Shown here: piece by piece, positions 1-64,000 of the stretch
Layout: each line of letters begins with the position of its first letter
Position numbering within the stretch: position 1 is the first letter of the stretch
Sequence record: PQ374922.1
Origin: a phage
Strand: one strand, 5' to 3'
DNA: 64,000 bases
Position numbers and translations under genes: made by a program
The notes under the pieces: generated by a model
Seen by the model: only the letters and a program-made list of their open reading frames with translations
Databases searched by the model: none
What the model was told of the DNA's origin: nothing

Positions 1-1
1 T

Positions 2-262
2 AACTTCAAAGACTACGACTCCCTGGAAAAGCGCCTGCGCAAAGTTCTGGCAATCCCTGATGACCAGCCTCTGGTTGAAGGTGGTGCAGCCACGATGGCT
101 CATGCTCCTAGCACCCAGACCACACATCAGCCAACTGCTCAAGACAGCCTGAAACAGCAACAGGCCGCGCCGTCGCAGGCTCAGACTCAGACTCAGTCTC
201 AACCGAATGCCAGAAACACGGCTTCCATTGACGAATTCGAGCAGTATCTCAAGTCTAACTGA
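2..262 (+). CDS. 3' end of an upstream gene (C-terminal fragment, Gln/Thr/Ala-rich tail ...IDEFEQYLKSN)
   Basis: Open frame from window edge to TGA at 260-262, followed immediately by a hairpin terminator. Confidence 0.4.
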   Translation, partial: NFKDYDSLEKRLRKVLAIPDDQPLVEGGAATMAHAPSTQTTHQPTAQDSLKQQQAAPSQAQTQTQSQPNARNTASIDEFEQYLKSN

Positions 263-267
263 TCAAC

Positions 268-295
268 AAGCCATCTTCGGATGGCTTTTTATTTT
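268..295 (+). terminator. Rho-independent terminator (hairpin aagccatc-ttcg-gatggctt plus T-run)
   Basis: 8-bp GC-containing stem followed by TTTTTATTTT, sited between two convergent genes. Confidence 0.6.
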
Positions 296-1233
296 CCCAT
301 CACGTCTTGCAATATTCCCAACAGGCTTGTCTTCTCCGCCGCCGTCAGGTTATCGTTACCCATGATGTCACGAGAGATACCTACCGAGATGCGCTCGAAG
401 TCCTGTATGCTTATCCCAGCCAGGTTGTTTACAAGTTGGTCAAGCTGTTTGTAAGCCAGGAGAGCCTCTCCTGTGAAGTTCCCTTCTTTCAACTTGCGAT
501 AAAGCTGTCCAGCTTTTGAGGCCGCAGTTTCCCAGTCACCACTGGTAAGAGCGTCAGCAATGCCGAGAGGAAGAAAATCGCTGGAAAGGCTGCGTGTTTC
601 ATATTCTGTCTCCGAAAGCACTTTGTTGTAAGAGAAAGAAATGTTGTACTGGTTGAACTGGTCTGTGGCACCTTTATCTAGCTCAATAGAACTGAAATTT
701 ATTGGGTGAGCCTCGACGATGTAGACGCGGTGGACCACTTGATCTTCGGTGTCAAGCTGTTCAATGCATATGTCAGTCACGAAGTCTTCGTAATATCCCA
801 TTTTGGTGGTGTGTGGATCAAAGATCAGACTCTTCCACTTGTCCATCACAGACTTCTCATAATAGTCATTGGCTAATAAGAATGACAAGTCGAGGTCGAC
901 GTTGGACTTGTTGTTCGGCATCTTGATGTGATTACCGTTGTTTGTCATTGGAGTGGTGTCGATACCAACCCCTGGCAATGAGGCAACCATACACATCATC
1001 TGAAGGGAACGGGACGTCTGGTTTGTCCCTCCAAAGAAAGCGTTTACAATACGGGCTGACTGCTTAAACAAGTCACCAAAAGATGAATTGGTTCTGTACG
1101 CCTTTCCGTCATTAGCCAGAGTGGCATTGGAGTCAAAGATCCCTGGTGGTAGAGGGATGGTCACTCTGAAGCGGTTCTTGCGCGACAAGCCCCGCTGTAA
1201 TATCTGTGTGATAAAATTGCGATAGTCTTCCAC
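289..1233 (-). CDS. Late-expressed hypothetical virion protein, possibly a tail-tube-fold baseplate protein (gp48/gp54-like)
   Basis: 314-aa ORF with GTG start and GGAG RBS; exact TATAAATA late promoter about 35 nt upstream; N-terminal strand motif RFRVTIPLP resembles the first strand of tube-fold proteins. The family assignment is inference. Confidence 0.55.
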   Translation of the reverse strand: MEDYRNFITQILQRGLSRKNRFRVTIPLPPGIFDSNATLANDGKAYRTNSSFGDLFKQSARIVNAFFGGTNQTSRSLQMMCMVASLPGVGIDTTPMTNNGNHIKMPNNKSNVDLDLSFLLANDYYEKSVMDKWKSLIFDPHTTKMGYYEDFVTDICIEQLDTEDQVVHRVYIVEAHPINFSSIELDKGATDQFNQYNISFSYNKVLSETEYETRSLSSDFLPLGIADALTSGDWETAASKAGQLYRKLKEGNFTGEALLAYKQLDQLVNNLAGISIQDFERISVGISRDIMGNDNLTAAEKTSLLGILQDVMGK

Positions 1234-1267
1234 GGTGAGGACTCCACTTAAATAAAATAACTGTTAT

Positions 1268-1275
1268 TATTTATA
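1268..1275 (-). promoter_or_regulatory. T4-type late promoter (TATAAATA)
   Basis: Exact TATAAATA on the minus strand, about 35 nt upstream of the start codon at 1233. Confidence 0.6.
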
Positions 1276-1286
1276 GGAGTTGACAA

Positions 1287-1991
1287 ATGGCAAAGAATGC
1301 AGCTGGCGAAGAAGATCCGTTGCTGTTTCCGGCCGAGATGGACGCCCCCGAGCTGGTCAAGCGTTACATCCGCAAGTACCGTCAACACTTCGGTCCAGAG
1401 GCGAAGCGTAACATCCGCCGTTCGCATGTGTGGTTCATGGAGCGTGTGTCTAAGGACGCCAACCTGAGTCCCAACCATATGAAACAGGCGTTTGCTGATC
1501 ACAAACGTCCGGTACAAGGTGTGCGGTATATAGTCGGGCGTATGTTCTATTTCAAATATGATGCTCTGACGAAGAATGAACTACCCTACTGGGATATGTA
1601 CCCTCTGGTGTTCTTCTTCAACTTTGTCAAGGGTGATGGCATCACCTTTGGAGAGAAGGGTGTGACATACCTCTGGGGGCTCAACATGCACTACCTGCCA
1701 CCGAAGCTCAGGCTGTTGGTGTTTGAGGATCTGATCAAGTTGCGTAACGAACGGGCATACCGCTCAAAGACGCGTCTGAAGCTCACCTGGGAAGCCCTGA
1801 AGCGCTTCGCCAACCATCCGCTGTACAATCACTGTGTGAAGCTGTACCGTGCCGATCAGTTCCGTTCACAGCTTTACGAGATTGAGCCACAGTACTGGGA
1901 GATCGTTCTCTTCATGCGCACTGCCCGCTTCCAGAAACAGAGCCAGATGTCTGTGTGGAAAGATGCACGTCGTATGCATAAGAAGAAATAG
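1287..1991 (+). CDS. Hypothetical protein (234 aa, basic)
   Basis: ATG preceded by AGGAG RBS; long ORF with no recognisable motif. Confidence 0.55.
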   Translation: MAKNAAGEEDPLLFPAEMDAPELVKRYIRKYRQHFGPEAKRNIRRSHVWFMERVSKDANLSPNHMKQAFADHKRPVQGVRYIVGRMFYFKYDALTKNELPYWDMYPLVFFFNFVKGDGITFGEKGVTYLWGLNMHYLPPKLRLLVFEDLIKLRNERAYRSKTRLKLTWEALKRFANHPLYNHCVKLYRADQFRSQLYEIEPQYWEIVLFMRTARFQKQSQMSVWKDARRMHKKK

Positions 1992-2053
1992 TTCTATAAC
2001 CCGTTCCGAGGGATAATTCGTGAACAGGTAATCCTAAATGATGAGGCTATAAC

Positions 2054-2803
2054 ATGTCACAAATTTATCGTATGTTCGGGTTAGAGTTTACCCCAGCTCG
2101 CCTTGATATGAAACTCCCAAATTTTGAAAAGAGTGGATTCGAAGTCGGTTGTGTTCTGGGTTTCGATCGAAACGGCAGATTCGTTCGCGAACAAAATATT
2201 TTCGATGTTCTGGGTGTGAAACCGGACAGTGAAACAGCAATCCGCTTCGAAGAGGACATCCGTTTTGGTCATTCCGACCTGTACGATTATGTCCGTGATG
2301 TGATCGCTGGTTATGAACAAGCTAAAGCACACATGAAGATGGCCACCGATGCATGCCTGAAACTGGCGCATTGTCTATACTTCTTTGGTCGCAAGCGTCA
2401 GAATCTCGATATGGTATTCCCATCGGAACTGCTTGAACGCTTCTCTGAAACCGAATTCCTGCTGAAGCAAGCCGACGGAGTTGCTGTCAAATCTAGTGAA
2501 GTATTCAAATACCCGATAAATCTGGTGTCTGGGCATCTGCTGGTAGGGCGTGATCAGGTCGACCTGGCGATTCATCCGGATATGGAGTATGATCAGAACT
2601 CCTGTCGTGCCATCCACAACTACGTAGGTGTCATTCTAGAAAACTTGTACTCAGCCATGGAAGAAGTGATGGCAGCAGAACAACAGGAAGAAGTGATTCG
2701 TCGTATCCGCGAAGATATCGAAGGGAAGGTGAAACAGGATGTTCTAGGGGAATATCCACCAGAGTATTTCCCTGAAGTTCCAAACTTCTACTTGTCCAAA
2801 TAA
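2054..2803 (+). CDS. Hypothetical protein (249 aa)
   Basis: Long ORF in an early-gene block; no motif recognised. Confidence 0.55.
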   Translation: MSQIYRMFGLEFTPARLDMKLPNFEKSGFEVGCVLGFDRNGRFVREQNIFDVLGVKPDSETAIRFEEDIRFGHSDLYDYVRDVIAGYEQAKAHMKMATDACLKLAHCLYFFGRKRQNLDMVFPSELLERFSETEFLLKQADGVAVKSSEVFKYPINLVSGHLLVGRDQVDLAIHPDMEYDQNSCRAIHNYVGVILENLYSAMEEVMAAEQQEEVIRRIREDIEGKVKQDVLGEYPPEYFPEVPNFYLSK

Positions 2804-2823
2804 CTCCACTGTGAGAGGTGTGT

Positions 2824-3099
2824 ATGAAACGTTATCTGAAGCTGACGACTGTCCTTGAGTCGATCATAGAGTATTTCATCATGCAACACCTCCGCGCTGA
2901 CAACATGCATTTAGACGGTTGCCTGACGTATGACCACAAGATCATTGTCCATTCTGTTGAAGTGGTGGATGATGATCTGATGATTGCAAATGTAGAACAC
3001 TGTCTGTTTGATGAGTCGGTTGATGCGTACTGCCAACCACGGTTCGCAAAAGTCGAGCTAACAAATTGTTGGCCGCCGGAAATGGTTTTTCTATATTGA
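2824..3099 (+). CDS. Hypothetical small protein (about 91 aa)
   Basis: ATG at 2824 with GAGAGG RBS, just downstream of the previous stop. Confidence 0.35.
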   Translation: MKRYLKLTTVLESIIEYFIMQHLRADNMHLDGCLTYDHKIIVHSVEVVDDDLMIANVEHCLFDESVDAYCQPRFAKVELTNCWPPEMVFLY

Positions 3100-3190
3100 C
3101 GTAGAAAGTTAATATTCACGCAAGTTCGCGCTCCGCTTGGTCGCGCACCTTATAACACTAAGGTGTTAACTTTCTTTTCAATAAAAAGTA

Positions 3191-3220
3191 GTTTACATCT
3201 ATGAAAATGCAGTATATTAT
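3191..3220 (+). promoter_or_regulatory. T4-type early (sigma70-like) promoter
   Basis: A-rich upstream tract, -35 GTTTACA, about 17-nt spacer, -10 TATATT/TATTAT, roughly 70 nt upstream of the 3289 gene. Confidence 0.45.
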
Positions 3221-3288
3221 GTTCTCACTACACAGTCAGAACAACAATATGCCGCGGATACGGTCTTAATAACGAAAGGGTTTTTATT

Positions 3289-4125
3289 ATGTCATATATT
3301 CTTCATGTGGATTCTGGAACCAAAATTGAAATTGAAGGCAAAGACGTTGCGGCTATCCAGGCTGAAATCAAAGAAGCAGGTCTGATCATCGGAAACGTTA
3401 CCCTGCGCCGTATGGTTGAAGGTGTTCTTCAGGCTGCCAACGGCTTCGAACTGATTGAAGGTCTGAGCGCTGAAGAGAAGGAAGAAACTCAGCAGGCTCT
3501 GGCGCAAGCCCAAGAGCAAGCCCAAGCTGAAGTATCGCTGAAAGTCGCTGAAACTATTGATGCTGAAGCACCGATCTCTGCCGATGCATGTGAAGCCCCA
3601 GTGTCCGACGCCCCGGTAGACGCGGTTGAAGATGCAGTCAACGCGGCGCTGGAAGAAGGTAATCAGCCGTCCGACGCGAAAATCGGTTCCTTGGCGTCTT
3701 CTATGCTGAAAGAAGCATCGAAGGGTAAGACCCTGACCCCGCAGGCAGCGCTGGTAGAGCGTAAACGCCGTCACACCAAACGTGAGGAAATGGTTGACTT
3801 GGCTCGCGCTTCTAATCACGGTCCGGTCTTGGCGGCGATTGAAGCTGGTGTTGTCCCCGGCGTGTTCCTGAGCTACGTGAACCCAGACATGCGTTGGTTC
3901 CAGTTCCCGGTCACCGAACTGGCTAACCCTGAAAACCTTCACGCTCGCACCAATACGTATGTCGACGTTGCGCCTATCGTTTCCGGTGGCTGGGGCTTCA
4001 GTCTGTACGTGAACGGCAAGTCCTTCACCAAACGTCAGAAGATCAAAGAGTCTGATGCTGAGTCTCTGGTTAAGGCGATCAATGAATGGCTTCCACAGGC
4101 TCTGGCTGAAGCGAAAGCTGTGTAA
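3289..4125 (+). CDS. Hypothetical protein with central Ala/Gln/Glu-rich low-complexity linker (278 aa)
   Basis: ATG with upstream GAAAGGG; two globular segments separated by an AQAQEQAQAE linker. Confidence 0.55.
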   Translation: MSYILHVDSGTKIEIEGKDVAAIQAEIKEAGLIIGNVTLRRMVEGVLQAANGFELIEGLSAEEKEETQQALAQAQEQAQAEVSLKVAETIDAEAPISADACEAPVSDAPVDAVEDAVNAALEEGNQPSDAKIGSLASSMLKEASKGKTLTPQAALVERKRRHTKREEMVDLARASNHGPVLAAIEAGVVPGVFLSYVNPDMRWFQFPVTELANPENLHARTNTYVDVAPIVSGGWGFSLYVNGKSFTKRQKIKESDAESLVKAINEWLPQALAEAKAV

Positions 4126-4154
4126 ATTTAAGTTCAGAAACTGTTCAAAAGATG

Positions 4155-4185
4155 AAGGGGCTGCTATAATAGCAGCTCCTTTTGT
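4155..4185 (+). terminator. Hairpin with TATAAT in the loop plus T-run (terminator and/or early-promoter stem-loop)
   Basis: ggggctgc-TATAAT-agcagctcc followed by TTTTGTTTATT, between the 3289 gene and the kinase gene. Confidence 0.5.
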
Positions 4186-4200
4186 TTATTGGAGCAGTTT

Positions 4201-4860
4201 ATGTCCTACTCCCTGAAGGGGTTGATGAAGCGCCCCGTCCACACATTCTTTAAACCACCAGTCGTAAAGGGGATCTATCCAGCACGAGGGCAAATCTACT
4301 ACGTCAAAGGCTCCAATGGTAGCGGTAAATCCACTGTACCGTCTCAGCTGGCGGAGAGGGATCCTCAGGCGTATGTCGTGACCCATAACGGCAAGGTAAT
4401 GCTGACTGTCTGTCCTTCGTTCAACGTGGTCTGTATCGGTAAATATGACAAGTCGAAGTCCAAGGGGGTTGATTCCCTGAAGGACACTGAGCAGATGTTG
4501 TTCGCGTTGTCTATTGCTGACCAACCAGAATACTTGAAATATGATGTGATTTTCGAAGGTATCATTCCATCCACATTATTGAGTTCTTGGATCCCCCGCC
4601 TGACGCGCCCACCACGTGAATTGGTTGTGCTCTTTATGGACACTCCCCTTGAAACGTGTATCTCCCGCGTTAAATCACGTAACGGTGGTGTGGAATTCAA
4701 TGAAAGTCTGGTGGTCGAGAAGTGGGAGAGAGTTCATGACCATCGTCAACGACATAAAGACTTGTTCCCTACGGTAGCTGCGGGTATGATGAAGTCTCAC
4801 GGCCTAACGGTAGACCAGGCTGTGATGGCATTCCTCTGTCGTGATTTTGGGAGTATCTGA
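4201..4860 (+). CDS. P-loop NTPase/kinase of unknown specificity
   Basis: Walker A GSNGSGKST near residue 40; ATG at 4201 with GGAGCAG RBS; stop overlaps the start of the next gene (TGATG). Confidence 0.65.
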   Translation: MSYSLKGLMKRPVHTFFKPPVVKGIYPARGQIYYVKGSNGSGKSTVPSQLAERDPQAYVVTHNGKVMLTVCPSFNVVCIGKYDKSKSKGVDSLKDTEQMLFALSIADQPEYLKYDVIFEGIIPSTLLSSWIPRLTRPPRELVVLFMDTPLETCISRVKSRNGGVEFNESLVVEKWERVHDHRQRHKDLFPTVAAGMMKSHGLTVDQAVMAFLCRDFGSI

Positions 4861-5906
4861 TGGAAATCAAAGCAATTAACAACAATGACATGTTGAAGCA
4901 GGCTGTCTTGGCTATCCGTGAATTCGGGATCGAATCTGATCCTGGTAATGCTGAAATCAATACTGATAGCACCCGCTTCCTTGATGGTGTGACTATCACT
5001 GTTTCCGATATTCGTGACCGCTGGCTCTCCGTTGAAGGTCGCAACTCATCGGCTATCGCTGCCATCGGCGAGACCTTCTGGGTGTTGTCAGGTCGCAACG
5101 ACATAAAGTTCCTGTCACGCGTATTGCCTCGCGCTGCTAACTTTTCGGATGATGGGGTAACATGGCGAGCTGCTTATGGTCCGCGTCTGTACGCCCATGG
5201 CCAGCTGGATAGCGTTATCAACCGCCTGCGCAAGAACCCAAACACTCGCCAGGCGTACCTCACTATTTATGATCCGGCTTTGGATTCGGATGCTGGTCTG
5301 GCGAAGTTCAGCGAGAGCGGCGAAGCGAAGACCAAGGACATGGTGTGTAACCTGGCTCTGTTGTTCGCCATCGTTGAAGGTCGTCTGAACCTGACGGTCA
5401 TCAATCGCTCACAGGATGTTCTGTGGGGGATGAGTTCAATAAACTTCATTGAGTTCTCTATTCTTCAGGAAGTGATTGCTCGGGTGCTGGACGTTGACGT
5501 CGGTCAGTACAAGCTATTCTCTAATAATCTTCATTACTACAACAATGAAGTCAGCCAGAAGCAGCTGGGAAAGATCACGAAGGACACCAAAGTAGAAGCT
5601 GGGTTCATCAACTCCATGATTCACTTCACGAACGTGACCAACCAGAACCATATCCGCAATCTGTTCACTGGTGTGCTTCATCACTGTGATATCGGCAGCC
5701 CGTGGGAAACTGTGGTCGCCCACCTGAAGGAATATGATGCTGATCGTGGCCTGATTGTACAGATGGCGTACTGTCTGCACTGCAAACTGAACGAAAAGCT
5801 CATTAACCTGGACCTGATTCAGGATCATGGCTTGAACACCGCGCTCACGCATTCCCCGGTTGACCGCAAGATCATTGATCCTAAGTTCCTGGAAGGTGTA
5901 GTATGA
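4860..5906 (+). CDS. Thymidylate-synthase-fold pyrimidine C5 hydroxymethylase-like enzyme (gp42-like, divergent)
   Basis: TS-fold motifs: ETFWVLSGRNDIKFL (cf. ELLWFIKGSTNAKEL), RQAYLTIYDP, candidate catalytic Cys163 in DMVCNL, then 20 residues to RSQD as in TS (R166/D169). The canonical PCH and PFNIAS motifs are not conserved and there is a roughly 100-aa C-terminal extension. Confidence 0.7.
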   Translation: MEIKAINNNDMLKQAVLAIREFGIESDPGNAEINTDSTRFLDGVTITVSDIRDRWLSVEGRNSSAIAAIGETFWVLSGRNDIKFLSRVLPRAANFSDDGVTWRAAYGPRLYAHGQLDSVINRLRKNPNTRQAYLTIYDPALDSDAGLAKFSESGEAKTKDMVCNLALLFAIVEGRLNLTVINRSQDVLWGMSSINFIEFSILQEVIARVLDVDVGQYKLFSNNLHYYNNEVSQKQLGKITKDTKVEAGFINSMIHFTNVTNQNHIRNLFTGVLHHCDIGSPWETVVAHLKEYDADRGLIVQMAYCLHCKLNEKLINLDLIQDHGLNTALTHSPVDRKIIDPKFLEGVV

Positions 5907-6472
5907 TGTATCCAAATCTTGAATTCTTTACGGGGCGCAAGCGCTCCGGTAAGGACTTCTGTTTGGAGTCCCTGATCAGTTATCACCACTTACAGGGTGA
6001 TATGGACATCCAGCGCCTTTCGTTCTCGGATGAACTGCGCCGTGTGGCCAACTACATCTACCCATGGCTCCCAGCGGAGGTAGAGGATGCCGTGAAGGAC
6101 GTTCCTTACGTGCACCCTGATAACCCCAAGGGTTTAACTCCACGGCAGATCTGGCTTCATCTAGGCAGCGATACGGGCTTGCGTTACGTACAACCCGATC
6201 TGTTCCTGGCATTCTTCAAGCGCTTCCAGCTTCCTCTGGTAGAGCAGAACCCCCACGTTCATTATATCGTGAGCGATCTGCGTACCCCTCAGGAATATGA
6301 ATGGGCGCTGAGTACGAAATGTCCTATCACCCGTATTTCAAAGGCCGACCGTGCTGGTATCATAGAGGACGATATAGAGGCTTTCATTGACCAAATGAAA
6401 GTGGACTACGAATTCCTCAATCCATTTGATGGTTGGGAACCGTTCGTTAAATTCTACGGAGAACGTAAATGA
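5903..6472 (+). CDS. 1: Deoxynucleoside monophosphate kinase (T4 gp1-like)
   Basis: FFTGRKRSGKDF (cf. T4 gp1 FLSGVKRSGKDT) and HYIVSDLRTPQE (cf. YYIVPDTRQDHE); ATGA overlap with the upstream gene. Confidence 0.8.
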   Translation: MMYPNLEFFTGRKRSGKDFCLESLISYHHLQGDMDIQRLSFSDELRRVANYIYPWLPAEVEDAVKDVPYVHPDNPKGLTPRQIWLHLGSDTGLRYVQPDLFLAFFKRFQLPLVEQNPHVHYIVSDLRTPQEYEWALSTKCPITRISKADRAGIIEDDIEAFIDQMKVDYEFLNPFDGWEPFVKFYGERK

Positions 6473-7023
6473 TCACAGCAGGGCATATCAAAAGCCTGCT
6501 CGAACTCCAAAAGGCCACTAACGTGGCCTACTTTGGGGAAGAGTGGAAGAATGTATGGAGTCAGAACGCAGTCATCAACTCTATCTATCGTGAGTGGGCA
6601 GAGTTCCTTGATGAAACCACCCGTGACTGGAAGGTTTATGGCAACGACATCGGGTTTGATCATACGAACGCAGTTTATGAACTGGTGGACGTGGTACACT
6701 TCATGTTGTGCTTCATCCTTGTGGACCGCACCAAAGGTGAGATCGAAGAAGAATTTGAAGTCCTTAGTAATCGCGAATTCACCCCATCTGCTTTGGGTGT
6801 TGTAGGGCATCGCAATGTTACGTACCGCCTTGGGCAATTCATGAACGATCCTTGCGTTGAGACTCTCATGTTCTTCCTGTCGTCTGCGTGTTCTTATATG
6901 GAGATCGACATTGAGACTTACATACTGGCACACAAACGCAAGAACGATCGCAATCGCCTGCGTGCTGCTGGTGGCGCGGATTACGATAAGTCCGCAGAAA
7001 CCCCTCTGACCCTGGAGTTCTAA
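6469..7023 (+). CDS. All-alpha NTP pyrophosphatase (dCTPase/dUTPase gp56-like or MazG-like)
   Basis: Acidic helical pattern EWAEFLDETTRDW...YELVDVVHF typical of all-alpha NTP-PPases; ATGA overlap with gp1. Confidence 0.5.
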   Translation: MITAGHIKSLLELQKATNVAYFGEEWKNVWSQNAVINSIYREWAEFLDETTRDWKVYGNDIGFDHTNAVYELVDVVHFMLCFILVDRTKGEIEEEFEVLSNREFTPSALGVVGHRNVTYRLGQFMNDPCVETLMFFLSSACSYMEIDIETYILAHKRKNDRNRLRAAGGADYDKSAETPLTLEF

Positions 7024-7565
7024 TGTTTACAGTCGTCGTTTCATACCATGCGGAGAACGCTGCTCAGGCATCCTCCAAATTCGCCGAGCACATCATCGGC
7101 GGCGGACATAATGTATTCCTTACTGAATACAACAGGCCTGTTAAACCGGGCGACGGTCTTTCGGCGACTGTTACGCATAAGATCGCCAGCGAGCAACCAG
7201 AGTCTCTGTTCAGGATGATCGAAGAGTATGCCGGTGGTGGCACCAAGATACCAGATGAACTGGTAGACGTCTATTTTGAAGGCTCGATCTATTACATCCA
7301 CGCTATGCCAAAGGATGTAACCATTGAACAGATGATGTATATCCTGAATATAGCACTGAACACTGCGTGCATCAACCGCACGAACTACAACAATCTGCGC
7401 AATATGTACCTAACCGACCGGCATAATGACGCATCGTCGCTTGTTGAGACAATGTCCCTGAAGAGCATCCAAGAGGCGGTTAACATTTTGTCCCAGAAGG
7501 TTATGGGTGTAGAATTATTAACGACGATCAACAATAAAGAGGAAGTGAAATGGCCAGTTCATTAA
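7023..7565 (+). CDS. Hypothetical protein (180 aa)
   Basis: ORF translationally coupled (TAATG) to the upstream gene; no motif recognised. Confidence 0.5.
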   Translation: MFTVVVSYHAENAAQASSKFAEHIIGGGHNVFLTEYNRPVKPGDGLSATVTHKIASEQPESLFRMIEEYAGGGTKIPDELVDVYFEGSIYYIHAMPKDVTIEQMMYILNIALNTACINRTNYNNLRNMYLTDRHNDASSLVETMSLKSIQEAVNILSQKVMGVELLTTINNKEEVKWPVH

Positions 7566-8635
7566 TGGACCGCATGCTGAAGGTTGCTAAGAAACACGAT
7601 GACCAGGCTTCAGTGCTGTCCAAATCCGACGCTCTGGAACCGTCTATCATCTGTTCTACTGGTATTCCCCTGATCGATATCGCATGGTCTGGGCGTATTG
7701 ACGGCGGTCTGATCTCCGGTATCAAGATGATGGTGGGTGATTCCCGTACCTTCAAAACGATGTTCGGTCTGGTAGACGTCAAGGCGTACATGGACAAGTT
7801 CCCTGATGCTATCTGCGTCTTTGCGGACTCAGAAAAGGGTGCCAACGCCGATTACTGGACCTCTATGGGCATTGACATGGACCGCGTCCTGTACGTACCG
7901 ATCGACAACGTTGAACAGACCAAGATCCGCTTGCTGCAGATCCTACAGGAAGTCAAGAAAGGCGACCATGTTATAATCTTCATCGACTCTATCAGCCAAC
8001 TTCCCTCCACCAAGGAAGTTGAAGATGCGATCAAAGGGAACGACACTCAAGACATGACCCGCGCCCGTGCCCTTAACAGCTTCTGGCGTGTCATGACTCC
8101 CGAAATCAACAGCAAAAATCTCGTGTGTGTTTGGATCAACTCCTATTACGATGAGATCGGCAACCAGTATGCCGAGCCCAACATCAAAGGCGGCAAGCAG
8201 GGCTTCTTATCCTCCAACTTGATCTGGTTTATCACCCGTTCTCAGGTGAAGGAAGACAAAGATCTGCTGGGCTGGAACTTCAACATAAGCATCATGAAAG
8301 GTCGCCATGTCAAAGAGAAAGCCAAGCTCCCTGTGACGGTACTGTACAACGGTGGTATTGATCGCTGGAGCGGCCTGCTTGAGATCGCTCGTGCTCTGGG
8401 TTATGTTGATATGCCGTCTTCCGGTTGGTATGTGCGTACAGCCAAGGGTGGTTTCGATCCTGAGAAGGAAAAGAAATATCAAAAGCGTCAGATGGATGAT
8501 GATTTCTGGTATCCGCTGCTGGAGAATGTCAACTTCGCCGATGACGTGAAGAAAATGTTCGGTGTTTCTAACGGTACTGTTATGCCTGCTAACATGCTGG
8601 AGCAAATGGACCATGTTATCAACACAAGCGAATAA
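7550..8635 (+). CDS. uvsX: UvsX RecA-like recombinase
   Basis: Strong similarity by eye to T4 UvsX: FADSEKGANADYWTSMGIDMDRV, IIFIDSISQL, DMTRARALNSFWRVMTPEI. Confidence 0.9.
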   Translation: MASSLMDRMLKVAKKHDDQASVLSKSDALEPSIICSTGIPLIDIAWSGRIDGGLISGIKMMVGDSRTFKTMFGLVDVKAYMDKFPDAICVFADSEKGANADYWTSMGIDMDRVLYVPIDNVEQTKIRLLQILQEVKKGDHVIIFIDSISQLPSTKEVEDAIKGNDTQDMTRARALNSFWRVMTPEINSKNLVCVWINSYYDEIGNQYAEPNIKGGKQGFLSSNLIWFITRSQVKEDKDLLGWNFNISIMKGRHVKEKAKLPVTVLYNGGIDRWSGLLEIARALGYVDMPSSGWYVRTAKGGFDPEKEKKYQKRQMDDDFWYPLLENVNFADDVKKMFGVSNGTVMPANMLEQMDHVINTSE

Positions 8636-8942
8636 CAGTGGAGGGGGAGGAGACTCCCCCAATAACTACACAATCATCGACCCTGGTGCTGATCAGCTGG
8701 CGATCATCAAGATCACTTCTGGCAAATTCCGTGGTGTTCAATTCCGGTTCGGCAAGGTGGCCATCAACGAAGTGGACGGCGAACCCCGCCTGTCTTTCGT
8801 GACTGATATATTGAAGAAACCATTGCGTCTGATGTTTGTGAATTTGAAAGAAAATGACTTGTTCACTGAGGTGTCAGGGGATATCCTTGTAGAACTCATG
8901 CAGCGTAATGCTCAGGAATATAATAAATTTTTGGTGGGATGA
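8562..8942 (+). CDS. Hypothetical protein overlapping the 3' end of uvsX (occupies the gp40 position)
   Basis: ORF in an alternative frame beginning 74 nt inside uvsX; hydrophobic N-terminus MFLTVLLCLLTCW. An in-frame GTG further downstream could be the true start. Confidence 0.35.
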   Translation: MFLTVLLCLLTCWSKWTMLSTQANNSGGGGDSPNNYTIIDPGADQLAIIKITSGKFRGVQFRFGKVAINEVDGEPRLSFVTDILKKPLRLMFVNLKENDLFTEVSGDILVELMQRNAQEYNKFLVG

Positions 8943-8954
8943 CCGAGGGGTCCT

Positions 8955-9437
8955 ATGTTAACACAACAGTCTCTTAAAGAAATTCTGCATTACGACGAAG
9001 ACACTGGGTGGTTTACATGGCTGACGGATCGTGGTGGTACTGCCAAAGCCGGAACAAGAGCTGGGTCTTTAAAACCTGACGGATACAGGGTTATAAGAAT
9101 CGGCGAGAAGAAGCATTTAGAACACAGGTTGGCATTTCTCTATAAAACTGGTTCATGGCCAAAGAAATTGGTCGACCACAAAAATCGTATAAGAGACGAC
9201 AACCGCTGGTTGAACCTTAGAGAATCTAATGAAAGCCAGAATGCCGTCAACACAGATTTGTATAGCCACAACACCACAGGCGCGAGGGGTGTATTTCGAT
9301 ACAAGAATAGATGGTGTGTGCAAATCAGAGTTAATGGGAAATATAGATCGTTTGGGTATTACGATGAATTCGAAGAAGCAAAGGAAATGGCGAACAAAGC
9401 CTACAAAGAATTGTTCGGAGAATTTTATCAAGGTTAG
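8955..9437 (+). CDS. HNH homing endonuclease with AP2-like DNA-binding domain
   Basis: GYRVIRIGEKKHLEHRLAFLY...VDHKNRIRDDNRWLNLRE (HNH) and GVFRYKNRWCVQIRVNGKYRSFGYYDEFEEA (AP2-like); inserted between the uvsX block and gene 41. Confidence 0.85.
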   Translation: MLTQQSLKEILHYDEDTGWFTWLTDRGGTAKAGTRAGSLKPDGYRVIRIGEKKHLEHRLAFLYKTGSWPKKLVDHKNRIRDDNRWLNLRESNESQNAVNTDLYSHNTTGARGVFRYKNRWCVQIRVNGKYRSFGYYDEFEEAKEMANKAYKELFGEFYQG

Positions 9438-9477
9438 TGTTTGGTCTCTGTCAAACCAGATAATTTAGGAACGCAAT

Positions 9478-10902
9478 ATGTTACTCGAATCTGTCGTGCT
9501 TTCACAGTTGATTTACAATGAAGATTACCAAAGAAAGATCCTGCCGTACCTGAAAGCCGATTATTTTGACAACGAAGGCGAAAAGGTCATCTTTGGTCTG
9601 ATTGACAGTTATACCTCAGAGTACAATGCCCGCCCGTCTGTCGAAGCACTATCTATAATTCTTGAACGGACAAAGCTGAACGAATATGTGTTTGACCAGG
9701 CGGTATCTGCCCTGGAGAACATCAACGACAACACCTTCAATGAAGAGTGGCTGGCGAAGGAAACCGAGGCTTGGGCGCGGCAAAAGGCCGTACACAACGC
9801 AATCAAGACCGCCGTTAACATCTACGGTGACGAGAAGCGCAAGGACGAGATGAACAACATCCCGACCATGTTGCAGGAAGCCCTGGCGATCCGGTTTGAT
9901 TCATACCTCGGTCACATCTATTGGGAGATGGCGGCAGAGCAGTATGACCACATGAACTCCAACGAGGCCAAGATCCCGTTCGCAGTTGAGATATTCAATA
10001 AGGCGACACGTGGTGGCGTTGGTAAGAAGACACTGAACATCGTAACAGGTGCGATCAACGCAGGTAAGACCACAACGCTGATTGACCTGACCGCAGGGTA
10101 CTCTGAGCAGGGGCTGAACGTCTTTGTCTTCACCCTTGAAGTGGCTGAGAACGTCTGGCGACACCGTCTTGATGCCCGTATCATGCGTCGCGACTTTGAG
10201 TCTTTAGAGAAACTCACAAGGCACGAGTATATTGCAACGATAGAGAAGCTCCGCAGTCGCCAAGATGGTGCGCCCAAGGGTGATATCGTCATCAAGGAAT
10301 ATCCTTCCGGTACTGGACACACAGGTTTATTCCGCCGCGATATCCTTGAGTACATCCAGGCAACTGGTCGTGCTCCTGATGTTATCGTTATTGACTATCT
10401 TGGCGAAGCTGCTTCCTCGCGCCTGCCTGCCCACCTGATGCAGAACACGAACGTCTATTACACGTCTGTGGCTCGTGAGTTTCGTGCGCTGGGATTTGAG
10501 TTTGATGTCCCTGTATGGACTGGTATGCAGTTCAATCGTGAGAATCAGAATAGCACTGATGGTGGAATCAGTGATTTGGCAGATGCTATCGGTATTCCGA
10601 AGGTGGCCGACTTCATCATGGCATTCTATGCTCCTGACGAACTGGCGGCGGTCAAGAAAGCCCGAGCCTCAATACTCAAGAACCGTTATGCCAACAAGCA
10701 GAAGCTGAAATCATTCCTGTTTGGTATGGACCAAGACAAACAGATCCTGTTTGACCTGGACTGGAATGAAGTTAAGAAGGACCTGACTGAGGCTGAGGCC
10801 AAATATGTCGAAAACGTACACATCAAACATGACCTCAACAAGTCCGGGGCTGCTGTCAGCGATGAGCAGAAAGCCCAAACGGTCAATAATTGGAAATTCT
10901 AG
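9478..10902 (+). CDS. 41: Replicative DNA helicase (gp41, DnaB-like)
   Basis: 474 aa; Walker A GAINAGKTTT; DnaB-like architecture; synteny with uvsX. Confidence 0.9.
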   Translation: MLLESVVLSQLIYNEDYQRKILPYLKADYFDNEGEKVIFGLIDSYTSEYNARPSVEALSIILERTKLNEYVFDQAVSALENINDNTFNEEWLAKETEAWARQKAVHNAIKTAVNIYGDEKRKDEMNNIPTMLQEALAIRFDSYLGHIYWEMAAEQYDHMNSNEAKIPFAVEIFNKATRGGVGKKTLNIVTGAINAGKTTTLIDLTAGYSEQGLNVFVFTLEVAENVWRHRLDARIMRRDFESLEKLTRHEYIATIEKLRSRQDGAPKGDIVIKEYPSGTGHTGLFRRDILEYIQATGRAPDVIVIDYLGEAASSRLPAHLMQNTNVYYTSVAREFRALGFEFDVPVWTGMQFNRENQNSTDGGISDLADAIGIPKVADFIMAFYAPDELAAVKKARASILKNRYANKQKLKSFLFGMDQDKQILFDLDWNEVKKDLTEAEAKYVENVHIKHDLNKSGAAVSDEQKAQTVNNWKF

Positions 10903-10906
10903 GCAA

Positions 10907-10943
10907 TTCAATAAGGCGGGTCATAGGGTATAATTCTATGATC
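10907..10943 (+). promoter_or_regulatory. Early-promoter stem-loop (TTCAATAA, then hairpin with TATAAT in the loop)
   Basis: TTCAATAA at 10907-10914; hairpin tcatag-ggTATAATt-ctatga at 10921-10941; about 25 nt upstream of the 10967 ATG. Confidence 0.4.
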
Positions 10944-10966
10944 TGAATGTAAACCAGGAGCACATC

Positions 10967-11302
10967 ATGTCACACAATGATTTTATGGCTGGCCTGGTGC
11001 AGGCCGCCAAACAGGTGTGCCACACCAAACAAGCGATTGAGCTGAGTCCGGAGCAGACTCTGGAGTTCTTCAACAATCGTAAAATCTGGGAGGAATATGG
11101 AATTGGTATGATATGCCAAGAGGGTGAACTCGTACAGCTGGATCTACCGTCATTTCCCCTTCCAGTGCGCACCAACACAGTGGAATGGTATACGACGGAA
11201 GATGGTGTAGAGATCATCCCGAAGTTCCAGTATCACTCAATCGTAAACTTCTTTTTACGCCGTTGCGGGACTAATCTGATCCCACGAGGTATGAGATCTT
11301 AA
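10967..11302 (+). CDS. Hypothetical protein (111 aa)
   Basis: ATG with AGGAG RBS. Confidence 0.5.
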   Translation: MSHNDFMAGLVQAAKQVCHTKQAIELSPEQTLEFFNNRKIWEEYGIGMICQEGELVQLDLPSFPLPVRTNTVEWYTTEDGVEIIPKFQYHSIVNFFLRRCGTNLIPRGMRS

Positions 11303-11317
11303 CAAGAGGAACACCAA

Positions 11318-11632
11318 ATGTCTGTAGAACAAATCGGCTTTTATGTACTACCATCTGATCCTGAATCCCGTCGCAAGCTGATAGGTGCGATTGAAAACTG
11401 TCGTGCCGCCCAGGTCCGCATCAAGTCGGAACAGACTTTCATTACTGAGACTCTGGCCGAGCTGGCGAAAGACACGGGTATCAAGGCCAGCGATTTGCGC
11501 AAGGTTGTATCCGACCGCGCCAATGGAACTTACCATAAGACGATCGAAACGAGCGAGAAATATCAAGACTTATACGAGTCTCTATTCCCGAACGCCAAGC
11601 CCGATCGAGATCCGAATGCCAGTGGCGAATAA
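11318..11632 (+). CDS. Hypothetical protein (104 aa)
   Basis: ATG with GAGGAA RBS; followed by a strong terminator. Confidence 0.5.
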   Translation: MSVEQIGFYVLPSDPESRRKLIGAIENCRAAQVRIKSEQTFITETLAELAKDTGIKASDLRKVVSDRANGTYHKTIETSEKYQDLYESLFPNAKPDRDPNASGE

Positions 11633-11651
11633 GTCAATCGAACACCAAGAA

Positions 11652-11675
11652 GCCCAGTCAAGTACTGGGCTTTTT
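11652..11675 (+). terminator. Rho-independent terminator
   Basis: gcccagt-caagt-actgggc stem-loop followed by TTTTT. Confidence 0.6.
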
Positions 11676-11759
11676 AACTTCAATAACTTTACTTTCAAGA
11701 AATAATCGCCTAATATTTAATCTGTATTGAAGAGTTACAACTACATCATGAGGCTGGAA

Positions 11760-12953
11760 ATGAACGTCAAAACATTCAATATTCCGATCGACAATGAAGG
11801 GTTGGTAGTTGAGCGACTGAAGAAGCTCGAGCGCACTGCCGAAAGGTTGGGTGTTCCGTTTCCGACTGTGACTTATGGTGAACCCTTCAAAACCCACACC
11901 CGCGACTTCACTGGTGAGATCCTTACTCACTGGTGGAAACCTGTTACTCTCGAAGGCGAAGGCATTGACCGCCCCATCTCTTATGGTGGCTGGAAGATCA
12001 TCGGTCAGTTCAATCACGAATATCCAAAGGTTATTCTTAACCGCCTGTCCGACAACATCAATCCCGACTTCATCCGTCGCTTCGAGGCAGAGAACGTCTC
12101 TTGGTGTCAGCATTGCAATCTAGCCATCCGTCGCAAGAACACATATGTGATTGAAAATGAGGAAACGCACACCCAGATGCTGATTGGTAGCACCTGTATG
12201 CATCATTATGTGCCTCATCAGAAGTCCCTTGACGCGATTATGTCTTACTATCTGGAAATCCAAGAGTTCTTCATGCCAGACGAGGACGACCCAGAGGGTA
12301 TATATCGCGTCCAAAATGAGCGCTTCACCGACACCCACAGTTACCTGCGCGCATGCTTCCAGGTAATGCTGGCAGGCGTGGATATCAAGTCTGAACTGTT
12401 TGACAAAGTACTGGGCTATGTCCGGTCTCACCAGAAACCAAAAGCAGGTTCCGATGAAGAGTATTTCGTAAACAAGGCACACGAATACCGTGAAGATGCC
12501 GAGTCGGAAATGTACCATATGAAGCTCTTCATCAGTGCGCTGTCCGAATCCAATGAGTTCAATGTCCGCCTGAAACGCATGTGTGAACCCGGCTATCACC
12601 TCATCAAGGATAACAACACAGTCCGCTGGGGTGCCAAGAAGTATTACGATTACATCCATCGTCCTCGTACTGACCGCAAGGCGGAGAACAAATGGGTGGG
12701 CGAAGTCGGTGAAATGCTGGAAGTGCAAGTCAGGTTCGACAAGCGCACCTTCCTCTTCTCCAATGAATATGGTGATAGTTACCTGTTTACTTTCAAAACA
12801 GCAGAAGGCAATACAATTACATGGAAGACCTCTTATATGGATACAGAGTTCTTGCAGGGCGATATGATCATCCGTGGTCGTGTCAAAGAACTGACTGAGT
12901 ACAACGGCGTTAAACAAACTCAGGTCACCAGAGCCAAATTGAGGAAATTATGA
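11760..12953 (+). CDS. Hypothetical protein with Cys/His cluster (putative zinc-binding), about 397 aa
   Basis: CQHCNLAIRRKNTYVIENEETHTQMLIGSTCMHH; ATG at 11760 with GAGG RBS (the ORF table allows a TTG at 11727). Sits where gene 61 would be in T4, but no Toprim motif was found. Confidence 0.55.
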   Translation: MNVKTFNIPIDNEGLVVERLKKLERTAERLGVPFPTVTYGEPFKTHTRDFTGEILTHWWKPVTLEGEGIDRPISYGGWKIIGQFNHEYPKVILNRLSDNINPDFIRRFEAENVSWCQHCNLAIRRKNTYVIENEETHTQMLIGSTCMHHYVPHQKSLDAIMSYYLEIQEFFMPDEDDPEGIYRVQNERFTDTHSYLRACFQVMLAGVDIKSELFDKVLGYVRSHQKPKAGSDEEYFVNKAHEYREDAESEMYHMKLFISALSESNEFNVRLKRMCEPGYHLIKDNNTVRWGAKKYYDYIHRPRTDRKAENKWVGEVGEMLEVQVRFDKRTFLFSNEYGDSYLFTFKTAEGNTITWKTSYMDTEFLQGDMIIRGRVKELTEYNGVKQTQVTRAKLRKL

Positions 12954-13066
12954 ATTTAATTGAGTTTGTCCTGAAGTCGTTCGCCTTTGGTCTGATAGCA
13001 TGCGGGATGATTACAGCTGTGCTTCTCATCATAGCCCTGGTCATCCCCTTTAAGAGGAAACGTTGA
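12950..13066 (+). CDS. Small hydrophobic protein (38 aa, one TM helix)
   Basis: ATGA overlap with the upstream stop and TGATG overlap with the downstream start; GAGGAA RBS; sequence MNLIEFVLKSFAFGLIACGMITAVLLIIALVIPFKRKR. Confidence 0.4.
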   Translation: MNLIEFVLKSFAFGLIACGMITAVLLIIALVIPFKRKR

Positions 13067-13278
13067 TGGAATGTTCATGCGGAGGGCAGGGCACAAGTGC
13101 TTACCTGCCATTCACCACTGTGAAGGAAGCCGAAGCCGCTGGATTTGCCGTGGACAAGGCTCCCTGTGTAATCGCCACGAAGGATTGCCCGTGCTGTAAG
13201 AGGCACTCTCAGGACGTCTTCTACGCCCCTGATGCGCGTCCGGCTACGGTCAACCTGCTCTCACTGATGAGGAAGTGA
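13066..13278 (+). CDS. Small Cys-rich protein (about 70 aa)
   Basis: CSCGG...CPCCKRH motifs; translationally coupled to the small TM ORF. Confidence 0.45.
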   Translation: MECSCGGQGTSAYLPFTTVKEAEAAGFAVDKAPCVIATKDCPCCKRHSQDVFYAPDARPATVNLLSLMRK

Positions 13279-13452
13279 CATGCGCGAGTATTTCAACTGG
13301 CTGTTGGGTAAGCCCCTGATGCGCTGAGATCCGTTGTCTAATCGATGCCATTGACGCCCGACAACACAAGCGCCGGATTAATCACACAGAGGCTCAGGCC
13401 GAAATTAAAATCGTGAAGAAGTCCACAAGGCTCTGGGTTTCATAACAAATAA

Positions 13453-13485
13453 TTCAATAAACTATTCACCCATATAATACATGGG
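13453..13485 (+). promoter_or_regulatory. Early-promoter stem-loop (TTCAATAA, then cccat-ATAATAC-atggg)
   Basis: Same architecture as at 10907, about 25 nt upstream of the 13507 ATG. Confidence 0.35.
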
Positions 13486-13506
13486 AACTTACAGAAGGAA
13501 CAGACC

Positions 13507-13848
13507 ATGACTACACTCGTAGAAACATTATTCCCAGGCTGCGTGCTTGGGCGCGGTGGATCCGAAGCCAACGGGCTACCGATTGACGTCGAACCTCAGA
13601 ACTGTGTTATTGTTGACAAGTTTCACGACAACCATTATGCCCTGAACAATCGTCGTGACCACTATCTTGTTTCCGTAGGAGATTCTTTGGTCAGTCTGCG
13701 CATCTGCAAGGCTATGCCAGGATCCGGCTATGGAGCATTCGCCTATATTCACAGCGTGTCAAATGACGAGCTGGGTAAAGAAGCTCTGGTTGAAAAATTC
13801 AAGAGTTGGAAGGATTCTTTCACCTCAATTGAACCTCCGAAGAAATAA
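13507..13848 (+). CDS. Hypothetical protein (113 aa)
   Basis: ATG with GAAGGAA RBS. Confidence 0.5.
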   Translation: MTTLVETLFPGCVLGRGGSEANGLPIDVEPQNCVIVDKFHDNHYALNNRRDHYLVSVGDSLVSLRICKAMPGSGYGAFAYIHSVSNDELGKEALVEKFKSWKDSFTSIEPPKK

Positions 13849-13908
13849 CTGAGGACTACACACTGACCTCATTATCGGTCAGGCAAAATCTCACACCCGC
13901 CAATAATC

Positions 13909-13951
13909 TATTGAAGTCCCCAGGGTTATAATAGCAGCACATATAACCCTG
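13909..13951 (+). promoter_or_regulatory. Early-promoter stem-loop upstream of DNA ligase
   Basis: TATTGAAG followed by a 10-bp hairpin cagggttata/tataaccctg containing TATAAT; shares the tataatagcagc core with the 4155 element. Confidence 0.4.
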
Positions 13952-13961
13952 GAGACACCAC

Positions 13962-15392
13962 ATGATCCCTATCCTTGAAACAGTCCACCGACTTCGCGAA
14001 ACCAAAGGCAGCAATGCGAAGAAAGCCGTGCTGACCGAAGCATTCAAGAACAACCCAGACTTGGCAGACTTCCTGCAATATGTCTATGACCCAATGACGT
14101 CGTTCTATCGGACTGAGTTGAAGCTCAGCGCGTACCCTCGCATGCTCGTCCGTGAGAAGACTGATGACATCAGCGAAGTCTATGACGTCCTCGACCAGAT
14201 GGCACAGCGCCTTGTCGGTGGCCAAAAGGCTGATGCCCTGTTGGCCTCTGTCGCCCTGAAGATGGATCCCCAATACCACGAACTCATTCAGATGATCCTA
14301 GACCGTGATATCAAGGCGGGTATCGCTGAGAAGGGCATCAACGCTGCATTCAACGCCGCCGGAGGCACTGGACGCCTGATCAACATTCTTCCATATCATC
14401 GTTATGACAACATGACGATTGACCTGCTGAAGAAGATGGACTTCAAGCGCGGCGTCTACAGCCAGCTGAAGTCAGACGGTATGTTCGCCAACATCATCTG
14501 TCGTTACAACAAAGAGCCTGAGATTCGCTCTCGCTCCGGTTCCCTTATTGCAGGCGGTTCGGTTGATAACCTTTCACTGGTGTTCAAAGACCTGATCTAC
14601 GATGCGGGGATTGGTGAGAGTGTGTTCCATGGTGAACTTCTCGTTGTTGACCTCAAGTCGAATACCATCCTGCCTCGTGCTGTCGGTAACGGTAAACTCA
14701 ACAGCGTGATTCAGACAGGAGAACCCCTAGAAGATCGTTATCGGGTGATCTACCGGGTGTGGGATGTTGTCCCGTACGACAACTGGTTCAACTCCCAGCG
14801 CGTGGACACCCCGTATGAGCGCCGCTTCGATATCATCCAGCAACTGTTTGATGAAGACGACGGTCTGGTTCAGGTTCAAGAAACCCGCGTTGTTCACTCA
14901 TTTGCCGAAGCCGTTGACCACTTCAAAGACGCGCTGGCTCGCAAAGAAGAAGGCACGATATGTAAGGCCGCCGACATGCCTTGGGAAGATGGTACTTCTT
15001 CTGAAGGTCTGAAGCTGAAGATGGAGGTTGAGTGTGACCTTGAAATCGTGGGCTTCAACGAGGCTGACAAGAAGGGTAAACACGCCAAGACTTTTGGCTC
15101 ACTGATTTGTAAAACTTCCGACAGCCTGCTTGTTGTTGGCGTATCAGGGATCTCAGATGAGCTGAGACGCCATATGTGGGAGAACCAGGGCGACTACATT
15201 GGCAAGATCGCCGCAGTGCTCTCCAATGGCGTACAGGATAAGACAGATGATGCGATGAAGTCTTTGTTCCTGCCTCGCCTTGTAGAAGTCCGCATTGACA
15301 AGAAAGTGGCCAACACACTGGATGAAGTCTATGCGATACAGAAAGCGTACATCGAAAACATCGCATTCCTGTTGGAGAAGAGTAATGGGTGA
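13962..15392 (+). CDS. 30: ATP-dependent DNA ligase (T4 gp30-like)
   Basis: 476 aa; nucleotidyltransferase motif I KxDG in YSQLKSDGMFA (cf. T4 QLKADGARCF); N-terminal region similar to T4 ligase. Confidence 0.9.
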   Translation: MIPILETVHRLRETKGSNAKKAVLTEAFKNNPDLADFLQYVYDPMTSFYRTELKLSAYPRMLVREKTDDISEVYDVLDQMAQRLVGGQKADALLASVALKMDPQYHELIQMILDRDIKAGIAEKGINAAFNAAGGTGRLINILPYHRYDNMTIDLLKKMDFKRGVYSQLKSDGMFANIICRYNKEPEIRSRSGSLIAGGSVDNLSLVFKDLIYDAGIGESVFHGELLVVDLKSNTILPRAVGNGKLNSVIQTGEPLEDRYRVIYRVWDVVPYDNWFNSQRVDTPYERRFDIIQQLFDEDDGLVQVQETRVVHSFAEAVDHFKDALARKEEGTICKAADMPWEDGTSSEGLKLKMEVECDLEIVGFNEADKKGKHAKTFGSLICKTSDSLLVVGVSGISDELRRHMWENQGDYIGKIAAVLSNGVQDKTDDAMKSLFLPRLVEVRIDKKVANTLDEVYAIQKAYIENIAFLLEKSNG

Positions 15393-15618
15393 GTATATGA
15401 GTTTCTGGTGGGCGAAGTTCTTGGTTGAACTTCAGATATCCGGCATCGTCTTCTTGATCGCCGTGATCCTAGTTGCCCGTTCGGCGTTCAAGCAATGGCG
15501 CTGCAAACACAGCACCTATCGTGAGAACCATGCTTGCCATGCTATCTGCACCCATTGCGGGAAGGATCTTGGGTTTGTGGGTACTGTCCGCAAGATGAAG
15601 AATCACAAAGAGGTGTGA
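15385..15618 (+). CDS. Small membrane protein with C-terminal Cys/His cluster (about 77 aa)
   Basis: ATG overlapping the ligase stop; one TM helix (IVFLIAVILVA) then CKH...HACHAICTHCG. Confidence 0.45.
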   Translation: MGEYMSFWWAKFLVELQISGIVFLIAVILVARSAFKQWRCKHSTYRENHACHAICTHCGKDLGFVGTVRKMKNHKEV

Positions 15619-15622
15619 TCTG

Positions 15623-15880
15623 ATGGACGAGCTATTCGCATTGGTGATTGCATTAACGTTCTTACTGTCCTTGATTATCAGCTCGCTTGTGTTGTTGCTG
15701 GTGTGGATAGCTATTCCCGAGATCAATAACCACAAGGCGCTCGTTGTCGTGATTATCCTAGGTCTGAGTGCTTCCCTCACTCTTCACTATTCCAAACAGG
15801 AGTATAATCCTAACAAATATTATAAGACATTAGCGGACAAGTATCATGAGTTTAAGAATGAAAGAGCTTCCGGTAAATGA
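15623..15880 (+). CDS. Small membrane protein (85 aa, two TM helices)
   Basis: Hydrophobic segments LVIALTFLLSLIISSLVLLLVWIAI and LVVVIILGLSASLTL. Confidence 0.5.
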   Translation: MDELFALVIALTFLLSLIISSLVLLLVWIAIPEINNHKALVVVIILGLSASLTLHYSKQEYNPNKYYKTLADKYHEFKNERASGK

Positions 15881-16100
15881 CAAGAAGTACATGTACAAGG
15901 TTCTGCTGAGCCTCGGGGTGTCACAATCTGGGCTGGCTCGTTTATTGGATTGTTCTAATGTTGTGAACTACTGGGCGAAGGGTTATCGTGTTGTCCCCCG
16001 CTCCTTCCGTCGCTTCATCCTGGTGTTACAGTTCATCAAGAAGAAAGGGCTGATGGAAGAGTTATTGCAATTTATTAAAGAAGAGGAACGCAAATGCTAA
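15846..16100 (+). CDS. Small helix-turn-helix DNA-binding protein
   Basis: GVSQSGLARLLDCSNVVNYWAKG resembles an XRE/Cro-type HTH; overlaps neighbours, so the start is uncertain. Confidence 0.45.
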   Translation: MSLRMKELPVNDKKYMYKVLLSLGVSQSGLARLLDCSNVVNYWAKGYRVVPRSFRRFILVLQFIKKKGLMEELLQFIKEEERKC

Positions 16101-16753
16101 CAGAGTGGCAGAAGATGGAGTTCGAGCGGGCGTTCAACGTTTACTGTGTCTTCATGGCGATCAAGCTGCACTTCACCACTAAGGACTTCGATTACAGCTT
16201 GTATGGACCGATGAATTACAAGTTCGAGACGTTCTTGGCGAAGGAGGCCGTGTGCAAACAGTTTGCTCGCCTTGCCCGTCGGTTCGAGTCATCACAGGGT
16301 GAAGTGGTAGAGAACTACATCATTGCCAACTTCATCAAATCACCCAAGACCTGGGTGACGACATTGCTTACACGCCAGGCTCAGGCCAATTATGATGAAT
16401 ACCGTAAGCTGTACGAGAACTTCACATATAACTTCCTTGAGGAGTTCGAGCGGGAGATGATCCCTGCCATAAGGGAGCGCAACTGCACCTTCATTGAGTA
16501 CATCAAGGGGACGGGTACAGGTCATCCACCGTTGCTGACAGACATCATCATCAAGAAGTTCCCGATTTGGTTCCTTGTCGGTCTGAACAAGATCGTTGGT
16601 TTCATTCATCTATACGATACGATTCTGCGTGATGACATCTACTGGAACTCAGAGGCGTTCTTGCTCAGGAAGACGAATGCTGTGGTTCCGGATGAGGATA
16701 CCACATATTCAAAACAGAGACTCCGTGAGCTAATACAAGCCCACGGAATCTGA
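16094..16753 (+). CDS. Hypothetical protein (219 aa)
   Basis: ORF overlapping the HTH gene by 7 nt (start codon inside its 3' end); no motif recognised. Confidence 0.5.
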   Translation: MLTEWQKMEFERAFNVYCVFMAIKLHFTTKDFDYSLYGPMNYKFETFLAKEAVCKQFARLARRFESSQGEVVENYIIANFIKSPKTWVTTLLTRQAQANYDEYRKLYENFTYNFLEEFEREMIPAIRERNCTFIEYIKGTGTGHPPLLTDIIIKKFPIWFLVGLNKIVGFIHLYDTILRDDIYWNSEAFLLRKTNAVVPDEDTTYSKQRLRELIQAHGI

Positions 16754-18700
16754 TTACCATTCCCACAGGATGCGGGAATTATCTGTTTTGTTCTCAGGCT
16801 CAAGATATGAGCTGTTGAAGTTATTGGTCGTGTTGATCCTCTTAGAAGCATCCACATTCTGCTGTACTGGCATCACGACGCTGGCCGGAGGCGGTGAATA
16901 GCCGCCTTGTACTTGCTCAATATTAGACAGCGCCCTCCCTTGTGATGGCATGGCCCCGCCCAGAGTACCACCCCCGATAGAACCATACGCAGCTTTCAGC
17001 TGAGAGGTGCGGTCATTAGTCATATTCTTGTAATCTGAAGACACACCAGAAGGTATTGGAGTCAGCGTTTGTGGATCGATGTTCGGTTGTGCTGGCGTCT
17101 GTGGCTGCTGGGTCTCTGTCACATCAGGAGACGGATTCTCATTAGTGTCAATCAGCATAGACTGGCGAGCCTCATCCATCTTCTGCTTCGCAGCCTGTCC
17201 ACCCAGAGCGTCAGGGATGATGCTGACGAACTTGTCAACGATATCGAACATCGCATTGGTGATTGTGTTCAGCATGTTGAAGAAAGGTTTCTTCACATTT
17301 TCGGCAAATCCCTTCTTGATATCGTCAATGACCTTGTTGGCCACACCCATGCCCTCGTCGATCACACTACTGATACCCCCTGTGATCCAGTCTACCAGCT
17401 TTATCAACTCGGACTGTAGGTTGTCTGCTAACTTGCCAGGGATATCCGTAAGAGACGTGTCTCTCCCGATCCCTGCAAACAAGTCGTTGCTAATCCAGTC
17501 GATAATACCATTCAGCCAACGAGCGGGAGCCTCAGTGATCATGAGGGTGTATTTGCGCAGGGTTTCTCCCGCCTTGGTATCAAAGCCAAAGATCTTGGAC
17601 ACCCAGTCAAATAGATCACCAAATCCACCAACCAGTTCTGATATCCCCGCCCGTACTCGGTCAACTATCGTGACAGCACCTTTACCCAGGATCTCCTTCG
17701 CATCAATGAAGCCTTTACCGAAGTCCCAGATCATAGACAGGAGAGCCAGTGGGCCGACTTTCAGGAACTTGAACACCTTCCCAAATGGACCCAGAAGTTT
17801 GGTGATACCTTCTCCCAGCTTGGAGAACATGCCGAGGAAAGTCCCGACAACACCACCGATGATCTTGAACGGCTTGAGCAAGAAGCCCTTCAGTGCATTC
17901 AGGCCAAGCATGGCCGCCACAGCAGCCCCGATACCGGAGGAATCGTCTTTCTGGTCATCGTCTTTGGGTATAACAGAACCCGCCTGAGGATGGCCACCCG
18001 TTTCTTTGTCGGTTTCCCCACGGCGCATCTCGTCCTTCTCACGCCACTTCTGGTCTTCATCAAAGATGCGTGTCAACACTCCAACGATATGACCGCCCGT
18101 GCGCCCAATCTTGTTTTCAATGCTAGACAAGCGAGTAAGGGTGTCATCGGAGTTCTTTTTCAGTTCAGCAACATCGTCACGAACCTCGATCATCACTCCG
18201 TCGATCATGTTCAAGAATGATCCCACGCGGACCAGAGACACACTCTGCTCGTCCATGCGCTTGAGGGTGTCATCATTGGCAGACTTCAGCTGGTCTGAGA
18301 TCAGGTTAAGATACTCTAGGGACGTGTCATCTGTTGGCATGCGGGTGATCTCACCGAGGCGGTCAATCTTGCCTGCGATATTCTCCAGTTCCCGATTGCC
18401 TTCGTTACCCACATCGACAGTATCCTTCATCCATACGCTGAAGTCGCGGGTGAAGATAGGAGACATGCGAGCGAATCCCATGACGATCTCATTGACTGTC
18501 GGGATACGGATTTCAAATGGCTTGGACTCGGCCTTGGTGCCCTGTTTGGTGGCAGATTCCAGCTTGGCCAGATTCTTGTTCATCCGGTCAAGCTGTTTGT
18601 TGGTTTCATTCTGAGCGCGGAGTTGTTTGCGCTGCATCATCTCCGCCTTGATCTTGTCTAGAACTTTGACAACATCATTGTTCGTTGCTTCCTGTGCCAT
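16754..18700 (-). CDS. Tail tape-measure / baseplate hub protein (gp29-like)
   Basis: 648 aa; N-terminal coiled-coil, central Gly/hydrophobic region (GIGAAVAAMLGLNALKGFLL...), Gln/Pro-rich C-terminus; last gene of the baseplate-hub block. Confidence 0.55.
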   Translation of the reverse strand: MAQEATNNDVVKVLDKIKAEMMQRKQLRAQNETNKQLDRMNKNLAKLESATKQGTKAESKPFEIRIPTVNEIVMGFARMSPIFTRDFSVWMKDTVDVGNEGNRELENIAGKIDRLGEITRMPTDDTSLEYLNLISDQLKSANDDTLKRMDEQSVSLVRVGSFLNMIDGVMIEVRDDVAELKKNSDDTLTRLSSIENKIGRTGGHIVGVLTRIFDEDQKWREKDEMRRGETDKETGGHPQAGSVIPKDDDQKDDSSGIGAAVAAMLGLNALKGFLLKPFKIIGGVVGTFLGMFSKLGEGITKLLGPFGKVFKFLKVGPLALLSMIWDFGKGFIDAKEILGKGAVTIVDRVRAGISELVGGFGDLFDWVSKIFGFDTKAGETLRKYTLMITEAPARWLNGIIDWISNDLFAGIGRDTSLTDIPGKLADNLQSELIKLVDWITGGISSVIDEGMGVANKVIDDIKKGFAENVKKPFFNMLNTITNAMFDIVDKFVSIIPDALGGQAAKQKMDEARQSMLIDTNENPSPDVTETQQPQTPAQPNIDPQTLTPIPSGVSSDYKNMTNDRTSQLKAAYGSIGGGTLGGAMPSQGRALSNIEQVQGGYSPPPASVVMPVQQNVDASKRINTTNNFNSSYLEPENKTDNSRILWEW

Positions 18701-18711
18701 GGGTCACCTCG

Positions 18712-20100
18712 TTAAACCTTCTGTGCTTGGCCTTTCTCAATCGCCTGAGGAGTAGTGGTGGAAGCAGTTGTCTGATTGGTCTGAGGTGGAAGCACCTGCT
18801 CCAGCAAACTGTCCTTGGCAATCTCAGCGATGCACTGATAATCTTTGGTCAGGCGGGAAATCTTGTGACGCACTTTGGTCACGATATAGTGGCCTGTCGA
18901 TAGCTTACTTAACTCTGCCAGGTTTTCGTTCTTCTTAGGACGGTTGGACTGGTCTTCGACGTAGAACACCTGACCGACGTTCAGGCGGTTATCACCAACG
19001 AGCAACACGCGCATCACAGTGCTGGCAAGACTGAAGTTGATAACACGACGAGCATAATCAATCTGCTCCGCTCCATCCGGCTGGGCTTCAATGTAACGGA
19101 CGTTCTGACGATTGAATTCATCTGAGAACATCGGGAACGGATCAAGATGAGCCGTCTCTGCAAACCACTCAGTATAGATGCGCTGTGTTGGGGTGACTGT
19201 CTTGGTCTCAAAGTCGTAGACGCGCTCGTTCACCGCCAGGACATCGCGGTAGTTTGCCATGAACTGGTCACGCGCCAGCTTCTTCTCTGCCTTGATGATC
19301 GTGCGCATAAAGCGCTCAGAGTTGAAGTTGTTATCCTGCATGAGCGGCGCGTCCTGAGGATCACGGAACAACTTGTTCTGCTGAGCTAGTTCCTGCTTCT
19401 CTTCTGCTGTCAATGACTGGCTGCCCTGGTTGAACAACGTCGTCAGGCTCTTGAAGTGATAGCCATTGAAGTCTTCATAGAACACGAATGGCATGAACAA
19501 TTCGTCATAAGAACGGCTCGCCATATAATCAATAGATCGCAGCACAGGCCAGAGCGGGGTGGCGAACCGCTCTTGAATTCCATATGACGGGTCGATGTCT
19601 TCGAACTTGGTGCGCGACTCCAACTGATTGAAGATTGTCTTTGCCATGTCAGAGTACGAACCGTCAAGACCGAGGGAGCATCGGATCATGCTGTCCTTAT
19701 AGGCATCGGTGGTCACCATGTGCAACCAGAATGCTTTCTTGGACGAGCTGTTGGACTCATCAGCTACGCGCCCAACACGCGCTACGCGCAGGGAGAGAGT
19801 GGTGTATTCCGAGGCCGCCGGACTCTTGAATGACACCACAACTTCTTCACCACCCAAGATAGGCATTGTGTCAAGAATGTCCCACCCTTCTTTTATCAAG
19901 ACATTGGCTGTAAGCGATGGAGATGACTTCCCTTCAAGACCCAGATCCTGGAAGACGTTGAACTCCTCAAACAACGCCGTCAGGTCATATGGCGTTGGTG
20001 ATCCACCCTGGGGTGTATGAGGGAGTATCGCCATATACTTCAGGTCAAATGTTGTTGACGGTGTTACAATACCGTCTTGGGTCTCTCTGTTTTCGATCAT
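18712..20100 (-). CDS. Baseplate hub structural protein (possibly gp27-like)
   Basis: 462 aa, immediately upstream of the tape-measure gene; weak resemblance to the gp27 central region. Inference. Confidence 0.45.
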   Translation of the reverse strand: MIENRETQDGIVTPSTTFDLKYMAILPHTPQGGSPTPYDLTALFEEFNVFQDLGLEGKSSPSLTANVLIKEGWDILDTMPILGGEEVVVSFKSPAASEYTTLSLRVARVGRVADESNSSSKKAFWLHMVTTDAYKDSMIRCSLGLDGSYSDMAKTIFNQLESRTKFEDIDPSYGIQERFATPLWPVLRSIDYMASRSYDELFMPFVFYEDFNGYHFKSLTTLFNQGSQSLTAEEKQELAQQNKLFRDPQDAPLMQDNNFNSERFMRTIIKAEKKLARDQFMANYRDVLAVNERVYDFETKTVTPTQRIYTEWFAETAHLDPFPMFSDEFNRQNVRYIEAQPDGAEQIDYARRVINFSLASTVMRVLLVGDNRLNVGQVFYVEDQSNRPKKNENLAELSKLSTGHYIVTKVRHKISRLTKDYQCIAEIAKDSLLEQVLPPQTNQTTASTTTPQAIEKGQAQKV

Positions 20101-20651
20101 TTCGCCAACTCCTGCTCCAGCTGATTGACAAACGAAGACACATAATCTGGGTCGAGTACTTGGATGTTCCGTTTGGCTTCATTCTTACTGATTGCATCAT
20201 CATGGTATGAAACTGCCGTCAGACCATAGTTAGCAATTATGGACGGCTCATCCAGGTCTAGGTTATATGCGAATTTGATAGCACGGGCGTCGGTCACATT
20301 GTTGAACTGGTCGACATAATAGGCTGTATCCCACATACCATCGATGCCGTAATCTGCAGTCAGTTCTTCAACAATACGGCGTTCCGGTTTCGGCCAGTCC
20401 TTATTGATGTCCATGATGCCGTTTATCAGACAAGGTATCCAAAACAACTCGAAGGATCCGTAAACGCGTTCTGCGAAAGACCTTGGGGTTTCCCCATCTT
20501 GGATCGTATACGGCAGGAGAAGCCCTTCGATGTCCTTAATTTTCTGTAAGATCATCACCCGGCGCGTTAAATTCTGTAACAGCACCTGATCATTCTCTTG
20601 GACATCTTGCAATTGATGCCAAACAAGTGGAAACTTCTCAAAATATTTCAT
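20097..20651 (-). CDS. Baseplate-associated protein (possibly gp28-like, 184 aa)
   Basis: Size and position in the hub operon; 4-nt overlap with the downstream gene. Confidence 0.35.
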   Translation of the reverse strand: MKYFEKFPLVWHQLQDVQENDQVLLQNLTRRVMILQKIKDIEGLLLPYTIQDGETPRSFAERVYGSFELFWIPCLINGIMDINKDWPKPERRIVEELTADYGIDGMWDTAYYVDQFNNVTDARAIKFAYNLDLDEPSIIANYGLTAVSYHDDAISKNEAKRNIQVLDPDYVSSFVNQLEQELAK

Positions 20652-20662
20652 GGCATCCTCTC

Positions 20663-21631
20663 TTAGAAGCTATCGCCTTCGGTTTCAAAGCGCCCTTTGT
20701 GTAGAGGCTCCAGTTCGATGAAGGTCATGTCAACCTGCGTGGACACGATACCATCATCTTTGTGAACCGCGTATGAACTGTCCGGCGTCTCGTTGACGAA
20801 CATGTTGGAAAGTACACAAGTGGAGATGCGGTGCAGCCACTGGTTACGCTCCCCATTGACCATGAACGTAATGTCGAATGTTGAAGGATGCAAGTAAAAC
20901 GCGCTGGAATTCTTGTTGTACTTGTACTCTGGGTACATGTGCATCTTGAACATGCGGATGATCTCACGGACCATCTTGGCTTCCTTCTGAGATCGCGGCG
21001 TGAATTTGAATGTAAATGGAATCTCACGGTTGCGAACACCCTGGAAGATCATCTCCACATATGGGTTGGTCATGGTGCCTGTGAACAACTCAAGGGTGTC
21101 ATGGGCGTTAATGCTCGGCAGGAATGGAATAGCCTCCGACGCAGATTGGATAGCCTTGGTGGCAGCGAATCGCCCCATCTCCTTCCCGACGTTGAGCGCA
21201 TCACCCAGTTTAAACTGAGTCATGTCTTGGGCGGCGCGGGAAAGGAACTGTGCCCCCATACCAGCCAGCCCCAGCTCACTACCATTCCAGCCAACGCCAT
21301 AGTTGGTTGTAATGGACTCGGGCATACAAAGTACGATAGACTCGTTTGAACGAACGTGACGCGCCCATGCATATTTGGTGATGGAACCAGACTTGGACCC
21401 ATAGACCACAGGAGTATTCCCCAGAGGGTTCTGTATTGGGTTCTCGATAGTCTGAGTAGCCGTGTTGCCATAAGATGAACCGGAGATGCGGTTGATGTTG
21501 AATAGGACATAGTGTCCTAAGGTCTTACCCCCAGTGACGTCCAGGGGATAAGACAATTGCTTCTGAGCCTGGGACAATCCCTTCGTGTTCAGAACCTTGA
21601 TCTTATCGATTGTCTTCTTGAAGTCGGCCAT
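20663..21631 (-). CDS. Baseplate/tail-tube-associated structural protein (322 aa)
   Basis: First gene of the minus-strand structural operon; TAAATA-type motif upstream. Confidence 0.4.
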   Translation of the reverse strand: MADFKKTIDKIKVLNTKGLSQAQKQLSYPLDVTGGKTLGHYVLFNINRISGSSYGNTATQTIENPIQNPLGNTPVVYGSKSGSITKYAWARHVRSNESIVLCMPESITTNYGVGWNGSELGLAGMGAQFLSRAAQDMTQFKLGDALNVGKEMGRFAATKAIQSASEAIPFLPSINAHDTLELFTGTMTNPYVEMIFQGVRNREIPFTFKFTPRSQKEAKMVREIIRMFKMHMYPEYKYNKNSSAFYLHPSTFDITFMVNGERNQWLHRISTCVLSNMFVNETPDSSYAVHKDDGIVSTQVDMTFIELEPLHKGRFETEGDSF

Positions 21632-21642
21632 GGTCTCAGCCC

Positions 21643-21673
21643 TTAAATAGATAGAGTGTTATGGCTATTTAGG
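21643..21673. promoter_or_regulatory. Divergent late-promoter-like inverted repeat (TTAAATAG ... CTATTTAGG)
   Basis: Two TAAATA cores in opposite orientation between the divergent starts at 21631 (-) and 21682 (+). Confidence 0.3.
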
Positions 21674-21681
21674 ACTAGATT

Positions 21682-22296
21682 ATGAGCAACTATCTTCAGG
21701 GGAAGTACACCCCAGTTAATCCCAAGAAATATCAGGGGAATGTGAACAACATCATCTTCCGCTCTTCGCTGGAGTTGGTGGCTTTCAAGTTCTGTGATAT
21801 GAACTCCGCGATAGTGAAGTGGTCTAGTGAGGAGACCGTAATCCCTTACATTTCCCCAGTAGACGGGCGCACCCATCGTTACTTCATGGACCTCAAGGTC
21901 TGGACGCGCCGTGAAGGGCAAGAGGAACTACAGGTCACCCTCATTGAGATCAAGCCCAAAGACCAGATCAAGCAGCCGAAGAAGACTCCGAACATGAAGG
22001 AGTCGACATTCAACAATGCGATGCGAACCTGGTTGGTCAATTCTGCCAAGTGGCAGGCCACCCGCGAACTGTGTGCCAAGAAGAACTGGAAGTTCATTAT
22101 ATGGACCGAAGAGCATCTTGTTCCGGGTGAAGATCCGGATGTTCGTAAACAGTTTGAGCTGAAGTCGAAAAAGAAACGGGATATGGAGATGCAAGACCGT
22201 CGCCATGCTGAGCGTGTCAGATTCTTGAAAGAACAGATGATGAAGGAAGTAAGACCCGCCCCAACGGAGCGGGATGATGGACTGCTCTTACCTTAA
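21682..22296 (+). CDS. Hypothetical late protein (204 aa), possibly baseplate-hub assembly (gp26/gp51-like) or head-completion-like
   Basis: Divergent from the hub operon; size close to gp26. Assignment is inference. Confidence 0.4.
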   Translation: MSNYLQGKYTPVNPKKYQGNVNNIIFRSSLELVAFKFCDMNSAIVKWSSEETVIPYISPVDGRTHRYFMDLKVWTRREGQEELQVTLIEIKPKDQIKQPKKTPNMKESTFNNAMRTWLVNSAKWQATRELCAKKNWKFIIWTEEHLVPGEDPDVRKQFELKSKKKRDMEMQDRRHAERVRFLKEQMMKEVRPAPTERDDGLLLP

Positions 22297-22505
22297 CTTC
22301 TCTTGTGGCCAGGGGCGTAACAGGTATGTCTGTCGCGCCCAATTTGCCAGCCGTCTGCTCGCGCCTGTTTGACACACTCACCCCAAGTCTCACCAGTGTA
22401 TTGTTTGAACCCGCACTTGGGGTGATGCTCTTCCCAAGCCCAACTGCATGCCTTGCAATCTGAGCATTCACAATAAAGATCGATGGTGTAACCTGAAATG
22501 ATCAT
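22293..22505 (-). CDS. Small Cys-rich (zinc-binding?) protein, 70 aa
   Basis: CECSDCKACSWAW...HPKC...C...H pattern. Confidence 0.4.
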   Translation of the reverse strand: MIISGYTIDLYCECSDCKACSWAWEEHHPKCGFKQYTGETWGECVKQARADGWQIGRDRHTCYAPGHKRS

Positions 22506-22507
22506 GA

Positions 22508-22915
22508 TCAGTCTTCTAGGTGATCGTAGATCTTCTGACGGAACGCATTACCACCAGCACAACCCTTGGCCAGCAGGTGGGTGCCGCCCGTACCGATCAC
22601 GCTGATTGTTGAGAAGCCCAAGATGCGGCCTGTGATGGACTGATCAACCTTCACTGTCTCCACCTTACCAATGCGCAACTCATCAGCATCACGACGGATG
22701 AACCCGCGCTTGACGATGACGCGCTTGTTAGTCACAGCGAATTCAGTTGTCAATACATTTAAAATTGTTGGTATCAGAAATAACAAGCTGAATCCAAATG
22801 TTGGGATAAACGTTAAAATAACCAGAACGTAAATCCAAAAACCGCTCCACCAAGTCGGGCGGGTGAAGGCAATAACGTGCTCGTCTTTGCCGAGCATACG
22901 ATCTACATAACGCAT
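22508..22915 (-). CDS. Membrane protein with bacterial PH-like (bPH_2/YdbT-like) domain
   Basis: Two TM helices (WWSGFWIYVLVILTFIPTFGFSLLFLIPTIL) followed by a small beta-rich domain, as in bPH_2 proteins. Confidence 0.45.
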   Translation of the reverse strand: MRYVDRMLGKDEHVIAFTRPTWWSGFWIYVLVILTFIPTFGFSLLFLIPTILNVLTTEFAVTNKRVIVKRGFIRRDADELRIGKVETVKVDQSITGRILGFSTISVIGTGGTHLLAKGCAGGNAFRQKIYDHLED

Positions 22916-22925
22916 GATAAATTCC

Positions 22926-23435
22926 TTATTTGTCAGGGTTCACTAAAACAGGGGTGGATACCAGTTCGCCGTTCTTCACAGAATGCTGGACTACAACAAA
23001 CTGATCGACCATGCGATATACTTCAATTCCAGCAGCCAGCATGTCAATAATACCGTCTATGATACGATATGGTCGGTCATAGAACACTTTAGCGATCTTG
23101 CCACTGCCGATAATACGACGGGTGCACTCTGGGCATGGACTATGAGTGACAAACATCACTAGGCCACAACAGTCTTCAGTGTGCTGGGGGAGTTTGCTCA
23201 GAGCATTCTCCTCGGCGTGGATAACACCCACCGATACCAGTTGACCGTCTACTTCCTTCTCACAGACATTAGGAGCGCCAGGAGCAGTCCCGTTCCAACC
23301 GATAGACAGGGGCTGGTCAACACGCGGGTCAACGATAACACAGCCGACCTTCAGGCGCTGGGCATAGCTGGACAGAGCGTATGCATGAGCCGAGCGCATA
23401 TGCGCAAATAACATACGGGGTTTGATAGCCATCAC
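22926..23435 (-). CDS. cd: dCMP deaminase
   Basis: Zinc-dependent deaminase motifs HAEENAL and PCPECTRRI. Confidence 0.85.
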   Translation of the reverse strand: MMAIKPRMLFAHMRSAHAYALSSYAQRLKVGCVIVDPRVDQPLSIGWNGTAPGAPNVCEKEVDGQLVSVGVIHAEENALSKLPQHTEDCCGLVMFVTHSPCPECTRRIIGSGKIAKVFYDRPYRIIDGIIDMLAAGIEVYRMVDQFVVVQHSVKNGELVSTPVLVNPDK

Positions 23436-23746
23436 ATCACCAGTTTCTTTTCAAGGAGGAAGATCATGTCGTCTTGGTCTGCACGACCAAAGATCTGACC
23501 CATGGCGACCATCTGGTGGACTTCCCTTACAATGATTTCTTTGCCAGGAGTAACTTCATCCAGGTCCATGATAGTGCTGACGCGGTCTACCATGCGCGGC
23601 GGGTGATTAATGTAGCGCTGCAGGTACTTCTCGCGAGTGGCGATCAAAGTGTTCAGCTCGGACAGCTCTGTCTCTTCTTCTGAGAAGCGCTTTTCCTTCG
23701 CCTGTAGTTCAGCCAGACGCTCATACATTTCTTTTAATGGGGTCAT
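23432..23746 (-). CDS. Hypothetical coiled-coil protein (104 aa)
   Basis: ATGA overlap with cd; predicted helical. Confidence 0.5.
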   Translation of the reverse strand: MTPLKEMYERLAELQAKEKRFSEEETELSELNTLIATREKYLQRYINHPPRMVDRVSTIMDLDEVTPGKEIIVREVHQMVAMGQIFGRADQDDMIFLLEKKLVM

Positions 23747-23815
23747 TTCCGGTTCCTCTTAATAAACGAAGGGAAGTATATACTCCCCCTTCTTCAATAA
23801 CCGCTGAATCTTTAT

Positions 23816-24205
23816 TCAGAGATAAGATTTACCGAGTTCGGTCAGGCGATAGAACGTCATCTCAGTGTTCGGCCAGTTCACGTAAGAACCGTCATGAACC
23901 ATTGAGCCAGCTGGTTCGATCAACCCCTTGGCGAGAAGGGAAGCCCCTGTGCGGGTGTCCCATGGGTCGCCTTTGACGGAGGTGAAACCACCAGCGTTCA
24001 GGCATACCTGGAACGTCCAGACGGTGTTGCCCTTGTCATTGGTCCAGGATTTGGGATGCAAGTACCATTCACCATAACGGTAATGACCTTTCTCAAAGTT
24101 CTCTATCCCGTAGAGAACCGAGAGTTGGTGTCCTGTAATACGCGGCTTTTTCATGACAATACTCCTTTCAGAGCTAAAACGGAAAGCACACCAATAATCA
24201 ACCAT
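23816..24205 (-). CDS. Hypothetical protein (129 aa; start probably internal at MKKPRITG)
   Basis: ORF with alternative internal ATG. Confidence 0.45.
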   Translation of the reverse strand: MVDYWCAFRFSSERSIVMKKPRITGHQLSVLYGIENFEKGHYRYGEWYLHPKSWTNDKGNTVWTFQVCLNAGGFTSVKGDPWDTRTGASLLAKGLIEPAGSMVHDGSYVNWPNTEMTFYRLTELGKSYL

Positions 24206-24468
24206 GTCGGGATAATCGGCTTGCAGTTCATGTGGGTTTCTCCACCTTCGATGTTCGGGCTTCCTTGTATAAGAACGTGTTCACAGGAAGCTCTGAACGT
24301 CATTACACAGCCCATCAACACAATCGGCCTGATATAATAACCCGTTTTAGTTTGCTTCACGATACATGGAGAGGAGAAGCGCAGATATGGATCCCCTTTC
24401 CGGTAGCCTGTGATTGTGACCTTCTGCACTTCATAAGGCACTTTTTGGCCAGAAAAATAAATTTTCAT
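24151..24468 (-). CDS. Hypothetical tail-anchored membrane protein (105 aa)
   Basis: C-terminal TM segment [16 protein letters not shown]. Confidence 0.45.
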
Positions 24469-25043
24469 ATTTCAATCCCCAGATTGGTGTAGAGCAGCTC
24501 GGCCAATGTCACAGGGCGCTTGAATTGTTCCCAGCTGCAGTTCAGGTATTCACGTTCTTCACGCATTTTACTGTGAAGATGACCATGGATATTATACGCC
24601 CAGCGGTCCAATTGATAAGGAACGTGAGTGGTCAGCACACGACCAACCGGAGTATCACGCTCATACATCGCACCAAAGGAGCTAATCCATCCCTCTTGAT
24701 ACAGCTTCATCAACATCTTGAATCTGTCATGGTTGCCTTGCGCCACCCTGATGATAAAGTTCGGTCGCCAGTCATCGGGAACCGGGCGGCGCTTGAACTC
24801 ATCAATATTCCGCTTGGCACCCTCGCGCATCAGGCGAATGAACCCCTCAGCCCCGATGAAGCAGATGTCGCCTGCAAGTTCAAGGACGTCTCGAGACTTC
24901 AGCCCCTGAAAGATACTGTCGATAACTGCAGCATCATGCGCCTCTTGGGTATCGAACCCACGGGGCTTGAAGATCTTCTTGTGTCCAAGGTGGGTGTCTC
25001 CCAGATACTTTACAATTCCTGCCATTATGGTCTCCTCAACCAT
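24465..25043 (-). CDS. Calcineurin-like metallophosphoesterase
   Basis: Metallophosphatase motifs GDTHLG, GNHD, HGHLH. Confidence 0.7.
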
Positions 25044-25453
25044 TCTAAAATCGGTACGTTCACAAACCCTTTATGCCAGCGATGTGGTTTGTGACCTCTG
25101 TTGTGTTCGAGCAAACACGTGTCCGGTGGGACACTGAAGTGGATGCCGTCGATGTCGTAGTAATGCCCATCAATCAGAGTATACACATGACCTTCGGTCT
25201 GACTGTAATGGATCTCTGCTTGGGGATACACGTGCTTCAACAACAGAGCGACCTGGTAACACTTCCCGTTCTTCCCCACGTACTCGACATCCACCTGTTG
25301 TGGAAACACATCTTTGACAAGGTTTATCAATCTCGTGATGTCATTTACAACAACCGAACGTTTCATATCGCCTCTCCCGAGGATTCGTTGGTGAACCAAT
25401 GATACTCTATCCCGGATATAGAAAAGCCCCTCACGGGGCTTGATCATCTTCAT
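25025..25453 (-). CDS. Hypothetical protein (142 aa)
   Basis: ORF in operon context. Confidence 0.45.
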
Positions 25454-25733
25454 CAGGGAATATACGCCATCGACCTATTCCATACCACTCACCGATAGAG
25501 TTCCATGTCCTTTCCCCAGGCCAGCCACCGACCGTGTAGTAATGCGCCACCAGCCGCCAGTAAGGAAGAGAGGCCGTGTTCACGCCGCCGTCGGCCTTTA
25601 GGCAGGCCAAGTACCAATTCGTGAGACTGAACGCCTGAAATAACGGATGAAGGAACATGAAGTACAGGTAGCCCAATATGGCTGCGAACACCCCAGCTGT
25701 TACGATCACACCGATGACAGTGAATACAATCAT
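25431..25733 (-). CDS. Hypothetical membrane protein (100 aa)
   Basis: N-terminal TM segment IVFTVIGVIVTAGVFAAILGYLYFMF. Confidence 0.4.
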   Translation of the reverse strand: MIVFTVIGVIVTAGVFAAILGYLYFMFLHPLFQAFSLTNWYLACLKADGGVNTASLPYWRLVAHYYTVGGWPGERTWNSIGEWYGIGRWRIFPDEDDQAP

Positions 25734-26362
25734 CCCACAACCTCCAGCCCCATCAGATCTTCCATGGTCTTCTGAATACGCAGCCAGTCAAGCGCAGCGT
25801 CATAACGAGGGTCGTGATAGACCATACCTTCCAGTTCCCACGCCTTGATGCCAGCATACCGATCCTGCTGTCCAACACCCTTCAGCCAACTCACGATGTC
25901 GAAGGTGTGGTGGTAGTCCCAAGGCTCGTTGGAGTCCTGCTTACACGTCACCTCAATGATGTGCTGAGCCTTGCGCAGATCGAACAAGTTACGGTCACAC
26001 CAGTCAACCGAGCGCGGGTCTACCCCAAGAAGATGACAACCCTTGCGGATTTCATCGGCCAGCTGGAAGATAGAGATGTCATCTTCCTTGGGATACAGAC
26101 TGACGGCGCGAGCCGCATCACACGGGTTACGTTTACCCGTGCCCAGCCACCATTCTACCGTCCCCTGGTCCTTCACGCGACCGAGTTCGATCTGTTCTTT
26201 GACATTCAGCTTAATGAACGTCGTGCGCTCCTCAACCAGCTGCTGAAGAGTATAACGCTTGGTCAGGTCGGCGATGGTGTGTGCCCAAGACAGCATGACT
26301 GCATCATCCCAGCGCCCCAGGGTTTCGCTGTCGGCAACTGCAAGGAAATTAGACTTGTACAT
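25730..26362 (-). CDS. DEDD-type 3'-5' exonuclease (DexA-like)
   Basis: Exo I-like motif FLAVADSETLG near the N-terminus; size similar to T4 DexA. Confidence 0.55.
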   Translation of the reverse strand: MYKSNFLAVADSETLGRWDDAVMLSWAHTIADLTKRYTLQQLVEERTTFIKLNVKEQIELGRVKDQGTVEWWLGTGKRNPCDAARAVSLYPKEDDISIFQLADEIRKGCHLLGVDPRSVDWCDRNLFDLRKAQHIIEVTCKQDSNEPWDYHHTFDIVSWLKGVGQQDRYAGIKAWELEGMVYHDPRYDAALDWLRIQKTMEDLMGLEVVG

Positions 26363-26977
26363 TTATGCCTCCTCGTCGATGATTTCTTGCTCATCTTCGA
26401 CAATCATGATACTTTCTGTGTCCAGATGAGAAAGTTCCATCAGATCATCATCGAACCCGTCTCCTTCCCTGATATAGAAGACTGGGACGACACGACGGCG
26501 GGTCTCTTCATACACGCTTTCAGAGATTCGATTGATATGGCGCACTACACTGTAGAGGTTCAGACCACCAATGCCACAGCCGATAGCAGGCAGGCCGACA
26601 TAGACGGTTTCATCTTTAGTTGCTTCCACAATTTCGTGAACCTGCTCAAACAACATCTGAACAGAACTGATGACAGACGGCATGCGAGCGTTCGGACCTG
26701 GATAAAACTGAGTGTAGAGGTTCGCGCCCCAGACACCAGTGCTGTGGTCAAATGCATAGGACATGCCACCCAGGCGTTGCTCTGGACCACGAGGGTCGTT
26801 CGCATCGACTTCACGCAGGGCTGGGAAGTTGTTACCGATGTGCAGAGCAATGCCCGCACCCATGGTAGACCAACAGTTGGCACCGTGGGCAAAGATGTCG
26901 ATCAGATTGAAGCTACAGGCGGCTTTCAGTAGATCACCACCATTGATTACATAAGTTGTCATGCGTACTGTCTCCAT
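26363..26977 (-). CDS. Macro-domain-like protein (ADP-ribose binding/processing) with acidic C-terminal tail
   Basis: IDIFAHGANCWSTMGAGIA resembles the macrodomain N-x(6)-GGG-like signature. Assignment is tentative. Confidence 0.45.
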   Translation of the reverse strand: METVRMTTYVINGGDLLKAACSFNLIDIFAHGANCWSTMGAGIALHIGNNFPALREVDANDPRGPEQRLGGMSYAFDHSTGVWGANLYTQFYPGPNARMPSVISSVQMLFEQVHEIVEATKDETVYVGLPAIGCGIGGLNLYSVVRHINRISESVYEETRRRVVPVFYIREGDGFDDDLMELSHLDTESIMIVEDEQEIIDEEA

Positions 26978-27201
26978 TCAATAATGCTGTTGTCAACACA
27001 TGACACCTGGATGATGCCTGTGCGGTGGTGATAATCAGTCATCTGCATGATAAAGTTGTTCCCATTGTTGATAATGGTGTTGACAACGATACCCTTGGCA
27101 GCAAGGCGTATTACAATGGCAGTGCAAAGGCGGTCCATGTAACCGGACACAGAACCTGGTTCGAAGCATCGCTCGAACAGATTTTCAAATTCTGGGCTCA
27201 T
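26959..27201 (-). CDS. Hypothetical protein (80 aa)
   Basis: ORF with overlapping start. Confidence 0.35.
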   Translation of the reverse strand: MSPEFENLFERCFEPGSVSGYMDRLCTAIVIRLAAKGIVVNTIINNGNNFIMQMTDYHHRTGIIQVSCVDNSIIEWRQYA

Positions 27202-27251
27202 TTGATGTTACCAAACAAGGGGTCGAGGCGGTAATAATACCGCCTTTTTCT

Positions 27252-27662
27252 TCAATAGAGGTCTTCGGAAAAGAGTTCGCGGAAAGGGGTTGTCTTCAGG
27301 CGCACCTGATTGATCTGTCCAGCTTCACGGGCTACGATGCATGCCTCTTCACGAGTGAGGAAGTTGCCCTGGTTGTCGATGAATCCCTGTTCGCGGGTAT
27401 GGATGGATTTAATGACGCCTGCTTCTTTCAGGATCTTGAGCTGGCTGTTCATGAATTTGCTATGGTGACGGTCGGCAACGACGATCACGTCACCATATTT
27501 GTTGGCGGCAGCGACCACACGGCGCTCCCAGGCACCTTCGACAGGAAGTTCACGAGTGTACAATGGAATCATCGTATCGCCGATGTCATCCCCTTTCACC
27601 TGTGAGAACAACTTGCCTTCAGTGCCCGTTGGGAGTTCACGAAAATATCCCAGTAATTTCAT
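27252..27662 (-). CDS. Hypothetical protein (136 aa)
   Basis: ORF; no motif recognised. Confidence 0.5.
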   Translation of the reverse strand: MKLLGYFRELPTGTEGKLFSQVKGDDIGDTMIPLYTRELPVEGAWERRVVAAANKYGDVIVVADRHHSKFMNSQLKILKEAGVIKSIHTREQGFIDNQGNFLTREEACIVAREAGQINQVRLKTTPFRELFSEDLY

Positions 27663-27979
27663 AATCTATTCAATCCAAATTTCAGGTTCAGATATGTCGA
27701 CCATATCCACTGTCTGGTTCTTCAGATCATGGAAACGGTCGCCGAGGAATTGTATTTTGCCGTCGGTCAGGAACAGATGGCAAATGATGCTGGATCAGTT
27801 GTATTCACCAGCAGGCTCGGTGTGAACGCAAGAGCAACGACATTGTTGTTCCACATCCACATCAAGACCTTGGATTTCGCCCTTAATGCGATACAGATGA
27901 AGTATATCACACCCAGGACAATGAAAATACAAGGAATCATCCATAGACAGAAGTTTAGGACTCAGAAGCTATGTTATGA

Positions 27980-28267
27980 TCAACCCTCTACAGTAGCATC
28001 GGGATCGTAGGGGCGCAGTTCACCAACCAGTTTCGGAAAGAGTGCAATCCCGAACAGGTTGAAAGAACGCATAGTGCCTACCATTGCAACATCTTCCCCT
28101 TCCTCGATATCTTTCAGGGCGCACATTGGGTAATATTCATCGACCTCTGGGTCTTCCGTCTCACCATAGAGACCAAACGCCACCTCTTCTTTGATAAAGC
28201 GAGGAACCAGGAAATCAAATAGGAAAATGATGAATACCACAGGTGCCGCAGAACGGAGATAGAACAT
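27980..28267 (-). CDS. Hypothetical protein with N-terminal hydrophobic segment (95 aa)
   Basis: AAPVVFIIFLFDFLV hydrophobic stretch. Confidence 0.4.
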   Translation of the reverse strand: MFYLRSAAPVVFIIFLFDFLVPRFIKEEVAFGLYGETEDPEVDEYYPMCALKDIEEGEDVAMVGTMRSFNLFGIALFPKLVGELRPYDPDATVEG

Positions 28268-28306
28268 AGCACAACCCTCCAGGTGAGGAGGGCGAACCCT
28301 CCTATG

Positions 28307-29638
28307 TTAAAGGCCAAGAGCCTTTTCAAGGTCATCAAGGTCTTCAGTGTAAAGATCGATGTCCTCTTTCTTACTTAATTCCTTGTGCTGTGCTTCAAGG
28401 TTCTCAATCTGCTTCAGTAGGCGCTCACGGGCGTCCAGAGTAATAGACGACAGAGGCATCTTGAACAACTCGTCAAGATCACCACCAAAGTCCGGGTGGT
28501 CCTGCATGAACAGAGACTTCAGCACGTCAATCTTTTGGCGGAGATCAACACGCGTCGCCCATTCAATGAACACCGCCCGGTCACCCAGCTTGCGGATCCT
28601 GTCTGCCATGTCCTTCAACAGATACTGGCGACGGTCTTCATACCGTGACAGGCGATAATTGAAGAACGGCAGCAACATGTCCCGCCAACCAGAATAACGA
28701 TGAATAACACCGTCTTCATCCCACGCTGTCCAAACAGGCTTGGTGGCTGAATACAGCTTGAACATCTGCTCAACCTGCTCGTCACTCAGCTTAGAGAGTT
28801 CGCCGCGCTTAAACACAACCGTGATATCCCAGCCATCTTCCGTCGTGTCGTTGGCGTACTCGGTGAGGATACCAGCCTTGTACAGAGGCAGCAACACCTT
28901 GGTCTCATAGGTCTTGGCAAACCAACCCACTGGGACTTCGGTGATATGCAGGGTCGTGGCATTGACCCGACGGAAGATACCACGACTATATGCTCTTCCT
29001 TCCTCAGTATAGCCTGTCTCTCCTTTGAAGCCGTTCCAGTACGGTTTTAAGTCTTTCGGGTCTTCGCCACGGAGAAGCGCTCTCAGGGCATTCAGCACGG
29101 ACTTAACGCAATGACACGGGGTGTCGGTGGAATATCCGGTGCCGATACCATTGATCCCATTCACCAGGAACATGGGTAGGATGGGCAGAAAGAACTTCGG
29201 CTCCAGCCTTTCTTCACCAAGGTAGTTGTATTCCAAGATACCCTCATCCTCCTTGCGGAAGATCTTGCGGATAACGTCAGATACAGCGACGGATATGTAT
29301 CGGGCAGATGAAGCATCACGCCCCATGATAGAACCAAACTGGCCATCGCGGTCAAAGTACGGGATGTTGTTCGTGCCTGGGAACCCCTGAGCCATGTTCA
29401 CGATAGTGCCGCTCATGTTCTCACCACCAGACTTGTAGTTGGTGCGAGCGGCGGCGAACATACCAAGGCGGTCAACGATCTCCTCCTTGTTGTACTCAAG
29501 AGCAGCAAAGAGGATCTTGCGCTGGCTTGGCTTGAGGCTGTCAATCAGCTGAGGGATTTGACGGATGCTGTTGACCACAGAAAACTGCTTATGGTCAGTG
29601 TTGACAAAGTCCGTTACAGTAATGCTCTTAGCAACCAT
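28307..29638 (-). CDS. 52: DNA topoisomerase II medium subunit (gp52, GyrA-like)
   Basis: LKPSQRKILFAALEY...YFDRDGQFGSIMGRDASSARYI matches T4 gp52. Start set to the ATG at 29638, which has a GAGG RBS and sits just after the gp39 stop. Confidence 0.9.
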   Translation of the reverse strand: MVAKSITVTDFVNTDHKQFSVVNSIRQIPQLIDSLKPSQRKILFAALEYNKEEIVDRLGMFAAARTNYKSGGENMSGTIVNMAQGFPGTNNIPYFDRDGQFGSIMGRDASSARYISVAVSDVIRKIFRKEDEGILEYNYLGEERLEPKFFLPILPMFLVNGINGIGTGYSTDTPCHCVKSVLNALRALLRGEDPKDLKPYWNGFKGETGYTEEGRAYSRGIFRRVNATTLHITEVPVGWFAKTYETKVLLPLYKAGILTEYANDTTEDGWDITVVFKRGELSKLSDEQVEQMFKLYSATKPVWTAWDEDGVIHRYSGWRDMLLPFFNYRLSRYEDRRQYLLKDMADRIRKLGDRAVFIEWATRVDLRQKIDVLKSLFMQDHPDFGGDLDELFKMPLSSITLDARERLLKQIENLEAQHKELSKKEDIDLYTEDLDDLEKALGL

Positions 29639-29639
29639 C

Positions 29640-31550
29640 TTATTCATCCTCAGTTTCAAACAGGCAAACATCGCTAAACCAGGTTTTGCGGTAATCGGCG
29701 GCCTCATCACCGAAGCCATTCTTCAGTGACTGTTGGTAGCCATCGTCCAGCGTGACCGTCGTAGTATACGCATCCAGGTTGTTTAGAATACGTTTGAAGT
29801 CTTCAGTGCTGTTACCACCAAGACCTTTCAGATATTTCTTCTTCGTGATCTTCTTGGCATCAGGCGTCTTCAGGAACTCCTCATACTCGGCGTTGTTCAT
29901 GAACTCATGCATCACCTTACCACACCACACACGCATGTAAGGGGTGCGCAGGAGCTTCAGCCTGCCCTGACGGACATACTCCGGCCAGTAGGTGCAATAC
30001 AGGGTGATCAACAACCCACGGATGTGGATGCCGTCATCGTCCGCATCGGTAGCCACAACAGTCTGTGGGTAACGGGTGATATCAAGGGGCTGGCCTGGCA
30101 CTGCGCCGCCATGGATCGTACACAGGTTCTTGAACTCTTCATTGTTCATCACCTTTGAGCGCGGAGCGTTCAGGCAGTTGATGAACTTACCACGAAGCGG
30201 GAACAACCCGATCTTCTTGGTGTCGCGGGCGTTCAGGATAGGATTGGAGGCACTATCACCCTCTGTCAGCAACAGGGAGCATCCGCTGCGGTCACCACGG
30301 GCGGTCGCCGGGTAATACTTCTCAATCTCACGATAATCTCGCTTGCTGATGTCCTTCTTGGCCTTTTCAAACTCAGCATCATCCTGCTCATTGCGCAGGG
30401 AAGCCAGTTCTTTGCTCAGACCAGCCGTAACGAACTCAAGCGCCTTGCGGATCAGTTTATCACTGGGCTTGTACGACGTACCGAACTGGCTGACAGGAGT
30501 GGTCATGCGCTCCTTGGTCTGGCTGTCAAAGCGCGGGTTGTTGATGTCGGCGGCGATGAACAAGGACATGTGGTTCTTGATCATTGCTGGCTTCAGTTCG
30601 GTCTTGAACTTCTTCACCAGCTGGGGACGAATCGCTGCCACGATCTGGTCAGCAACATAATCAACGTGAGGACCACCGATGTGGGTGGCAATAGAGTTCA
30701 CGTATGATGCGTGCATGAACGTACCGGATGAAGGGGCTACAGCAACAGACCAATCCCCGGTTTCGTCAACAGCCGAACCAGCATGGAAGTAATCAACGAA
30801 GTGGCCAAAGCGGTCAATCCGGATTTGCTTCCCGTTGAGAACAATCTTCAGGCGCGGGTTACACGCAGCCACTTCAAACGCGCGGCGATAGATCATCAGA
30901 AGGTTGTTCTGGTCAAGCCCTTTGACGCCCAGACGAGCATAGTCAGGGATCCAGGCGATGGATGTGCCAGGACTGTTCACGTTGCTGATGACTGGGTTAG
31001 ATTTCTTGCTCATGTTGTCTTCAAACGTCTGAGTATAAGACTTCTTGCCGTCATTAGTCGTGACGCGAAACCATTTGGAGAACACGTTGACGAGGGACGC
31101 CCCTTCGCCATTCTGACCACCGGACTTCTGGTTGTTGTACTCTTCGTCTTCGTCGTTGAAGTTCGATCCCGCATATAGAGAGCCGAACAACATTTCAGGA
31201 AGCCACTCGTTGGTGACGCCATGCTTGACCACAGGGATACCCCCGTTGTCAGCAACGATGATTTGACCGTTCATCGGGGAAACTGTGACGGTGATTTCCG
31301 TCAGGGATTTGCCCTCAGGGGTCTTGCTGTGGTCAACACAGTTGGTGATGATTTCATCAAACTGTTTGATCAGCGCGGGGGAATACTCAAAGTTGTCACG
31401 GAAGATGACTTTGTCCTTAGTTGGGTCATACACCCACACCGTCCCCACAGACGAACGAATACTGCCCAGATGACGCTCTGGGCGGAGTAGGATATGCTCA
31501 ACGTGAGTGAGCTTCTTGTACTTGCGTTCAATATCAATTTTGTTGGACAT
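29640..31550 (-). CDS. 39: DNA topoisomerase II large subunit, fused gp39/gp60 (GyrB-like)
   Basis: RFDSQTKERMTTP and LLLTEGDSASNPILNARD...LFPLRGK match T4 gp39; 636 aa is consistent with a gp39+gp60 fusion. Confidence 0.9.
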   Translation of the reverse strand: MSNKIDIERKYKKLTHVEHILLRPERHLGSIRSSVGTVWVYDPTKDKVIFRDNFEYSPALIKQFDEIITNCVDHSKTPEGKSLTEITVTVSPMNGQIIVADNGGIPVVKHGVTNEWLPEMLFGSLYAGSNFNDEDEEYNNQKSGGQNGEGASLVNVFSKWFRVTTNDGKKSYTQTFEDNMSKKSNPVISNVNSPGTSIAWIPDYARLGVKGLDQNNLLMIYRRAFEVAACNPRLKIVLNGKQIRIDRFGHFVDYFHAGSAVDETGDWSVAVAPSSGTFMHASYVNSIATHIGGPHVDYVADQIVAAIRPQLVKKFKTELKPAMIKNHMSLFIAADINNPRFDSQTKERMTTPVSQFGTSYKPSDKLIRKALEFVTAGLSKELASLRNEQDDAEFEKAKKDISKRDYREIEKYYPATARGDRSGCSLLLTEGDSASNPILNARDTKKIGLFPLRGKFINCLNAPRSKVMNNEEFKNLCTIHGGAVPGQPLDITRYPQTVVATDADDDGIHIRGLLITLYCTYWPEYVRQGRLKLLRTPYMRVWCGKVMHEFMNNAEYEEFLKTPDAKKITKKKYLKGLGGNSTEDFKRILNNLDAYTTTVTLDDGYQQSLKNGFGDEAADYRKTWFSDVCLFETEDE

Positions 31551-31599
31551 CGGCCTATCCCGTCAATGGTAAACACACAAGATTATGTATGGGGTCGGC

Positions 31600-32181
31600 T
31601 TATAGACCAAATTTGCTACGCCACTTTTCAACCTTGTGTTCAATAGCGTGCTCCACTTTAATGCGAGTGGCCATCAAAGAGGATCCACGGATCGCCCCTT
31701 CCCCACACCCCATGCGCGCAACATGCTTGATTAGGTCATTGACGAGTTGATCCAATCTGTCTTGACTGCGATAAGGCTGGTTGCACAATCGGATAATCCG
31801 GCCATGATAATGATGGATAAGATTCAGATGCTTTTGAGGATCACGATCAATCAGACGGAACCAGTCTTCTTCCAACAGATTAGAAGAAATATCGTTCACT
31901 GTCGCCATGTGGTTGATGACAGAGTCGATCATTTCGACCTTGTTCAGAGAGCCGCGCATTTGGACGTCGTCATAATCCATGACGTACAGAAGGTCAATAG
32001 CAGAGATAATGACATCAGCAACTTCGCCATTCAACGGCTCGGAAGATACTATGCCATGAAACACATCAGACAGTTCACAGATCTCTTCACCTAGTTTGTT
32101 CAGAACAAACACAGGCGAACGGTCTGGGGTATGAGCAGTGCAGTCATAAGAAGTGTCGACGATAGTGTGTAGAAATTTCAT
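31600..32181 (-). CDS. MazG-like all-alpha NTP pyrophosphohydrolase
   Basis: LNKLGEEICELSD ... GEVADVIISAIDLLYVMDYD fits the MazG EE-x-x-EL / E-x-ADV pattern. Confidence 0.5.
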   Translation of the reverse strand: MKFLHTIVDTSYDCTAHTPDRSPVFVLNKLGEEICELSDVFHGIVSSEPLNGEVADVIISAIDLLYVMDYDDVQMRGSLNKVEMIDSVINHMATVNDISSNLLEEDWFRLIDRDPQKHLNLIHHYHGRIIRLCNQPYRSQDRLDQLVNDLIKHVARMGCGEGAIRGSSLMATRIKVEHAIEHKVEKWRSKFGL

Positions 32182-32681
32182 TTCAAAGTTCCTTGTATGC
32201 GGAGACGATTAATGTGGGCAATGATATAGTCCATAGAGTTTTGAAAACTGTATTTCCCGTTCTGAACATATGCATGGATCAGGGGTAGGCGACTGTACGC
32301 CAATCTGATCTTCAGACGTTCAGGCATTGTCTGGAGTTTCATACTAGTTGCAAATAGGATATCGCGCTTGAATTCTTCGGTAGACGGGTCCAGGACAATG
32401 ACGCGGGAAGCCGCCAATCCCTGTCCATATTGCTTGGCCTCATAACCGTCGAGCAGGCGCAGGTTGTCATCCCTATACTTCAGCCAATACCAGTACCCCT
32501 CCATGGAGTTAAACACACCATGTTCATGGGTAGTCATTGGATGATGGGTAAAATGCGAGAGGAAGCGCCCGAGTTCCGTCTGGCTCCGGCTGTAGATGTT
32601 GAAGTGATTCTTACCCTCTGTTGCAGGGGTCATCTTGTTCTGTGGAACGCTCATTAACAGCATCATGATGTAGTTTCTCAA
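32178..32681 (-). CDS. Hypothetical protein (167 aa)
   Basis: ATGA overlap with the MazG-like gene. Confidence 0.5.
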   Translation of the reverse strand: MRNYIMMLLMSVPQNKMTPATEGKNHFNIYSRSQTELGRFLSHFTHHPMTTHEHGVFNSMEGYWYWLKYRDDNLRLLDGYEAKQYGQGLAASRVIVLDPSTEEFKRDILFATSMKLQTMPERLKIRLAYSRLPLIHAYVQNGKYSFQNSMDYIIAHINRLRIQGTLK

Positions 32682-32682
32682 A

Positions 32683-32904
32683 TCAAAGTATTGCTGTGTG
32701 CAGCCAGTTTATTTCTTCACACCCCAAATAGGAGCAGAGTAAACCGACAACAGAAAATATAATGGCAAGAAGGTAACGAGTCACCTGCATTTGTGGTGTT
32801 GTAAGCAGGCCGATAACGCTTTCGAGCGCCAGGAACAAACACACCCCAGCGATTACACCGAATTTGAACGAATTACGTTCTCTGTTAATTCTGAACTTGT
32901 ACAT
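32683..32904 (-). CDS. Small membrane protein (73 aa, two TM helices)
   Basis: Hydrophobic segments FGVIAGVCLFLALESVIGLL and LLAIIFSVVGLLCSYL. Confidence 0.4.
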   Translation of the reverse strand: MYKFRINRERNSFKFGVIAGVCLFLALESVIGLLTTPQMQVTRYLLAIIFSVVGLLCSYLGCEEINWLHTAIL

Positions 32905-32953
32905 TGCGCACCTCCTGTTAGGGAAATAGGGGAGTTTCCTCCCCTGTAACTAT

Positions 32954-33499
32954 CTAGCCCAGAAACACTACTAAAGTCAAATTAGTGAGGGCGCTGCGGC
33001 CTTCCCGCAGCATTTCATGCGCAGATGCAAGGCGCTTGGGGTCATGCAATGTATCAGAGAACACGATGATGTTTGCTTTATCGATGCCCGTGCCCATGTA
33101 ATGGGAGATGGTTGTCGTGTGCTGTTTCTTGTCTACATCGGGCAATGATACATCCGCGCCTGCTCGGGAGCGGAAGAAAGAATCGCGTTCACTAACGCTA
33201 TGGAAGACTCCCATGATGTTGAGGTTGTTCTCTGTCTGGAAATCATAGGACAGAATCTTCTTCAGCGCGGCGGTGTGCCCAGTCTGGCGCAGCATGCGAT
33301 AGTACAGTATGTTTCCAGGACAGGTGGGGTCCGTCACACCTCCCCTCGATTGGCGATCTTTCTGGATTTCATACGCATCCAGGATAAGTTGTTGGACCAT
33401 TTCAATATGGGCAGTCAGGGAGATTTCGACTTTACGTTTGACCATGGATTTCATTTGGTGTATCCTCAGATAGGTTCCGCTCATGGGGAACGGTTCCAT
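32954..33499 (-). CDS. Hypothetical protein (181 aa)
   Basis: ORF; start probably internal (MKSMVKRK). Confidence 0.5.
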   Translation of the reverse strand: MEPFPMSGTYLRIHQMKSMVKRKVEISLTAHIEMVQQLILDAYEIQKDRQSRGGVTDPTCPGNILYYRMLRQTGHTAALKKILSYDFQTENNLNIMGVFHSVSERDSFFRSRAGADVSLPDVDKKQHTTTISHYMGTGIDKANIIVFSDTLHDPKRLASAHEMLREGRSALTNLTLVVFLG

Positions 33500-33521
33500 T
33501 ATACACCAAATGCTGGAAATG

Positions 33522-33545
33522 AAAAAGAGGCCGGAGCCTCTTTTG
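33522..33545. terminator. Bidirectional hairpin terminator (GAGGCCGGAGCCTC flanked by A-run and T-run)
   Basis: aaaaaGAGGCCGGAGCCTCtttt; the same hairpin core recurs at 35737. Confidence 0.55.
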
Positions 33546-33572
33546 TTAACCCATGATCATCGCGTTCATGGC

Positions 33573-33830
33573 TCATTCCTCTTCATATTTGCCTGTCCTG
33601 AAGTTCCACTTTCGCGCATTCTTCAGGTCGAGGTCTTTGAAGATGTTTCCAAAGATCTTTTGGAAGGAGGTCTGCTCTTGTTCTTCCTCAAGATCCTTGG
33701 GCTTCTTGACAGGCTCTTTCACCATACCGCCTTCGGGTTTCCCCACATCGGCGGTCGTGGTTCCAGGGGCTGCTGAGTCTTCAAGGAAGTCCTGGAAGCC
33801 TTTCATGATTAGACCGCAGCCATTTCGCAA
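33573..33830 (-). CDS. Hypothetical small protein (85 aa)
   Basis: ORF; Lys/Glu-rich. Confidence 0.4.
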   Translation of the reverse strand: MRNGCGLIMKGFQDFLEDSAAPGTTTADVGKPEGGMVKEPVKKPKDLEEEQEQTSFQKIFGNIFKDLDLKNARKWNFRTGKYEEE

Positions 33831-34618
33831 CGAGTAGAGGTCACAGAGTGGCCGTCAGCGTCTTCAACAACACACCAGTACTCACCCTCGTTTTCGGCAG
33901 CAACTGCAGTGATAACCAGGCTCGCAGTTGCAGCAGTGGGGTTAGTGCCAGCATCGATCACCTCACCTTCACCACCAGGGACATCAGAGAAGTACCAAGT
34001 ATGTGTGTATGGGGTAGTGCCGCCTGTAGCAGCGATGGTGAAGGTTGCGGATTCACCTGTTGTTACATCCTGAGAAGCGGCCAGATCGGTAGACAGAGAC
34101 AGAGCGCCAGCCACTGTGATGACGGTAGAGTCAGTGTGGTCACCTTCGATGGTTACACCGTAAACAGTCACTGAACCCGGCGCCAGTAGCTTGAATTTAC
34201 CACCACCGATGTGCACAGCTTTGGTCAGATCGCCAGAGTACCAGTTGACACCCTGGTAGGTCGCGTTCTCCGGAGCGACGACCGCCTTCAGTTCAACAAC
34301 CTGACCGACTTCACCATTAGCAGTTTCAGGGGTGATGGTCAGGCCAGTGGTCAGTACAGCGCTTGGGTCGTGGATTTCATAAGACAGCTGGAAGCCAACG
34401 GGCTTGGTTGGATCCACTTTGGTGACGCCATCGGCCTGCAAATTGCTCTTGGTCAGCAGTGCATCCAGACCTTTACACTCAGTCAGGATCTCGTCTGGGT
34501 CTTGGTTAAGACTGGTCTTTTCCCAACCCCGAGCAGTACCTGTTACAGTGTGAAGACGCTCAGTTTCCGGTTTGTTGCGAACAACTTCCGGTGCTACTAA
34601 TACAGTGATCGTTGGCAT
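33809..34618 (-). CDS. Ig-like domain surface protein (Hoc-like capsid or virion decoration protein)
   Basis: Big_2-like segment SVTVYGVTIEGDHTDSTVITV and I-set-like GEYWCVVEDADGHSVTSTRCE; ATG at 34618 with GGAGG RBS. Confidence 0.55.
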   Translation of the reverse strand: MPTITVLVAPEVVRNKPETERLHTVTGTARGWEKTSLNQDPDEILTECKGLDALLTKSNLQADGVTKVDPTKPVGFQLSYEIHDPSAVLTTGLTITPETANGEVGQVVELKAVVAPENATYQGVNWYSGDLTKAVHIGGGKFKLLAPGSVTVYGVTIEGDHTDSTVITVAGALSLSTDLAASQDVTTGESATFTIAATGGTTPYTHTWYFSDVPGGEGEVIDAGTNPTAATASLVITAVAAENEGEYWCVVEDADGHSVTSTRCEMAAV

Positions 34619-34989
34619 GGTTTCCTCCACTCATCCAAATCGTTGTTCAGAGCCATCATCAGCTCATTATCTGGTTCGTATGAACCGGAACATAAATCAT
34701 CGCGCCATACGCCTAATGTCAACAAAGCAGCCTTGAGGCGTGGCAACTGGGTCTTATCCACCTTCAAAACGAGCATGCGGCAAGCAGCCTCTGTTTCGAA
34801 CGTATTGAAGACAGTAATCAATTGATTGAGAATCAACCGAGGACTCTTACCAGGGACAAATCTCTTCAATGATTGATTAATTAGCGAAATCCGCTGAATG
34901 TCTACCAGCAGTTCATCCCACGAGACAGAATCTACAATATAATGCCTCAGTGCATAATCCATCAAGTTGCTTTCGTCAACGATAGGCAT
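34597..34989 (-). CDS. Hypothetical protein (130 aa)
   Basis: ORF upstream of the Ig-like gene. Confidence 0.45.
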   Translation of the reverse strand: MPIVDESNLMDYALRHYIVDSVSWDELLVDIQRISLINQSLKRFVPGKSPRLILNQLITVFNTFETEAACRMLVLKVDKTQLPRLKAALLTLGVWRDDLCSGSYEPDNELMMALNNDLDEWRKPCQRSLY

Positions 34990-35019
34990 ATTGAATAAGT
35001 TCAGCTGTTGTACGTCGGC

Positions 35020-35445
35020 TTATTTAATCTGCAATTTTTCGATCAGCTTCGCAATCAGCTGAATGCGATCTTCTTCTGTGATACCCAGCGGCGCAGCCAA
35101 CAACTTGAGATCGTCAACCCCCAACAGGTTCAGAGTCTCGACTATGATGTTGGTTTCAATCACAGCCCCGGTTTCAAACGGCTTGCCGAACTTGTCGCGA
35201 CCATAACGCTTGAGGGTCGCAGCCAGCCCTGGAAGCTCCTGGAGGAGTTCCTTCGTGCCGTCTTGGTATTCGCACACCCAACCGTACCCGCCAGCGTAGA
35301 CGACGCCTCCGTCTCCCCCTGGAGGGATGTTATCGATGGCGCGTTGTAGGTAGGTAGGCAACACACCTTCCTCCTTCGCCTGGATGTCATCGACTGGGGC
35401 TTCGGTTTTGATTTCAACTTTCTTGACTTCTGGTTTCTTGGCCAT
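35020..35445 (-). CDS. Hypothetical protein (141 aa)
   Basis: ORF; Lys/Glu-rich termini. Confidence 0.5.
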   Translation of the reverse strand: MAKKPEVKKVEIKTEAPVDDIQAKEEGVLPTYLQRAIDNIPPGGDGGVVYAGGYGWVCEYQDGTKELLQELPGLAATLKRYGRDKFGKPFETGAVIETNIIVETLNLLGVDDLKLLAAPLGITEEDRIQLIAKLIEKLQIK

Positions 35446-35719
35446 GTTCGGTTCTCCTATAGACTGTTACGTATTTACCACAGCAATTACAGCAGTACAC
35501 GTGCATTGCGTAACCATCATCTGTGAAATCACATCCACCACAGCGACAGAACAATTTCACGAACTGGTCACCATGCACTTCACGGGGTGGGAATTGTTTG
35601 TGTGAGTATTCCCTCATCTCCCCTTCAAACTGGAAGGAGTCTATCAAGAATTTGTCTGTCACACGATGCGAGCCATACGTCTGTCTTGCATATTTGAAGT
35701 AGACATCAGTGGTTAACAT
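35414..35719 (-). CDS. Cys-rich small protein (101 aa)
   Basis: CRCGGCDF...YCCNCCGKY cysteine cluster. Confidence 0.45.
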   Translation of the reverse strand: MLTTDVYFKYARQTYGSHRVTDKFLIDSFQFEGEMREYSHKQFPPREVHGDQFVKLFCRCGGCDFTDDGYAMHVYCCNCCGKYVTVYRRTEHGQETRSQES

Positions 35720-35729
35720 ATCGACCTCA

Positions 35730-35753
35730 AAGAAAAGGAGGCCGGAGCCTCCT
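35730..35753 (-). terminator. Rho-independent terminator downstream of rIIB
   Basis: GGAGGCCGGAGCCTCC hairpin followed on the minus strand by a T-run. Confidence 0.55.
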
Positions 35754-35770
35754 TGGTGGATGGGGTTTGG

Positions 35771-37333
35771 TTACTTGTACAGACCTGTCACGTCAATAGA
35801 CTTGTGCTGGCGATTGTACTCAGCAGTGTAGTCATCCAACACCAGGTATTCACAGCAGCGGATTTTGCTTGAACCAAAATCATCGGTGACCGACACGATG
35901 TCACGCGGGTTCAGCTTACAGCGAACGACACGCTGGCCAACAGAACCGAAGCACTGTTTCAGATAGGCCAGGGAGCAAACGTGCAAACCGTATGAACACA
36001 GTTCAGAGTTGTTGTCGTTCACGAATGAGCGAGCCATCCGCACGATAGTGCCTGGGGCGTTGCTGATCGTGTTGCTGTGCTTGTCCATGTAGTTGCCGCG
36101 CACCGATTTGTAGAGGATGATGTCACCATCGTCGTCAATTTCGATGTCAGAGTACGCCATGAACTCATAGATGCGCCCAGACTGAACCAGAGAAGCTGAC
36201 GGGTTCTGGAACATTTTGTCCATAAACTTCGCCATGCGGTCCAGGTTGTGGAAGTCACCCTTCAGCATCAGCGCCAGTACACGCTTGGCGATGGATGTGC
36301 CTGTGATGTCATGACCGGACCAGCGGACACGGTTGTCAGACACGTCTACTAGACCAGCAGCGTACTTCGCGATGGCTTCACGGGGGCGCATCAGCGAGTA
36401 TGCCAGCTTCACGTCTTTGTCTTTGATCGCCTGTACGATGCGGTCATAGGCCGGGTGTGAAGTGGTGATCGTTTCCGGCTTGCCGTCAATCGCGATAACA
36501 ACGCTGTCAGGAAGAATCAGGATCTGGTGTTCGTTCAGGAACACGTCCAGGTCTTTCGCGCCGAAGTCCTGCTTGGTCTTCTTATCATCAGCCACTTCTT
36601 CAACGTCTTTGACAGCGACGGCGAATTCTACAGAAGACAGAGCCAGACGCAGGGTGCGACCGAGGATGCCATCAAAGTAACCAACACGGCGACGGGCATC
36701 CAAGGATCCACGGATAGGATAGGTTTCCCCGTCAATCACAACGCTGATTTCAACGTTGCTCGGAACTTTGTCCGCACCTTCTGACAGAGCCACAGAAATT
36801 TCTGCCATCTTGCCGATATCTTCAACATCGAAAGCACGACTATCACCTTCCACAGGAGTCAATTCAGACTTTTCAAAGAAAGCCCCTTTGAAATTGCCGT
36901 CGTTAGTGAGACACAGATACTTGTTGTGGTTCGGCAGATATGCCCCAACATACCATTCTGTGCCATCTTTGTCTTTGGCCGTGCCGCCCGGTTGGACCTC
37001 GAACACTTCTTGTTCTTCCGGCTTGATAGGAGAGATCACAGTTACCTTGTTTTCCTCCTCGGTAATGCGGACCAACAGGGCACGGGCGATCGTCTTGGCG
37101 CTTACAGCAAAGAACTCAGCCAGGGCACGGTTGCTTTCACCAGCCTTGCTCTTCATCTGAATCTGCTGAATCTCTTCAGTGGTAAGAGATTTCAGCGATA
37201 ACGGGTTGACACCGAGTTCCGTGTCTGCAACACGTTGTACAGTCGAGCGGGGTATGCCCAACAGAGTAGCAATTGCGCTCTGGCTTTTGCCTTCCTTCAA
37301 ATACTTCAGGATCTTTTCGTCAATCTTGTTCAT
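35771..37333 (-). CDS. rIIB: rIIB-like membrane-associated protein (enlarged, about 520 aa)
   Basis: Immediately downstream of rIIA on the same strand; N-terminal HTH-like segment. Start set to the internal ATG at 37333 (MNKIDEK) to avoid overlap with rIIA. Confidence 0.55.
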   Translation of the reverse strand: MNKIDEKILKYLKEGKSQSAIATLLGIPRSTVQRVADTELGVNPLSLKSLTTEEIQQIQMKSKAGESNRALAEFFAVSAKTIARALLVRITEEENKVTVISPIKPEEQEVFEVQPGGTAKDKDGTEWYVGAYLPNHNKYLCLTNDGNFKGAFFEKSELTPVEGDSRAFDVEDIGKMAEISVALSEGADKVPSNVEISVVIDGETYPIRGSLDARRRVGYFDGILGRTLRLALSSVEFAVAVKDVEEVADDKKTKQDFGAKDLDVFLNEHQILILPDSVVIAIDGKPETITTSHPAYDRIVQAIKDKDVKLAYSLMRPREAIAKYAAGLVDVSDNRVRWSGHDITGTSIAKRVLALMLKGDFHNLDRMAKFMDKMFQNPSASLVQSGRIYEFMAYSDIEIDDDGDIILYKSVRGNYMDKHSNTISNAPGTIVRMARSFVNDNNSELCSYGLHVCSLAYLKQCFGSVGQRVVRCKLNPRDIVSVTDDFGSSKIRCCEYLVLDDYTAEYNRQHKSIDVTGLYK

Positions 37334-37364
37334 CTTGTAGTTCCCACGTTGGTTAACAGGACTA

Positions 37365-40121
37365 TTATGCCCTGATAATGGAATTTGAAATAACGTCCAA
37401 GTAATCCGAAGAATTTTCAATCGGGTTCAGGGCGCTTGGTTTGTAATTCTCTTTCAAGAACCGGACAACACGATGACGCTCGATGGTCAATCGGTTTTCC
37501 CGCCTTGCTTTCAATGACGGAGTCCTCGATATATCAAACGGTGTAAATCCATGAGACAGCAACACATCCGAAGCGTATTCAAAGATCTGTAGCATCTGAT
37601 GTTCTGAACGGAAGATCTTTTCGTCACGCTCGTTGGCGTACAAATTCACGTTAAGAGAATGTATTGTGTCCTGGAAATGGCTAAATCGACGCTTGTCATT
37701 GATTGAAACCGGGGCTTTCGCCAGGCTTTGGTAATGACGTACAGTCTGCTCATCCAAGATATCGTCCACAACTTTCATTAACTTGTTGTAACGGCTGACC
37801 AATTTTCCATAACGATCGTCTTCAACATCACCAAACGCCTGATGAACCAGATGGCTCCCGTATTTTAATCGATCCGCCCCAAGGCGCATGCGGCGGTATG
37901 ATTCCAGTATGCGTCTGGCGCTATCGCGTTCCATCATAGGCTTCACGTTTTCCAACATGATCTTCAGGATTTCATCGATCGGTATGAAGACCTCTGGGAA
38001 CTTCTTCATCATTGGCACGGATTTACGACGAGCCAAGAAGATTCGGTTGTGAACGTTCAACATATCGCTGATATACACTGGCTTGCCTTCATCGTCGACA
38101 CTGACTGCGTGCTCATACAGAGATTTACGAATACCCCGCGCCGCCGCAGTCGTCAACGTTCTGTCCATCACCTGATGGATACACGCATGGCCAGACACCT
38201 CAATATAGACGATGCGCTCGCCCTTGTTGATGATATCTGAGATCTGGTCGCCCGTCAGTTCTTCATACTGGTATATGTCGAAGTTGCTGCGCGTGAACGG
38301 AAACAGGCCAGGGTCTTTGGTGACCGGGGGCGTGACATACGACAGTTCGTTCATGAACTTGACTTCAGCAGGCTCCAACACCGCACTCAGCCAATCGACG
38401 AACTTGTCGGCGAAGCACAGATAATCAACCGTCGTTTCTTCTTTACCAATCCAAGTTTCAAAGAAATCATAGAGAGCCTGAGAATTCTTGAACGCAGGGT
38501 TGTCCTTAGATTGGTTGCGCTTGGTGACATAGGATGTGTTCGGCTTGGCCACGATGACTATCGTCCCTGTATCTTTCAGCTGCTTGATCTTCAGATTACG
38601 TGCACGAACACTATCTTCGATCACCACAGTAACATGCTGGCCGCGATCAATCCACTTCTGGATTTCTGAAATGGTCAAATTACTGGACTCACCCCAGTCA
38701 TAGAAGATCTCCATAGAGAACGGCGATGACAGCTCATTGAACGGCGCGGTATGGTCATAATCGCGATCAATCTCAACAGGCAGCGGGTAACGGTAATATG
38801 AATCATGAAAGCGCTTGTCAGCCGGGTATTCCTTTTCAACCATCTTGCGGAACCCACTGCCGAACATTTCACTCAGTTTTACCTTCTCCATATACAGGGC
38901 AAGAGGACCGCGCTTACACGCCAGCTCCAGGTCACGCATCTTTTCTGTCAAGATTGCATTGGCGGTGCCCTTAAACTCCTCAGAGAGCGTCTCACGCGTG
39001 AATTCGTCATATGAAAGGTCTTCACGCGACGGTGGTACGTTCAGCGAGCCAAGTTCGAAGAACGTATAGGACGATGGAAACTTGCTCATGATGGAAGCAG
39101 TGTCCGGGTCCAGCTGGTCCAGGTCAATCGGGTACGACACGCCACCCATTACAGCATAATGGGTGTTCCCCTGGCCTTTCGGCTGGATGTACGTGTTGTT
39201 GACCTTGAAATCATAACTGATATCTTCCCAGCTGAAGCGGTATGAAGCGTTCTCAACAATTGGACGTTGTTCAGGGCGCATAACACGACCAAGGCGAACC
39301 AGCTCATCAGAGAATGCGGAGAAGCGAGCGTTCTTCACCGGGATCTTCACCGTCATGCCGTTGAACTCATCGGTGTCTTCCGGCTTAGGATCACGGGTTT
39401 CAAGATCTTTGGTGATCAGATCAACAGTCGGGATGCGCTTGGCATTCAGGTACATCAGGAAGCGATGGAGTTTACCGTCCATGCGGCTTTCCACTGTGAA
39501 CGAATCCGATACCGCAAATGGTGATTTGGAGCCAAGACCGAATGCCCCAATCTGATCATCATCTTCTTCCTTCGTACTGTGGAAGAGAGTGGTATACAAC
39601 CCAGGCGTACGAATGATTTCACCATCTTCGCGACGGAACACTAGACCACCATTATAGAACGCAGGCACACCGATGACCTCAGCTGAGTCAGGGATCTCGT
39701 CTTCCTTGACCACCATGTTGCCTTCCAGCAGCACCTCATCTTCCTGCGCTGGGATAGGCTCGCCAATGATCTTCTCGAGTGGCAGACCGATGCCGTAATC
39801 ACGGATTTCCAGCCATGGTTCAAAGTCATCAGGTAGATGCACAACAACCTGCTTACCCTTCGGTGCAAGGTATTTGCTATGGCGGGCAGGAGGCGGAGTG
39901 AGAGGCGCGTAGTGGGATGCTATCATACGGTGCATACGATCACGCATGCCATGGGAGTCGATGGCGTTACAGACGGTTTCGCGCAGGGCTGCAGCCTCTT
40001 TGTAACGATACAATGATGAGAACAGAGTCTCAAACATCTTATCGTTCATCTTCACGTTGAACGCCTGCCCCTGAATGGAAGACGACGAGCGGATAAAGTG
40101 CTCGGACTTGCGCATTTTCAT
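37365..40121 (-). CDS. rIIA: rIIA-like protein with GHKL/Bergerat-type ATPase N-terminal domain
   Basis: 918 aa; N-terminal ETVCNAIDSHGMRD (N-box-like) and Gly-rich GAFGLGSKSPFAVSD (G2-box-like); synteny with the rIIB-like gene. Confidence 0.7.
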   Translation of the reverse strand: MKMRKSEHFIRSSSSIQGQAFNVKMNDKMFETLFSSLYRYKEAAALRETVCNAIDSHGMRDRMHRMIASHYAPLTPPPARHSKYLAPKGKQVVVHLPDDFEPWLEIRDYGIGLPLEKIIGEPIPAQEDEVLLEGNMVVKEDEIPDSAEVIGVPAFYNGGLVFRREDGEIIRTPGLYTTLFHSTKEEDDDQIGAFGLGSKSPFAVSDSFTVESRMDGKLHRFLMYLNAKRIPTVDLITKDLETRDPKPEDTDEFNGMTVKIPVKNARFSAFSDELVRLGRVMRPEQRPIVENASYRFSWEDISYDFKVNNTYIQPKGQGNTHYAVMGGVSYPIDLDQLDPDTASIMSKFPSSYTFFELGSLNVPPSREDLSYDEFTRETLSEEFKGTANAILTEKMRDLELACKRGPLALYMEKVKLSEMFGSGFRKMVEKEYPADKRFHDSYYRYPLPVEIDRDYDHTAPFNELSSPFSMEIFYDWGESSNLTISEIQKWIDRGQHVTVVIEDSVRARNLKIKQLKDTGTIVIVAKPNTSYVTKRNQSKDNPAFKNSQALYDFFETWIGKEETTVDYLCFADKFVDWLSAVLEPAEVKFMNELSYVTPPVTKDPGLFPFTRSNFDIYQYEELTGDQISDIINKGERIVYIEVSGHACIHQVMDRTLTTAAARGIRKSLYEHAVSVDDEGKPVYISDMLNVHNRIFLARRKSVPMMKKFPEVFIPIDEILKIMLENVKPMMERDSARRILESYRRMRLGADRLKYGSHLVHQAFGDVEDDRYGKLVSRYNKLMKVVDDILDEQTVRHYQSLAKAPVSINDKRRFSHFQDTIHSLNVNLYANERDEKIFRSEHQMLQIFEYASDVLLSHGFTPFDISRTPSLKARRENRLTIERHRVVRFLKENYKPSALNPIENSSDYLDVISNSIIRA

Positions 40122-40194
40122 AGTATAGAAATCCTATCAATGTCAAAGGGGAACATATTGGTTGAGTGGGTATAATACGGTGGGCGTCTTCAAT

Positions 40195-40222
40195 TGAAAA
40201 AGCCCTCGGCTGAGGGCTTTGT
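40195..40222. terminator. Bidirectional hairpin terminator (agccctc-ggct-gagggct)
   Basis: Stem-loop flanked by an A-run and a T-run, between rIIA and the downstream minus-strand operon. Confidence 0.55.
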
Positions 40223-40227
40223 TCAGA

Positions 40228-40575
40228 TCAATCTTCGGTGGCAAATCGCGCCTGGAAGTCGAATGTTGGGCGCTGGGCACCAGGTTCCAACTTCTCTTCC
40301 AGATAGCCGATGATGGTGCGGGTGACCGACACAGGCTCTTTGCGTGGGTTGACTGGAGTAGCCAGCGCGATGATAGAGGACTGCTGCTCTTCTACACGCG
40401 TGTATTCCACATTGAAGTGATAGCGAGAACCAAAGGCCGCCACTTCGACTTCAACGATTTGTAGATCTTTCAGGTCAGTGCTGCTCAGGGTTCCCACGTT
40501 CAACTGTGAGCGCAGGTGCTCAACAATGTTGGAGTACACATACTGTGGGGTGATCAGCTGTTCAATAGAACTCAT
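40228..40575 (-). CDS. Hypothetical protein (115 aa)
   Basis: ORF; no motif recognised. Confidence 0.5.
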   Translation of the reverse strand: MSSIEQLITPQYVYSNIVEHLRSQLNVGTLSSTDLKDLQIVEVEVAAFGSRYHFNVEYTRVEEQQSSIIALATPVNPRKEPVSVTRTIIGYLEEKLEPGAQRPTFDFQARFATED

Positions 40576-40716
40576 AACATATCCTCTACTTTTTGGGTTC
40601 GGTTTTACTTAATCGAGCGACCTCTGCTCGAAGGAAGATTATCTCGTCGGTCATCAAACATCACCCATGATCTGGCCAACTTTGGAGTGCCTGAAGGATC
40701 TTTCTATAGGCACTCC

Positions 40717-40917
40717 TCACTTACGTTTGCGCTTGTTCTTTCCATAGGTCTTCGCCTTCTTCTTGCGGGTTACAGATGGACGACCATGTCCTGGTTCGCC
40801 GGGTGTGCCACCCTGAGTGTAACGACGCCCCCACATGTCATCACCACGATGCGCGGCGACGATTTCCATTTCTGACAGCGCTAGCATAGCAGCAACAGCC
40901 GCAGATGATTTCTTCAT
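40717..40917 (-). CDS. Small protein with hydrophobic N-terminus and highly basic C-terminal tail (66 aa)
   Basis: MKKSSAAVAAMLAL ... RKKKAKTYGKNKRKRK. Confidence 0.35.
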   Translation of the reverse strand: MKKSSAAVAAMLALSEMEIVAAHRGDDMWGRRYTQGGTPGEPGHGRPSVTRKKKAKTYGKNKRKRK

Positions 40918-41450
40918 TTTGTTTCCCCCTTGGCAGCATAGGACAGTGCCTGAACAATCATTACAGCCAGATCGATCGGCGAGTAGGTGCTGTTCAGATC
41001 TTCTCGAACACTCTGCTCGATTTCTTCATCAGACTGGACCACAGGACAGTTCTTCCCCTGGCGACGGCGTTCTGCGTTGATCATATCACGCAGGAGCAGA
41101 TCGGTGAAGGAGTACTCGTCAAAGTTCTCCAGGTATTTCTGAATCCCAGTGGATACAGGGGTTGGCTCCGGCTCCTGTGCCCTAGGATCTTTCAGGGCAG
41201 CAACAGTGGCATCAATATCCCACAGAGGGTTCATCAGTAACAGAAGATTAACTGTTTCTCCTGACTCTGAAGTCGGGTTATTTCCCAGCACCTTGTAAAG
41301 ATTCTTCAGGGTGCTGTCAAAGGTCAGAACGGTCTGTGCCAGTTCTTCATAAGTTGGTTTGGTAGTCATCAGCGTTTGCTCCGGCGTTTGTTCTTCATCT
41401 TTCTTGGCTTGTCTGTCATGTTCCTGTCCACGAAAAAGGGGATAGGGCAA
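40914..41450 (-). CDS. Hypothetical protein (178 aa; start possibly internal)
   Basis: ATGA overlap with the downstream gene. Confidence 0.45.
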   Translation of the reverse strand: MPYPLFRGQEHDRQAKKDEEQTPEQTLMTTKPTYEELAQTVLTFDSTLKNLYKVLGNNPTSESGETVNLLLLMNPLWDIDATVAALKDPRAQEPEPTPVSTGIQKYLENFDEYSFTDLLLRDMINAERRRQGKNCPVVQSDEEIEQSVREDLNSTYSPIDLAVMIVQALSYAAKGETK

Positions 41451-41481
41451 TAATACCCTATCCCCTTTTATTGAAGAACGA

Positions 41482-41895
41482 TTAGTCTTCAGATTCTACT
41501 TTGCCGCCTCGTAGATCCCGAACTGGTTTACCGTCCGGTGCCATCACATAAATGGTGTTGATTGTCTCAAACCAAGACAGCTGGTCAACACCCTCGGTGT
41601 ATGGGGTCACCGGAACAGAAGTCTTGACCTCTTTGCCTTTCGTGTTCGGATGTTCAACCACATCCAAGAACGCACATTTCCCGCTCGGAAGGATCACACC
41701 ATCAGTAAACAGCACGATCTTCTTGCGAGGGTTGCTGGCCTCACCCAGGCACACCACCAGATGATGGATCATCTCGGGGCGGTCAATCAACATGTCGTCT
41801 TTGATAATCCCTTGCTTGATAGCAGAGATCACCACTTCATCCAACAGAGCCTGCTGTTGGTCCAGTGTCAGGGATTCAGTGAGTTTCACGCTCAT
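41482..41895 (-). CDS. Hypothetical protein (137 aa)
   Basis: ORF; no motif recognised. Confidence 0.5.
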   Translation of the reverse strand: MSVKLTESLTLDQQQALLDEVVISAIKQGIIKDDMLIDRPEMIHHLVVCLGEASNPRKKIVLFTDGVILPSGKCAFLDVVEHPNTKGKEVKTSVPVTPYTEGVDQLSWFETINTIYVMAPDGKPVRDLRGGKVESED

Positions 41896-41899
41896 GACA

Positions 41900-42469
41900 T
41901 CAGCCTTTGAAGTTAATCGGTTTCTGAATACCAGCGTCGAACGCGGCCTGGGTACGGGTATCGCTCACCACCTGGCAGGTCTTGTCAAGGTCGATGCGCG
42001 GGTAGCCGAACATGCCAGCAATCAACGAACCAGGGAATTGAGCCAGCTTGGTTTCGTACATTGCGCAGATATCCAGCTTCTTGGTCTGGCTGATGCGGAA
42101 TTCATCACGCCCAGAACTGATCACCACCTGGATCTCTTTGTACAGGCTGGAATCGAACTGAATATTCTGCTCCTGGATCCACTGCATGACGGCCTTGGAA
42201 CCATCAGCGCCATAACGCCCTTCGAACGTGCCTTTGATCACTTCCTTCAGGCCGTCTTTATACATGTCAGGAATCTGCGCCGTCTCCTGAACTTTGAGCG
42301 TGTAGTTGCTCAGGTAGTTCTCGGAGTCTTTGTTGAACTTCTTGACCTGCTGCTCAGTGCGGTTGAAGTCGTTGAAGTAGCTGATGACTGTACTGATGCC
42401 GAGAATCACTATACCCAGCAAAGCCAAACCAACTATCCAACCTGTTGCGATACCCTTAGATTGAGACAT
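41900..42469 (-). CDS. LemA-family membrane protein
   Basis: N-terminal TM helix plus C-terminal YETKLAQFPGSLIAGMFGY matching the LemA YN-x-x-I-x-x-FP-x-N-x-x-A-x-x-FGF pattern; typical length of about 190 aa. Confidence 0.5.
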   Translation of the reverse strand: MSQSKGIATGWIVGLALLGIVILGISTVISYFNDFNRTEQQVKKFNKDSENYLSNYTLKVQETAQIPDMYKDGLKEVIKGTFEGRYGADGSKAVMQWIQEQNIQFDSSLYKEIQVVISSGRDEFRISQTKKLDICAMYETKLAQFPGSLIAGMFGYPRIDLDKTCQVVSDTRTQAAFDAGIQKPINFKG

Positions 42470-42487
42470 TCTTACTTCCTCTTTTGA

Positions 42488-43600
42488 TTAAAAATTAAAC
42501 GGATAACGACGGCCACCATTGTACTCCATTCGCTGTAATATGAAAATTGCGGTGAACGGCAGACAGCCTAGCAGAACAACAATCACAACTTCCCAGGTCT
42601 TGAGTTCCCGCCACTTCAGGTACTCCATTTCCTTCATCTCAACGCGGTTGTAGCCTTTGGTGATGTTAGCGACAACATCAGCCATGACACCGACACCCAT
42701 GTCGTGTCCTGTGAGAGCCATGCCATTGCGAGAGTGGAGTTCACGGTTATGCATACCATCAGCGAACGAAGTGCTCTTACCCCAGTTGATCTTCAGGTCT
42801 TTGTTGATGTCGGTCACGACGATAACGTCGTTCTTTTTACCACCATCCCAAGCATAGACCAAGCCCTGGAAGTATTCAACTGGCTGACCGGAAGTCACAA
42901 CCCAGACGATATTGACCTGACGTGAAGCGCCTAATGTTTTCAGAGTATTGTTCAGATGGTCGTTCCAGTATGTGGTCGGTAACGCCAGACCAGACACATT
43001 CAGTACACGAGTGACGCGATAGTAGTCATAGACCTCAGGGTACTTGGGAATCTTGTCTTTGAAGCGCTCAGCAAACTGCTGGTCTGAACGAGAGAACAGA
43101 GAGTCTTTGTTACCCAGCACATAGTTCATGTAGGAATGCTCACGGGCTGCGGGTTCGCCGATCTGAACCTGCGCCCAGCGCGGGGGCTGACCAAGACCGC
43201 GACGATCAATGCGGTCAATCGTCAGATTACCGACAGTCGTCAACACATCCCAGTCCACGTCATATGAATGCTCATAACATGTACTGCAATGGCGAGTGCG
43301 GGTACAGGACTTGCTGCTGCCGGAGCCGGAGCATGATGTGGTGTAGTAGCAGTTGCATTCATATGAATGCTCACAGCTCACCTTATTCCGCTCCTTTGCA
43401 GTGACGTACCCGTTCAGGATCTCAACATCCCCTGAACTGCCAAGGGAGAACGCAGCATAAGTCCCCGCCTGAATCAGACAGGATAGCACCACTACAATCG
43501 CGGTCGCTATCAGAGTCTCTTTCGGCTCATGGGTCTTGCGGTGGTAGATCACAAACAGGATAGCCAGTACCAATGGCACACCAAACAGGAGGTAGATCAT
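42488..43600 (-). CDS. Membrane protein with N- and C-terminal TM helices and a Cys-rich extracytoplasmic domain (370 aa)
   Basis: TM helices at both ends; cluster CEHSYECNCYYTTSCSGSGSSKSCTRTRHCSTC; 4-nt overlap with the downstream gene. Confidence 0.55.
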   Translation of the reverse strand: MIYLLFGVPLVLAILFVIYHRKTHEPKETLIATAIVVVLSCLIQAGTYAAFSLGSSGDVEILNGYVTAKERNKVSCEHSYECNCYYTTSCSGSGSSKSCTRTRHCSTCYEHSYDVDWDVLTTVGNLTIDRIDRRGLGQPPRWAQVQIGEPAAREHSYMNYVLGNKDSLFSRSDQQFAERFKDKIPKYPEVYDYYRVTRVLNVSGLALPTTYWNDHLNNTLKTLGASRQVNIVWVVTSGQPVEYFQGLVYAWDGGKKNDVIVVTDINKDLKINWGKSTSFADGMHNRELHSRNGMALTGHDMGVGVMADVVANITKGYNRVEMKEMEYLKWRELKTWEVVIVVLLGCLPFTAIFILQRMEYNGGRRYPFNF

Positions 43601-43815
43601 TTGGATTCACCGACGAGCTGCGCCTTGGTCATCCCAAGGAGTTGATCTTTATGCTCAGGATTGGCACCGTTCTTTAACAACAAATCCCAACGCTCTTCAT
43701 GGTACTGTGGGTCCAGTGCTTCATCAAATGTGATGTGGTGGCGGAACATAATAGTTGCCACTGAATGGACACAGTGAGCGATTGCGCGCTTCATTGTTCG
43801 GGTATTCTTGATCAT
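43597..43815 (-). CDS. Hypothetical protein (72 aa)
   Basis: ORF overlapping the start of the 370-aa gene. Confidence 0.4.
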   Translation of the reverse strand: MIKNTRTMKRAIAHCVHSVATIMFRHHITFDEALDPQYHEERWDLLLKNGANPEHKDQLLGMTKAQLVGESK

Positions 43816-43983
43816 TTGGATTCTCCCATGACGATAACGGAAGCGCCAAAAGTCGCTTCCATGTTGAGTAGAGACATATCTTCAATTCGTTGCATTGCCA
43901 TGATGTATATTCTTGCAAAAAGAAAGGGGAACGGGCTAATAATAACCCATTCCCCTTTATTGAAGGAAGCAACCCCAGTCAGA

Positions 43984-44151
43984 TTACTTTTTCTTCAGCT
44001 CTTCCAGTTTGGCTTCGATCTGGTCCAGAATCTCTTTGCCTTTCTGAACAATCACTTCACCATCTTGCGCGTGTTTACGGAAGACCAGAGCACCAGCGAT
44101 GAAGCCGACAACCGCGCCAGGAAGCGCATAAACCAGCAGATCTTGTAACAT
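43984..44151 (-). CDS. Small membrane protein (55 aa) expressed from a late promoter
   Basis: ATG with GAGGA RBS; one TM helix (LLVYALPGAVVGFIAGALVF) plus amphipathic C-terminus; exact TATAAATA 29 nt upstream. Below the 60-aa cutoff of the ORF track. Confidence 0.45.
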   Translation of the reverse strand: MLQDLLVYALPGAVVGFIAGALVFRKHAQDGEVIVQKGKEILDQIEAKLEELKKK

Positions 44152-44179
44152 GATAATATCCTCGCTTTATAGGCGAGGA

Positions 44180-44187
44180 TATTTATA
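44180..44187 (-). promoter_or_regulatory. T4-type late promoter (TATAAATA)
   Basis: Exact TATAAATA on the minus strand, directly after the stop of the 411-aa gene and upstream of the 55-aa ORF. Confidence 0.5.
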
Positions 44188-45423
44188 TCAGCGTTTCAAG
44201 AGTGTCATGAGGTTGACGCTGCTGGACTTCGGCTTGTCCTCAACCTTGCGCACAGGCATCTTCAGGTTCGTACATACCTCGGACGGTTCCCAGCGCGTAC
44301 CCTTTTGCAGGTGCCAGATATGCAGAGGAACACCAGTCTCAAAGAACACAGGCATCTTCCACTTCTGGACGCCTGGAACGTGCCCTACAGGAGCCTTTTC
44401 GCACAACAGGGTATCTGGCAGCCAGAGCGAACGGGCTTCCCAGAGCGCTGCGCAGGAGTATTCAGGCCAGACGCGTTCCATGTAGTCTATCTCATCCCAG
44501 GTACGCTCTGCGTCCCACCCGATGTAACGGGTATTCTTCAGTCGGAAGAATTTCTTCAGCCAACAAGCGCCGGAGGTTTCAAAGTTCAGGCGGTTGATGA
44601 ACGTCAGGTGCCCGAACTCAGCCACACAATCCTGGAACGCCTGCTCAAGGTCGGCCTCAAGGATGTCACACTCTTCATCCGTGATAGCACAACCGTTGAT
44701 CTTTTTCTTCCCGTGTTTAGTCACCCAATCGTCACGGTTGGACAAGAACGCCGCGCCATTACGGTTGGACTCGCTTCCATCACGATCACGCAGCATGAAG
44801 CCAGGGACGTCAATGGTGTATTCGTTCCCGAAGACCATGTTCAGGGCTTCCAGGAAGTTCCAGGCGCTCAGGCGACCGAAGTATTTCCAGGACATCGCCG
44901 TGTCCCACAGCTGGGTGAATTGTTCTGTCTTATCGATGCACACCAACATCCCACGGAAAGCGTCATATTGAGTACGGCCAGCCAGCCAGTCAATATAGGA
45001 CTGAACACACGGGATCATCTTGGACTTGCGGTAGCGACAGTCGGTATCGAATCGCATGCGTTCAAAGTTCAGATTATACCAATCAGAGAAGCGCTGCATC
45101 TCTTCCTTAGACTGAGGCGGCACAGGGAACTCACTGTAGATCGTCCACGGTCCGACGGCGTTATAGCAACAACCCCACAGGAATGCCATCCAGATCTTGC
45201 GCTCGACTTTCTGTTCGAGGCTGATGCCTTCAGTGACTTCGATCGCATAGTCCATCAGACGCATCTGCTGGTTGTGCTCTTCTGTGTAGGACAGCGCCTC
45301 CACCCAAGCCTTGAGCAGGTACATGCGATTCTCAGGCTTGCGATAATCAACAGCCAGGTCAATCGGGTACTTCCATTCAGCCGGAGGCGTATAGCCCGTC
45401 GGCATTTTAGATAAATGATGCAT
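44188..45423 (-). CDS. Hypothetical enzyme-sized protein (411 aa, Trp/aromatic-rich)
   Basis: Long ORF, last in an operon with the P-loop kinase; no nucleotidyltransferase KxDG or other motif recognised. Confidence 0.6.
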   Translation of the reverse strand: MHHLSKMPTGYTPPAEWKYPIDLAVDYRKPENRMYLLKAWVEALSYTEEHNQQMRLMDYAIEVTEGISLEQKVERKIWMAFLWGCCYNAVGPWTIYSEFPVPPQSKEEMQRFSDWYNLNFERMRFDTDCRYRKSKMIPCVQSYIDWLAGRTQYDAFRGMLVCIDKTEQFTQLWDTAMSWKYFGRLSAWNFLEALNMVFGNEYTIDVPGFMLRDRDGSESNRNGAAFLSNRDDWVTKHGKKKINGCAITDEECDILEADLEQAFQDCVAEFGHLTFINRLNFETSGACWLKKFFRLKNTRYIGWDAERTWDEIDYMERVWPEYSCAALWEARSLWLPDTLLCEKAPVGHVPGVQKWKMPVFFETGVPLHIWHLQKGTRWEPSEVCTNLKMPVRKVEDKPKSSSVNLMTLLKR

Positions 45424-45784
45424 CTTTCGCTTCCTCTTCAGGAGCCACAGCTTCAGGCTCAGGAGCCAGCTGAATGTCTTCTGGTTTCACGAACCCCATC
45501 GGACGTTCCCACATATCGACAAAGCGACGGTCAGCGGTCACGAACCACAGACGGGCTGCGGTGTGGGTCTTACTCGAGATGAACATCTGAGCGTTCGTCT
45601 GGGTACGGAACGGAGCAGCCTGCAACCACTTGCCAAAGTCTTTGGACGACGGATTGGCATTCAGTTGGAACTGAGGGATGACGCAGTTCTTTTCAGGAAT
45701 CAGGCGCACGGCAGTAATGTGCTTGGCGTTTCCGGTGTAGTCAATCGCAACAGCCACAGCATCGCGAGGGATTTGAATTTTCAT
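45407..45784 (-). CDS. Hypothetical protein (about 126 aa from internal ATG)
   Basis: ATG at 45784 with AAGGAA RBS, overlapping the stop of the upstream small ORF (ATGA). Confidence 0.45.
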   Translation of the reverse strand: MKIQIPRDAVAVAIDYTGNAKHITAVRLIPEKNCVIPQFQLNANPSSKDFGKWLQAAPFRTQTNAQMFISSKTHTAARLWFVTADRRFVDMWERPMGFVKPEDIQLAPEPEAVAPEEEAKDASFI

Positions 45785-45984
45785 TTTGGTTCCTTGAATA
45801 TTTTGTAACCAGCAGCGCCGATAGACATCACCGCGCCAATACAGTACATCACAGTCACGTTCAACTTCTCTGAGGTTGTTAAGTCCAGAGGGGTGAAATG
45901 ATAGGCTAGGGCAGTACACATTGAAACGGCTGCCATAACCAGACCAATGAACAACAGATAATTAGACAACCGTTTCATGATCAC
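45781..45984 (-). CDS. Small membrane protein (67 aa, two TM helices)
   Basis: LLFIGLVMAAVSMCTALAY and VMYCIGAVMSIGAAGY; coupled to neighbours on both sides. Confidence 0.45.
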   Translation of the reverse strand: MIMKRLSNYLLFIGLVMAAVSMCTALAYHFTPLDLTTSEKLNVTVMYCIGAVMSIGAAGYKIFKEPK

Positions 45985-46898
45985 CCCTTCTTCATCAGGT
46001 CAAGGAGAGAGCGCGACGCTGCCTTCGTTGCTTCTGGCTGGGCGCTCGCCTTGGTTTTAGTTTTGGATGCCTTCTGCGGCTTCTCAGGGACTCTGTGCGC
46101 CAAAGGATCATGGCCGCCAACCTCACGAGTCATCGGATTGGTTTCACAGTAGGCGTAGAAGTCTTTGGTGTGTATGTCAACACCACGCAGTTCAGAGCGT
46201 ATCTGATGACAAATCGCATTACCCACAACCCACAGCGGGGCGTCGAACGGTAGTACCGCCAACTCGGACTGCTGTTTGGTCGTGAACTCCTGGGTGTTGG
46301 CATCCGGTGATTTATACAGGATATCCTGTCCGCTGTAATCATCAACAGCCACAGTGAAGCCCAGCGCCAGCATTTCGGCCTTCGACTTCTCAAACTCCTT
46401 GTAGTAAGATTCGTTGCGCGACCAGCCGGAGTTCCCTGCTTCTTTACCAGATCGACCACGGATACGAGCATCGTACTGATAGCGGTCGGGGTACGCAAAG
46501 TACAGCAGCGCCAATGATTCAATCGGATAGTTCTTGAACATCCATTCAGGACGCCATTTGTCCGACAGCATGAGAGGTTCGCCCTCGCACACCAGAGTGT
46601 ATCCCTGAACCAACCAGCACTTGATTAGATCACGAGCAATATCGCCTGAGCCTGTAGCAGCATGGATTGCATCCATTGAAGTCCAGGAAGCCAGGCCGGA
46701 TTTGTTAGACACGGTGTACTGTCCAACGAAGATTAACTTCAGCTCTCCGAACTTCAAGCCAAACGGGCGAGTCTTGTCACCAACGGTGTAGGTCAGTTCG
46801 GTAGGCTCCAGCTTCGTACGGAGCCATTCGATGAACTGGACCACTCTCGTACCCTTGCCCGTGGCCGAGGTGCCTTTCACTACAATTATTTTAGCCAT
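45981..46898 (-). CDS. P-loop kinase-like protein (305 aa) with Lys/Ala/Thr-rich C-terminal tail
   Basis: N-terminal Walker A VKGTSATGKGT; no HAD DxDGT motif, so not a T4 Pnkp-type bifunctional enzyme. Confidence 0.6.
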   Translation of the reverse strand: MAKIIVVKGTSATGKGTRVVQFIEWLRTKLEPTELTYTVGDKTRPFGLKFGELKLIFVGQYTVSNKSGLASWTSMDAIHAATGSGDIARDLIKCWLVQGYTLVCEGEPLMLSDKWRPEWMFKNYPIESLALLYFAYPDRYQYDARIRGRSGKEAGNSGWSRNESYYKEFEKSKAEMLALGFTVAVDDYSGQDILYKSPDANTQEFTTKQQSELAVLPFDAPLWVVGNAICHQIRSELRGVDIHTKDFYAYCETNPMTREVGGHDPLAHRVPEKPQKASKTKTKASAQPEATKAASRSLLDLMKKG

Positions 46899-47577
46899 TT
46901 AATATTCTCCAACCGAGACATGTTTTAGCCCTACCTTTCAAGAGATTCGTTATATTACCGGAAGGGAGGCCATATTGAAGTTCCATGTCGCACCTCCTTA
47001 ACTCAACGATGCGACCATCTTTGTGCTGCCATTTGTAAATCTTTTCATCGCGACCAGGACCAATGTCTATCAGACCAAGAGCATGCAGCCTCTTCCTAGT
47101 TTCCCCTCCACGCGTTTGAGATTCAGAGGAAGGTCTTGGTGGTTTGGGGATCTTCCCTTCTGACATCAATTTGCTTATGATCTTACCCTTTCTGGCTTGT
47201 GCTTCAGGGGTGAGTCTTGGTGGAGGTTTAATCTTACCTTCAGCGATCAAACGTTTGCGGGTTGCGGCGCTCTTTGCGGATGACTCTGGCGTGGCCAATG
47301 GAGGCTTTCCACCCCCGACGACCATGTTGTAGCACCACCCAGAGTCAAGGATCTCCTGGCAGACCAGTTCAGACTCTATCTGAAGGATAACCGAATCTTT
47401 CCCTCGGAACAGAACTTCAAACTTGAACTGGTCTTCACCGTATTTCTTGAACGCTCGTTGTAATGCAATGCTTCCCTGACCACACTTATGCTCAGCCAAC
47501 CGCCTATCCGGTTCTGAGGTGACACCGACATAGAATTTATGATTGACGAGATTCGTTATCAGGTAGAGCGATAGCAT
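46891..47577 (-). CDS. GIY-YIG homing endonuclease (Seg-like)
   Basis: YLITNLVNHKFYVGVTSEPDRRLAEHK...FKKYGEDQFKFEVL (GIY-YIG); C-terminal repeated GKIKPPPRLTPE / GKIPKPPRPSSE DNA-binding-like modules. Confidence 0.85.
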   Translation of the reverse strand: MLSLYLITNLVNHKFYVGVTSEPDRRLAEHKCGQGSIALQRAFKKYGEDQFKFEVLFRGKDSVILQIESELVCQEILDSGWCYNMVVGGGKPPLATPESSAKSAATRKRLIAEGKIKPPPRLTPEAQARKGKIISKLMSEGKIPKPPRPSSESQTRGGETRKRLHALGLIDIGPGRDEKIYKWQHKDGRIVELRRCDMELQYGLPSGNITNLLKGRAKTCLGWRILNG

Positions 47578-47882
47578 TACACAGCATCCTCAATACGCCA
47601 GCTCACGCCGCCCAGCCAAGGTGCCCAGAACACAGCAACCTGTGGGCGGCCATTCTCTTCAAACTTCACTTTATACTGGTCGTCAAAGTTATAGAAGATT
47701 TCATCTGCTTCAGAGCGCTGGCCGATCTTCACCAGTACATCATGAAGAGCCTTGGCTGCACCGATAGGAGTTGGAGTCTCCTGCTGACGAATGAAGTTGT
47801 TCACATGGTTAATCACGCTATCCATGTCGCTATCACCGGAACGCTTGTCTGGGGTTTCCCCAAACTTGGATTGTTCTTGCAC
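47577..47882 (-). CDS. Hypothetical protein (101 aa)
   Basis: ORF; no motif recognised. Confidence 0.45.
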   Translation of the reverse strand: MQEQSKFGETPDKRSGDSDMDSVINHVNNFIRQQETPTPIGAAKALHDVLVKIGQRSEADEIFYNFDDQYKVKFEENGRPQVAVFWAPWLGGVSWRIEDAV

Positions 47883-47891
47883 GATGTCCTC

Positions 47892-48671
47892 CTATCGGAC
47901 GTATTGATAATGACTAATCAGGCGGTTAACCACTTCAACAATATTGTAATTCAGGAAGTCGAAGTGATTCTGGCCTTCTACTGGTTTAATATAAAGCATG
48001 TCTTCCGAATTCGAAAGATCCAGTTTTTCATAATTGCCCTGAGGAACAAAGATAACAAAGATGTTGTTCAGACCACACGGCTCGACATACTTCGGATTGT
48101 CATCAATCAGGACATCGCCTGCCAGCAGATGCTTTTCGTCGGTGCTGACAAACCCGTTGAAGATACCAGGGAACTTGTCGTAGACAAACTGGCGCTTGCT
48201 GCGCTCGTGTTCCGGCTCGCACTTCGACACCGCAACGAATTCAACATTGTCGAAATCTTCAAGCAAGATATCCTTCAGATTTACCAGGAACTCGTAAGCG
48301 CCGGGGAGCGGGTTCATCTTGGCGTACAAGTCAGGGCGACGCCACCAATCCATAGGATCGTTACCGCTTGGCACACGTTGTTTGTGCATCCCCAATTGGA
48401 CTTCATGGTATAGCCACGCCGGATGCGCACGTTCACGCATCAGAATAGCCAGGTCGCCAGCATGGGACATATAACACTCTTTGGTAATCGGCTGGAACTG
48501 GTATGACTTATGTTCCCCCGTAGCGATAGCAGCGGCGGCGATGTTCTCTTCGTTGAACCACTGCACCCAAGGGGAGAGGCTGTCGACCAACGTCAGGTCA
48601 ACATCCACGAGAACGCGATACAGGCCACCGACCTTTGATTTCATATCATAGATACAAACCAGGTTGTTCAT
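47892..48671 (-). CDS. HAD-superfamily phosphatase, 5'(3')-deoxyribonucleotidase-like
   Basis: HAD motif I VLVDVDLTLVD (DxDxT) near the N-terminus. Confidence 0.55.
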   Translation of the reverse strand: MNNLVCIYDMKSKVGGLYRVLVDVDLTLVDSLSPWVQWFNEENIAAAAIATGEHKSYQFQPITKECYMSHAGDLAILMRERAHPAWLYHEVQLGMHKQRVPSGNDPMDWWRRPDLYAKMNPLPGAYEFLVNLKDILLEDFDNVEFVAVSKCEPEHERSKRQFVYDKFPGIFNGFVSTDEKHLLAGDVLIDDNPKYVEPCGLNNIFVIFVPQGNYEKLDLSNSEDMLYIKPVEGQNHFDFLNYNIVEVVNRLISHYQYVR

Positions 48672-49018
48672 TTGTCTTCCTCAACTTTATCGTAGCCTGT
48701 AGCAACACACTGTTCTTCGGTACAATCTGCATACAGAACGACGGAGGCCTGCTTCACGTAGGTGATGCAGTGGTAAGTTTCGTCTTCCTGGATGGAATCG
48801 TCATAGTTGCAGACAGTTTGGAGCGGACCGGGGGTGGCGTTATCCAACGCCGCATGCGCCTTAATGGTGTCTTCCATCTTGGACACGGCCTGCTCATTGG
48901 TGAACGTCGGCGCGTCAAGGTCTACAGTAGAAGCAACGTCCAGAAGGGTGGAACACGCAGTGGTAGAGAAAGCCAGAGCGCACACCAGAAGAATCTTATT
49001 GAGTTTCATTTCAATCAC
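48668..49018 (-). CDS. Secreted protein or lipoprotein (116 aa, Cys-containing)
   Basis: N-terminal signal-like MKLNKILLVCALAFSTTACS with a possible lipobox; 4 further Cys in the mature part. Confidence 0.45.
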   Translation of the reverse strand: MIEMKLNKILLVCALAFSTTACSTLLDVASTVDLDAPTFTNEQAVSKMEDTIKAHAALDNATPGPLQTVCNYDDSIQEDETYHCITYVKQASVVLYADCTEEQCVATGYDKVEEDK

Positions 49019-49071
49019 CTGTTTGTCAAAGGGTTAACAGGGGGAATTATATCCCCCTTTGGTTTATTGAA

Positions 49072-52071
49072 TCAACCTTTCTTCTTTTGCATCATGGCAA
49101 GAAGGTTCACACGGCGCTTGTGTGACCAGCCGACCACGTCGAGGATAGACTGAATCGGATCAATGAAGGACTTCTCAAAGGCCGCCTGATAATCCACCCA
49201 TTTGCCCAGACCAAGCTCCTCGGGGAAGAACTCAGGATATGCAAAGTAGTTCTGCCCAAACGGGTTGCCCGGCTTCAACAACACCATCTGTACCTTATCA
49301 CCCGACTCGATCATCGGTAGACCCAGATCTTCGTTCTTCTCAACCAGACGGTTGTAGCCCACACACGCCTTGGCAGCAAAATGAGCACCAGATATAAACG
49401 AGCCGTCAGCAGCCACACACTTCTCTATGTCGGACACGCCTGACGCCTTGGCGATATCGTCTACAGAGAGTTTCATGTACTCCTCTTTGTACTGGGAGAT
49501 GAGCGTCTGTACTTCCTCTTCGGTGCCGAGTAGGATCTTCTCATAGCACTTGACAAGGCGCTCACGACACCATTCCGGCGTGGTGGACTTGCGGGCTTCC
49601 AGACCTTTGAACTTGATCTTCGGCTTCTCGTACTTGATACCCTCACTGTCGTACACGGCCATGGCATACATCTTCTTGGCTCGCCAGACAGCGGCTGACG
49701 CAATGACCTCACGCTCCCACACCATGCGCTGTTCAAATCCGTTCATGGTGTTACACAGAAGCTGTGCCCACTCATTGGTCTTCGGCTGGTAGTTGTCTTT
49801 GATCCATTGGTCGATATTATCAACCATAGCATGATGGTCAGTAACATCAGGCCACAACTGCTTGACAAGACGCTCAATGCAGATGTAGTTGGAGTCGGTA
49901 TCCCCTGCGATGACGAAGTCCTGGCCTGTTGTACCACACAGCTTGTTCAGATAGTCATCAGTGTAACGCTTGTTCCACTTGTTGATCAGCTGACCGGATG
50001 TGGTGATGGCTTCGGCAATGTTGAGGTTGAAGTACTCTTTGAACCAGACGTTCGAGATAGCGCCATAACCTGCGTTCATCAAGATCTTCAGACCTTGCTG
50101 TAGGGTATCTTGAGCGACGCCCAGGTCTTCCCACTTCTTCATCACTTCGGTCAGGGCATCAAGATCAATGTTCTTGTGCTCTTCATACCACTCTGGGTCA
50201 TAGTAGCGAGACTTTATGGCAGACTCAAGATGGAAGTCGCCCTTCGACATCTCTTTACACCAACCAGCCCACTGCTCATACTTCAGACCCTTGGCCTTCT
50301 CTACTTTACGGTCGCTGTAGATACCACGCATGATTTCAGACAGGAACGACATCTTCTCGTTGCTGAAGAATTGAACGTTCGGCGTGAACGACACGTTGTA
50401 GCGGCGCAGGGTTTCAAAGTGGAACTCACCCAGGGCAACCAACTCATCAACAACCTGCAGGCGTTCGTCAACCGCACGCAACATCTTGTCGTGAAGGGCT
50501 TTCATCAACCGACGTTTGTGCATCGGCGTTGCCATGTTATTCATCTGAGCAGCCAGCTCTTCACACATAGCCTCAATAATCTCGCGGCGCTGGTGTTTGT
50601 CGCCAACGATAGTCTCTGGACCGAGGTTGTACTGCTGTATGATGTGAGGATACAGGGAGTTCAAATCTTCCGAGAAGACCCAGAAGTAGATTCCTGGTGT
50701 CACATCCATGACGTATGCACCCTCAAAGTCGGTCGGACCATCGTATACACGCTGGATCTTAGGCACTATCCCCTTCTCGTACAGGCGATAGTAGCACATG
50801 GCCAGCCACGGAGCCACAGTGCCCAGACCGTCTTCATAGTTGGACTTGGTGCGGTAGGCCAGGACGAACATCAGCTGGAGCAGGCGCAGCTTCTGTTCAA
50901 GTCGCCATACCAGCTTAACGTCTTTGATACCATATCGGGTGTGTTTGCAGTAGTCGTTGAAGTACAGATCAAAGAGCGACTTGCTCTCACTGTAGTCCAT
51001 CTTCTTCTCACCCAGCTCACAATACGCAATCCAGTCAAGAGAGTAGCGTTCACGGGTGGTGTACGTGTGTTTCTTGTAGATCTGCATATAATCGAGCATA
51101 GGGCAACCCACGAACTGATACGTCGTGATATCGCCCTTCTTATCGCGAATGATACGCTTCTTAATGATACCCCAAGGACTGAGGCGCGACGTTTCAGCCT
51201 CACCCAGAACCTGATTCATGCGCTCAACAAGATAAGGGCTATCAAACGTCTCAATGTTCCAGCCTGTCCAGCCGTCGAACTGACGCTGTGACCAGAAGTC
51301 AAGGAACGAGCGCAGCAGATCTTGTTCGGTGGTGAACTCCTGATAAACAACCTCAAGACCGCCGATCTCTTTGTCTTCGGTGTCGTATGCGAATTTGTTA
51401 CGATCTTTGGCACAGGGCATACCCCAGACCATGAACTTATTGGTCGCCATATCCTGAAGCTGGATCAGGGTAATGGGGAACGCCGCATTCATGTCTTGGG
51501 TGATCTTGCCGTTGCTGTCAATGATAGGGAACTGATCAGTGACGTTGTTGCTGATGAAAGAACCAGGGAAGTGCTCACGGACAAAATCATGGTTGGCCAG
51601 AACTTGTTTATGGAAGCGGCGAATGCGCGCCTCATTCCCTTTGAACGTCTGCTGCTCAATGGTTGGGTGAGGGAATGGACCTTTGGTCATCTTTCCATCT
51701 TTCCACCCGGCGGAGAACACTTCGATATCGAGGTTAGCAATATGGATGTTGGAATAATCCGGCTCAATCTTTCCAGGAAAGCTATGGGCGATGAACTGGT
51801 ATGCATAATCGGTCTGCCCGTAAATGGCCGCACCCTGGACTTCCTTGTACTCTTCAAGATAGTTGTCAGCGTCACGCATGGAAGGGAACTGCTTGGCTAC
51901 CAGGGGTTCATTGAGAAGGCCGACCTTTTCAACATTTGAATAGTCAGCCGTGGGTAAATAGAGAGTGGGTTCGAATTTCTTTTTCAACAGACGGCGATTA
52001 CCCATGTCATCTGCAATTCGAATCAACAGGTCATTGCCCCTGCGGGCAACGTTCGTATAGAAAACGGTCAT
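49072..52071 (-). CDS. 43: DNA polymerase (gp43, family B) with 3'-5' exonuclease domain
   Basis: Exo I ANLDIEVF, Pol motif A DLNSLYPHII, motif C AGDTDSNYIC; overall collinear with T4 gp43. Confidence 0.95.
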   Translation of the reverse strand: MTVFYTNVARRGNDLLIRIADDMGNRRLLKKKFEPTLYLPTADYSNVEKVGLLNEPLVAKQFPSMRDADNYLEEYKEVQGAAIYGQTDYAYQFIAHSFPGKIEPDYSNIHIANLDIEVFSAGWKDGKMTKGPFPHPTIEQQTFKGNEARIRRFHKQVLANHDFVREHFPGSFISNNVTDQFPIIDSNGKITQDMNAAFPITLIQLQDMATNKFMVWGMPCAKDRNKFAYDTEDKEIGGLEVVYQEFTTEQDLLRSFLDFWSQRQFDGWTGWNIETFDSPYLVERMNQVLGEAETSRLSPWGIIKKRIIRDKKGDITTYQFVGCPMLDYMQIYKKHTYTTRERYSLDWIAYCELGEKKMDYSESKSLFDLYFNDYCKHTRYGIKDVKLVWRLEQKLRLLQLMFVLAYRTKSNYEDGLGTVAPWLAMCYYRLYEKGIVPKIQRVYDGPTDFEGAYVMDVTPGIYFWVFSEDLNSLYPHIIQQYNLGPETIVGDKHQRREIIEAMCEELAAQMNNMATPMHKRRLMKALHDKMLRAVDERLQVVDELVALGEFHFETLRRYNVSFTPNVQFFSNEKMSFLSEIMRGIYSDRKVEKAKGLKYEQWAGWCKEMSKGDFHLESAIKSRYYDPEWYEEHKNIDLDALTEVMKKWEDLGVAQDTLQQGLKILMNAGYGAISNVWFKEYFNLNIAEAITTSGQLINKWNKRYTDDYLNKLCGTTGQDFVIAGDTDSNYICIERLVKQLWPDVTDHHAMVDNIDQWIKDNYQPKTNEWAQLLCNTMNGFEQRMVWEREVIASAAVWRAKKMYAMAVYDSEGIKYEKPKIKFKGLEARKSTTPEWCRERLVKCYEKILLGTEEEVQTLISQYKEEYMKLSVDDIAKASGVSDIEKCVAADGSFISGAHFAAKACVGYNRLVEKNEDLGLPMIESGDKVQMVLLKPGNPFGQNYFAYPEFFPEELGLGKWVDYQAAFEKSFIDPIQSILDVVGWSHKRRVNLLAMMQKKKG

Positions 52072-52150
52072 GTAATTCTCCAGGTTATCCGTGCCGTTAG
52101 CACGTGGGCATATTTAACCATAGAGCCATTCATTGACCAAGGAGTTTATT

Positions 52151-52723
52151 ATGGCAATCCCCCTCGTTGGTATGATCCCAGGGGCGCTCAAGCAACTCTG
52201 GAACCTCGGGACTGATTTGATCCAATATAAGCGGGAAGTTGTACAGGCCAAACACGACGTCAAGCTGGAGGCCATCAAGTCCTCCTCAGATTGGGAGCTG
52301 TCTAAGATTACCGAAGTCGGCGGGTCTTGGAAAGACGAATTCTGGACTATCGTGTTGGCCATACCCGCCATCCTCGTCATGACTGCTCCGGTTGTGGAAC
52401 TGATTCTGTTCCCTGGTGAGTATCATAAAGGGGATTTCATCAAAGCAGTAATCGGTGGCCTTCAGGCACTAGATACCGCACCTGAATGGTATACCTATTC
52501 GTTATTGACAGCAATTAGTGCATCATTCGGTATCAAAGGCTACAACCACTACAAAAGCAACAGGCGAAAAGCCCAAGCTATGGATGCTCTCAAGCAATTT
52601 GGGGTTCGGGTCGTACAGAAAGATCCCACTGTTGTTACTCAGTCGGGTTCTCCCGATCTTGAGTCTGCTCCCCCAGCTGGGTCTACTGCGACCTCTGGTG
52701 CGTGGCCTGATCTGAAGAAATAA
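52151..52723 (+). CDS. Hypothetical membrane protein (about 190 aa)
   Basis: ATG at 52151 with AAGGAG RBS; hydrophobic segments in the N-terminal half; divergent from gene 43. Confidence 0.45.
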   Translation: MAIPLVGMIPGALKQLWNLGTDLIQYKREVVQAKHDVKLEAIKSSSDWELSKITEVGGSWKDEFWTIVLAIPAILVMTAPVVELILFPGEYHKGDFIKAVIGGLQALDTAPEWYTYSLLTAISASFGIKGYNHYKSNRRKAQAMDALKQFGVRVVQKDPTVVTQSGSPDLESAPPAGSTATSGAWPDLKK

Positions 52724-52729
52724 GTTCAA

Positions 52730-52755
52730 GGGGAGGAAACTCCCCTTTCTTTTGG
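52730..52755 (+). terminator. Rho-independent terminator
   Basis: gggga-ggaaac-tcccc hairpin followed by TTTCTTTTGG. Confidence 0.55.
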
Positions 52756-52765
52756 TGTTTAGGGA

Positions 52766-52978
52766 ATGAAAGTGGTAAACAAGAGATTGCTCGTCACCCA
52801 GGGCGGGGCGACGATAGTGCGCGGAAGGATCTATGAACAAACACAGCTGGGTGATCACAAGACGCGCCTGACTGTTAAGGCTCCAGATGGTGGTTGGCCA
52901 ACAAAGGTAATTGTCCCTGACGGCCTCATAGAACGAGGGACGGCGACGTACAGGGGAGCAGAGTTCAAAATTTATTAA
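52766..52978 (+). CDS. Hypothetical small protein (70 aa)
   Basis: ORF between a terminator and a promoter; weak. Confidence 0.3.
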   Translation: MKVVNKRLLVTQGGATIVRGRIYEQTQLGDHKTRLTVKAPDGGWPTKVIVPDGLIERGTATYRGAEFKIY

Positions 52979-52995
52979 AATATTTATTGAATAAA

Positions 52996-53024
52996 GTTTA
53001 CTTCTTCAATAACTGGCGTATACT
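52996..53024 (+). promoter_or_regulatory. T4-type early promoter
   Basis: -35 GTTTAC, 17-nt spacer, -10 TATACT, with A/T-rich TTATTGAATAAA upstream. Confidence 0.45.
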
Positions 53025-53073
53025 TCTAATTGTAGTACGAACAAACAACAATCTGAAGAGAAGGAAATACATC

Positions 53074-53631
53074 ATGGCAATCGAAATTATCGCTCAATCC
53101 AAATCTGGTAAAACTGTAATGTACGGCACTGAAGAAGGCCGCGCAATCACCACTCTGGGTACAATTGACGGTTCCAACCCAGTGAAAGGCGGTCGCTACC
53201 TGGTTGAATACGGTTCACACCTGCTGATGGTAAGCAAAGTCGATGGTCGTGAAATCATGATTCCCCGCAAAGAGTACTTCGACTCGCGCATTGAAGCCAT
53301 GAACTTCTTCCTTTTCCAGGAACGTCACGAACTGTTCGTTGAAGCGAAAGACGCAGGCCTGGACGATGCGACTGCCGAACTGATCGCTGAAGGTAAAATG
53401 ACTCTTGAGGCTGCTCTGGGTGACATGGATTGCGATGCTGAAGCCCATTACATCGAATATTCCGCTTATCAGAATGAATGCGAAGACGATCCTGAAGATG
53501 ACGGCTTCGACCCTGACCTTCACGGGGGCGAGGATGACAATACTCCTTCCCTGGAAGTGATCATGGCAGGCGGTCAGGCCGCTTGGGAGTGGCAGAACGA
53601 AAAGAACGCCTGGCTGGATTCCCACCTTTAA
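53074..53631 (+). CDS. Hypothetical acidic protein (about 185 aa)
   Basis: ATG at 53074 with GAAGGAAAT RBS. Confidence 0.5.
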   Translation: MAIEIIAQSKSGKTVMYGTEEGRAITTLGTIDGSNPVKGGRYLVEYGSHLLMVSKVDGREIMIPRKEYFDSRIEAMNFFLFQERHELFVEAKDAGLDDATAELIAEGKMTLEAALGDMDCDAEAHYIEYSAYQNECEDDPEDDGFDPDLHGGEDDNTPSLEVIMAGGQAAWEWQNEKNAWLDSHL

Positions 53632-53644
53632 TGTGAAGAAATAA

Positions 53645-53668
53645 AGAAAGGGGCTTAACGCCCCTTTT
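53645..53668. terminator. Bidirectional hairpin terminator between convergent genes
   Basis: aggggc-ttaac-gcccct flanked by an A-run and a T-run. Confidence 0.55.
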
Positions 53669-53669
53669 C

Positions 53670-54128
53670 TTATTCTTCCCAGAAGTCTTCGTCGTCCCCG
53701 ACAGCAGCCAGTTCCGTGTCCAGTTCTTCATCGGTAAACGGTGGCAGCACCCCGTTCTGAATCAGATAATCCATCTCATCGTCTTCCAGCTGCAGGTCGG
53801 TGGCAATATACAGCGCTCCGCTGCCCTCTTCGTCCGTCTCGATACTGTACGAAGTGTATGGCACCCCATTCACTGTAATGATGATAGAGGTCGGATCCTT
53901 AGGATCTACGTGCGCCTCGAACGGCACGCCATCAATCGGTGCATCTTCCAGGAAGGTGGCAAGTGCTACGGCGGCGCGGACAACATCAGTGCCTTCAACG
54001 CCTGCATAGATCTCTTCCGCGCCTGTCTCTTCACGATCAAACAGCTCAATCGTGATACCGTCTTGAACACCAGTCCATACAGGGATGTCATTGGTGTATT
54101 CTGATTCAAACAATTTGGAGGTTGGCAT
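53670..54128 (-). CDS. Hypothetical highly acidic protein (152 aa)
   Basis: ATG with GAGGAA RBS; CCTAAATACCCC motif about 30 nt upstream. Confidence 0.5.
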   Translation of the reverse strand: MPTSKLFESEYTNDIPVWTGVQDGITIELFDREETGAEEIYAGVEGTDVVRAAVALATFLEDAPIDGVPFEAHVDPKDPTSIIITVNGVPYTSYSIETDEEGSGALYIATDLQLEDDEMDYLIQNGVLPPFTDEELDTELAAVGDDEDFWEE

Positions 54129-54272
54129 GTTGGGTTCCTCATTGGGTTAGCCATATGGGGTATTTAGGCTTCCCGCTTGGCGAGGTCTGGTTTGTACAGG
54201 ACGCCTCTAGGAAATATTGGAGGAAGGTTTCATAGATACCCCACACTGGTTGTATGGGGTATTTAGGAGGGA

Positions 54273-55466
54273 TCAGGAAGGGGTGAATTCGTTTACAGGT
54301 ACTGCTTCGGGGATAGCCAGTTCAGGACATGCTGCCTTCATCGGCTCGATGTATGGCTTGCTACCCACAATCCAGAACAGAGTGTTCTCGTTGAGCAACT
54401 CGGGCTTGTGTTGCTGAACCCAGGTCATGACCTTGCCTTCATAGCGAGGGTGCAACTCAATATCACCCCACTGATATTCCATCAGGTCATTGTAACGAAC
54501 CCAATTAGTGGTATGAAGATCCCAATGGTGTACCTCAAAGCGAGGAAGCACGACCTCTGGCTCTTCCTTCTGCCTGATACCACTTAGGAGGCCAGCCAGC
54601 GAAACGCTCTTAGAGGCATGCTGAAGCTCCTTCTTGCCGTGTACATAGTCTGGGTTGTCGTGATAGCGACGGGTGAAGTCGACAATGTGCGGCAGATTGG
54701 CATGTTTGCCGATGATGCGCAGACGGCTCTCAATGAAGTCCAGGCGGTTCGGACCGATGCCAATCAGATACACACGCTTCAGATTAGGCTTCGGATGCAT
54801 TGCCAGCCCGGTCAGAATGCTTGTGCAAGAGTTGCACGATCCGGCTGGGATAATCAGATCGGTAATATGGTCAGGGATGTTGGCAACCTGCTCGCCACCC
54901 AGCATATGGAAGCCAGCGATGCGCTCAGGAGAATGCGCTGTATGGTCGAGGGTGATACCATATTCCAGATAATACGCCTTTGGATTCTGTTGTTCGATCA
55001 ACTTCTTACAGCGCGGCTGGATCGTGCTGTTGTAACCCGAGCCGACGAAGTTGAACTCACTACCAAACCAGGCTGACATTGCCACCATGTCGTGGTTCAT
55101 ACAGGTGGTGGGTTTGGTCGCTCCGAGTACAGTGGTTGTCTTGCCGCCGAAGTGCCGAGAGACTGCTGTCGCCATAGGGGACTGCGGACTACCAACGACA
55201 GTACCATGGATGATGTCAGGGGAGCCTCCGGCCTTGAGGTGCTCAACCATCAACCAGATGGCCTGGCGGAGTTTGCTGCCGTTGATGCCCTGCTGGCCAT
55301 TTGCATAATTGGATAGCGGCGCAAAATAATCTTCACGCTTGAACCAGACCTGCTGGTTGGTTTCGGGGTTGACGACAAGTTCGCACGGGGTGTGCTTGTA
55401 GAGATAATCTTCCCAATGGACCAGGTTGCGGTCGAGGGAAAGGGTATCGAAGATGGTCTTGTTCAT
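54273..55466 (-). CDS. PLP-dependent enzyme of the tryptophan-synthase-beta fold (ACC deaminase / D-cysteine desulfhydrase-like)
   Basis: WFKREDYFAPL...NGSKLRQAIWLM (cf. DcyD FIKRDD...GGNKLRKLEFL, with Lys as the PLP-binding residue) and Gly-rich IIPAGSCNSCTS (cf. IPVGGSNALG). Confidence 0.6.
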   Translation of the reverse strand: MNKTIFDTLSLDRNLVHWEDYLYKHTPCELVVNPETNQQVWFKREDYFAPLSNYANGQQGINGSKLRQAIWLMVEHLKAGGSPDIIHGTVVGSPQSPMATAVSRHFGGKTTTVLGATKPTTCMNHDMVAMSAWFGSEFNFVGSGYNSTIQPRCKKLIEQQNPKAYYLEYGITLDHTAHSPERIAGFHMLGGEQVANIPDHITDLIIPAGSCNSCTSILTGLAMHPKPNLKRVYLIGIGPNRLDFIESRLRIIGKHANLPHIVDFTRRYHDNPDYVHGKKELQHASKSVSLAGLLSGIRQKEEPEVVLPRFEVHHWDLHTTNWVRYNDLMEYQWGDIELHPRYEGKVMTWVQQHKPELLNENTLFWIVGSKPYIEPMKAACPELAIPEAVPVNEFTPS

Positions 55467-55535
55467 TCTATTTCTCCTGTAGACATTGGCTTATCATAGC
55501 GTATCTACAGGAATATAGAAAAGGAGAATCTCGGA

Positions 55536-56192
55536 TTACTTCTTGAACAGACGAAGGAACTTCATCATGTTTTCCATGAAAGTCGGCTTCTTGACCTTTT
55601 GTTTTACCGGAGCGCCCTGATCATTCAGAACACGACTGGCCGGAGGAGTAGGCGGTGTCGGCGCTTTCGTTTCACAGGCTGGAACGATGTTCACGTCATG
55701 ATGAGAAGACTCAGATGTAGTGTTAACAACATTGTTCTCCTGGACGACAGGCTTGACGAGATTCTTTTCGTACTCACGCGCCATGGCCTGATACATCAGA
55801 TTCAAATCCACCAGATCAACAGACTTGACCTTGCGACGACGCCAATTGGCGCTTTCTTCGCCATAGAAATCATATCCGTTTCTGATCAGCCAGTGTACGG
55901 CTTGTTCAAACGAACCGAAGACCATAAGTGGAGCGCCCTGGCCTTTCTCAGATTGTTCCAGGCTACCATAACCCATCAACACAACCTGGTCTTTGATACT
56001 CAAATCAAACGTCATACCAAGGTTCGGGATGTTTTTATCGCGGCGGAAGAACCCGCCATCACGGTAGACGTAAACAGGCGACAGGAACTCATTCAGAGTA
56101 CGCTTGACACCCTTGTATCGGAAGAGTCTGACAATTGGAGGGGTGTCATGGGAAATCACTTCGTTCAATTCCCAGATAGAAACATTACGCAT
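55536..56192 (-). CDS. Hypothetical protein (218 aa) with Pro/Thr-rich linker
   Basis: ORF; PTPPTPPAS linker near the C-terminus. Confidence 0.5.
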   Translation of the reverse strand: MRNVSIWELNEVISHDTPPIVRLFRYKGVKRTLNEFLSPVYVYRDGGFFRRDKNIPNLGMTFDLSIKDQVVLMGYGSLEQSEKGQGAPLMVFGSFEQAVHWLIRNGYDFYGEESANWRRRKVKSVDLVDLNLMYQAMAREYEKNLVKPVVQENNVVNTTSESSHHDVNIVPACETKAPTPPTPPASRVLNDQGAPVKQKVKKPTFMENMMKFLRLFKK

Positions 56193-56320
56193 CGGTGTAT
56201 CCTCAAATCTATGACAGGGGGGGGTTAACGGTTAAATTTTAAACCCCCTTTGTATCATTGAACAAACTACGATAAAGGAGGACATGCTTGGGTCGATAAG
56301 AAGATAATAAGACAGGGATA

Positions 56321-56347
56321 AAAAGAAAGCCGGATAGGATATCCGGC
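56321..56347 (-). terminator. Rho-independent terminator for the minus-strand tRNA-region transcript
   Basis: gccggata-gga-tatccggc hairpin followed on the minus strand by a T-run. Confidence 0.45.
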
Positions 56348-56564
56348 TATACCACATCGATGGGATGGGTTGAAAGACTACACGCTTGCACTGGTACTAC
56401 CCTATGGGAGAGCGCGTCAGGAGTCGAACCTGAAGTCGTCGACGTAGAGAAAGCTATTTGCATTTCACTATCCTCGCCGCGATTTTCTTAACTTCCTAAA
56501 CACCCGATTACGAGAGAGTCGACATGCACATCTTCTAACTCTTCAGGAAGTCACGCCCGTAATT

Positions 56565-56653
56565 TGGCGGAAGGTGAAGGATTCGAACCTTCGGGGGCTA
56601 AAAGCCCCACTCGATTAGCAGTCGAGTCCCTTAAACCTCTCGGGCAACCTTCC
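56565..56653 (-). tRNA. tRNA-Ser (anticodon GCU)
   Basis: Cloverleaf folded by eye: acceptor GGAAGGT/ACCTTCC, D-arm CCC/GGG, anticodon stem CTCGA/TCGAG with loop CTGCTAA, long variable arm GGGGCTTTTAGCCCC, T-arm GAAGG-TTCGAAT-CCTTC, encoded CCA. Confidence 0.85.
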
Positions 56654-56906
56654 AATTTGGACGGGCTTCACACCCGATTGAGCATTTGATCTGCCGTAGC
56701 CCAACTCCCCGCGCTTCTCAGCGCCGATTGGTTAACTGGCGACCAGTGCCTTCTGGTTCAATCTCCTGGAACTTTACAGGCTTTGCGCCCGACCATTTCT
56801 GGAAGTTGGGGCATCGTTTCCGATGCGGAGTCATCCCCATTTTATACACAGCTGGCTGCAACGCTTACTGTGTTTGTCGGAGTGTCATGTTTCACACCCC
56901 TTAACA

Positions 56907-56983
56907 TGGTGATCCTGATTGGGTTTGAACCAATGACCAATGAATTATGAGTTCACTGCTCTAACCGACTGAGCTACAGGACC
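56907..56983 (-). tRNA. tRNA-Met (anticodon CAU; elongator Met or Ile-lysidine type)
   Basis: Cloverleaf: acceptor GGTCCTG/CAGGATC, D-arm GCTC-AGTCGGTTA-GAGC, anticodon loop CTCATAA, T-arm ATTGG-TTCAAAC-CCAAT, encoded CCA. Confidence 0.85.
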
Positions 56984-59203
56984 AAATTATTGTGTACCAA
57001 CCAAGGACTGTCAACCCTTTATCCCGTTTGTGCATGATCAGTTCATGCATGCCTGTTTGTGCGCCTCACGGCATGCGCTTCTGTGGGTCTTTGGCTTGCA
57101 CCATAGCCTCGCCACAGGCGTTTATTTTTCCAGGGCTTTCCACTTACAAGTCTTAACCAGACCGGGATACGGGCTTGTAAGATCGGGTTGGACACAACTT
57201 TGATAGCTCTGGTACTAAAGATCCCGCGTCACCCATAGACATGGTTTATAAAATCCAGAGCCATCAAAGTTGCAACCAAATGTTACAACTCGCAGCTTCT
57301 ATGTAGAAGCAACTTGTCCTCTAACGCTCGGACCAAACGAGGCTGGCTGGTTGATTCAGAGCCGCTGGTTGCTCCAGCAAGCATGGGTTGATAGCCCGGC
57401 AACATAGAATCACCCAAAGATGAAGAACATTCATGACTCACATCACACCACGAATGGCCTGAAAGAGAATCGAACTCTTTAATGCTCTTCATTTTGTGAA
57501 CTTGAGAATACTACGCCTGTCTCGGGTTTCCCCTTAGTTCGGCCTCCCAGTCCTCGCCGCGCCGGGTAGCTAACCCTGATGGCTCGTCTGCTACTGAGTT
57601 CTTCTTGGTGCCCACCAGTGTCCGGAATGTGTAGGCATCGCAATCTGCAAGGCATGGTCTATTTCACCCAATGCTCTCTCAAGTTCACAAATCGAAGTGC
57701 CCTGACTCAACAGTATGGCCCAATATGCTGTTATCGTCCACCGGATTGGCCGCCCAATTTGTAGATCAACCTTTGGGTTTAAGATAAATTGCCAAGGCAC
57801 TTCGATTTGTGTGCCCTTCACCTGCCAGGGATCAGGGCTGATGGCAAGACTTCGCTCACATCTTTCAAGATACTCGTGAGAATATCCTCAAAGATGTGGT
57901 GCCGTTTTAGGGAGTCGAACCCAAATGTTCGGCCAGCGTTGACCTTACATCCCATCTGACTTAGGCAACCCACCTCTGCTTACTCAGGAGATTATCCCCT
58001 TTGGACAGTCAGATGTAACGGCATTTTATTTAACAATTCATTCAACTGATAACTTCAGGGGACCACTCTCATCTCCCCACATTTCGACCGCCCGGGACGG
58101 TTTAGTGGTACGTCACTTGGTCTGTTACACGGTAGGAGCCGATTCTCCCTCGAATTACCTCTTGTTCGTATGCCTACAAACAATTTCACAGATTGCTGAC
58201 AAGTTATCATGTGAATGAATTGTCATTGTATGCCCTGACTTATTAATCACATCTCAGGGCCGCGATGCGCCAGATTCTGTTACAGGGAACTGGAATACCC
58301 CGCTGACTTATAGGCTATTACGCCGCCATCAGAACTTCGGAATCATTAGCATTTATTTGCTTGGTCAGTTTCTAAAAACCCGCAAAGTCACGCACAACGA
58401 AAACCTGTTTGAGTCCTAAACGTACCTGTCTTAGTTCACAACGCTATGAGTGACCAGGACTCAAACAGCTTGCCGTTCAGTGGGTTAACTATACTTTGTA
58501 ACCCGTTATTGATAAAACCTTTTATTTTGTTGGCGAGGGTGCCACCATCGTTTTGCCGGAACTTACGCATCCGGCCTCGCCTGTTGGTGCTCCTTCGAAT
58601 CCGGGAAGATCAGCAGGAACTATGAATCAAGTTAATTCTACCAACAGGAGCCTGTGTTGCCCTTTGACGCAACATTATGAACCCTCTACGAAGACTCATA
58701 ATGTTGTCGGCGTGATGGAACCTGGCAGATCCGTCCTCCCCTATATGTTGGTGTCGACTCGCCAACGGGGCGCTCTCAAGCATCTGAGCTAATCACGCTA
58801 CAACAGGGGGTTTCGTTCTCCGACGGTCAGTGCGTCCACCGACACCAGCGAGGTTGATATTACGCCTCTATTCGTCACGGTGCCCTGAGACTGGGCTTTC
58901 CTGGTTTCGGGTTCCAGCCCTACTACCACCGCGCTATTCGCCTCGTGTTTAATACTTTACTACAGCCCAGCTAATTTGAAAAATCCTCTCCTCTTTGAGC
59001 TACACTGCCCACAGCAGTGCGGACGAACCTTCACTCAAAACCGGATGCGCCGAAGTGGGCGTCTGTTTACCAGACTGATCGGGTAGACCCAGGAGAGTAA
59101 AGGTAATCCCGATCAGGAGGATGAGGAGTAACATCATGTAAAACATAGTGTTCCCTCCCTTCCATGCAACTAACTTTACTGCAATTCTTTATTGAATAAA
59201 GCG

Positions 59204-59773
59204 TTATTTTAACACTTCTAACTTCACAATACGACGCAGAAGGTAAACATATTCGCCAGCAGCTTCATGCGTCATATAATGGGTAGAAGGTGTGGAATGA
59301 GTGTTCTGGGTTTCTTTTAATCCAACACGTTCTGCCCAACCATTAATAGAGTTCCCATAGAAACCGATAATCGCACCAAAATAAATGCGCCCGCTTTCTG
59401 GCTCTAAAACATAGTTGACAGTGAAGCAAATGTCAGAACGAATAGACTCCAGTTTCATACCAACACGACCTTCAGAGAATTCGTTACGAACATATAAATG
59501 ACGGAAGCGATCGCGCCGTGCTTGTGATGATTCTTCCAATTCTTGTCGAAGTGAAGAAGTTATGTCAATATTAAATGAAAATGTTGGATTTCGTAAATCA
59601 GAACGGGCCAACTCTAACGCAGATTCAATAACGCGACGGAAATTGATACTTTTACCTGTCAGGCGTTTCACTTCATCGGTGATTGTTTCAAAAGGGACTT
59701 TCGTGGCGCGTTCCCCTTCGTATTTTGCTAACAAAGGAACAATGTGTTTCATGATTGCTGTGTTAATGTGCAT
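59204..59773 (-). CDS. Hypothetical protein (189 aa)
   Basis: ATG start; no motif recognised. Confidence 0.5.
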   Translation of the reverse strand: MHINTAIMKHIVPLLAKYEGERATKVPFETITDEVKRLTGKSINFRRVIESALELARSDLRNPTFSFNIDITSSLRQELEESSQARRDRFRHLYVRNEFSEGRVGMKLESIRSDICFTVNYVLEPESGRIYFGAIIGFYGNSINGWAERVGLKETQNTHSTPSTHYMTHEAAGEYVYLLRRIVKLEVLK

Positions 59774-60138
59774 TCCGGAGCCTCACTGGATTGATTAAAT
59801 GTCTCCGTTATTATATTGGGAGTATGTTTATTGAATATAAACACAGGAATGGCCAATAAAACAATGACAGTGATTATTAATAGGCAAAAACTACTTTTCT
59901 ACAACATCAAGAAACTGTATCCTAACGCAGTGCCCTTCGAGTTGTGAGTGTTAACGAACAACGAGAAGCAGCCTCCATGGCTGTGGAATGGTGCTGCCCG
60001 CATAGGGCGGTGTTACGAGCGAGGGCGTCAGCCCCCTCGCGAGTTATATTAGAATAAATTAAACGCGCGCGAGCGTTTTGATTCCCGTTGGCTAAATATC
60101 TTCAACACCATATTCAAACTCAGGTGATGGAGATTATC

Positions 60139-61917
60139 ATGGCCACGCAAACAGTCCCTTCACTCGATGTCAGGGCTTTCGAGTATCTTATCAAGAAGCG
60201 CATGAAAGCTGATCCAACTTTCAAGGATTATGACTTTGAAGGTTCTGGTCTCAGTGCAATCGTGCGTATCTTGGCCTCGGATGCCAACTCTATCGGGTTC
60301 ATGCAGAACATGCTGAATGGCGAAAGCCATCTTCACTCTGCTCAACAGCGTTCTAATGTCGGTCTGGCGGCGGGGTTCTTATCTTACACCCCTCACAACT
60401 ACCAGGCAGCGTACCTGTACGCAAACGTCACAGTCACTCCATATGACGCCAGCACGGCTCCAGACACGATTGTGATGGATCGCCGCGCGATGTTCATTGG
60501 GGTGAAGGATGGAAAATCCTATAACTTCACGGTTGACCAACCTGTGAGTGCCTCTCTTGTAGACGGCTCTTACAAGTTCGAGAACATCAAACTCATACAG
60601 GGTAACTGGCTGTACAAGTCCTATGATGTGGAAGGCAGCGCGATCTCCACCTATGTGATCCCATCTTCTTCCGTGGACATCGACCATATGGTGGTGCAGG
60701 TGCAGGAATCTGAGACATCTGACGTGCGGTCTACCTTCTCACGATATGTCAGCCCGTTCGATTTGAGCCAGTATGCGCAACTCTACTTCGTTGAGCTGGG
60801 GTTGGAAGGGATGTACACGTTCGAATTCGGTGATGGGTATATCTGTAAGCGAGTAGAAGACGGGAACGTCGTGTACCTCCAGTATCTGGAGACAGCTGGT
60901 GCAGACGGCAATGACATCACTGCCTTGTCCTCCGCGTCTTCCATCGGGGGATTCAACCTTGTAGATGTTGAGCTGGTGTCAGAACGTTCTTCCGGTGGTA
61001 AGGACCCAGAGAGCATTGAGGACATCAAGCGTCTTGCTCCGCTGGCTTATCAGGCTGAGGGTGCGGCAGTGGCCGAAGTCGATTATGCTGTGTTGACCGA
61101 GCGTCTGTTCTCCAACGTCTCCCGCGCCAAAGCATATGGCGGCGACACGCTCTCTCCGCCTGACTCCGGATACGTTTACATTGCTGTGATACCTTCTGTT
61201 GGTGAGGCGCTCTCGGACGCTGAGAAGGCAGATATCGTGGCGACGTTGGACAAGTACAATGTGGGCACGATCACACCCAAGATTGTCGACGCTGAACTGA
61301 CTTATGTTGATGTCACCACCCGCGTGTTCTGGGATCCGACTTCCACGTCCTATACCGAAGAGCAGTTGAAGACAGTCGTGAAGAACGGTGTTGTCAACTG
61401 GGGCTTGGGGAATCTAGAAGGATTCGACGAACTGTTTGATAAAGAGCAGTTGCAGTCGGCCATCACCGACATGGACAGATCGATAGTGTCAAACATCACT
61501 TCTGTGAAGTATAAGCGCCATTTCAAGCCAGACTATGGGGTACTGGACAGCTTCACGTTCGATTATGGGCGCTCGATTGCGTCTGGTTCTGTGCGTATCA
61601 GTGGGTTTAAGCCGCTTCCGGCCGAGGTCGAATTCACTTACTACATACGCGACGTCAGTGGTGTCCTGAATATGTACAAGGTGAGTACAACAGACACGAC
61701 CAAGGAATATCTGGTACAAGCTGTTGGAACGGTTGATTATGTGACTGGCGTTGTTGAACTCCAGCGTATCATAGTATCCAACTACAACACTGAGGGTGTG
61801 ACAATAATTGTGTCTCCAGACGGTCTTGATCAGAACATTCAGGCCACACAGAATCAGGTGCTCCGCATCGGTGCTGTAACTGTGGAGCCGGAGGTGCGTT
61901 ATGTCCAAAGATCTTAA
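60139..61917 (+). CDS. Baseplate wedge protein (gp6 / P2 gpJ-like)
   Basis: About 590 aa; FEFGDGY-type segment typical of baseplate J-like proteins; ATG at 60139 with GGAG RBS; CTAAATAT late-like motif upstream. Confidence 0.55.
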   Translation: MATQTVPSLDVRAFEYLIKKRMKADPTFKDYDFEGSGLSAIVRILASDANSIGFMQNMLNGESHLHSAQQRSNVGLAAGFLSYTPHNYQAAYLYANVTVTPYDASTAPDTIVMDRRAMFIGVKDGKSYNFTVDQPVSASLVDGSYKFENIKLIQGNWLYKSYDVEGSAISTYVIPSSSVDIDHMVVQVQESETSDVRSTFSRYVSPFDLSQYAQLYFVELGLEGMYTFEFGDGYICKRVEDGNVVYLQYLETAGADGNDITALSSASSIGGFNLVDVELVSERSSGGKDPESIEDIKRLAPLAYQAEGAAVAEVDYAVLTERLFSNVSRAKAYGGDTLSPPDSGYVYIAVIPSVGEALSDAEKADIVATLDKYNVGTITPKIVDAELTYVDVTTRVFWDPTSTSYTEEQLKTVVKNGVVNWGLGNLEGFDELFDKEQLQSAITDMDRSIVSNITSVKYKRHFKPDYGVLDSFTFDYGRSIASGSVRISGFKPLPAEVEFTYYIRDVSGVLNMYKVSTTDTTKEYLVQAVGTVDYVTGVVELQRIIVSNYNTEGVTIIVSPDGLDQNIQATQNQVLRIGAVTVEPEVRYVQRS

Positions 61918-62755
61918 TAACGGACACAATGGGGTGAAATATGAAACCCCATTGTTTTACCAGAATGAATTCCCAGTATTCATCGAGTTTATGGATACGT
62001 TCTTCAACTGGTTGTATCGCCAGCAGGGATTCACCGAAGAGGAGATCTTGGCGTATCTGGCAGACACTGGTGGTTGGGTGAACCCAAATACGGATCAGTC
62101 TCCTATTGAACAGTTGATTGACATCAAGAAGCGCAAGACGCCAGGTGCTGAGGCCAAAGACTTCTTGGAAGACAAGTTCCTGACGCGCACGTTTGAGAAC
62201 ATGATGGCGCTAGACTTCGAAGATTTGCTGGACGTGGACGGTCGGCCATTAATCTCAATGGAAGACAAGAACGAACGCATCGACGATTGGTATGCTGATT
62301 TTGGATTCCAGAGAACGGTTGATAAGTCCTTCCTGGAGTTCGGGAAGTTTGTTCCAGTTGGTTCGGACAGTTTAGTGACTTCAGATGGAGACACACTCTC
62401 TGTGTATGTCGAGGGAACTGAACGCCGGACACTGGACCATGTACGCTGGTTGAAGTTACTTAAACACATTTATCGCATTCGCGGGACGAAGAAAGCGATT
62501 GAATTGTTCTTCTGGATTTACTTTGGTTGCCCAGTGAGTGTGTATTATCCCAAGGAAGCAATTGGTGGCCTGGACGACAACTTTGAATGTGACGGCGCGA
62601 CAGGAATGCGTGACGATTACTACTATGATGAATTCACGTATGTGATAAGAGTTCCTGGCAACGTATCTGATTTTGAAGGTGTGTTTGATCGCGTCTTCCG
62701 TCAGCATTTCCATCCTGCTGGGTTTACTGTATTCCTAGAAAGTTCAAGGAGTTAA
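61901..62755 (+). CDS. Baseplate or tail-fibre-associated protein (284 aa)
   Basis: Translationally coupled between the gp6-like gene and the tail-fibre gene. Confidence 0.45.
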   Translation: MSKDLNNGHNGVKYETPLFYQNEFPVFIEFMDTFFNWLYRQQGFTEEEILAYLADTGGWVNPNTDQSPIEQLIDIKKRKTPGAEAKDFLEDKFLTRTFENMMALDFEDLLDVDGRPLISMEDKNERIDDWYADFGFQRTVDKSFLEFGKFVPVGSDSLVTSDGDTLSVYVEGTERRTLDHVRWLKLLKHIYRIRGTKKAIELFFWIYFGCPVSVYYPKEAIGGLDDNFECDGATGMRDDYYYDEFTYVIRVPGNVSDFEGVFDRVFRQHFHPAGFTVFLESSRS

Positions 62756-62757
62756 AA

Positions 62758-63948
62758 ATGGCCGATTTTCTGAGTCGATACACAGGTCAGCAGATTGATG
62801 CAATCCTTTCTTCTGTTGACGATAAAATAAGCAAGACTGATGTTGTCAACGATTTCGCTGTTGATGATCCGTTGTTCCCTCCTTCAGCTCATTTGACATA
62901 CGAGCTGAAGCGTTCTGTGGATAATATCTACGACACACTGGAAAACAAAGTGATTCGCACCGACGGTGGTGAACAAACGATCAACGGGAACAAGACTTTT
63001 GCTGCGTTGTTGACAGCCAACGGCGGCCTGACTGTTCCGGCTGGAAAGAAACTGTCTATCGCGGATGAGCCTATAGTAGCGACAGATGGTGTTAACCTGA
63101 GCATGCTGAGAAAGCATGGTGTCAGTGAAGACACTACCCCACCTGGTTCTGGTTTGGCTGGGGAGTTGTTGGCATCCGGATATTACAAATTCAATTTGGA
63201 TTTCACCAGATTGTCTGCGTATACCGGATCAACGATGCCGACTTCAATTCCAGTACAAACAGATTCTGGAGCGCGTTATTGGACAATGACTGCATTTTTT
63301 GATGCGTTGTTTGCAGATAACCGATTTAATGGATATGTGACATCGACAGCGTATGACGCAGATATGCTGAGTCTAGAGTCCCAGATTAATAACATCAACA
63401 CGTCGTTGAACGGGAAAGTCAACACATCGACTTACAACACTAAGATGGCGTCGTTGGATTTGAGTATCTCCAATATCAATACGTCTCTGGGTAATAAAGT
63501 CGAGGTCAGCACGTACAACACGAAGATGACATCTCTGGATAACAGCATCAGTTCTCTTTCCAGTGATAAAGTTAATGTATCAACGTATAATGCCAAGATG
63601 ACCTCTGTCGACAATAGTTTAGGGAACGCCGTTTATCGTACCAAAACGAATTTGTCTTCTTACACGGTTTCGGCTTCTGGGACGACGGCTCTTCCAGATT
63701 TTGATTTGGTGAACCTTTGTCAAATACTGGTGACCGCGCAATGGGGAACAGGTAACGTTGTTGATACATATCGAGTAACCATAACTCGCGACGGAACTAT
63801 CAAGTCGGAGTTGTTGGTTCAGAAAAGTACGAGCGGTACAGTGACGTTCACAGGGGCTGTGGTGGGTGGTAAATTGAGAATTTCCGTTGTTAATGCGAAT
63901 ACAACAACTGCTTGTTCGGTCGATTATTCTATTGTAGCTTCTTTCTAA
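62758..63948 (+). CDS. Tail fibre protein (short-tail-fibre/fibritin-like) with internal repeats
   Basis: N-terminal fibre motif TDGGEQTINGNKTF...GVNLSMLRK (cf. T4 gp12 GGQTINGTLRI); three tandem repeats of about 25 aa (NINTSLNGKVNTSTYNTKM-SLD); AGGAG RBS. Confidence 0.65.
   Translation: MADFLSRYTGQQIDAILSSVDDKISKTDVVNDFAVDDPLFPPSAHLTYELKRSVDNIYDTLENKVIRTDGGEQTINGNKTFAALLTANGGLTVPAGKKLSIADEPIVATDGVNLSMLRKHGVSEDTTPPGSGLAGELLASGYYKFNLDFTRLSAYTGSTMPTSIPVQTDSGARYWTMTAFFDALFADNRFNGYVTSTAYDADMLSLESQINNINTSLNGKVNTSTYNTKMASLDLSISNINTSLGNKVEVSTYNTKMTSLDNSISSLSSDKVNVSTYNAKMTSVDNSLGNAVYRTKTNLSSYTVSASGTTALPDFDLVNLCQILVTAQWGTGNVVDTYRVTITRDGTIKSELLVQKSTSGTVTFTGAVVGGKLRISVVNANTTTACSVDYSIVASF
63367..63615 (+). 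repeat. Three tandem ~75-81-nt coding repeats inside the tail-fibre gene
   Basis: Repeat units encoding NINTSLNGKVNTSTYNTKMASLD / NINTSLGNKVEVSTYNTKMTSLD / SSDKVNVSTYNAKMTSVD. Confidence 0.6.
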
Positions 63949-63958
63949 AGTGAAAACT

Positions 63959-63997
63959 AAATACCCCTAGATGAAACGAACACATTTAGGGGTATTT
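63959..63997 (+). terminator. Hairpin (aaatacccct / aggggtattt) after the tail-fibre gene; terminator-like
   Basis: 10-bp inverted repeat with a 19-nt loop right after the stop codon; the window ends before any T-run can be assessed. Confidence 0.4.
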
Positions 63998-64000
63998 GAA

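Follow-up and report, generated by a model that had tools for sequence, protein, structure and literature searches.

The gene block at positions 44188-46898 of this phage DNA very probably (about 93%) encodes a central part of the pathway by which Ackermannviridae hypermodify thymidine, and its kinase and transferase end in a C-terminal peptide that they share with the DNA polymerase, which suggests that the two enzymes ride the replication clamp. The window, meaning the whole 64,000-nucleotide stretch that was analysed (sequence record PQ374922.1), belongs to an Ackermannviridae phage with 97% nucleotide identity to Escherichia phage AV101. The enzymes and the pathway are already known and the block itself is ordinary, because the enzymes have been characterised in ViI-like phages: ViI gp243 is a 5-hmdU DNA kinase and ViI gp247 is a serine:DNA transferase (Lee et al. 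2018 PNAS; Lee et al. 2021 NAR), and the ViI locus tags map to accessions in Table 1 of PMC8989533. As submitted, the finding is a published pathway re-identified in a phage that shares 97% identity with an isolate already sequenced, and its practical value is in annotation, given that most GenBank records name both enzyme genes hypothetical protein or 'guanylate kinase'. The shared tail is apparently an unreported feature; the pathway's primary papers and the other literature searched make no mention of a clamp-client role for hypermodification enzymes.

The original prediction had seen here a P-loop kinase that is not of the Pnkp type, in a nucleotide-modification system of unknown chemistry carried as acquired cargo. 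The kinase and the modification, which is of DNA bases, have stood, but the unknown chemistry and the acquired origin have not. Clear homology to T4 proteins of established function had been named as what would speak against it, and homology of that kind was found in spirit, with ViI and not T4 as the reference: identity to ViI gp243 is 84% for the 305-aa protein and identity to ViI gp247 is 89% for the 411-aa protein, and the activities of both ViI enzymes have been shown (PMC8989533).

Organization of the block

The four open reading frames first proposed for the block are real and all lie on the minus strand. They and their neighbours are as follows.

43923 to 43958, minus strand: terminator-like hairpin, 16 pairs and a T-run, after the 55-aa ORF (consensus scan only)
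43984 to 44151: ORF of 55 aa, after the transferase
44188 to 45423, minus strand: putative amino acid:DNA transferase (aGPT-Pplase clade 2), predicted serine:DNA transferase, 411 aa, ViI gp247 ortholog; PF18724 ADDT
45407 to 45784, minus strand: soluble protein, 125 aa, ViI orf00245 counterpart; PHROG match
45781 to 45978, minus strand: predicted two-helix membrane protein, 65 aa, ViI orf00244 counterpart; phrog_4514, E 1.5e-34
45981 to 46898, minus strand: putative 5-hydroxymethyl-dU DNA kinase clade 2 (kinase 2), 305 aa, ViI gp243 ortholog; PF18747 HMUD2
46891 to 47577, minus strand: free-standing SegD-like GIY-YIG homing endonuclease, between the DUF7254 gene and the kinase; PF01541, E 5.6e-8; phrog_19446, E 1.4e-103
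47577 to 47882, minus strand: DUF7254 protein, 101 aa, conserved neighbour; PF23912, E 1.8e-52
47892 to 48671, minus strand: HAD-family NT5C-like 5'(3')-deoxyribonucleotidase, candidate dTMP-pool depletion enzyme; PF06941, E 1.2e-8
48668 to 49009, minus strand: DUF7292 lipoprotein-like protein (signal peptide, then Cys); PF23964, E 6e-53
49072 to 52071, minus strand: family B (T4 gp43-like) DNA polymerase, 999 aa; PF03104 and PF00136

The ATG of the 65-aa ORF lies 2 nt beyond the kinase stop, the 65-aa and 125-aa genes overlap at an ATGA, 17 nt are common to the 125-aa and 411-aa genes, and the kinase 2 gene is 558 nt upstream of the transferase gene. From their true starts the small membrane and soluble ORFs likely yield products of 65 and 125 aa; for the latter, the PHROG match starts at residue 46 of a 170-aa mechanical ORF, and relatives annotate a gene of 378 nt. 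The membrane ORF has only 32% identity to its ViI counterpart and is missing from Vibrio phage K444, where the kinase and transferase genes abut. Both small ORFs may be accessory genes.

The HAD nucleotidase and the lipoprotein, said earlier to follow nearby, are real genes, but by transcription they lie upstream, between the DNA polymerase and the kinase, and not after the block; the NT5C-like gene sits between polymerase and kinase in all relatives. By pattern matching only, a promoter-like site at 49075-49046 (consensus scan) and the terminator-like hairpin are so placed that the transcription unit may comprise nine genes rather than four.

The 411-aa protein as a predicted serine:DNA transferase

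The ADDT profile matches residues 49-292 of the 411-aa protein (E 1.1e-59, 202.4 bits against a cut-off of 26.2), and the alignment with ViI gp247 (YP_004327568) extends over 411 aa with no gaps. The catalytic pair expected of such an enzyme can be placed.

44563 to 44580, minus strand: predicted catalytic Glu282...Cys287 of the transferase

Both residues are invariant in a 7-sequence alignment, and by MAFFT and hhalign they align with E243/C247 of PaMx11 gp46 and M6 gp51, the hhalign comparison with gp46 giving E 0.0016 and a probability of 16% from shallow profiles. A single-sequence search of the PDB gave no match for either the 305-aa or the 411-aa protein, and a PDB search with a three-sequence transferase profile did not retrieve the gp46 structure, so the relation was drawn by MAFFT and hhalign. 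The Cys and the Glu are essential in ViI gp247 and M6 gp51, whose Cys-to-Ala and Glu-to-Ala mutants are inactive (PMC8989533), and Cys247 is the proposed nucleophile in the crystal structure of PaMx11 gp46 (PDB 8Z2M). Purified ViI gp247 transfers L-serine to the phosphorylated base, as confirmed by isotope label and O-linkage (PMC8989533). A 5-hmdU DNA kinase and a dUMP hydroxymethylase-like gene, the genomic company expected of a member of this transferase family, are present in the same genome.

Because of the 89% identity to gp247 and the presence of a gp226-type decarboxylase, we infer that serine is the acceptor and O-SerT the product. Acceptor specificity varies among family members, and 44 of the 411 residues differ from gp247, so another nucleophile (glycine, putrescine or glutamate; compare M6, PhiW-14 and SP10) could be imagined, leading to a different hypermodified base; we think this very improbable for a protein with gapless identity at this level to a serine enzyme, whose partner PLP decarboxylase is 92% identical to ViI gp226; among the window ORFs examined, none was seen that would supply a radical SAM, FAD lyase or acetyltransferase partner.

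The 305-aa protein as a putative 5-hmdU DNA kinase

The sole Pfam match of the 305-aa protein is HMUD2 ('5-hmdU DNA kinase 2'; E 3.1e-157, 522.8 bits against a cut-off of 25), and it is full length, from residue 1 to 304 of 305 and from profile position 1 to 298 of 298. Besides its 84% identity to ViI gp243 (YP_004327565), the protein has neighbour genes in common with it. The Walker A motif first noticed in the kinase, GTSATGKGT, is indeed present at residues 9-17 (46848-46874) and reads GTSGTGKGT in ViI gp243. The view that this is not a T4 Pnkp-type enzyme also holds: Pfam at E up to 0.1 finds no HAD/DxDxT phosphatase domain, and membership was rejected for want of a fused phosphatase domain. 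Purified ViI gp243 phosphorylates 5-hmdU in DNA; its product is that of M6 gp54, a phosphorylated 5-hmdU nucleotide, and transfer of 32P-phosphate to DNA was shown with gp54 (PMC8989533). We infer that the 305-aa protein likewise phosphorylates 5-hmdU in DNA. That it is instead a nucleotide-pool kinase (guanylate or dNMP) acting on free nucleotides, as the P-loop and the label 'guanylate kinase' of phrog_4409, which it matches, and of RefSeq might lead one to think, is hardly credible, given that it has no Pfam guanylate-kinase match, that ViI gp243 acts on 5-hmdU within DNA, and that a separate dNMP-kinase-like gene adjoins the hydroxymethylase.

Pathway partners and proposed chemistry

Further predicted members of the pathway lie elsewhere in the window.

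4189 to 4860, plus strand: putative 5-hmdU DNA kinase clade 1 (kinase 1), ViI gp67 ortholog; PF18748, E 6.3e-109
4860 to 5906, plus strand: thymidylate-synthase-family enzyme, predicted dUMP hydroxymethylase; PF00303, E 1.1e-15
5903 to 6472: dNMP-kinase-like gene, adjoining the hydroxymethylase
54273 to 55466, minus strand: putative PLP-dependent decarboxylase, ViI gp226 ortholog, last step to 5-NeOmdU; PF00291, E 3.1e-7

The PLP enzyme is 92% identical to ViI gp226 (YP_004327553), which decarboxylates O-SerT (PMC8989533). Its PF00291 score is 30.5 bits, under the 35-bit Pfam gathering cut-off, and the PLP lysine is kept, K65 aligning with ViI K92. The thymidylate-synthase-like gene adjoins the gp67 ortholog, the position of ViI thyA orf00066, and genes for dCMP deaminase and dUTPase are also in the window. 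By tblastn the window holds no ortholog of ViI gp160 (aGPT-Pplase1; best E 0.5), which would therefore be encoded elsewhere in the genome.

Because of the 84-92% identity, the conserved catalytic residues and the conserved synteny, the steps shown with the ViI orthologs can be carried over, as predictions, to this phage. Before replication, as the literature and the genes present suggest, dCMP deaminase, dUMP hydroxymethylase, dNMP kinase and dUTPase would lead to 5-hmdUTP, and the family B polymerase would place 5-hmdU in DNA instead of T. In duplex DNA after replication, the 305-aa kinase would phosphorylate 5-hmdU at its 5-hydroxymethyl group, using the gamma-phosphate of ATP and forming 5-phosphomethyl-dU. 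The 411-aa transferase would then flip the base out, with Cys287 attacking C6 and Glu282 assisting; phosphate would be expelled to leave an exocyclic methylene, which the side-chain hydroxyl of free L-serine would capture to form O-serinyl-thymidine. Decarboxylation of O-serinyl-thymidine by the PLP enzyme would yield the predicted modified base, 5-(2-aminoethoxy)methyl-dU (5-NeOmdU), a block to many restriction enzymes. This base has been measured in ViI and CBA120; no base chemistry of this phage or of any Agtrevirus was found in the literature consulted.

Conservation of the block and the homing endonuclease

A GIY-YIG endonuclease does stand beside the block, as first described: it is the next gene upstream and has 8 nt in common with the start of the kinase gene (PF01541 score of 33.4 bits against a cut-off of 22.6). 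Positions 46900-47574 have no ViI counterpart, and in ViI the flanking genes abut at a precise junction. Many relatives cover just 87% of the query, and the endonuclease is therefore missing there, and fGh-Ecl02 has a variable third state at the endonuclease site. The block, for its part, is conserved across 278 records when DNA is compared and 379 when protein is, and its synteny extends to about 280 Ackermannviridae genomes and to Vibrio relatives, whether or not the endonuclease is present; according to a review, all modification genes are conserved in the family Ackermannviridae (PMC11721090). The block is thus family core and not horizontally acquired cargo bounded by a mobile element, and the endonuclease is the variable insertion, which would be a selfish one unrelated to modification. 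The adjoining GIY-YIG gene and the uninformative GenBank names could speak for the notion that the block modifies or salvages nucleotides or sugars by an unknown chemistry, but that notion is already refuted by the identity to the biochemically characterised gp243 and gp247 and by the presence of the block in endonuclease-less genomes.

A C-terminal tail shared with the polymerase

One extreme C-terminal peptide is common to kinase 2, the transferase, a 70-aa zinc-ribbon protein and the DNA polymerase, with a variable linker ahead of the conserved terminal motif; kinase 1 and the PLP decarboxylase have no such tail.

49075 to 49113, minus strand: polymerase C-terminal tail RVNLLAMMQKKKG
45984 to 46016, minus strand: kinase 2 C-terminal tail SRSLLDLMKKG, candidate sliding-clamp docking peptide
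44191 to 44220, minus strand: transferase C-terminal tail SVNLMTLLKR, candidate sliding-clamp docking peptide
13066 to 13278, plus strand: Cys-rich zinc-ribbon-like protein, 70 aa, ViI Vi01_049c ortholog
13249 to 13275, plus strand: tail VNLLSLMRK of the 70-aa protein

The motif ends five of the 1794 six-frame ORFs of ViI, namely the polymerase, gp243, gp247, gp160 and Vi01_049c, a count in which the motif had first been spotted in the very proteins later scored. When a 7-mer core scan was seeded with the ViI polymerase tail alone, gp243, gp247, gp160 and Vi01_049c took the top four places, with scores of 20 for gp243 and 19 for gp160 that the best internal-window controls equalled (20 and 19). 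The 7-mer core replaced an ungapped 12-mer polymerase-tail scan, in which the transferase was missed because of the register at its C-terminus.

Other lineages carry other peptides. The orthologous five proteins of K444 end in K[KR]LW instead, and Delftia phage PhiW-14 has an LGxFF-type tail on its polymerase, gp33, kinase gp37, gp72 and gp109. Each of these phages marks largely the same proteins with its own tail type, plus a gp33-like one, and all three types (enteric VNLLxMM, K444 K[KR]LW and PhiW-14 LGxFF) occur on kinase, transferases, and polymerase and/or gp33. At the marine loci L036-L038 the enzymes have KLW tails and the polymerase a VNVF-type tail, so the covariation of enzyme and polymerase tails is not one-to-one. 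ViI gp33 ends in ...KSKKLI, nearer the K444 KKLW type, and inspection of the C-terminus of ViI gp55 found no clear copy of either tail. In the Caulobacter phage Cr30 stretch, which is without the polymerase, the transferase-like tail DKWFKVL has no match to the gp55 tail.

Possible docking on the sliding clamp

The enteric polymerase tail is homologous in position to the T4 gp43 tail ...KASLDFLFG. In T4 and RB69 the gp43 tail binds gp45 (PMC3012046, PMC2988020), and T4 gp33 binds gp45 via its C-terminus; a gp45-type clamp gene lies outside the window. By sequence, the shared tails fit sliding-clamp docking, by which kinase and transferase would sit on a gp45-type clamp and so act directly behind the fork. 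Stated generally, we somewhat favour a scheme for phages with a T4-type replisome in which kinase 2, the amino acid:DNA transferase and the gp160-type paralog are clamp clients via the lineage-specific polymerase and/or gp33 peptide, while kinase 1 and the PLP decarboxylase, without a tail, act untethered. If the clamp reading is true, the presence of the lineage's docking peptide on each of these enzymes would make hypermodification physically coupled to the fork.

It is possible, though we would bet against it, that the tails are membrane-targeting amphipathic segments, unspecific basic DNA-binding segments or docking peptides for a hub other than the clamp, for example gp32 or a chaperone. 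Membrane-targeting sequences of the MinD/FtsA type are basic and hydrophobic, and the enteric tails resemble them in being both. The missing copy in ViI gp55 and the unlike polymerase and enzyme tails at L036-L038 also speak against clamp docking. However, the polymerase tail lies exactly at the site of the T4/RB69 gp43 clamp-binding tail, the gp33 homolog of K444 and PhiW-14 shares the tail type of the enzymes, the K-K-L-W end is, at four residues, too short for an amphipathic helix, and T4 alpha-glucosyltransferase already shows that a DNA-modifying enzyme can bind gp45.

Clamp docking, if true, would offer a reason for the puzzling pairs of paralogs (two kinases and two transferases kept) and explain how hypermodification enzymes reach nascent DNA. 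It would also widen the clamp 'toolbelt' to base-hypermodifying enzymes, and deletion or swapping of a tail would offer a handle on modification level in engineered phages or enzymatic DNA-labelling tools.

Comparison with known systems

ViI is alike in its gene order (polymerase, DUF7292, NT5C-like, DUF7254, kinase, two small ORFs, transferase, 55-aa ORF), in its gp67, gp226 and thymidylate-synthase-like partners and in the C-terminal tails. This phage differs in having the GIY-YIG gene before the kinase, in a PLP enzyme without 27 N-terminal codons and in the divergent small membrane ORF. PaMx11 gp46 (PUGT, PDB 8Z2M/8Z2N) and M6 gp51 belong to the same Pfam family as the transferase and have the same Glu...Cys pair and proposed mechanism, with a covalent Cys-C6 adduct and exocyclic methylene, but they are only about 17-19% identical to it, are ~120 aa shorter, without the C-terminal extension or tail, and use glycine as acceptor in an N-linkage; PaMx11 and M6, both siphoviruses, lack a T4-type replisome, and no common tail is found on their enzymes. 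In T4 Pnkp, too, an N-terminal P-loop kinase has nucleic acid as its substrate, whereas the 305-aa protein has neither the HAD phosphatase nor a Pfam Pnkp match, and its predicted substrate is the base hydroxymethyl and not a 5'-OH end.

The tails of T4/RB69 gp43, gp33 and gp55 are likewise extreme C-terminal hydrophobic peptides after a variable linker, common to the polymerase and other clamp clients, but the T4 peptide is the acidic SLDFLF and the one here the basic VNLLxMMxKK, and the candidate clients here are DNA hypermodification enzymes. T4 alpha-glucosyltransferase has no polymerase-like C-terminal tail and differs in chemistry and in base. It is nonetheless a post-replicative base-modifying enzyme that associates physically with gp45 (Sommer et al. 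2004; PMC13216743), the kind of clamp link for which the kinase and transferase described here are candidates.

Organisation of the gene block

The four ORFs of the kinase/transferase operon are confirmed on the minus strand, and within the block stops and starts overlap or touch one another, which fits translational coupling. For the 125-aa ORF, the later start was preferred because relatives annotate a gene of 378 nt and the PHROG match covers the mechanical ORF only from residue 46 onward. Residues 9-17 of the kinase form a Walker A motif (GTSATGKGT).

Gene block and neighbouring features (window coordinates)
43923-43958, minus: strong terminator-like hairpin of 16 pairs, after a 55-aa ORF downstream of the transferase (consensus match)
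44188-45423, minus: transferase, 411-aa ORF (ORF call)
45407-45784, minus: small soluble ORF, 125 aa from its likely start (mechanical ORF 170 aa)
45781-45978, minus: small membrane ORF, 65 aa from its likely start (mechanical ORF 67 aa)
45981-46898, minus: kinase (kinase 2), 305-aa ORF (ORF call)
46891-47577, minus: GIY-YIG gene, upstream of the kinase in the direction of transcription
47577-47882, minus: DUF7254 gene, upstream of the block
47892-48671, minus: NT5C-like HAD nucleotidase, upstream of the block
48668-49009, minus: lipoprotein-like DUF7292 gene, upstream of the block
49046-49075, minus: promoter-like site, 10/12 sigma-70-like, directly past the polymerase stop (consensus match)
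49072-52071, minus: family B DNA polymerase, 999 aa, a single intact ORF preceding the four upstream genes

The promoter-like site and the hairpin, both consensus matches, would delimit a unit of nine genes, larger than the four-gene operon of the original prediction. The polymerase of the close relative RPN242 (stretch L003, 13440-17622) is annotated as two pieces with an inserted ORF between them, probably an intron or endonuclease insertion. An NT5C-like nucleotidase also lies between polymerase and kinase in enteric relatives, and Vibrio relatives have a weak match to it (26-28% identity) at the same position. Phage dTMPases deplete dTMP in hmU phages; by analogy, the NT5C-like deoxyribonucleotidase could deplete dTMP and let 5-hmdU replace T.

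A known hypermodification chemistry

The kinase matches Pfam PF18747 ("5-hmdU DNA kinase 2") from end to end (E 3.1e-157) and the transferase matches PF18724 ("Amino acid:DNA transferase"; E 1.1e-59), bearing out the view that the block encodes a modification system and not a Pnkp. Its chemistry had been called unknown, which is not so: the kinase is 84% identical to gp243 of Salmonella phage ViI and the transferase 89% identical to gp247 in a gap-free alignment. These counterparts, Vi01_196 (orf00243, YP_004327565) and Vi01_199 (orf00247, YP_004327568), are likewise arranged in this order and separated by two small ORFs, and Table 1 of Lee et al. 2021 names them "5-hmdU DNA kinase" and "serine:DNA transferase", respectively (PMC8989533). 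Transfer of 32P-phosphate from ATP to DNA was demonstrated for gp54 of the siphovirus M6, and ViI gp243 gives the same phosphorylated 5-hmdU nucleotide; purified gp247 then attaches L-serine, O-linked, to the phosphorylated base, and decarboxylation of the product by the PLP enzyme gp226 yields 5-(2-aminoethoxy)methyl-dU (5-NeOmdU; PMC8989533). Activity is lost when a conserved Cys or the neighbouring Glu is mutated (PMC8989533). In a seven-sequence transferase alignment spanning Ackermannviridae, a Vibrio phage, Cr30, a mycobacteriophage, PaMx11 gp46 and M6 gp51, E282 and C287 of the window protein occupy two of only nine invariant columns. They align with E243 and C247 of gp46, the PaMx11 glycine:DNA transferase, in the same register as in a profile-profile alignment; from the gp46 crystal structures, C247 has been proposed to act as the nucleophile (PDB 8Z2M/8Z2N; PMC11472151).

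Further pathway genes lie elsewhere in the window.

Other pathway genes (window coordinates)
4189-4860, plus: clade-1 5-hmdU DNA kinase (kinase 1; PF18748, E 6.3e-109)
4860-5906, plus: thymidylate-synthase-family gene, adjoining kinase 1
6469-7023: dUTPase
22926-23435: dCMP deaminase
54273-55466, minus: PLP enzyme (decarboxylase), 92% identical to ViI gp226

The PLP enzyme keeps K65, which aligns with ViI K92, the proposed PLP-binding residue (PMC8989533). Its gene lacks 27 codons relative to ViI (55380-55466), a clean in-frame loss straight after Met-Asn, so that the protein has 397 aa, compared with 424 aa in ViI and in the annotation of RPN242; the RBS region upstream is 98% identical to that of ViI. 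A gp160-type paralog (aGPT-Pplase1 in ViI) was sought in the 64-kb window and not found. According to a 2024 review, the modification genes are conserved throughout Ackermannviridae, and in ViI and CBA120 5-NeOmdU takes the place of about 40% of T (PMC11721090). The ViI biochemistry, the pathway genes in the window and this conservation across the family together mean that the chemistry of the block is known; the modification product in the window phage specifically is one that we infer.

Over 5.1 kb, the region shares 97.4% identity with Escherichia phage AV101, and it matches 278 phage records, nearly all of them Ackermannviridae, with Salmonella, Klebsiella, Escherichia, Dickeya, Serratia and Shigella as hosts. 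The window therefore belongs to an Agtrevirus-like member of a well-sequenced family, and the block represents a system already described, in a phage that nearly duplicates others already sequenced.

A homing-endonuclease site upstream of the kinase

The block had also been read as acquired cargo bounded by an endonuclease, a view contradicted by ViI, which carries the block without the endonuclease insertion. By blastn, window segments 49200-47575 and 46899-43900 align to neighbouring stretches of ViI that share four bases, leaving 46900-47574 without a match in ViI, where the kinase start abuts the DUF7254 stop. The 87% query coverage seen in many relatives corresponds to loss of about 680 bp. 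The GIY-YIG gene is thus a guest in the block, not the border of a cargo.

In Enterobacter phage fGh-Ecl02 (stretch L011, 2482-4080), a kinase allele and a different GIY-YIG domain form one 532-aa ORF, a fusion also present in ZQ1, PC3 and YX22. This allele is 49% identical overall to the window kinase, with the last 53 residues identical, and the accompanying transferase is 99.8% identical to that of the window, so the arrangement looks like endonuclease-linked allele replacement with its junction within the 3' end of the kinase gene. The GIY-YIG/kinase fusion family is apparently PHROG 15209 ("endonuclease"), in which the kinase covers profile positions 203-497 of 497. Directly 5' of the kinase lies a hot spot for homing endonucleases, which occurs in three states: empty (ViI), occupied by a free-standing SegD-like GIY-YIG gene (window), or fused to the kinase (fGh-Ecl02, ZQ1, PC3, YX22).

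The two small ORFs

The 65-aa and 125-aa ORFs are kept in enteric Ackermannviridae and found only there. Identity to ViI is 32% and 58% for these two, compared with 84-89% for the enzymes on either side, so the small ORFs are evolving faster; in Vibrio phage K444 (stretch L008, 3196-5182) both are absent and the kinase abuts the transferase. Among 5.8 billion proteins, relatives of the 125-aa protein form only 12 clusters, with identities of 59% or more; its AF2 model is confident, and a search for a solved structural relative found none. In-vitro modification was reconstituted from lysates of five ViI proteins, the small ORFs not among them, and we treat both as accessory.

Shared C-terminal tails

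Kinase 2, the transferase, the polymerase and a 70-aa Cys-rich protein share a pattern at their extreme C-termini, [VS][NS]L[LM]xx[LM]..K.

C-terminal tails (window coordinates)
13249-13275, plus: VNLLSLMRK, 70-aa Cys-rich ORF (13066-13278)
44191-44220, minus: SVNLMTLLKR, transferase
45984-46016, minus: SRSLLDLMKKG, kinase
49075-49113, minus: RVNLLAMMQKKKG, DNA polymerase

Of 1794 six-frame ORFs in the complete ViI genome, five carry a loose form of the pattern, derived from the matched proteins themselves, within four residues of the C-terminus; each is an annotated gene, namely the polymerase, gp243, gp247, gp160 and Vi01_049c. Because of that derivation, the scan was redone with the seven-residue polymerase core alone, and the other four proteins again took the first four non-self places, scoring 29, 24, 20 (gp243) and 19 (gp160), ahead of 14 for the next match; since internal windows used as controls score up to 20, the gp243 and gp160 scores carry no significance by themselves. 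Among 16 distinct enteric sequences, the terminal motif and the globular end are conserved, and the 10-25-residue linker varies in sequence and length. Such a tail is absent from kinase 1 and the PLP enzyme, and the C-terminus of ViI gp55 shows no clear copy.

The 70-aa protein is zinc-ribbon-like (CxCGG...CPCCK), is encoded upstream of DNA ligase and has no Pfam family. It is conserved as Vi01_049c in ViI and VPHK444_0080 in K444, each with its own phage's polymerase-type tail. Possibly it is an accessory protein of the replisome that has gone unrecognised.

Other lineages have tails of their own. In K444, K[KR]LW ends the polymerase, kinase 2, the transferase, a gp160-like protein and the zinc-ribbon ortholog (blastp, E 1e-7), which make up five of the seven K[KR]LW-ending ORFs among 1409; with the polymerase tail alone as query, the same proteins are the top matches. 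The late-transcription protein gp33 ends in KTKRLF in K444 and KSKKLI in ViI, and in T4 its C-terminus is an epitope that binds the sliding clamp gp45 (PMC2988020). Delftia phage PhiW-14 has a third tail, of LGxFF type, on its polymerase (..KLGAFFV), gp33 (..SLGGFAAT), kinase gp37 (..GLGGFFKG), gp72 (..TLAQFAP) and putrescine transferase gp109 (..GLGSFFR). Its polymerase tail best retrieves an NrdA.1-like protein (24), gp109 (21), an exonuclease (20) and gp37 (20), against a control maximum of 14. The exonuclease (gene 32, stretch L046, 26496-27356) ends in ..GLGGFFA and the NrdA.1-like protein (gene 98, stretch L047, 31188-31487) in ..GLGAFFT; the tail therefore marks a wider replisome-associated protein set there. 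Three marine loci are an exception, having enzymes with KLW and a polymerase that keeps a VNVF-type tail, and a comparison of enzyme C-termini in the siphoviruses M6 and PaMx11 found no common tail.

Comparison with clamp-binding proteins of T4

The tails are the sole part of these observations with some novelty. On the simplest reading they are candidate motifs that would dock the hypermodification enzymes on the sliding clamp, a binding that we infer; no statement of such docking was found in Lee et al. 2018 or 2021 or in the literature searched, which lay outside subscription journals. The polymerase tail holds the position of the tail of T4 DNA polymerase gp43 (...KASLDFLFG), which binds the gp45 clamp (PMC3012046), and T4 gp55 has been described as binding the clamp through a tail of the same linker-plus-motif architecture (PMC2988020). 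A clamp-docked modification enzyme would also have a precedent, as T4 alpha-glucosyltransferase co-purifies with gp45 (PMC13216743).

Follow-up and report, generated by a model that had tools for sequence, protein, structure and literature searches.

Why should one small phage gene be preceded by two copies of the same 12-nucleotide motif, about 100 nt apart? The gene (53670–54128, minus strand; Shine–Dalgarno sequence GAGGA at 54136–54140) encodes a 152-aa acidic protein that matches phrog_3852 (unknown function) and has no Pfam match. It lies in the window, by which we mean the whole 64-kb stretch of phage DNA that was analysed. A sequence-only reading had pointed to two copies of CCTAAATACCCC upstream of this gene, and exact matches were indeed found on the minus strand at 54157–54168 and 54256–54267, the two copies having 15 nt (CCTAAATACCCCATA) in common.

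The window belongs to an Agtrevirus-like phage of the Ackermannviridae and is 97% identical to Salmonella phage vB_CECAV_050 (PQ306799; Ackermannviridae, Agtrevirus). The region also resembles some 280 other Vi1-like phages of Salmonella, Escherichia, Klebsiella and Dickeya. The annotated 152-kb sequence of PQ306799 was used as a complete-genome proxy for the 64-kb window.

The motif as a probable late promoter

Counting the motif, a check suggested by the sequence-only reading, gave a divided answer. Allowing one mismatch, CCTAAATACCCC matches the window three times against 0.12 expected, the third copy being ACTAAATACCCC, which has one mismatch and lies on the plus strand at 63956–63967. None of 100 shuffles reached three matches, and chance is thereby ruled out as the source of the 12-mer. 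In contrast, CTAAATA alone is not over-represented in the window (5 found versus 3.6 expected). The signal resides in the longer block and in the position of the sites, not in the number of CTAAATA copies. All five CTAAATA sites of the window are intergenic, and four of them are sense-oriented, 32–40 nt before a start codon; the fifth precedes a tail-spike gene whose start codon falls just past the window end. The genes that follow these sites are the tail-tube-cap operon, the acidic-protein gene, a gp6-like wedge gene, the remnant of a deleted gene and the first tail-spike gene.

The shorter core behaves in the same way. Thirteen of the 18 TAAATA copies in the window are intergenic (72%), whereas intergenic DNA makes up only 11% of it; the corresponding share for composition-matched permuted hexamers is 32% (p = 8e-4). 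In PQ306799 the intergenic shares are 56% for TAAATA and 29% for permuted hexamers (p = 4e-5). An ORF start follows within 12–75 nt at 64% of TAAATA sites, compared to 29% of controls. About 14 of the 18 CTAAATA sites in PQ306799 lie 20–45 nt before gene starts, mostly those of virion genes, and their targets include the tube cap, gp6 wedge, scaffold, sheath, neck protein, tail fibre and three tail spikes; a TAAATA core also precedes the endolysin gene of that genome. Some of the genes behind cores are of unknown class and are exceptions to the association with virion and lysis functions.

Within the window, the other cores named in the sequence-only reading were recovered: CTAAATA at 60092–60098 (plus strand), upstream of the gp6-like gene, and a divergent pair at 21643–21672. 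In this pair, TTAAATA (plus strand, 21643–21649) faces a head-closure gene (ATG 21682) and CTAAATA (minus strand, 21666–21672) faces the baseplate tail-tube-cap operon (ATG 21631). A second divergent pair was found at 1248–1275, where TTAAATA (plus strand, 1248–1254) precedes a gp2-like DNA end protector gene (ATG 1287) and a perfect T4-type TATAAATA (minus strand, 1268–1275) precedes the tail-tube/baseplate gene at 289–1233 (minus strand; GTG 1233). Window cores thus stand before the tube-cap operon and the head-closure, gp2-like, tail-tube, gp6 wedge and tail-spike genes. Rather than lying away from late-gene starts, which would have spoken against a promoter, cores are sense-oriented and lie 26–40 nt ahead of gene starts, among them those of baseplate, head-closure and tail-spike genes.

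T4-type late promoters have the same core at the same distance from late genes, and the proteins expected to read it have homologues in PQ306799, encoded outside the 64-kb window: a gp55-type sigma factor (phrog_234, E = 3e-52), gp33 (PF16805, E = 8.5e-18) and the gp45 clamp (phrog_223, E = 1e-64). The gp55 homologue has 263 aa and no Pfam match; it is longer than T4 gp55, which has about 185 aa. Core sequences in the window are CTAAATA, TTAAATA and TATAAATA, and the CTAAATA form is identical to the published late core of Aeromonas phage Aeh1, whose consensus is CTAAATA from −12, the T4 motif spanning −13 to −6 (PMC1524935). At the base before TAAATA, C is preferred over A here, like in Aeh1 and unlike in T4. 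On this reading, CTAAATA would occupy positions −12 to −6 of a T4-type late promoter and be recognised by the host RNA polymerase in combination with the phage gp55-type sigma, gp33 and the gp45 clamp, and transcription is predicted to start about 6 nt past the last A of the core.

Two observations speak against a promoter: the DNA polymerase gene, for which late expression is not expected, has GTTAAATA 39 nt ahead of it, and an exact TAAATA is missing from many late genes, that for the major capsid protein among them. Placement, the set of gp55, gp33 and gp45 homologues and the Aeh1 core nevertheless support the suggestion, made in the sequence-only reading, of a variant late-promoter consensus with a TAAATA core, and we consider that the motif is very probably a T4-type late promoter.

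At the locus itself, the proximal copy (54154–54168, minus strand; core CTAAATA at 54161–54167) is the predicted late promoter of the acidic-protein gene, 32 nt before its ATG at 54128 and with a predicted +1 near 54154–54156. The distal copy (54253–54267, minus strand; core CTAAATA at 54260–54266) is likewise a predicted late promoter, originally that of a gene since deleted.

Two copies and a deleted gene

To understand why two promoters would precede a single gene, we compared the window with eight homologous loci from viral contigs, giving nine genomes of three genera. At the proximal site, CTAAATA[C/A]CCCATA is invariant in all nine, and its flanks diverge. In five of the loci (L008–L011 and L013), an intact gene of 152–155 aa lies between the two copies. 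The distal motif stands about 26 nt before the ATG of this gene, its leader reads CTAAATACCCCATAC, loop, GT(G/A)TGGGGTAT, ATG, and its TAA stop codon is the TAA inside the proximal CTAAATA. The encoded protein matches the ADP-ribosyltransferase domain PF18760 with 47 bits, against a cutoff of 31; an orthologue search with the intact gene returned two loci only.

Alignment showed that the window, L006, L007 and PQ306799 have all undergone an internal deletion of about 390 nt in this middle gene. L007 keeps an in-frame fusion of the gene ends, 23 codons long, and the window and L006 have lost one further nucleotide, which leaves a remnant of 8 codons. In the window this remnant is a mini-ORF (MKPSSNIS and a stop) at 54207–54233 on the minus strand, identified by alignment with L008 and L010 as the frameshifted 5′ end of the deleted gene. 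Its 3′ end survives at 54164–54202 (minus strand; ...VLYKPDLAKREA and a stop), with the stop TAA within the proximal CTAAATA. In L006, the 3′ remnant has lost another 13 nt, consistent with decay of the remnant. L012 has neither the middle gene nor the distal copy.

Since an intact gene lies between the copies in other genera, these are best read as separate, gene-specific promoters and, judging from the alignments, are not a bipartite or paired site. The copy pair almost certainly originated by deletion, the promoters of two genes having been joined by loss of the gene between them, a point that the sequence-only reading had missed. What the deletion has left is the promoter of the middle gene, its leader hairpin, its start codon and its last 40 or so nucleotides, all ahead of the acidic-protein gene's own promoter, so that both promoters now face the acidic-protein gene.

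Promoter–stem-loop cassettes have been described for T4-type phages, and the units of promoter, hairpin and ribosome site could be repeated cassettes whose main effect is recombinational, in the shuffling, loss and gain of genes. The variable content between the copies (intact gene, internal deletion, or absence in L012) would fit such a role, as would the variation of tail-spike modules between relatives and the additional 30 nt or more that two tail-spike leaders have in common upstream of the motif. We regard this as improbable. It leaves unexplained the match, described below, between each stem and the Shine–Dalgarno sequence of its own gene, and the deletion in the window did not arise by recombination between the repeats, because its endpoints lie inside the gene and not at the motif copies.

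Leader hairpins that overlap the predicted promoters

The sequence-only reading had placed the distal copy inside a hairpin, and this structure was confirmed. Its 5′ arm (ATACCCCATAC, 54252–54262) and 3′ arm (GTGTGGGGTAT, 54236–54246) enclose a loop at 54247–54251, and the element as a whole (54236–54262, minus strand) folds as RNA at −18.1 kcal/mol (z = −4.2). The 5′ arm overlaps the 3′ end of the promoter; the 3′ arm holds the GGGG Shine–Dalgarno sequence and ends 2 nt before the ATG at 54231–54233. The inverted repeat that had been noted after the tail-fibre gene (more precisely, a tail-fibre-connector gene) is also present and has the same anatomy: the element at 63956–63998 (plus strand) consists of ACTAAATACCCC and a 16-bp hairpin in the leader of the first tail-spike gene, 63958–63973 being paired with 63983–63998 (−21.0 kcal/mol, z = −7.7). 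GGGG again lies in the 3′ arm, with the ATG at 64001, just past the window end; in PQ306799 and L103 the leader runs on as ...GGGGTATTTGAA-ATGGCTAATAAA (MANKPTQP). The proximal copy has no hairpin, and its fold is not significant (z = −0.9). An Rfam search of 53600–54400 gave no match at these elements, all hits being far below gathering scores.

Two further leaders in the window share this layout with other stems. In that of the gp6-like baseplate wedge gene (60092–60141, plus strand; CTAAATA at 60092–60098, ATG 60139), ATCTTCA.CACC pairs with GGTG.TGGAGAT (60123–60134), which holds the GGAGA Shine–Dalgarno sequence. The fold is worth −18.9 kcal/mol (z = −3.5), with −14.6 for the long leader and −5.9 for the short one. 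Upstream of a 55-aa gene (44149–44187, minus strand; ATG 44149–44151), a TATAAATA core with TAAATA at 44180–44185 overlaps a hairpin at 44156–44182 in which ATATCCTCGC pairs with GCGAGGATAT, holding a GAGGA Shine–Dalgarno sequence. This stem is unrelated to those of the other leaders. It folds at −24.3 kcal/mol (z = −6.1; long leader −15.9, short −1.5), and 10 bases of the Shine–Dalgarno window pair with bases upstream of the predicted start.

In PQ306799, five of the seven CTAAATACCCC sites read CTAAATACCCC(AT), a loop of 5–17 nt, (AT)GGGGTAT, 2–8 nt and ATG. In all five the G-run stands at the distance from the ATG that a Shine–Dalgarno sequence would have. The genes downstream are three for tail spikes, one with a GTP-binding domain and the deleted gene, and the five leaders fold at −17 to −21 kcal/mol (z −3.6 to −7.7), none of 200 shuffles being as stable. 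Two CTAAATACCCCATA sites, namely the proximal copy and the helicase site of PQ306799, lack a GGGG partner and do not fold significantly. Other stems appear in the same layout, namely CCTCTGC/GTGGAGG (endolysin), CCTTCA/TGAGGG (neck protein Hc2), TCTTCA/TGGAGA and TCCTCGC/GCGAGGA (GTGAGGA in PQ306799); the endolysin leader of PQ306799, TAAATAcctctgca...tgtggaggtattttcttATG, folds at −16.1 kcal/mol in its long form and at −1.1 in its short form. The layout was thus found with at least five different stem sequences, and in each hairpin leader the gene's Shine–Dalgarno sequence is complementary to the bases that follow TAAATA. Overall, the leaders fold at −16 to −24 kcal/mol (z −3.5 to −7.7), with the G-rich Shine–Dalgarno sequence in the 3′ arm, 2–8 nt before the ATG.

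To quantify this association, we scored a site as sequestering if bases upstream of the predicted start paired with at least 6 bases of the Shine–Dalgarno window and their removal cost at least 7 kcal/mol. Eight of 55 TAAATA sites qualified, compared to 5 of 804 permuted-hexamer sites (p = 2e-7), and 4 of these 5 overlap a true TATAAATA. This site-anchored control took the place of a gene-start-anchored one, which gave 4 of 22 versus 7 of 160 (p = 0.03) and was noisy because a gene caller that takes the first ATG puts starts in the wrong place, within or upstream of the hairpins.

The 5′ arm starts inside or just after TAAATA, and a late transcript from the predicted start lacks that arm. For the distal hairpin, stability falls from −17.2 to about −3 kcal/mol when the 5′ end is at least 4 nt past the core, and the tail-spike hairpin goes from −21.0 to −1.2 kcal/mol without its 5′ arm. 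Since the helix melts for any 5′ end at least 4 nt past the core, several nucleotides of uncertainty in the start site are tolerated.

Could the hairpins instead be weak intrinsic terminators, insulators or 3′-end stabilisers, their overlap with promoter and ribosome site being incidental? An A-rich tract (TAAATA), a G+C-rich stem and then TATTT do look terminator-like, the GTP-binding-domain and endolysin leaders of PQ306799 end in GGGGGTATTTTCTT and GGAGGTATTTTCTT, and the tail-spike hairpins lie between consecutive late genes. Still, a terminator would need neither a Shine–Dalgarno sequence in its 3′ arm nor a start codon 2–8 nt after that arm, both of which are present in every case, and the gp6 hairpin comes after a separate, real terminator; we therefore hold this account to be distinctly unlikely. 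In a terminator scan, the hairpins at 54236–54262 and 63958–63998 both fail because no T-run follows the stem; nearby true terminators, such as that at 53646–53668, pass.

The sequence-only reading had offered a binding site for a phage regulator as its other option, and palindromic arms (ATACCCCAT with ATGGGGTAT) that recur at several sites, together with antisense folds nearly as stable as the sense folds at some of them, might suggest DNA sites for a dimeric protein. This option fared poorly. The arms differ from gene to gene and track each gene's Shine–Dalgarno sequence, the spacing between them varies (loops of 4 to 17 nt), G.U pairs, which are mismatches in DNA, occur in 5 of 9 sense stems, and the conserved proximal copy has no second arm, so that we give a dimeric regulator almost no credence. 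Strand asymmetry itself is modest and weakly informative: the sense fold is the more stable in 6 of 9 leaders, and the sums are −145 versus −133 kcal/mol.

Comparison between genomes showed that the pairing is maintained. In the distal stem, 11 of 11 pairs are kept in eight genomes, the sole change being U.G to U-A; with one variable pair only, this is not true covariation. The tail-spike stem is invariant in 14 loci, and its loop varies. Across genera, the gp6 leader keeps its pairing with altered bases: Kuttervirus-type leaders have C-G in place of U.G, and in L029 and L030 TAAATA-T...GGAGA-T is replaced by TAAATA-G...GGAG-TT. These gp6 comparisons are based on single-sequence folds, formal pair counts being unreliable where MAFFT mis-registers the shorter loop of L029 and L030. 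Among 27 leaders of distant gp6 relatives (28–36% identity), TAAATA was found in four and the hairpin design in none, which indicates that the design was not inherited with the gene.

A different constraint on the bases after the core has to be weighed. CCCC(ATA) could itself be part of promoter recognition if the Vi1-type gp55 reads it as a discriminator or as an element of the initiation region. Late promoters with the motif would then form a subclass of their own, strong or different in timing, a view that can hold alongside the main explanation. CTAAATACCCCATA is identical at five of seven sites, the two without a pairing partner among them, the proximal copy keeps CCCCATA in three genera as its flanks diverge, and pyrimidines dominate the first positions after TAAATA even where there is no hairpin. 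However, many well-placed cores of virion genes are followed by other bases (GCC, GAT, ATA, AAA, CTG), and in hairpin leaders the downstream bases follow the gene's own Shine–Dalgarno sequence and no single consensus. We rate recognition of CCCC(ATA) as possible but rather unlikely. Conservation of CCCCATA at the partnerless proximal site does mean that anti-Shine–Dalgarno pairing is not the sole constraint on CCCC. It is more doubtful still that ACCCCATA, which persists in three genera and at sites where it has nothing to pair with, is recognised as a second element by the enlarged Vi1-type gp55 or by some additional factor. If it did, there would be a separate, possibly very-late promoter class for tail spikes, ADP-ribosyltransferase and helicase, Shine–Dalgarno sequences would have evolved to pair with it, and the Ackermannviridae would possess a two-tier late transcription that is absent in T4.

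Returning to the pairing itself, we infer that the hairpins are ribosome-site-masking leader structures, which the sequence-only reading had overlooked. In the proposed mechanism, the bases right after TAAATA would pair with the downstream Shine–Dalgarno sequence (CCCC with GGGG), and in a longer, read-in transcript a helix of −16 to −21 kcal/mol would hold the ribosome site closed. In a transcript begun at the embedded late promoter, the 5′ arm would be missing and the ribosome site open. Translation would therefore take place only on RNA from the gene's own late promoter. Read-through is expected at the distal site, since only 5 nt, and no terminator, separate the motif from the end of the upstream gene on the same strand. 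The tail-spike leaders follow genes that are themselves late, and the gp6 site has a terminator upstream of it and no nearby gene on the same strand; a need to block early read-through at these sites is not obvious. Because some hairpin genes follow other late genes, the role of the hairpin may exceed the blocking of early expression, and at the tail-spike and gp6 sites its purpose may be to make the translation of each gene depend on the gene's own promoter. The case for gating draws on leader anatomy, on the statistics given above and on T4 precedent, and on balance we lean towards a hairpin that gates the ribosome site.

Relation to known systems and significance

The precedent is well established. 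Longer early transcripts of the T4 genes e (lysozyme), soc, 49 and I-TevI hide the ribosome site in a helix whose 5′ strand is encoded by DNA that also contains a late promoter, so that late transcripts lack that strand (PMC3014915). The same arrangement, with the Shine–Dalgarno sequence or the AUG sequestered in T4, is predicted here, and by sequence and predicted fold the endolysin gene of PQ306799 is organised in the same way as these T4 genes. The stems are unrelated in sequence to those of T4. Unlike in T4, the design appears to serve many genes: tail spikes, gp6 wedge, neck protein, the gene with the ADP-ribosyltransferase domain and small ORFs.

The motif, too, is already known, and both the promoter type and the hairpin mechanism are of kinds known from T4-type phages. 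CTAAATAcCcc has been given as one of "two unique regulatory motifs" of Vi1-like phages, with five full copies in the EspM4VN genome (PMC7283392). The motif of the window is identical in sequence and comes from the same phage family, and a handful of full copies per genome of about 155 kb is found in both cases (seven in the approximately 152 kb of PQ306799). It was reportedly first named in the genus proposal of Adriaenssens et al. (2012, Arch Virol). The 2011 paper on CBA120 noted homologues of gp55, gp33 and gp45; according to its authors, the sequence of the ViI-family late promoter was still to be identified (PMC3184105). In the AG3 paper, a scan with the T4 TATAAATA, allowing one mismatch, yielded 17 proposed late promoters, including one upstream of the gp6 wedge gene (PMC3121705). 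We found no studies of transcript 5′ ends, expression timing or transcriptomes of Ackermannviridae in the searchable literature. The accessible literature gives CTAAATAcCcc without a mechanism, to which the present analysis adds a pairing role, a wider use of the TAAATA core and a deletion scar. What had apparently not been described before is that the cCcc tail is mostly anti-Shine–Dalgarno, that the arrangement is widely used in the Ackermannviridae and that the tandem copies are a deletion scar.

Taken as a whole, the explanation by promoter, deletion and gating is probably correct. It does not overturn current understanding; this is ordinary biology, with a new host family for a T4 device. 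Likely start-codon errors in the annotation of a relative can be corrected. These phages are under development for biocontrol and therapy, and in engineering them, tail-spike swaps must treat the promoter, the leader hairpin and the ribosome site as one compact unit. A conserved Vi1-like motif that has so far been listed without explanation is given a concrete, testable mechanism, and the results suggest that a late promoter set inside a ribosome-site-masking hairpin is in wide use in the Ackermannviridae, including for the endolysin and for the tail spikes that determine host range.

Leaders of the endolysin and tail-spike genes

In the relative PQ306799 (Salmonella phage vB_CECAV_050), the endolysin leader lies outside the window, on the minus strand at about 54355-54397 (positions 13355-13397 of locus L004). 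After the TAAATA core, an anti-Shine-Dalgarno arm pairs with the GGAGG ribosome site of the gene, and the leader folds at -16.1 kcal/mol in its long form versus -1.1 kcal/mol when short, that is, from the predicted late start. This arrangement closely resembles the way in which T4 controls gene e, its lysozyme gene.

Two consecutive tail-spike genes of the relative carry leaders (loci L003:940-1000 and L005:39700-39770, minus strand) that have at least 30 nt in common upstream of the predicted late-promoter motif, ttatacctttgttcataaattt(t)attagttcag. The repeated intergenic cassette includes an additional TATAAATA-like CATAAATT, a candidate second promoter or recombination substrate.

The annotated start codons of the PQ306799 genes cecavS50_159 and cecavS50_128 (L003:4008-4041 and L005:11918-11960) are probably both too far upstream. 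Of these two, the tail-spike gene has its annotated ATG within the loop of the hairpin, which is 10 codons too early, and the conserved N-terminus of the spike, MANKPTQP, starts 3' of the hairpin. In the other, the GTP-binding-domain gene, the annotated start precedes the gene's own promoter core; when the start is moved past the hairpin, residues 1-242 of 242 align to phrog_2114.

The acidic-protein gene and its surroundings

The acidic-protein gene (53670-54128, minus strand) encodes 152 aa assigned to phrog_3852, which have no Pfam match. The protein is kept across three genera, and a conserved, predicted late-type promoter lies upstream of its gene; candidate roles include a virion internal protein and a DNA mimic. 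A strong bidirectional intrinsic terminator (GAAAGGGGCttaacGCCCCTTTT, 53646-53668) separates the gene from the convergent plus-strand gene 52987-53631, and a second one is found at 52728-52747. Upstream of the acidic-protein gene, the minus-strand gene 54273-55466 (397 aa) is annotated in PQ306799 as "threonine dehydratase"; its sole match is phrog_3650, a PHROG of unassigned function, and the annotation may be unreliable.

A GTTAAATA at 52109-52116 (minus strand) stands 39 nt ahead of the DNA polymerase gene (49072-52071), for which membership of the late class is not expected. This sequence could have arisen by chance, could be a sigma-70-like -10 element, or could reflect real late expression.

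A deleted ADP-ribosyltransferase-domain gene

A minus-strand remnant at 54164-54233 marks a gene that the window's lineage has lost by deletion and that is intact in homologous viral contigs, among them L008 (1007-1465) and L010 (1001-1468). Its product, of 152-155 aa, matches PF18760 (ART-PolyVal) at 47 bits (cutoff 31). A predicted late promoter and a hairpin leader precede the gene, which suggests that the ADP-ribosyltransferase is made late and possibly delivered with the virion, comparable to T4 Alt. In several Agtrevirus genomes, the gene is dispensable.

Follow-up and report, generated by a model that had tools for sequence, protein, structure and literature searches.

The closest described system is that of Salmonella phage ViI (Vi01), of which five proteins, including gp226, rebuilt 5-(2-aminoethoxy)methyl-2'-deoxyuridine (5-NeOmdU) on 5-hmdU DNA in mixed lysates (Lee et al., 2018 PNAS, PMC5889632). 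According to a later paper (Lee et al., 2021 NAR, PMC8989533), purified gp226 is yellow, absorbs at 410-425 nm and turns O-serinylthymidine in DNA into a 301 u nucleoside. The same paper reports that one labelled carbon is lost when a substrate derived from 13C3,15N-serine is treated with gp226, that a +44 u intermediate accumulates in the reaction without gp226, and that K92 was proposed, from modelling, as the Schiff-base lysine. 5-NeOmdU has been measured in the DNA of ViI and CBA120, and the modification genes are described in a 2024 review as highly conserved throughout the Ackermannviridae (PMC11721090). A 2026 preprint reports 5-NeOmdU, together with a matching gene set that includes a 'PLP-dependent decarboxylase', in the Ackermannviridae phage phiHS2.

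The window analysed here, a stretch of 64,000 nucleotides with a G+C content of about 50% over its whole length, carries at 54273..55466, on the minus strand, a single long ORF that starts with ATG and encodes 397 aa, according to the ORF listing of the window. The start is well defined, as AGGAG lies 8 nt and an in-frame stop 27 nt 5' of the ATG. The encoded protein is 92% identical to ViI gp226 (also named Vi01_182, orf00226 and YP_004327553) over a gap-free alignment (363/394 residues); none of the 31 substitutions falls at an invariant position, and the Shine-Dalgarno (SD) sequence and start context are shared, whereas the 27-residue segment that follows Met-Asn in ViI is missing here. In every test of gp226-family membership that was run here, the sequence behaved as that of a member. 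We are therefore highly confident, from sequence comparison, that this gene encodes the gp226 ortholog, a PLP-dependent O-serinylthymidine (DNA) decarboxylase and the final enzyme of 5-NeOmdU hypermodification in Ackermannviridae. The enzyme itself is already known: the 92%-identical gp226 has been biochemically characterised and assayed as an O-serinylthymidine decarboxylase, and the finding is thus not a new one.

The gene is widespread among related phages. DNA-level matches of more than 80% identity are found in 267 Ackermannviridae genomes (from Salmonella, Klebsiella, Escherichia, Dickeya and others) and protein-level matches in 348 phage records, the top DNA match being the Agtrevirus-like Salmonella phage vB_CECAV_050 (97.5% identity) and the top protein match Enterobacter phage fGh-Ecl02 (99.2%). 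The initial annotation had placed the gene in a T4-like phage, which holds only loosely: by its best DNA matches the phage belongs to the Ackermannviridae and is Agtrevirus-like, with T4-type replication and structural genes, yet it is no T-even phage. The enzyme family is, as had been pointed out, not part of the T4 gene set.

The decarboxylase gene is part of a minus-strand unit of three genes (ORF218, the PLP gene and the acidic ORF152), flanked by terminator-like hairpins at 56328-56348 and 53647-53667, at a distance of 2.2 kb from the DNA polymerase gene. The gene order is shared with ViI, with an ORF218 homolog upstream and the acidic ORF, polymerase, kinase 2 and transferase genes downstream; ViI only has an extra ORF, Vi01_183, between the decarboxylase gene and the acidic ORF. 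Both neighbours belong to protein groups of unknown function. The 152-aa protein encoded 3' of the decarboxylase (53670-54128, minus strand; PHROG 3852, like ViI Vi01_184) ends in ..DDEDFWEE, and its acidic composition recalls DNA-mimic or anti-restriction proteins. The 218-aa protein encoded 5' (55536-56192, minus strand; PHROG 4050) contains a Pro/Thr-rich linker and has a basic-hydrophobic tail, ..KKPTFMENMMKFLRLFKK, the corresponding end of ViI Vi01_181 being ..SRKSFFRRLMDFLTK. Further along the window, two tRNA genes (Ser-GCT and Met-CAT) are found at 56565-56983, versus five in vB_CECAV_050 (Ser, Tyr, Asn, Trp and Met), and the approximately 2.2 kb that follow them (56984-59203) contain no ORF of at least 100 aa and no Rfam match.

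The initial annotation had assigned the product to the ACC deaminase/D-cysteine desulfhydrase (DcyD) type of PLP fold, on the basis of an FKRED segment, an NGSKLR segment and a Gly-rich loop. All of these are present in the ORF, as F42-K43-R44-E45-D46, N62-G63-S64-K65-L66-R67 and the Gly/Ser-rich P207-A-G-S-C-N-S213. A search against Pfam PALP (PF00291), which had been proposed as a check, does give a match (E 3.1e-7), but its 30.5 bits stay below the curated gathering cut-off of 35 and it spans only positions 8-202 of the 295 of the profile. PHROG 3650, labelled 'unknown function', is matched over residues 1-397 (E 7e-240). No NCBIfam family is matched at E <=0.01 by the decarboxylase or its two neighbours, and direct phmmer comparison of the decarboxylase sequence with the PDB gives no match, so that the family has to be assigned by profile or structure comparison.

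A large protein collection yielded 430 homologs; 41 homologs with identity down to 42% were aligned to assess conservation, and K43, R44, D46, K65, R67, S93, P94, Q95, G209, N212, H339, P340, Y342, E343 and K345 are invariant in this alignment. When the 41-homolog profile is compared with the PDB, ACC deaminases come out on top (1rqx, E 3e-6; 1f2d; 1j0a), followed by the D-cysteine desulfhydrase 4d8t. K65 (codon at 55272..55274, minus strand), the predicted Schiff-base (internal aldimine) lysine, is aligned with the Schiff-base lysine K51 of 1rqx, S93 with S78 and Q95 with Q80; the fold proposed initially is thus recovered, and the catalytic lysine, for which a check had been advised, is present. 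In a second stretch of the profile alignment, which alone is not significant, Y342-E343 face Y294-E295 of ACC deaminase; they belong to the HPxYEGK motif H339-P-R-Y342-E343-G-K345 (codons at 54432..54452, minus strand), aligned with P-V-Y294-E295-G-K of ACC deaminase. A tryptophan-synthase-beta-like two-domain fold was recognised, with the lysine at a helix N-terminus and a Gly/Ser-rich phosphate loop. The AlphaFold model from the single sequence (pLDDT 35) was replaced by an alignment-based one, in which residues 271-310 form the sole low-confidence loop (pLDDT 46-63).

Judged from these matches, the likeness to PLP enzymes is more than a coincidence. The decarboxylase belongs to the fold-type II PLP enzymes and is closest in structure to ACC deaminase and D-cysteine desulfhydrase. 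It is nevertheless a relative of these enzymes by structure that stands outside their family, since no NCBIfam model is matched, identity is only 13-18% and the ortholog uses DNA-bound serine. As for threonine dehydratase or ammonia-lyase, neither a match to a family model nor a closest structural similarity to such enzymes was observed. By analogy with ACC deaminase, in which E295 is the equivalent residue, and given established PLP chemistry, we infer that the invariant E343 would keep the pyridine nitrogen protonated and serve as an electron sink for decarboxylation. The model suggests that an active site of the ACC-deaminase type has been re-used for decarboxylation. To our knowledge, there is no solved structure of a DNA-acting PLP decarboxylase.

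The region 5' of the gene (55467..55535, minus strand) is itself conserved. It contains a -10-like box, TATGAT, and a hairpin (55466-55520) in which the Shine-Dalgarno AGGAG is paired. The leader RNA folds with -23.1 kcal/mol (z -4.3), none of 200 shuffles being equally stable. The leader is near-identical across four Ackermannviridae genera (Agtre-, Kutter-, Limestone- and Taipeivirus), and those of phiEa2809 and phiMAM1 retain only the ATTCTCCTT..TAT and -10-like TAnnAT boxes. This element may act as a promoter, in the control of translation, or in both ways. The leader box ATTCTCCTTnnnTAT was also considered as a repeated phage promoter, which is unsupported as it occurs once in the window. 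The N-terminus that follows (55458-55466) is an indel hot spot: straight after Met-Asn, 27 extra codons are found in ViI and 14 in Klebsiella phage May, the SD and start being unchanged. The possibility that the 424-aa ViI annotation has an over-extended start was rejected by the leader alignment; as ViI shares both the SD and ATG-AAC, its 27 codons are a true insertion. Because of these 27 extra N-terminal residues, K92 of ViI gp226 corresponds to K65 here.

The initial annotation had also mentioned modification-like genes elsewhere in the window, and these are indeed found: the kinases, the serine:DNA transferase and a probable dUMP hydroxymethylase all lie in the same window as the decarboxylase gene. 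The serine:DNA transferase (AADT/aGPT-Pplase2; 44188..45423, minus strand) is 89% identical to gp247, of which it is the ortholog, and matches Pfam ADDT (PF18724, E 1e-59). 5-hmdU DNA kinase 2 (45981..46898, minus strand), the gp243 ortholog, is 84% identical to gp243 and matches Pfam HMUD2 (PF18747, E 3e-157). 5-hmdU DNA kinase 1, of the ViI gp67 type (4189..4860, plus strand), matches HMUDK_HMUD1 (PF18748, E 6e-109) and is adjoined by a thymidylate-synthase homolog (4860..5906, plus strand; Pfam Thymidylat_synt, E 1e-15). The latter scores 57.8 bits, far under the NCBIfam equivalog cut-offs of 108-427 (e.g., 327), which fits a dUMP hydroxymethylase; from PMC5889632 and the phiHS2 preprint, it is the probable supplier of 5-hmdU. 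Nucleotide-pool genes are present in the window as well (of the dUTPase_2 and NT5C types according to Pfam, and a dNMP kinase according to the vB_CECAV_050 annotation). A tblastn search found no ortholog of gp160 (aGPT-Pplase1) in the window; as in ViI, it lies in another part of the genome.

A GIY-YIG homing-endonuclease-like ORF of 228 aa (46891-47577, minus strand) lies directly 5' of kinase 2, with an 8-nt overlap. ViI has no homing-endonuclease ORF at this junction, the distant Vibrio phage D503 has one there that overlaps the kinase gene, and in vB_CECAV_050 the GIY-YIG ORF and kinase 2 are annotated as a single 1599-nt 'endonuclease' CDS.

Taken with the ViI work, this gene set would correspond to a four-step pathway. 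The thymidylate-synthase-like enzyme would form 5-hydroxymethyl-dUMP, which would replace dT on incorporation; after replication, the 5-hmdU DNA kinases would put a phosphate on the hydroxymethyl group in DNA, and the gp247-ortholog transferase would swap this phosphate for the side-chain oxygen of free L-serine, giving O-serinylthymidine. The decarboxylase would then act on the serine tethered to DNA, whose free alpha-amine would form an external aldimine with the PLP that K65 holds, and the alpha-carboxylate would be lost as CO2 to yield 5-(2-aminoethoxy)methyl-dU. The modified base would shield the phage genome against restriction endonucleases.

One alternative to this role is that of an auxiliary metabolic gene, acting as ACC deaminase, D-cysteine desulfhydrase or threonine dehydratase on free amino acids; the initial annotation had left the choice open between such a gene and a DNA tailoring enzyme, and had suggested ACC, D-Cys and L/D-Ser as substrates. 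The nearest solved structures are indeed those of ACC deaminase and D-cysteine desulfhydrase, and GenBank uses the names 'threonine dehydratase' and 'threonine ammonia lyase'. Identity to those enzymes is however only 13-18%, no NCBIfam model for them is matched, and the 92%-identical gp226 decarboxylates DNA-bound serine, the actual substrate being serine ether-linked to thymine in duplex DNA rather than any of the compounds suggested, and the reaction an alpha-decarboxylation rather than a deamination or desulfhydration (PMC8989533). Moreover, the linkage of the family with ADDT and kinase genes extends to distant phages: distant metagenomic homologs (40-46% identity) adjoin ADDT, Tet_JBP, radical-SAM and ParB genes, and such sets of neighbours correspond to other thymidine-hypermodification clusters, as in PMC13229309 and PMC8989533. 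As its distant members lie in such clusters, the family as a whole goes with the tailoring of DNA bases and not with the metabolism of free amino acids. Since the gene is a gp226 ortholog with pathway partners in the window, the tailoring option is retained, and a small-molecule enzyme is barely credible.

Two further readings keep the PLP fold. In one of them, enzyme class and DNA-tailoring role would be the same, with another substrate or product, such as a different amino-acid adduct made by an altered transferase. The transferase is not fully identical to gp247 (89%), and 5-NeOmdU content differs among Ackermannviridae (approximately 40% in ViI, PMC11721090; 16% in phiHS2, preprint). Yet all the invariant active-site residues are kept, a switch in specificity is unlikely at 92% and 89% identity, and the modification genes are highly conserved family-wide (PMC11721090), which makes this reading highly improbable. 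In the other, the protein would be a catalytically dead member of the fold, serving as a scaffold or DNA-binding subunit; the sub-threshold Pfam score could be quoted in its favour, and nothing specific besides. Given that all 41 homologs keep the lysine, the residues of the phosphate loop and the YEGK motif unchanged, and that gp226 binds PLP and is active (PMC8989533), its probability is practically negligible. O-serinylthymidine decarboxylation in DNA is hence the function retained below.

Beyond this function, the locus shows a peptide shared by several of its proteins. The DNA polymerase (999 aa; 49072..52071, minus strand), the transferase and kinase 2 have alike C-terminal tails, ..RRVNLLAMMQKKKG, ..SSSVNLMTLLKR and ..SRSLLDLMKKG, each preceded by a low-complexity basic linker (tail sites at 49072-49116, 44188-44230 and 45981-46020, respectively). 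The motif can be written approximately as ..S/R-V-N/S-L-L/M-x-L/M-L/M-K-K (..SVNLLxLMKK). A cysteine-rich ORF of 71 aa (13063-13278) has the C-terminal end ..TVNLLSLMRK (site at 13234-13278), and ViI gp160 ends in ..GSVNLLDRLKKPE. The pattern [NS]L[LM].[LM][LM] gives 5 matches in the 85 likely proteins of the window, versus a mean of 0.31 after residue shuffling, and four of the five lie <=14 residues from the C-terminus, where the shuffle mean is 0.02. When one position is relaxed, exactly one match is added among the 85 proteins, at S289-L294 of the decarboxylase (KSVSLAGLLSG). This internal copy (S285-R298, SKSVSLAGLLSGIR; codons at 54573..54614, minus strand) lies inside the low-confidence loop, so that a short hydrophobic peptide common to the polymerase tail is found in a flexible segment of the decarboxylase. 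The tail of the 218-aa protein bears a loose likeness to the motif.

The tails and the loop change together in other lineages. In phiMAM1 and phiEa2809, the decarboxylase loop and the three tails (of polymerase, kinase 2 and transferase) have related versions of the motif. In D503, ..K[KR]KLW or ..KRLW forms the C-terminal end of four proteins (polymerase, kinase 2, transferase and a further one), KTRRLFGG stands in the decarboxylase loop, and [KR][KR]L[WF] occurs in only five places in the 46 proteins of the locus, namely these four tails and the decarboxylase loop. In TET-type clusters, the PLP homolog lacks the loop, and the transferase and its neighbours also lack such tails. This co-variation of tails and loop across lineages points to a docking partner shared by these proteins.

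Polymerases of the T4/RB69 type bind the sliding clamp through their extreme C-terminus. T4 alpha-glucosyltransferase, too, binds a sliding clamp, gp45 (Sommer et al., 2004; PMC13216743), and on these two grounds the clamp is proposed as the partner, an analogy to which we give about an even chance. The motif is absent from the tails of the late sigma factor and RNase H of ViI, two further T4-type partners of the clamp, and this neither favours nor excludes the clamp. One interesting possibility, for and against which we find the balance equal, is thus that the hypermodification enzymes dock on one replisome hub, most likely a gp45-type clamp, via a peptide of the polymerase-tail type; the C-terminal tail would serve for this in the transferase, kinase 2 and the gp160 paralog, and the disordered loop 285-298 in the decarboxylase. 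A literature search found no published link between the sliding clamp and these thymidine-hypermodification enzymes, and no earlier description of the motif shared by polymerase, kinase 2, transferase and decarboxylase; the word 'clamp' is absent from PMC8989533.

The value of the gene itself lies in its correct annotation as the characterised last step of 5-NeOmdU synthesis. Its names in public records are 'threonine dehydratase', 'threonine ammonia lyase' or just 'hypothetical protein', and the public annotation of the whole 5-NeOmdU pathway is out of date: the thymidylate-synthase homolog (4860-5906) is annotated as 'thymidylate synthase' in relatives, and the PHROGs that kinases 1 and 2 match are named 'terminase small subunit' and 'guanylate kinase', respectively. 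Through 5-NeOmdU, Ackermannviridae DNA resists most type II restriction enzymes, which is relevant to phage therapy candidates and to the sequencing and cloning of Ackermannviridae genomes. The shared docking motif is the sole element that merits follow-up. If it were confirmed, the 5-NeOmdU pathway would be tethered to the replisome and hypermodification physically coupled to replication; this might bear on why thymidines are only partly modified and provide a handle to uncouple modification from replication.

Three known systems, besides ViI, can be compared with this locus. T4 alpha-glucosyltransferase provides a precedent for a post-replicative DNA-modifying enzyme tethered to the clamp in a T4-type replisome; it is unrelated in enzyme and chemistry, and clamp docking is proposed here from the co-varying peptide motif. 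ACC deaminase and D-cysteine desulfhydrase (1rqx, 1f2d, 1j0a and 4d8t), although closest in structure, are only 13-18% identical to the decarboxylase, which is longer by approximately 60 residues, located in an N-terminal segment and in loop 271-310. Unlike them, it would act on a DNA-borne amino acid, by alpha-decarboxylation instead of ring-opening deamination or beta-elimination. Finally, gp52 of Pseudomonas phage M6 is a PLP-dependent C-alpha-glycinylthymidine decarboxylase, which makes 5-NedU. It is a remote relative (E 7e-4 and probability 27% in hhalign, with no significant BLASTP match), is shorter (278 aa vs 397) and is devoid of the HPxYEGK motif; the linkage in its substrate is C-C, and it needs a radical-SAM isomerase upstream (PMC8989533). 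In the lysine region both enzymes nevertheless have KRED..APL..SK, M6 K36 being aligned with K65, and M6 gp52, too, decarboxylates a thymine-tethered amino acid in DNA.
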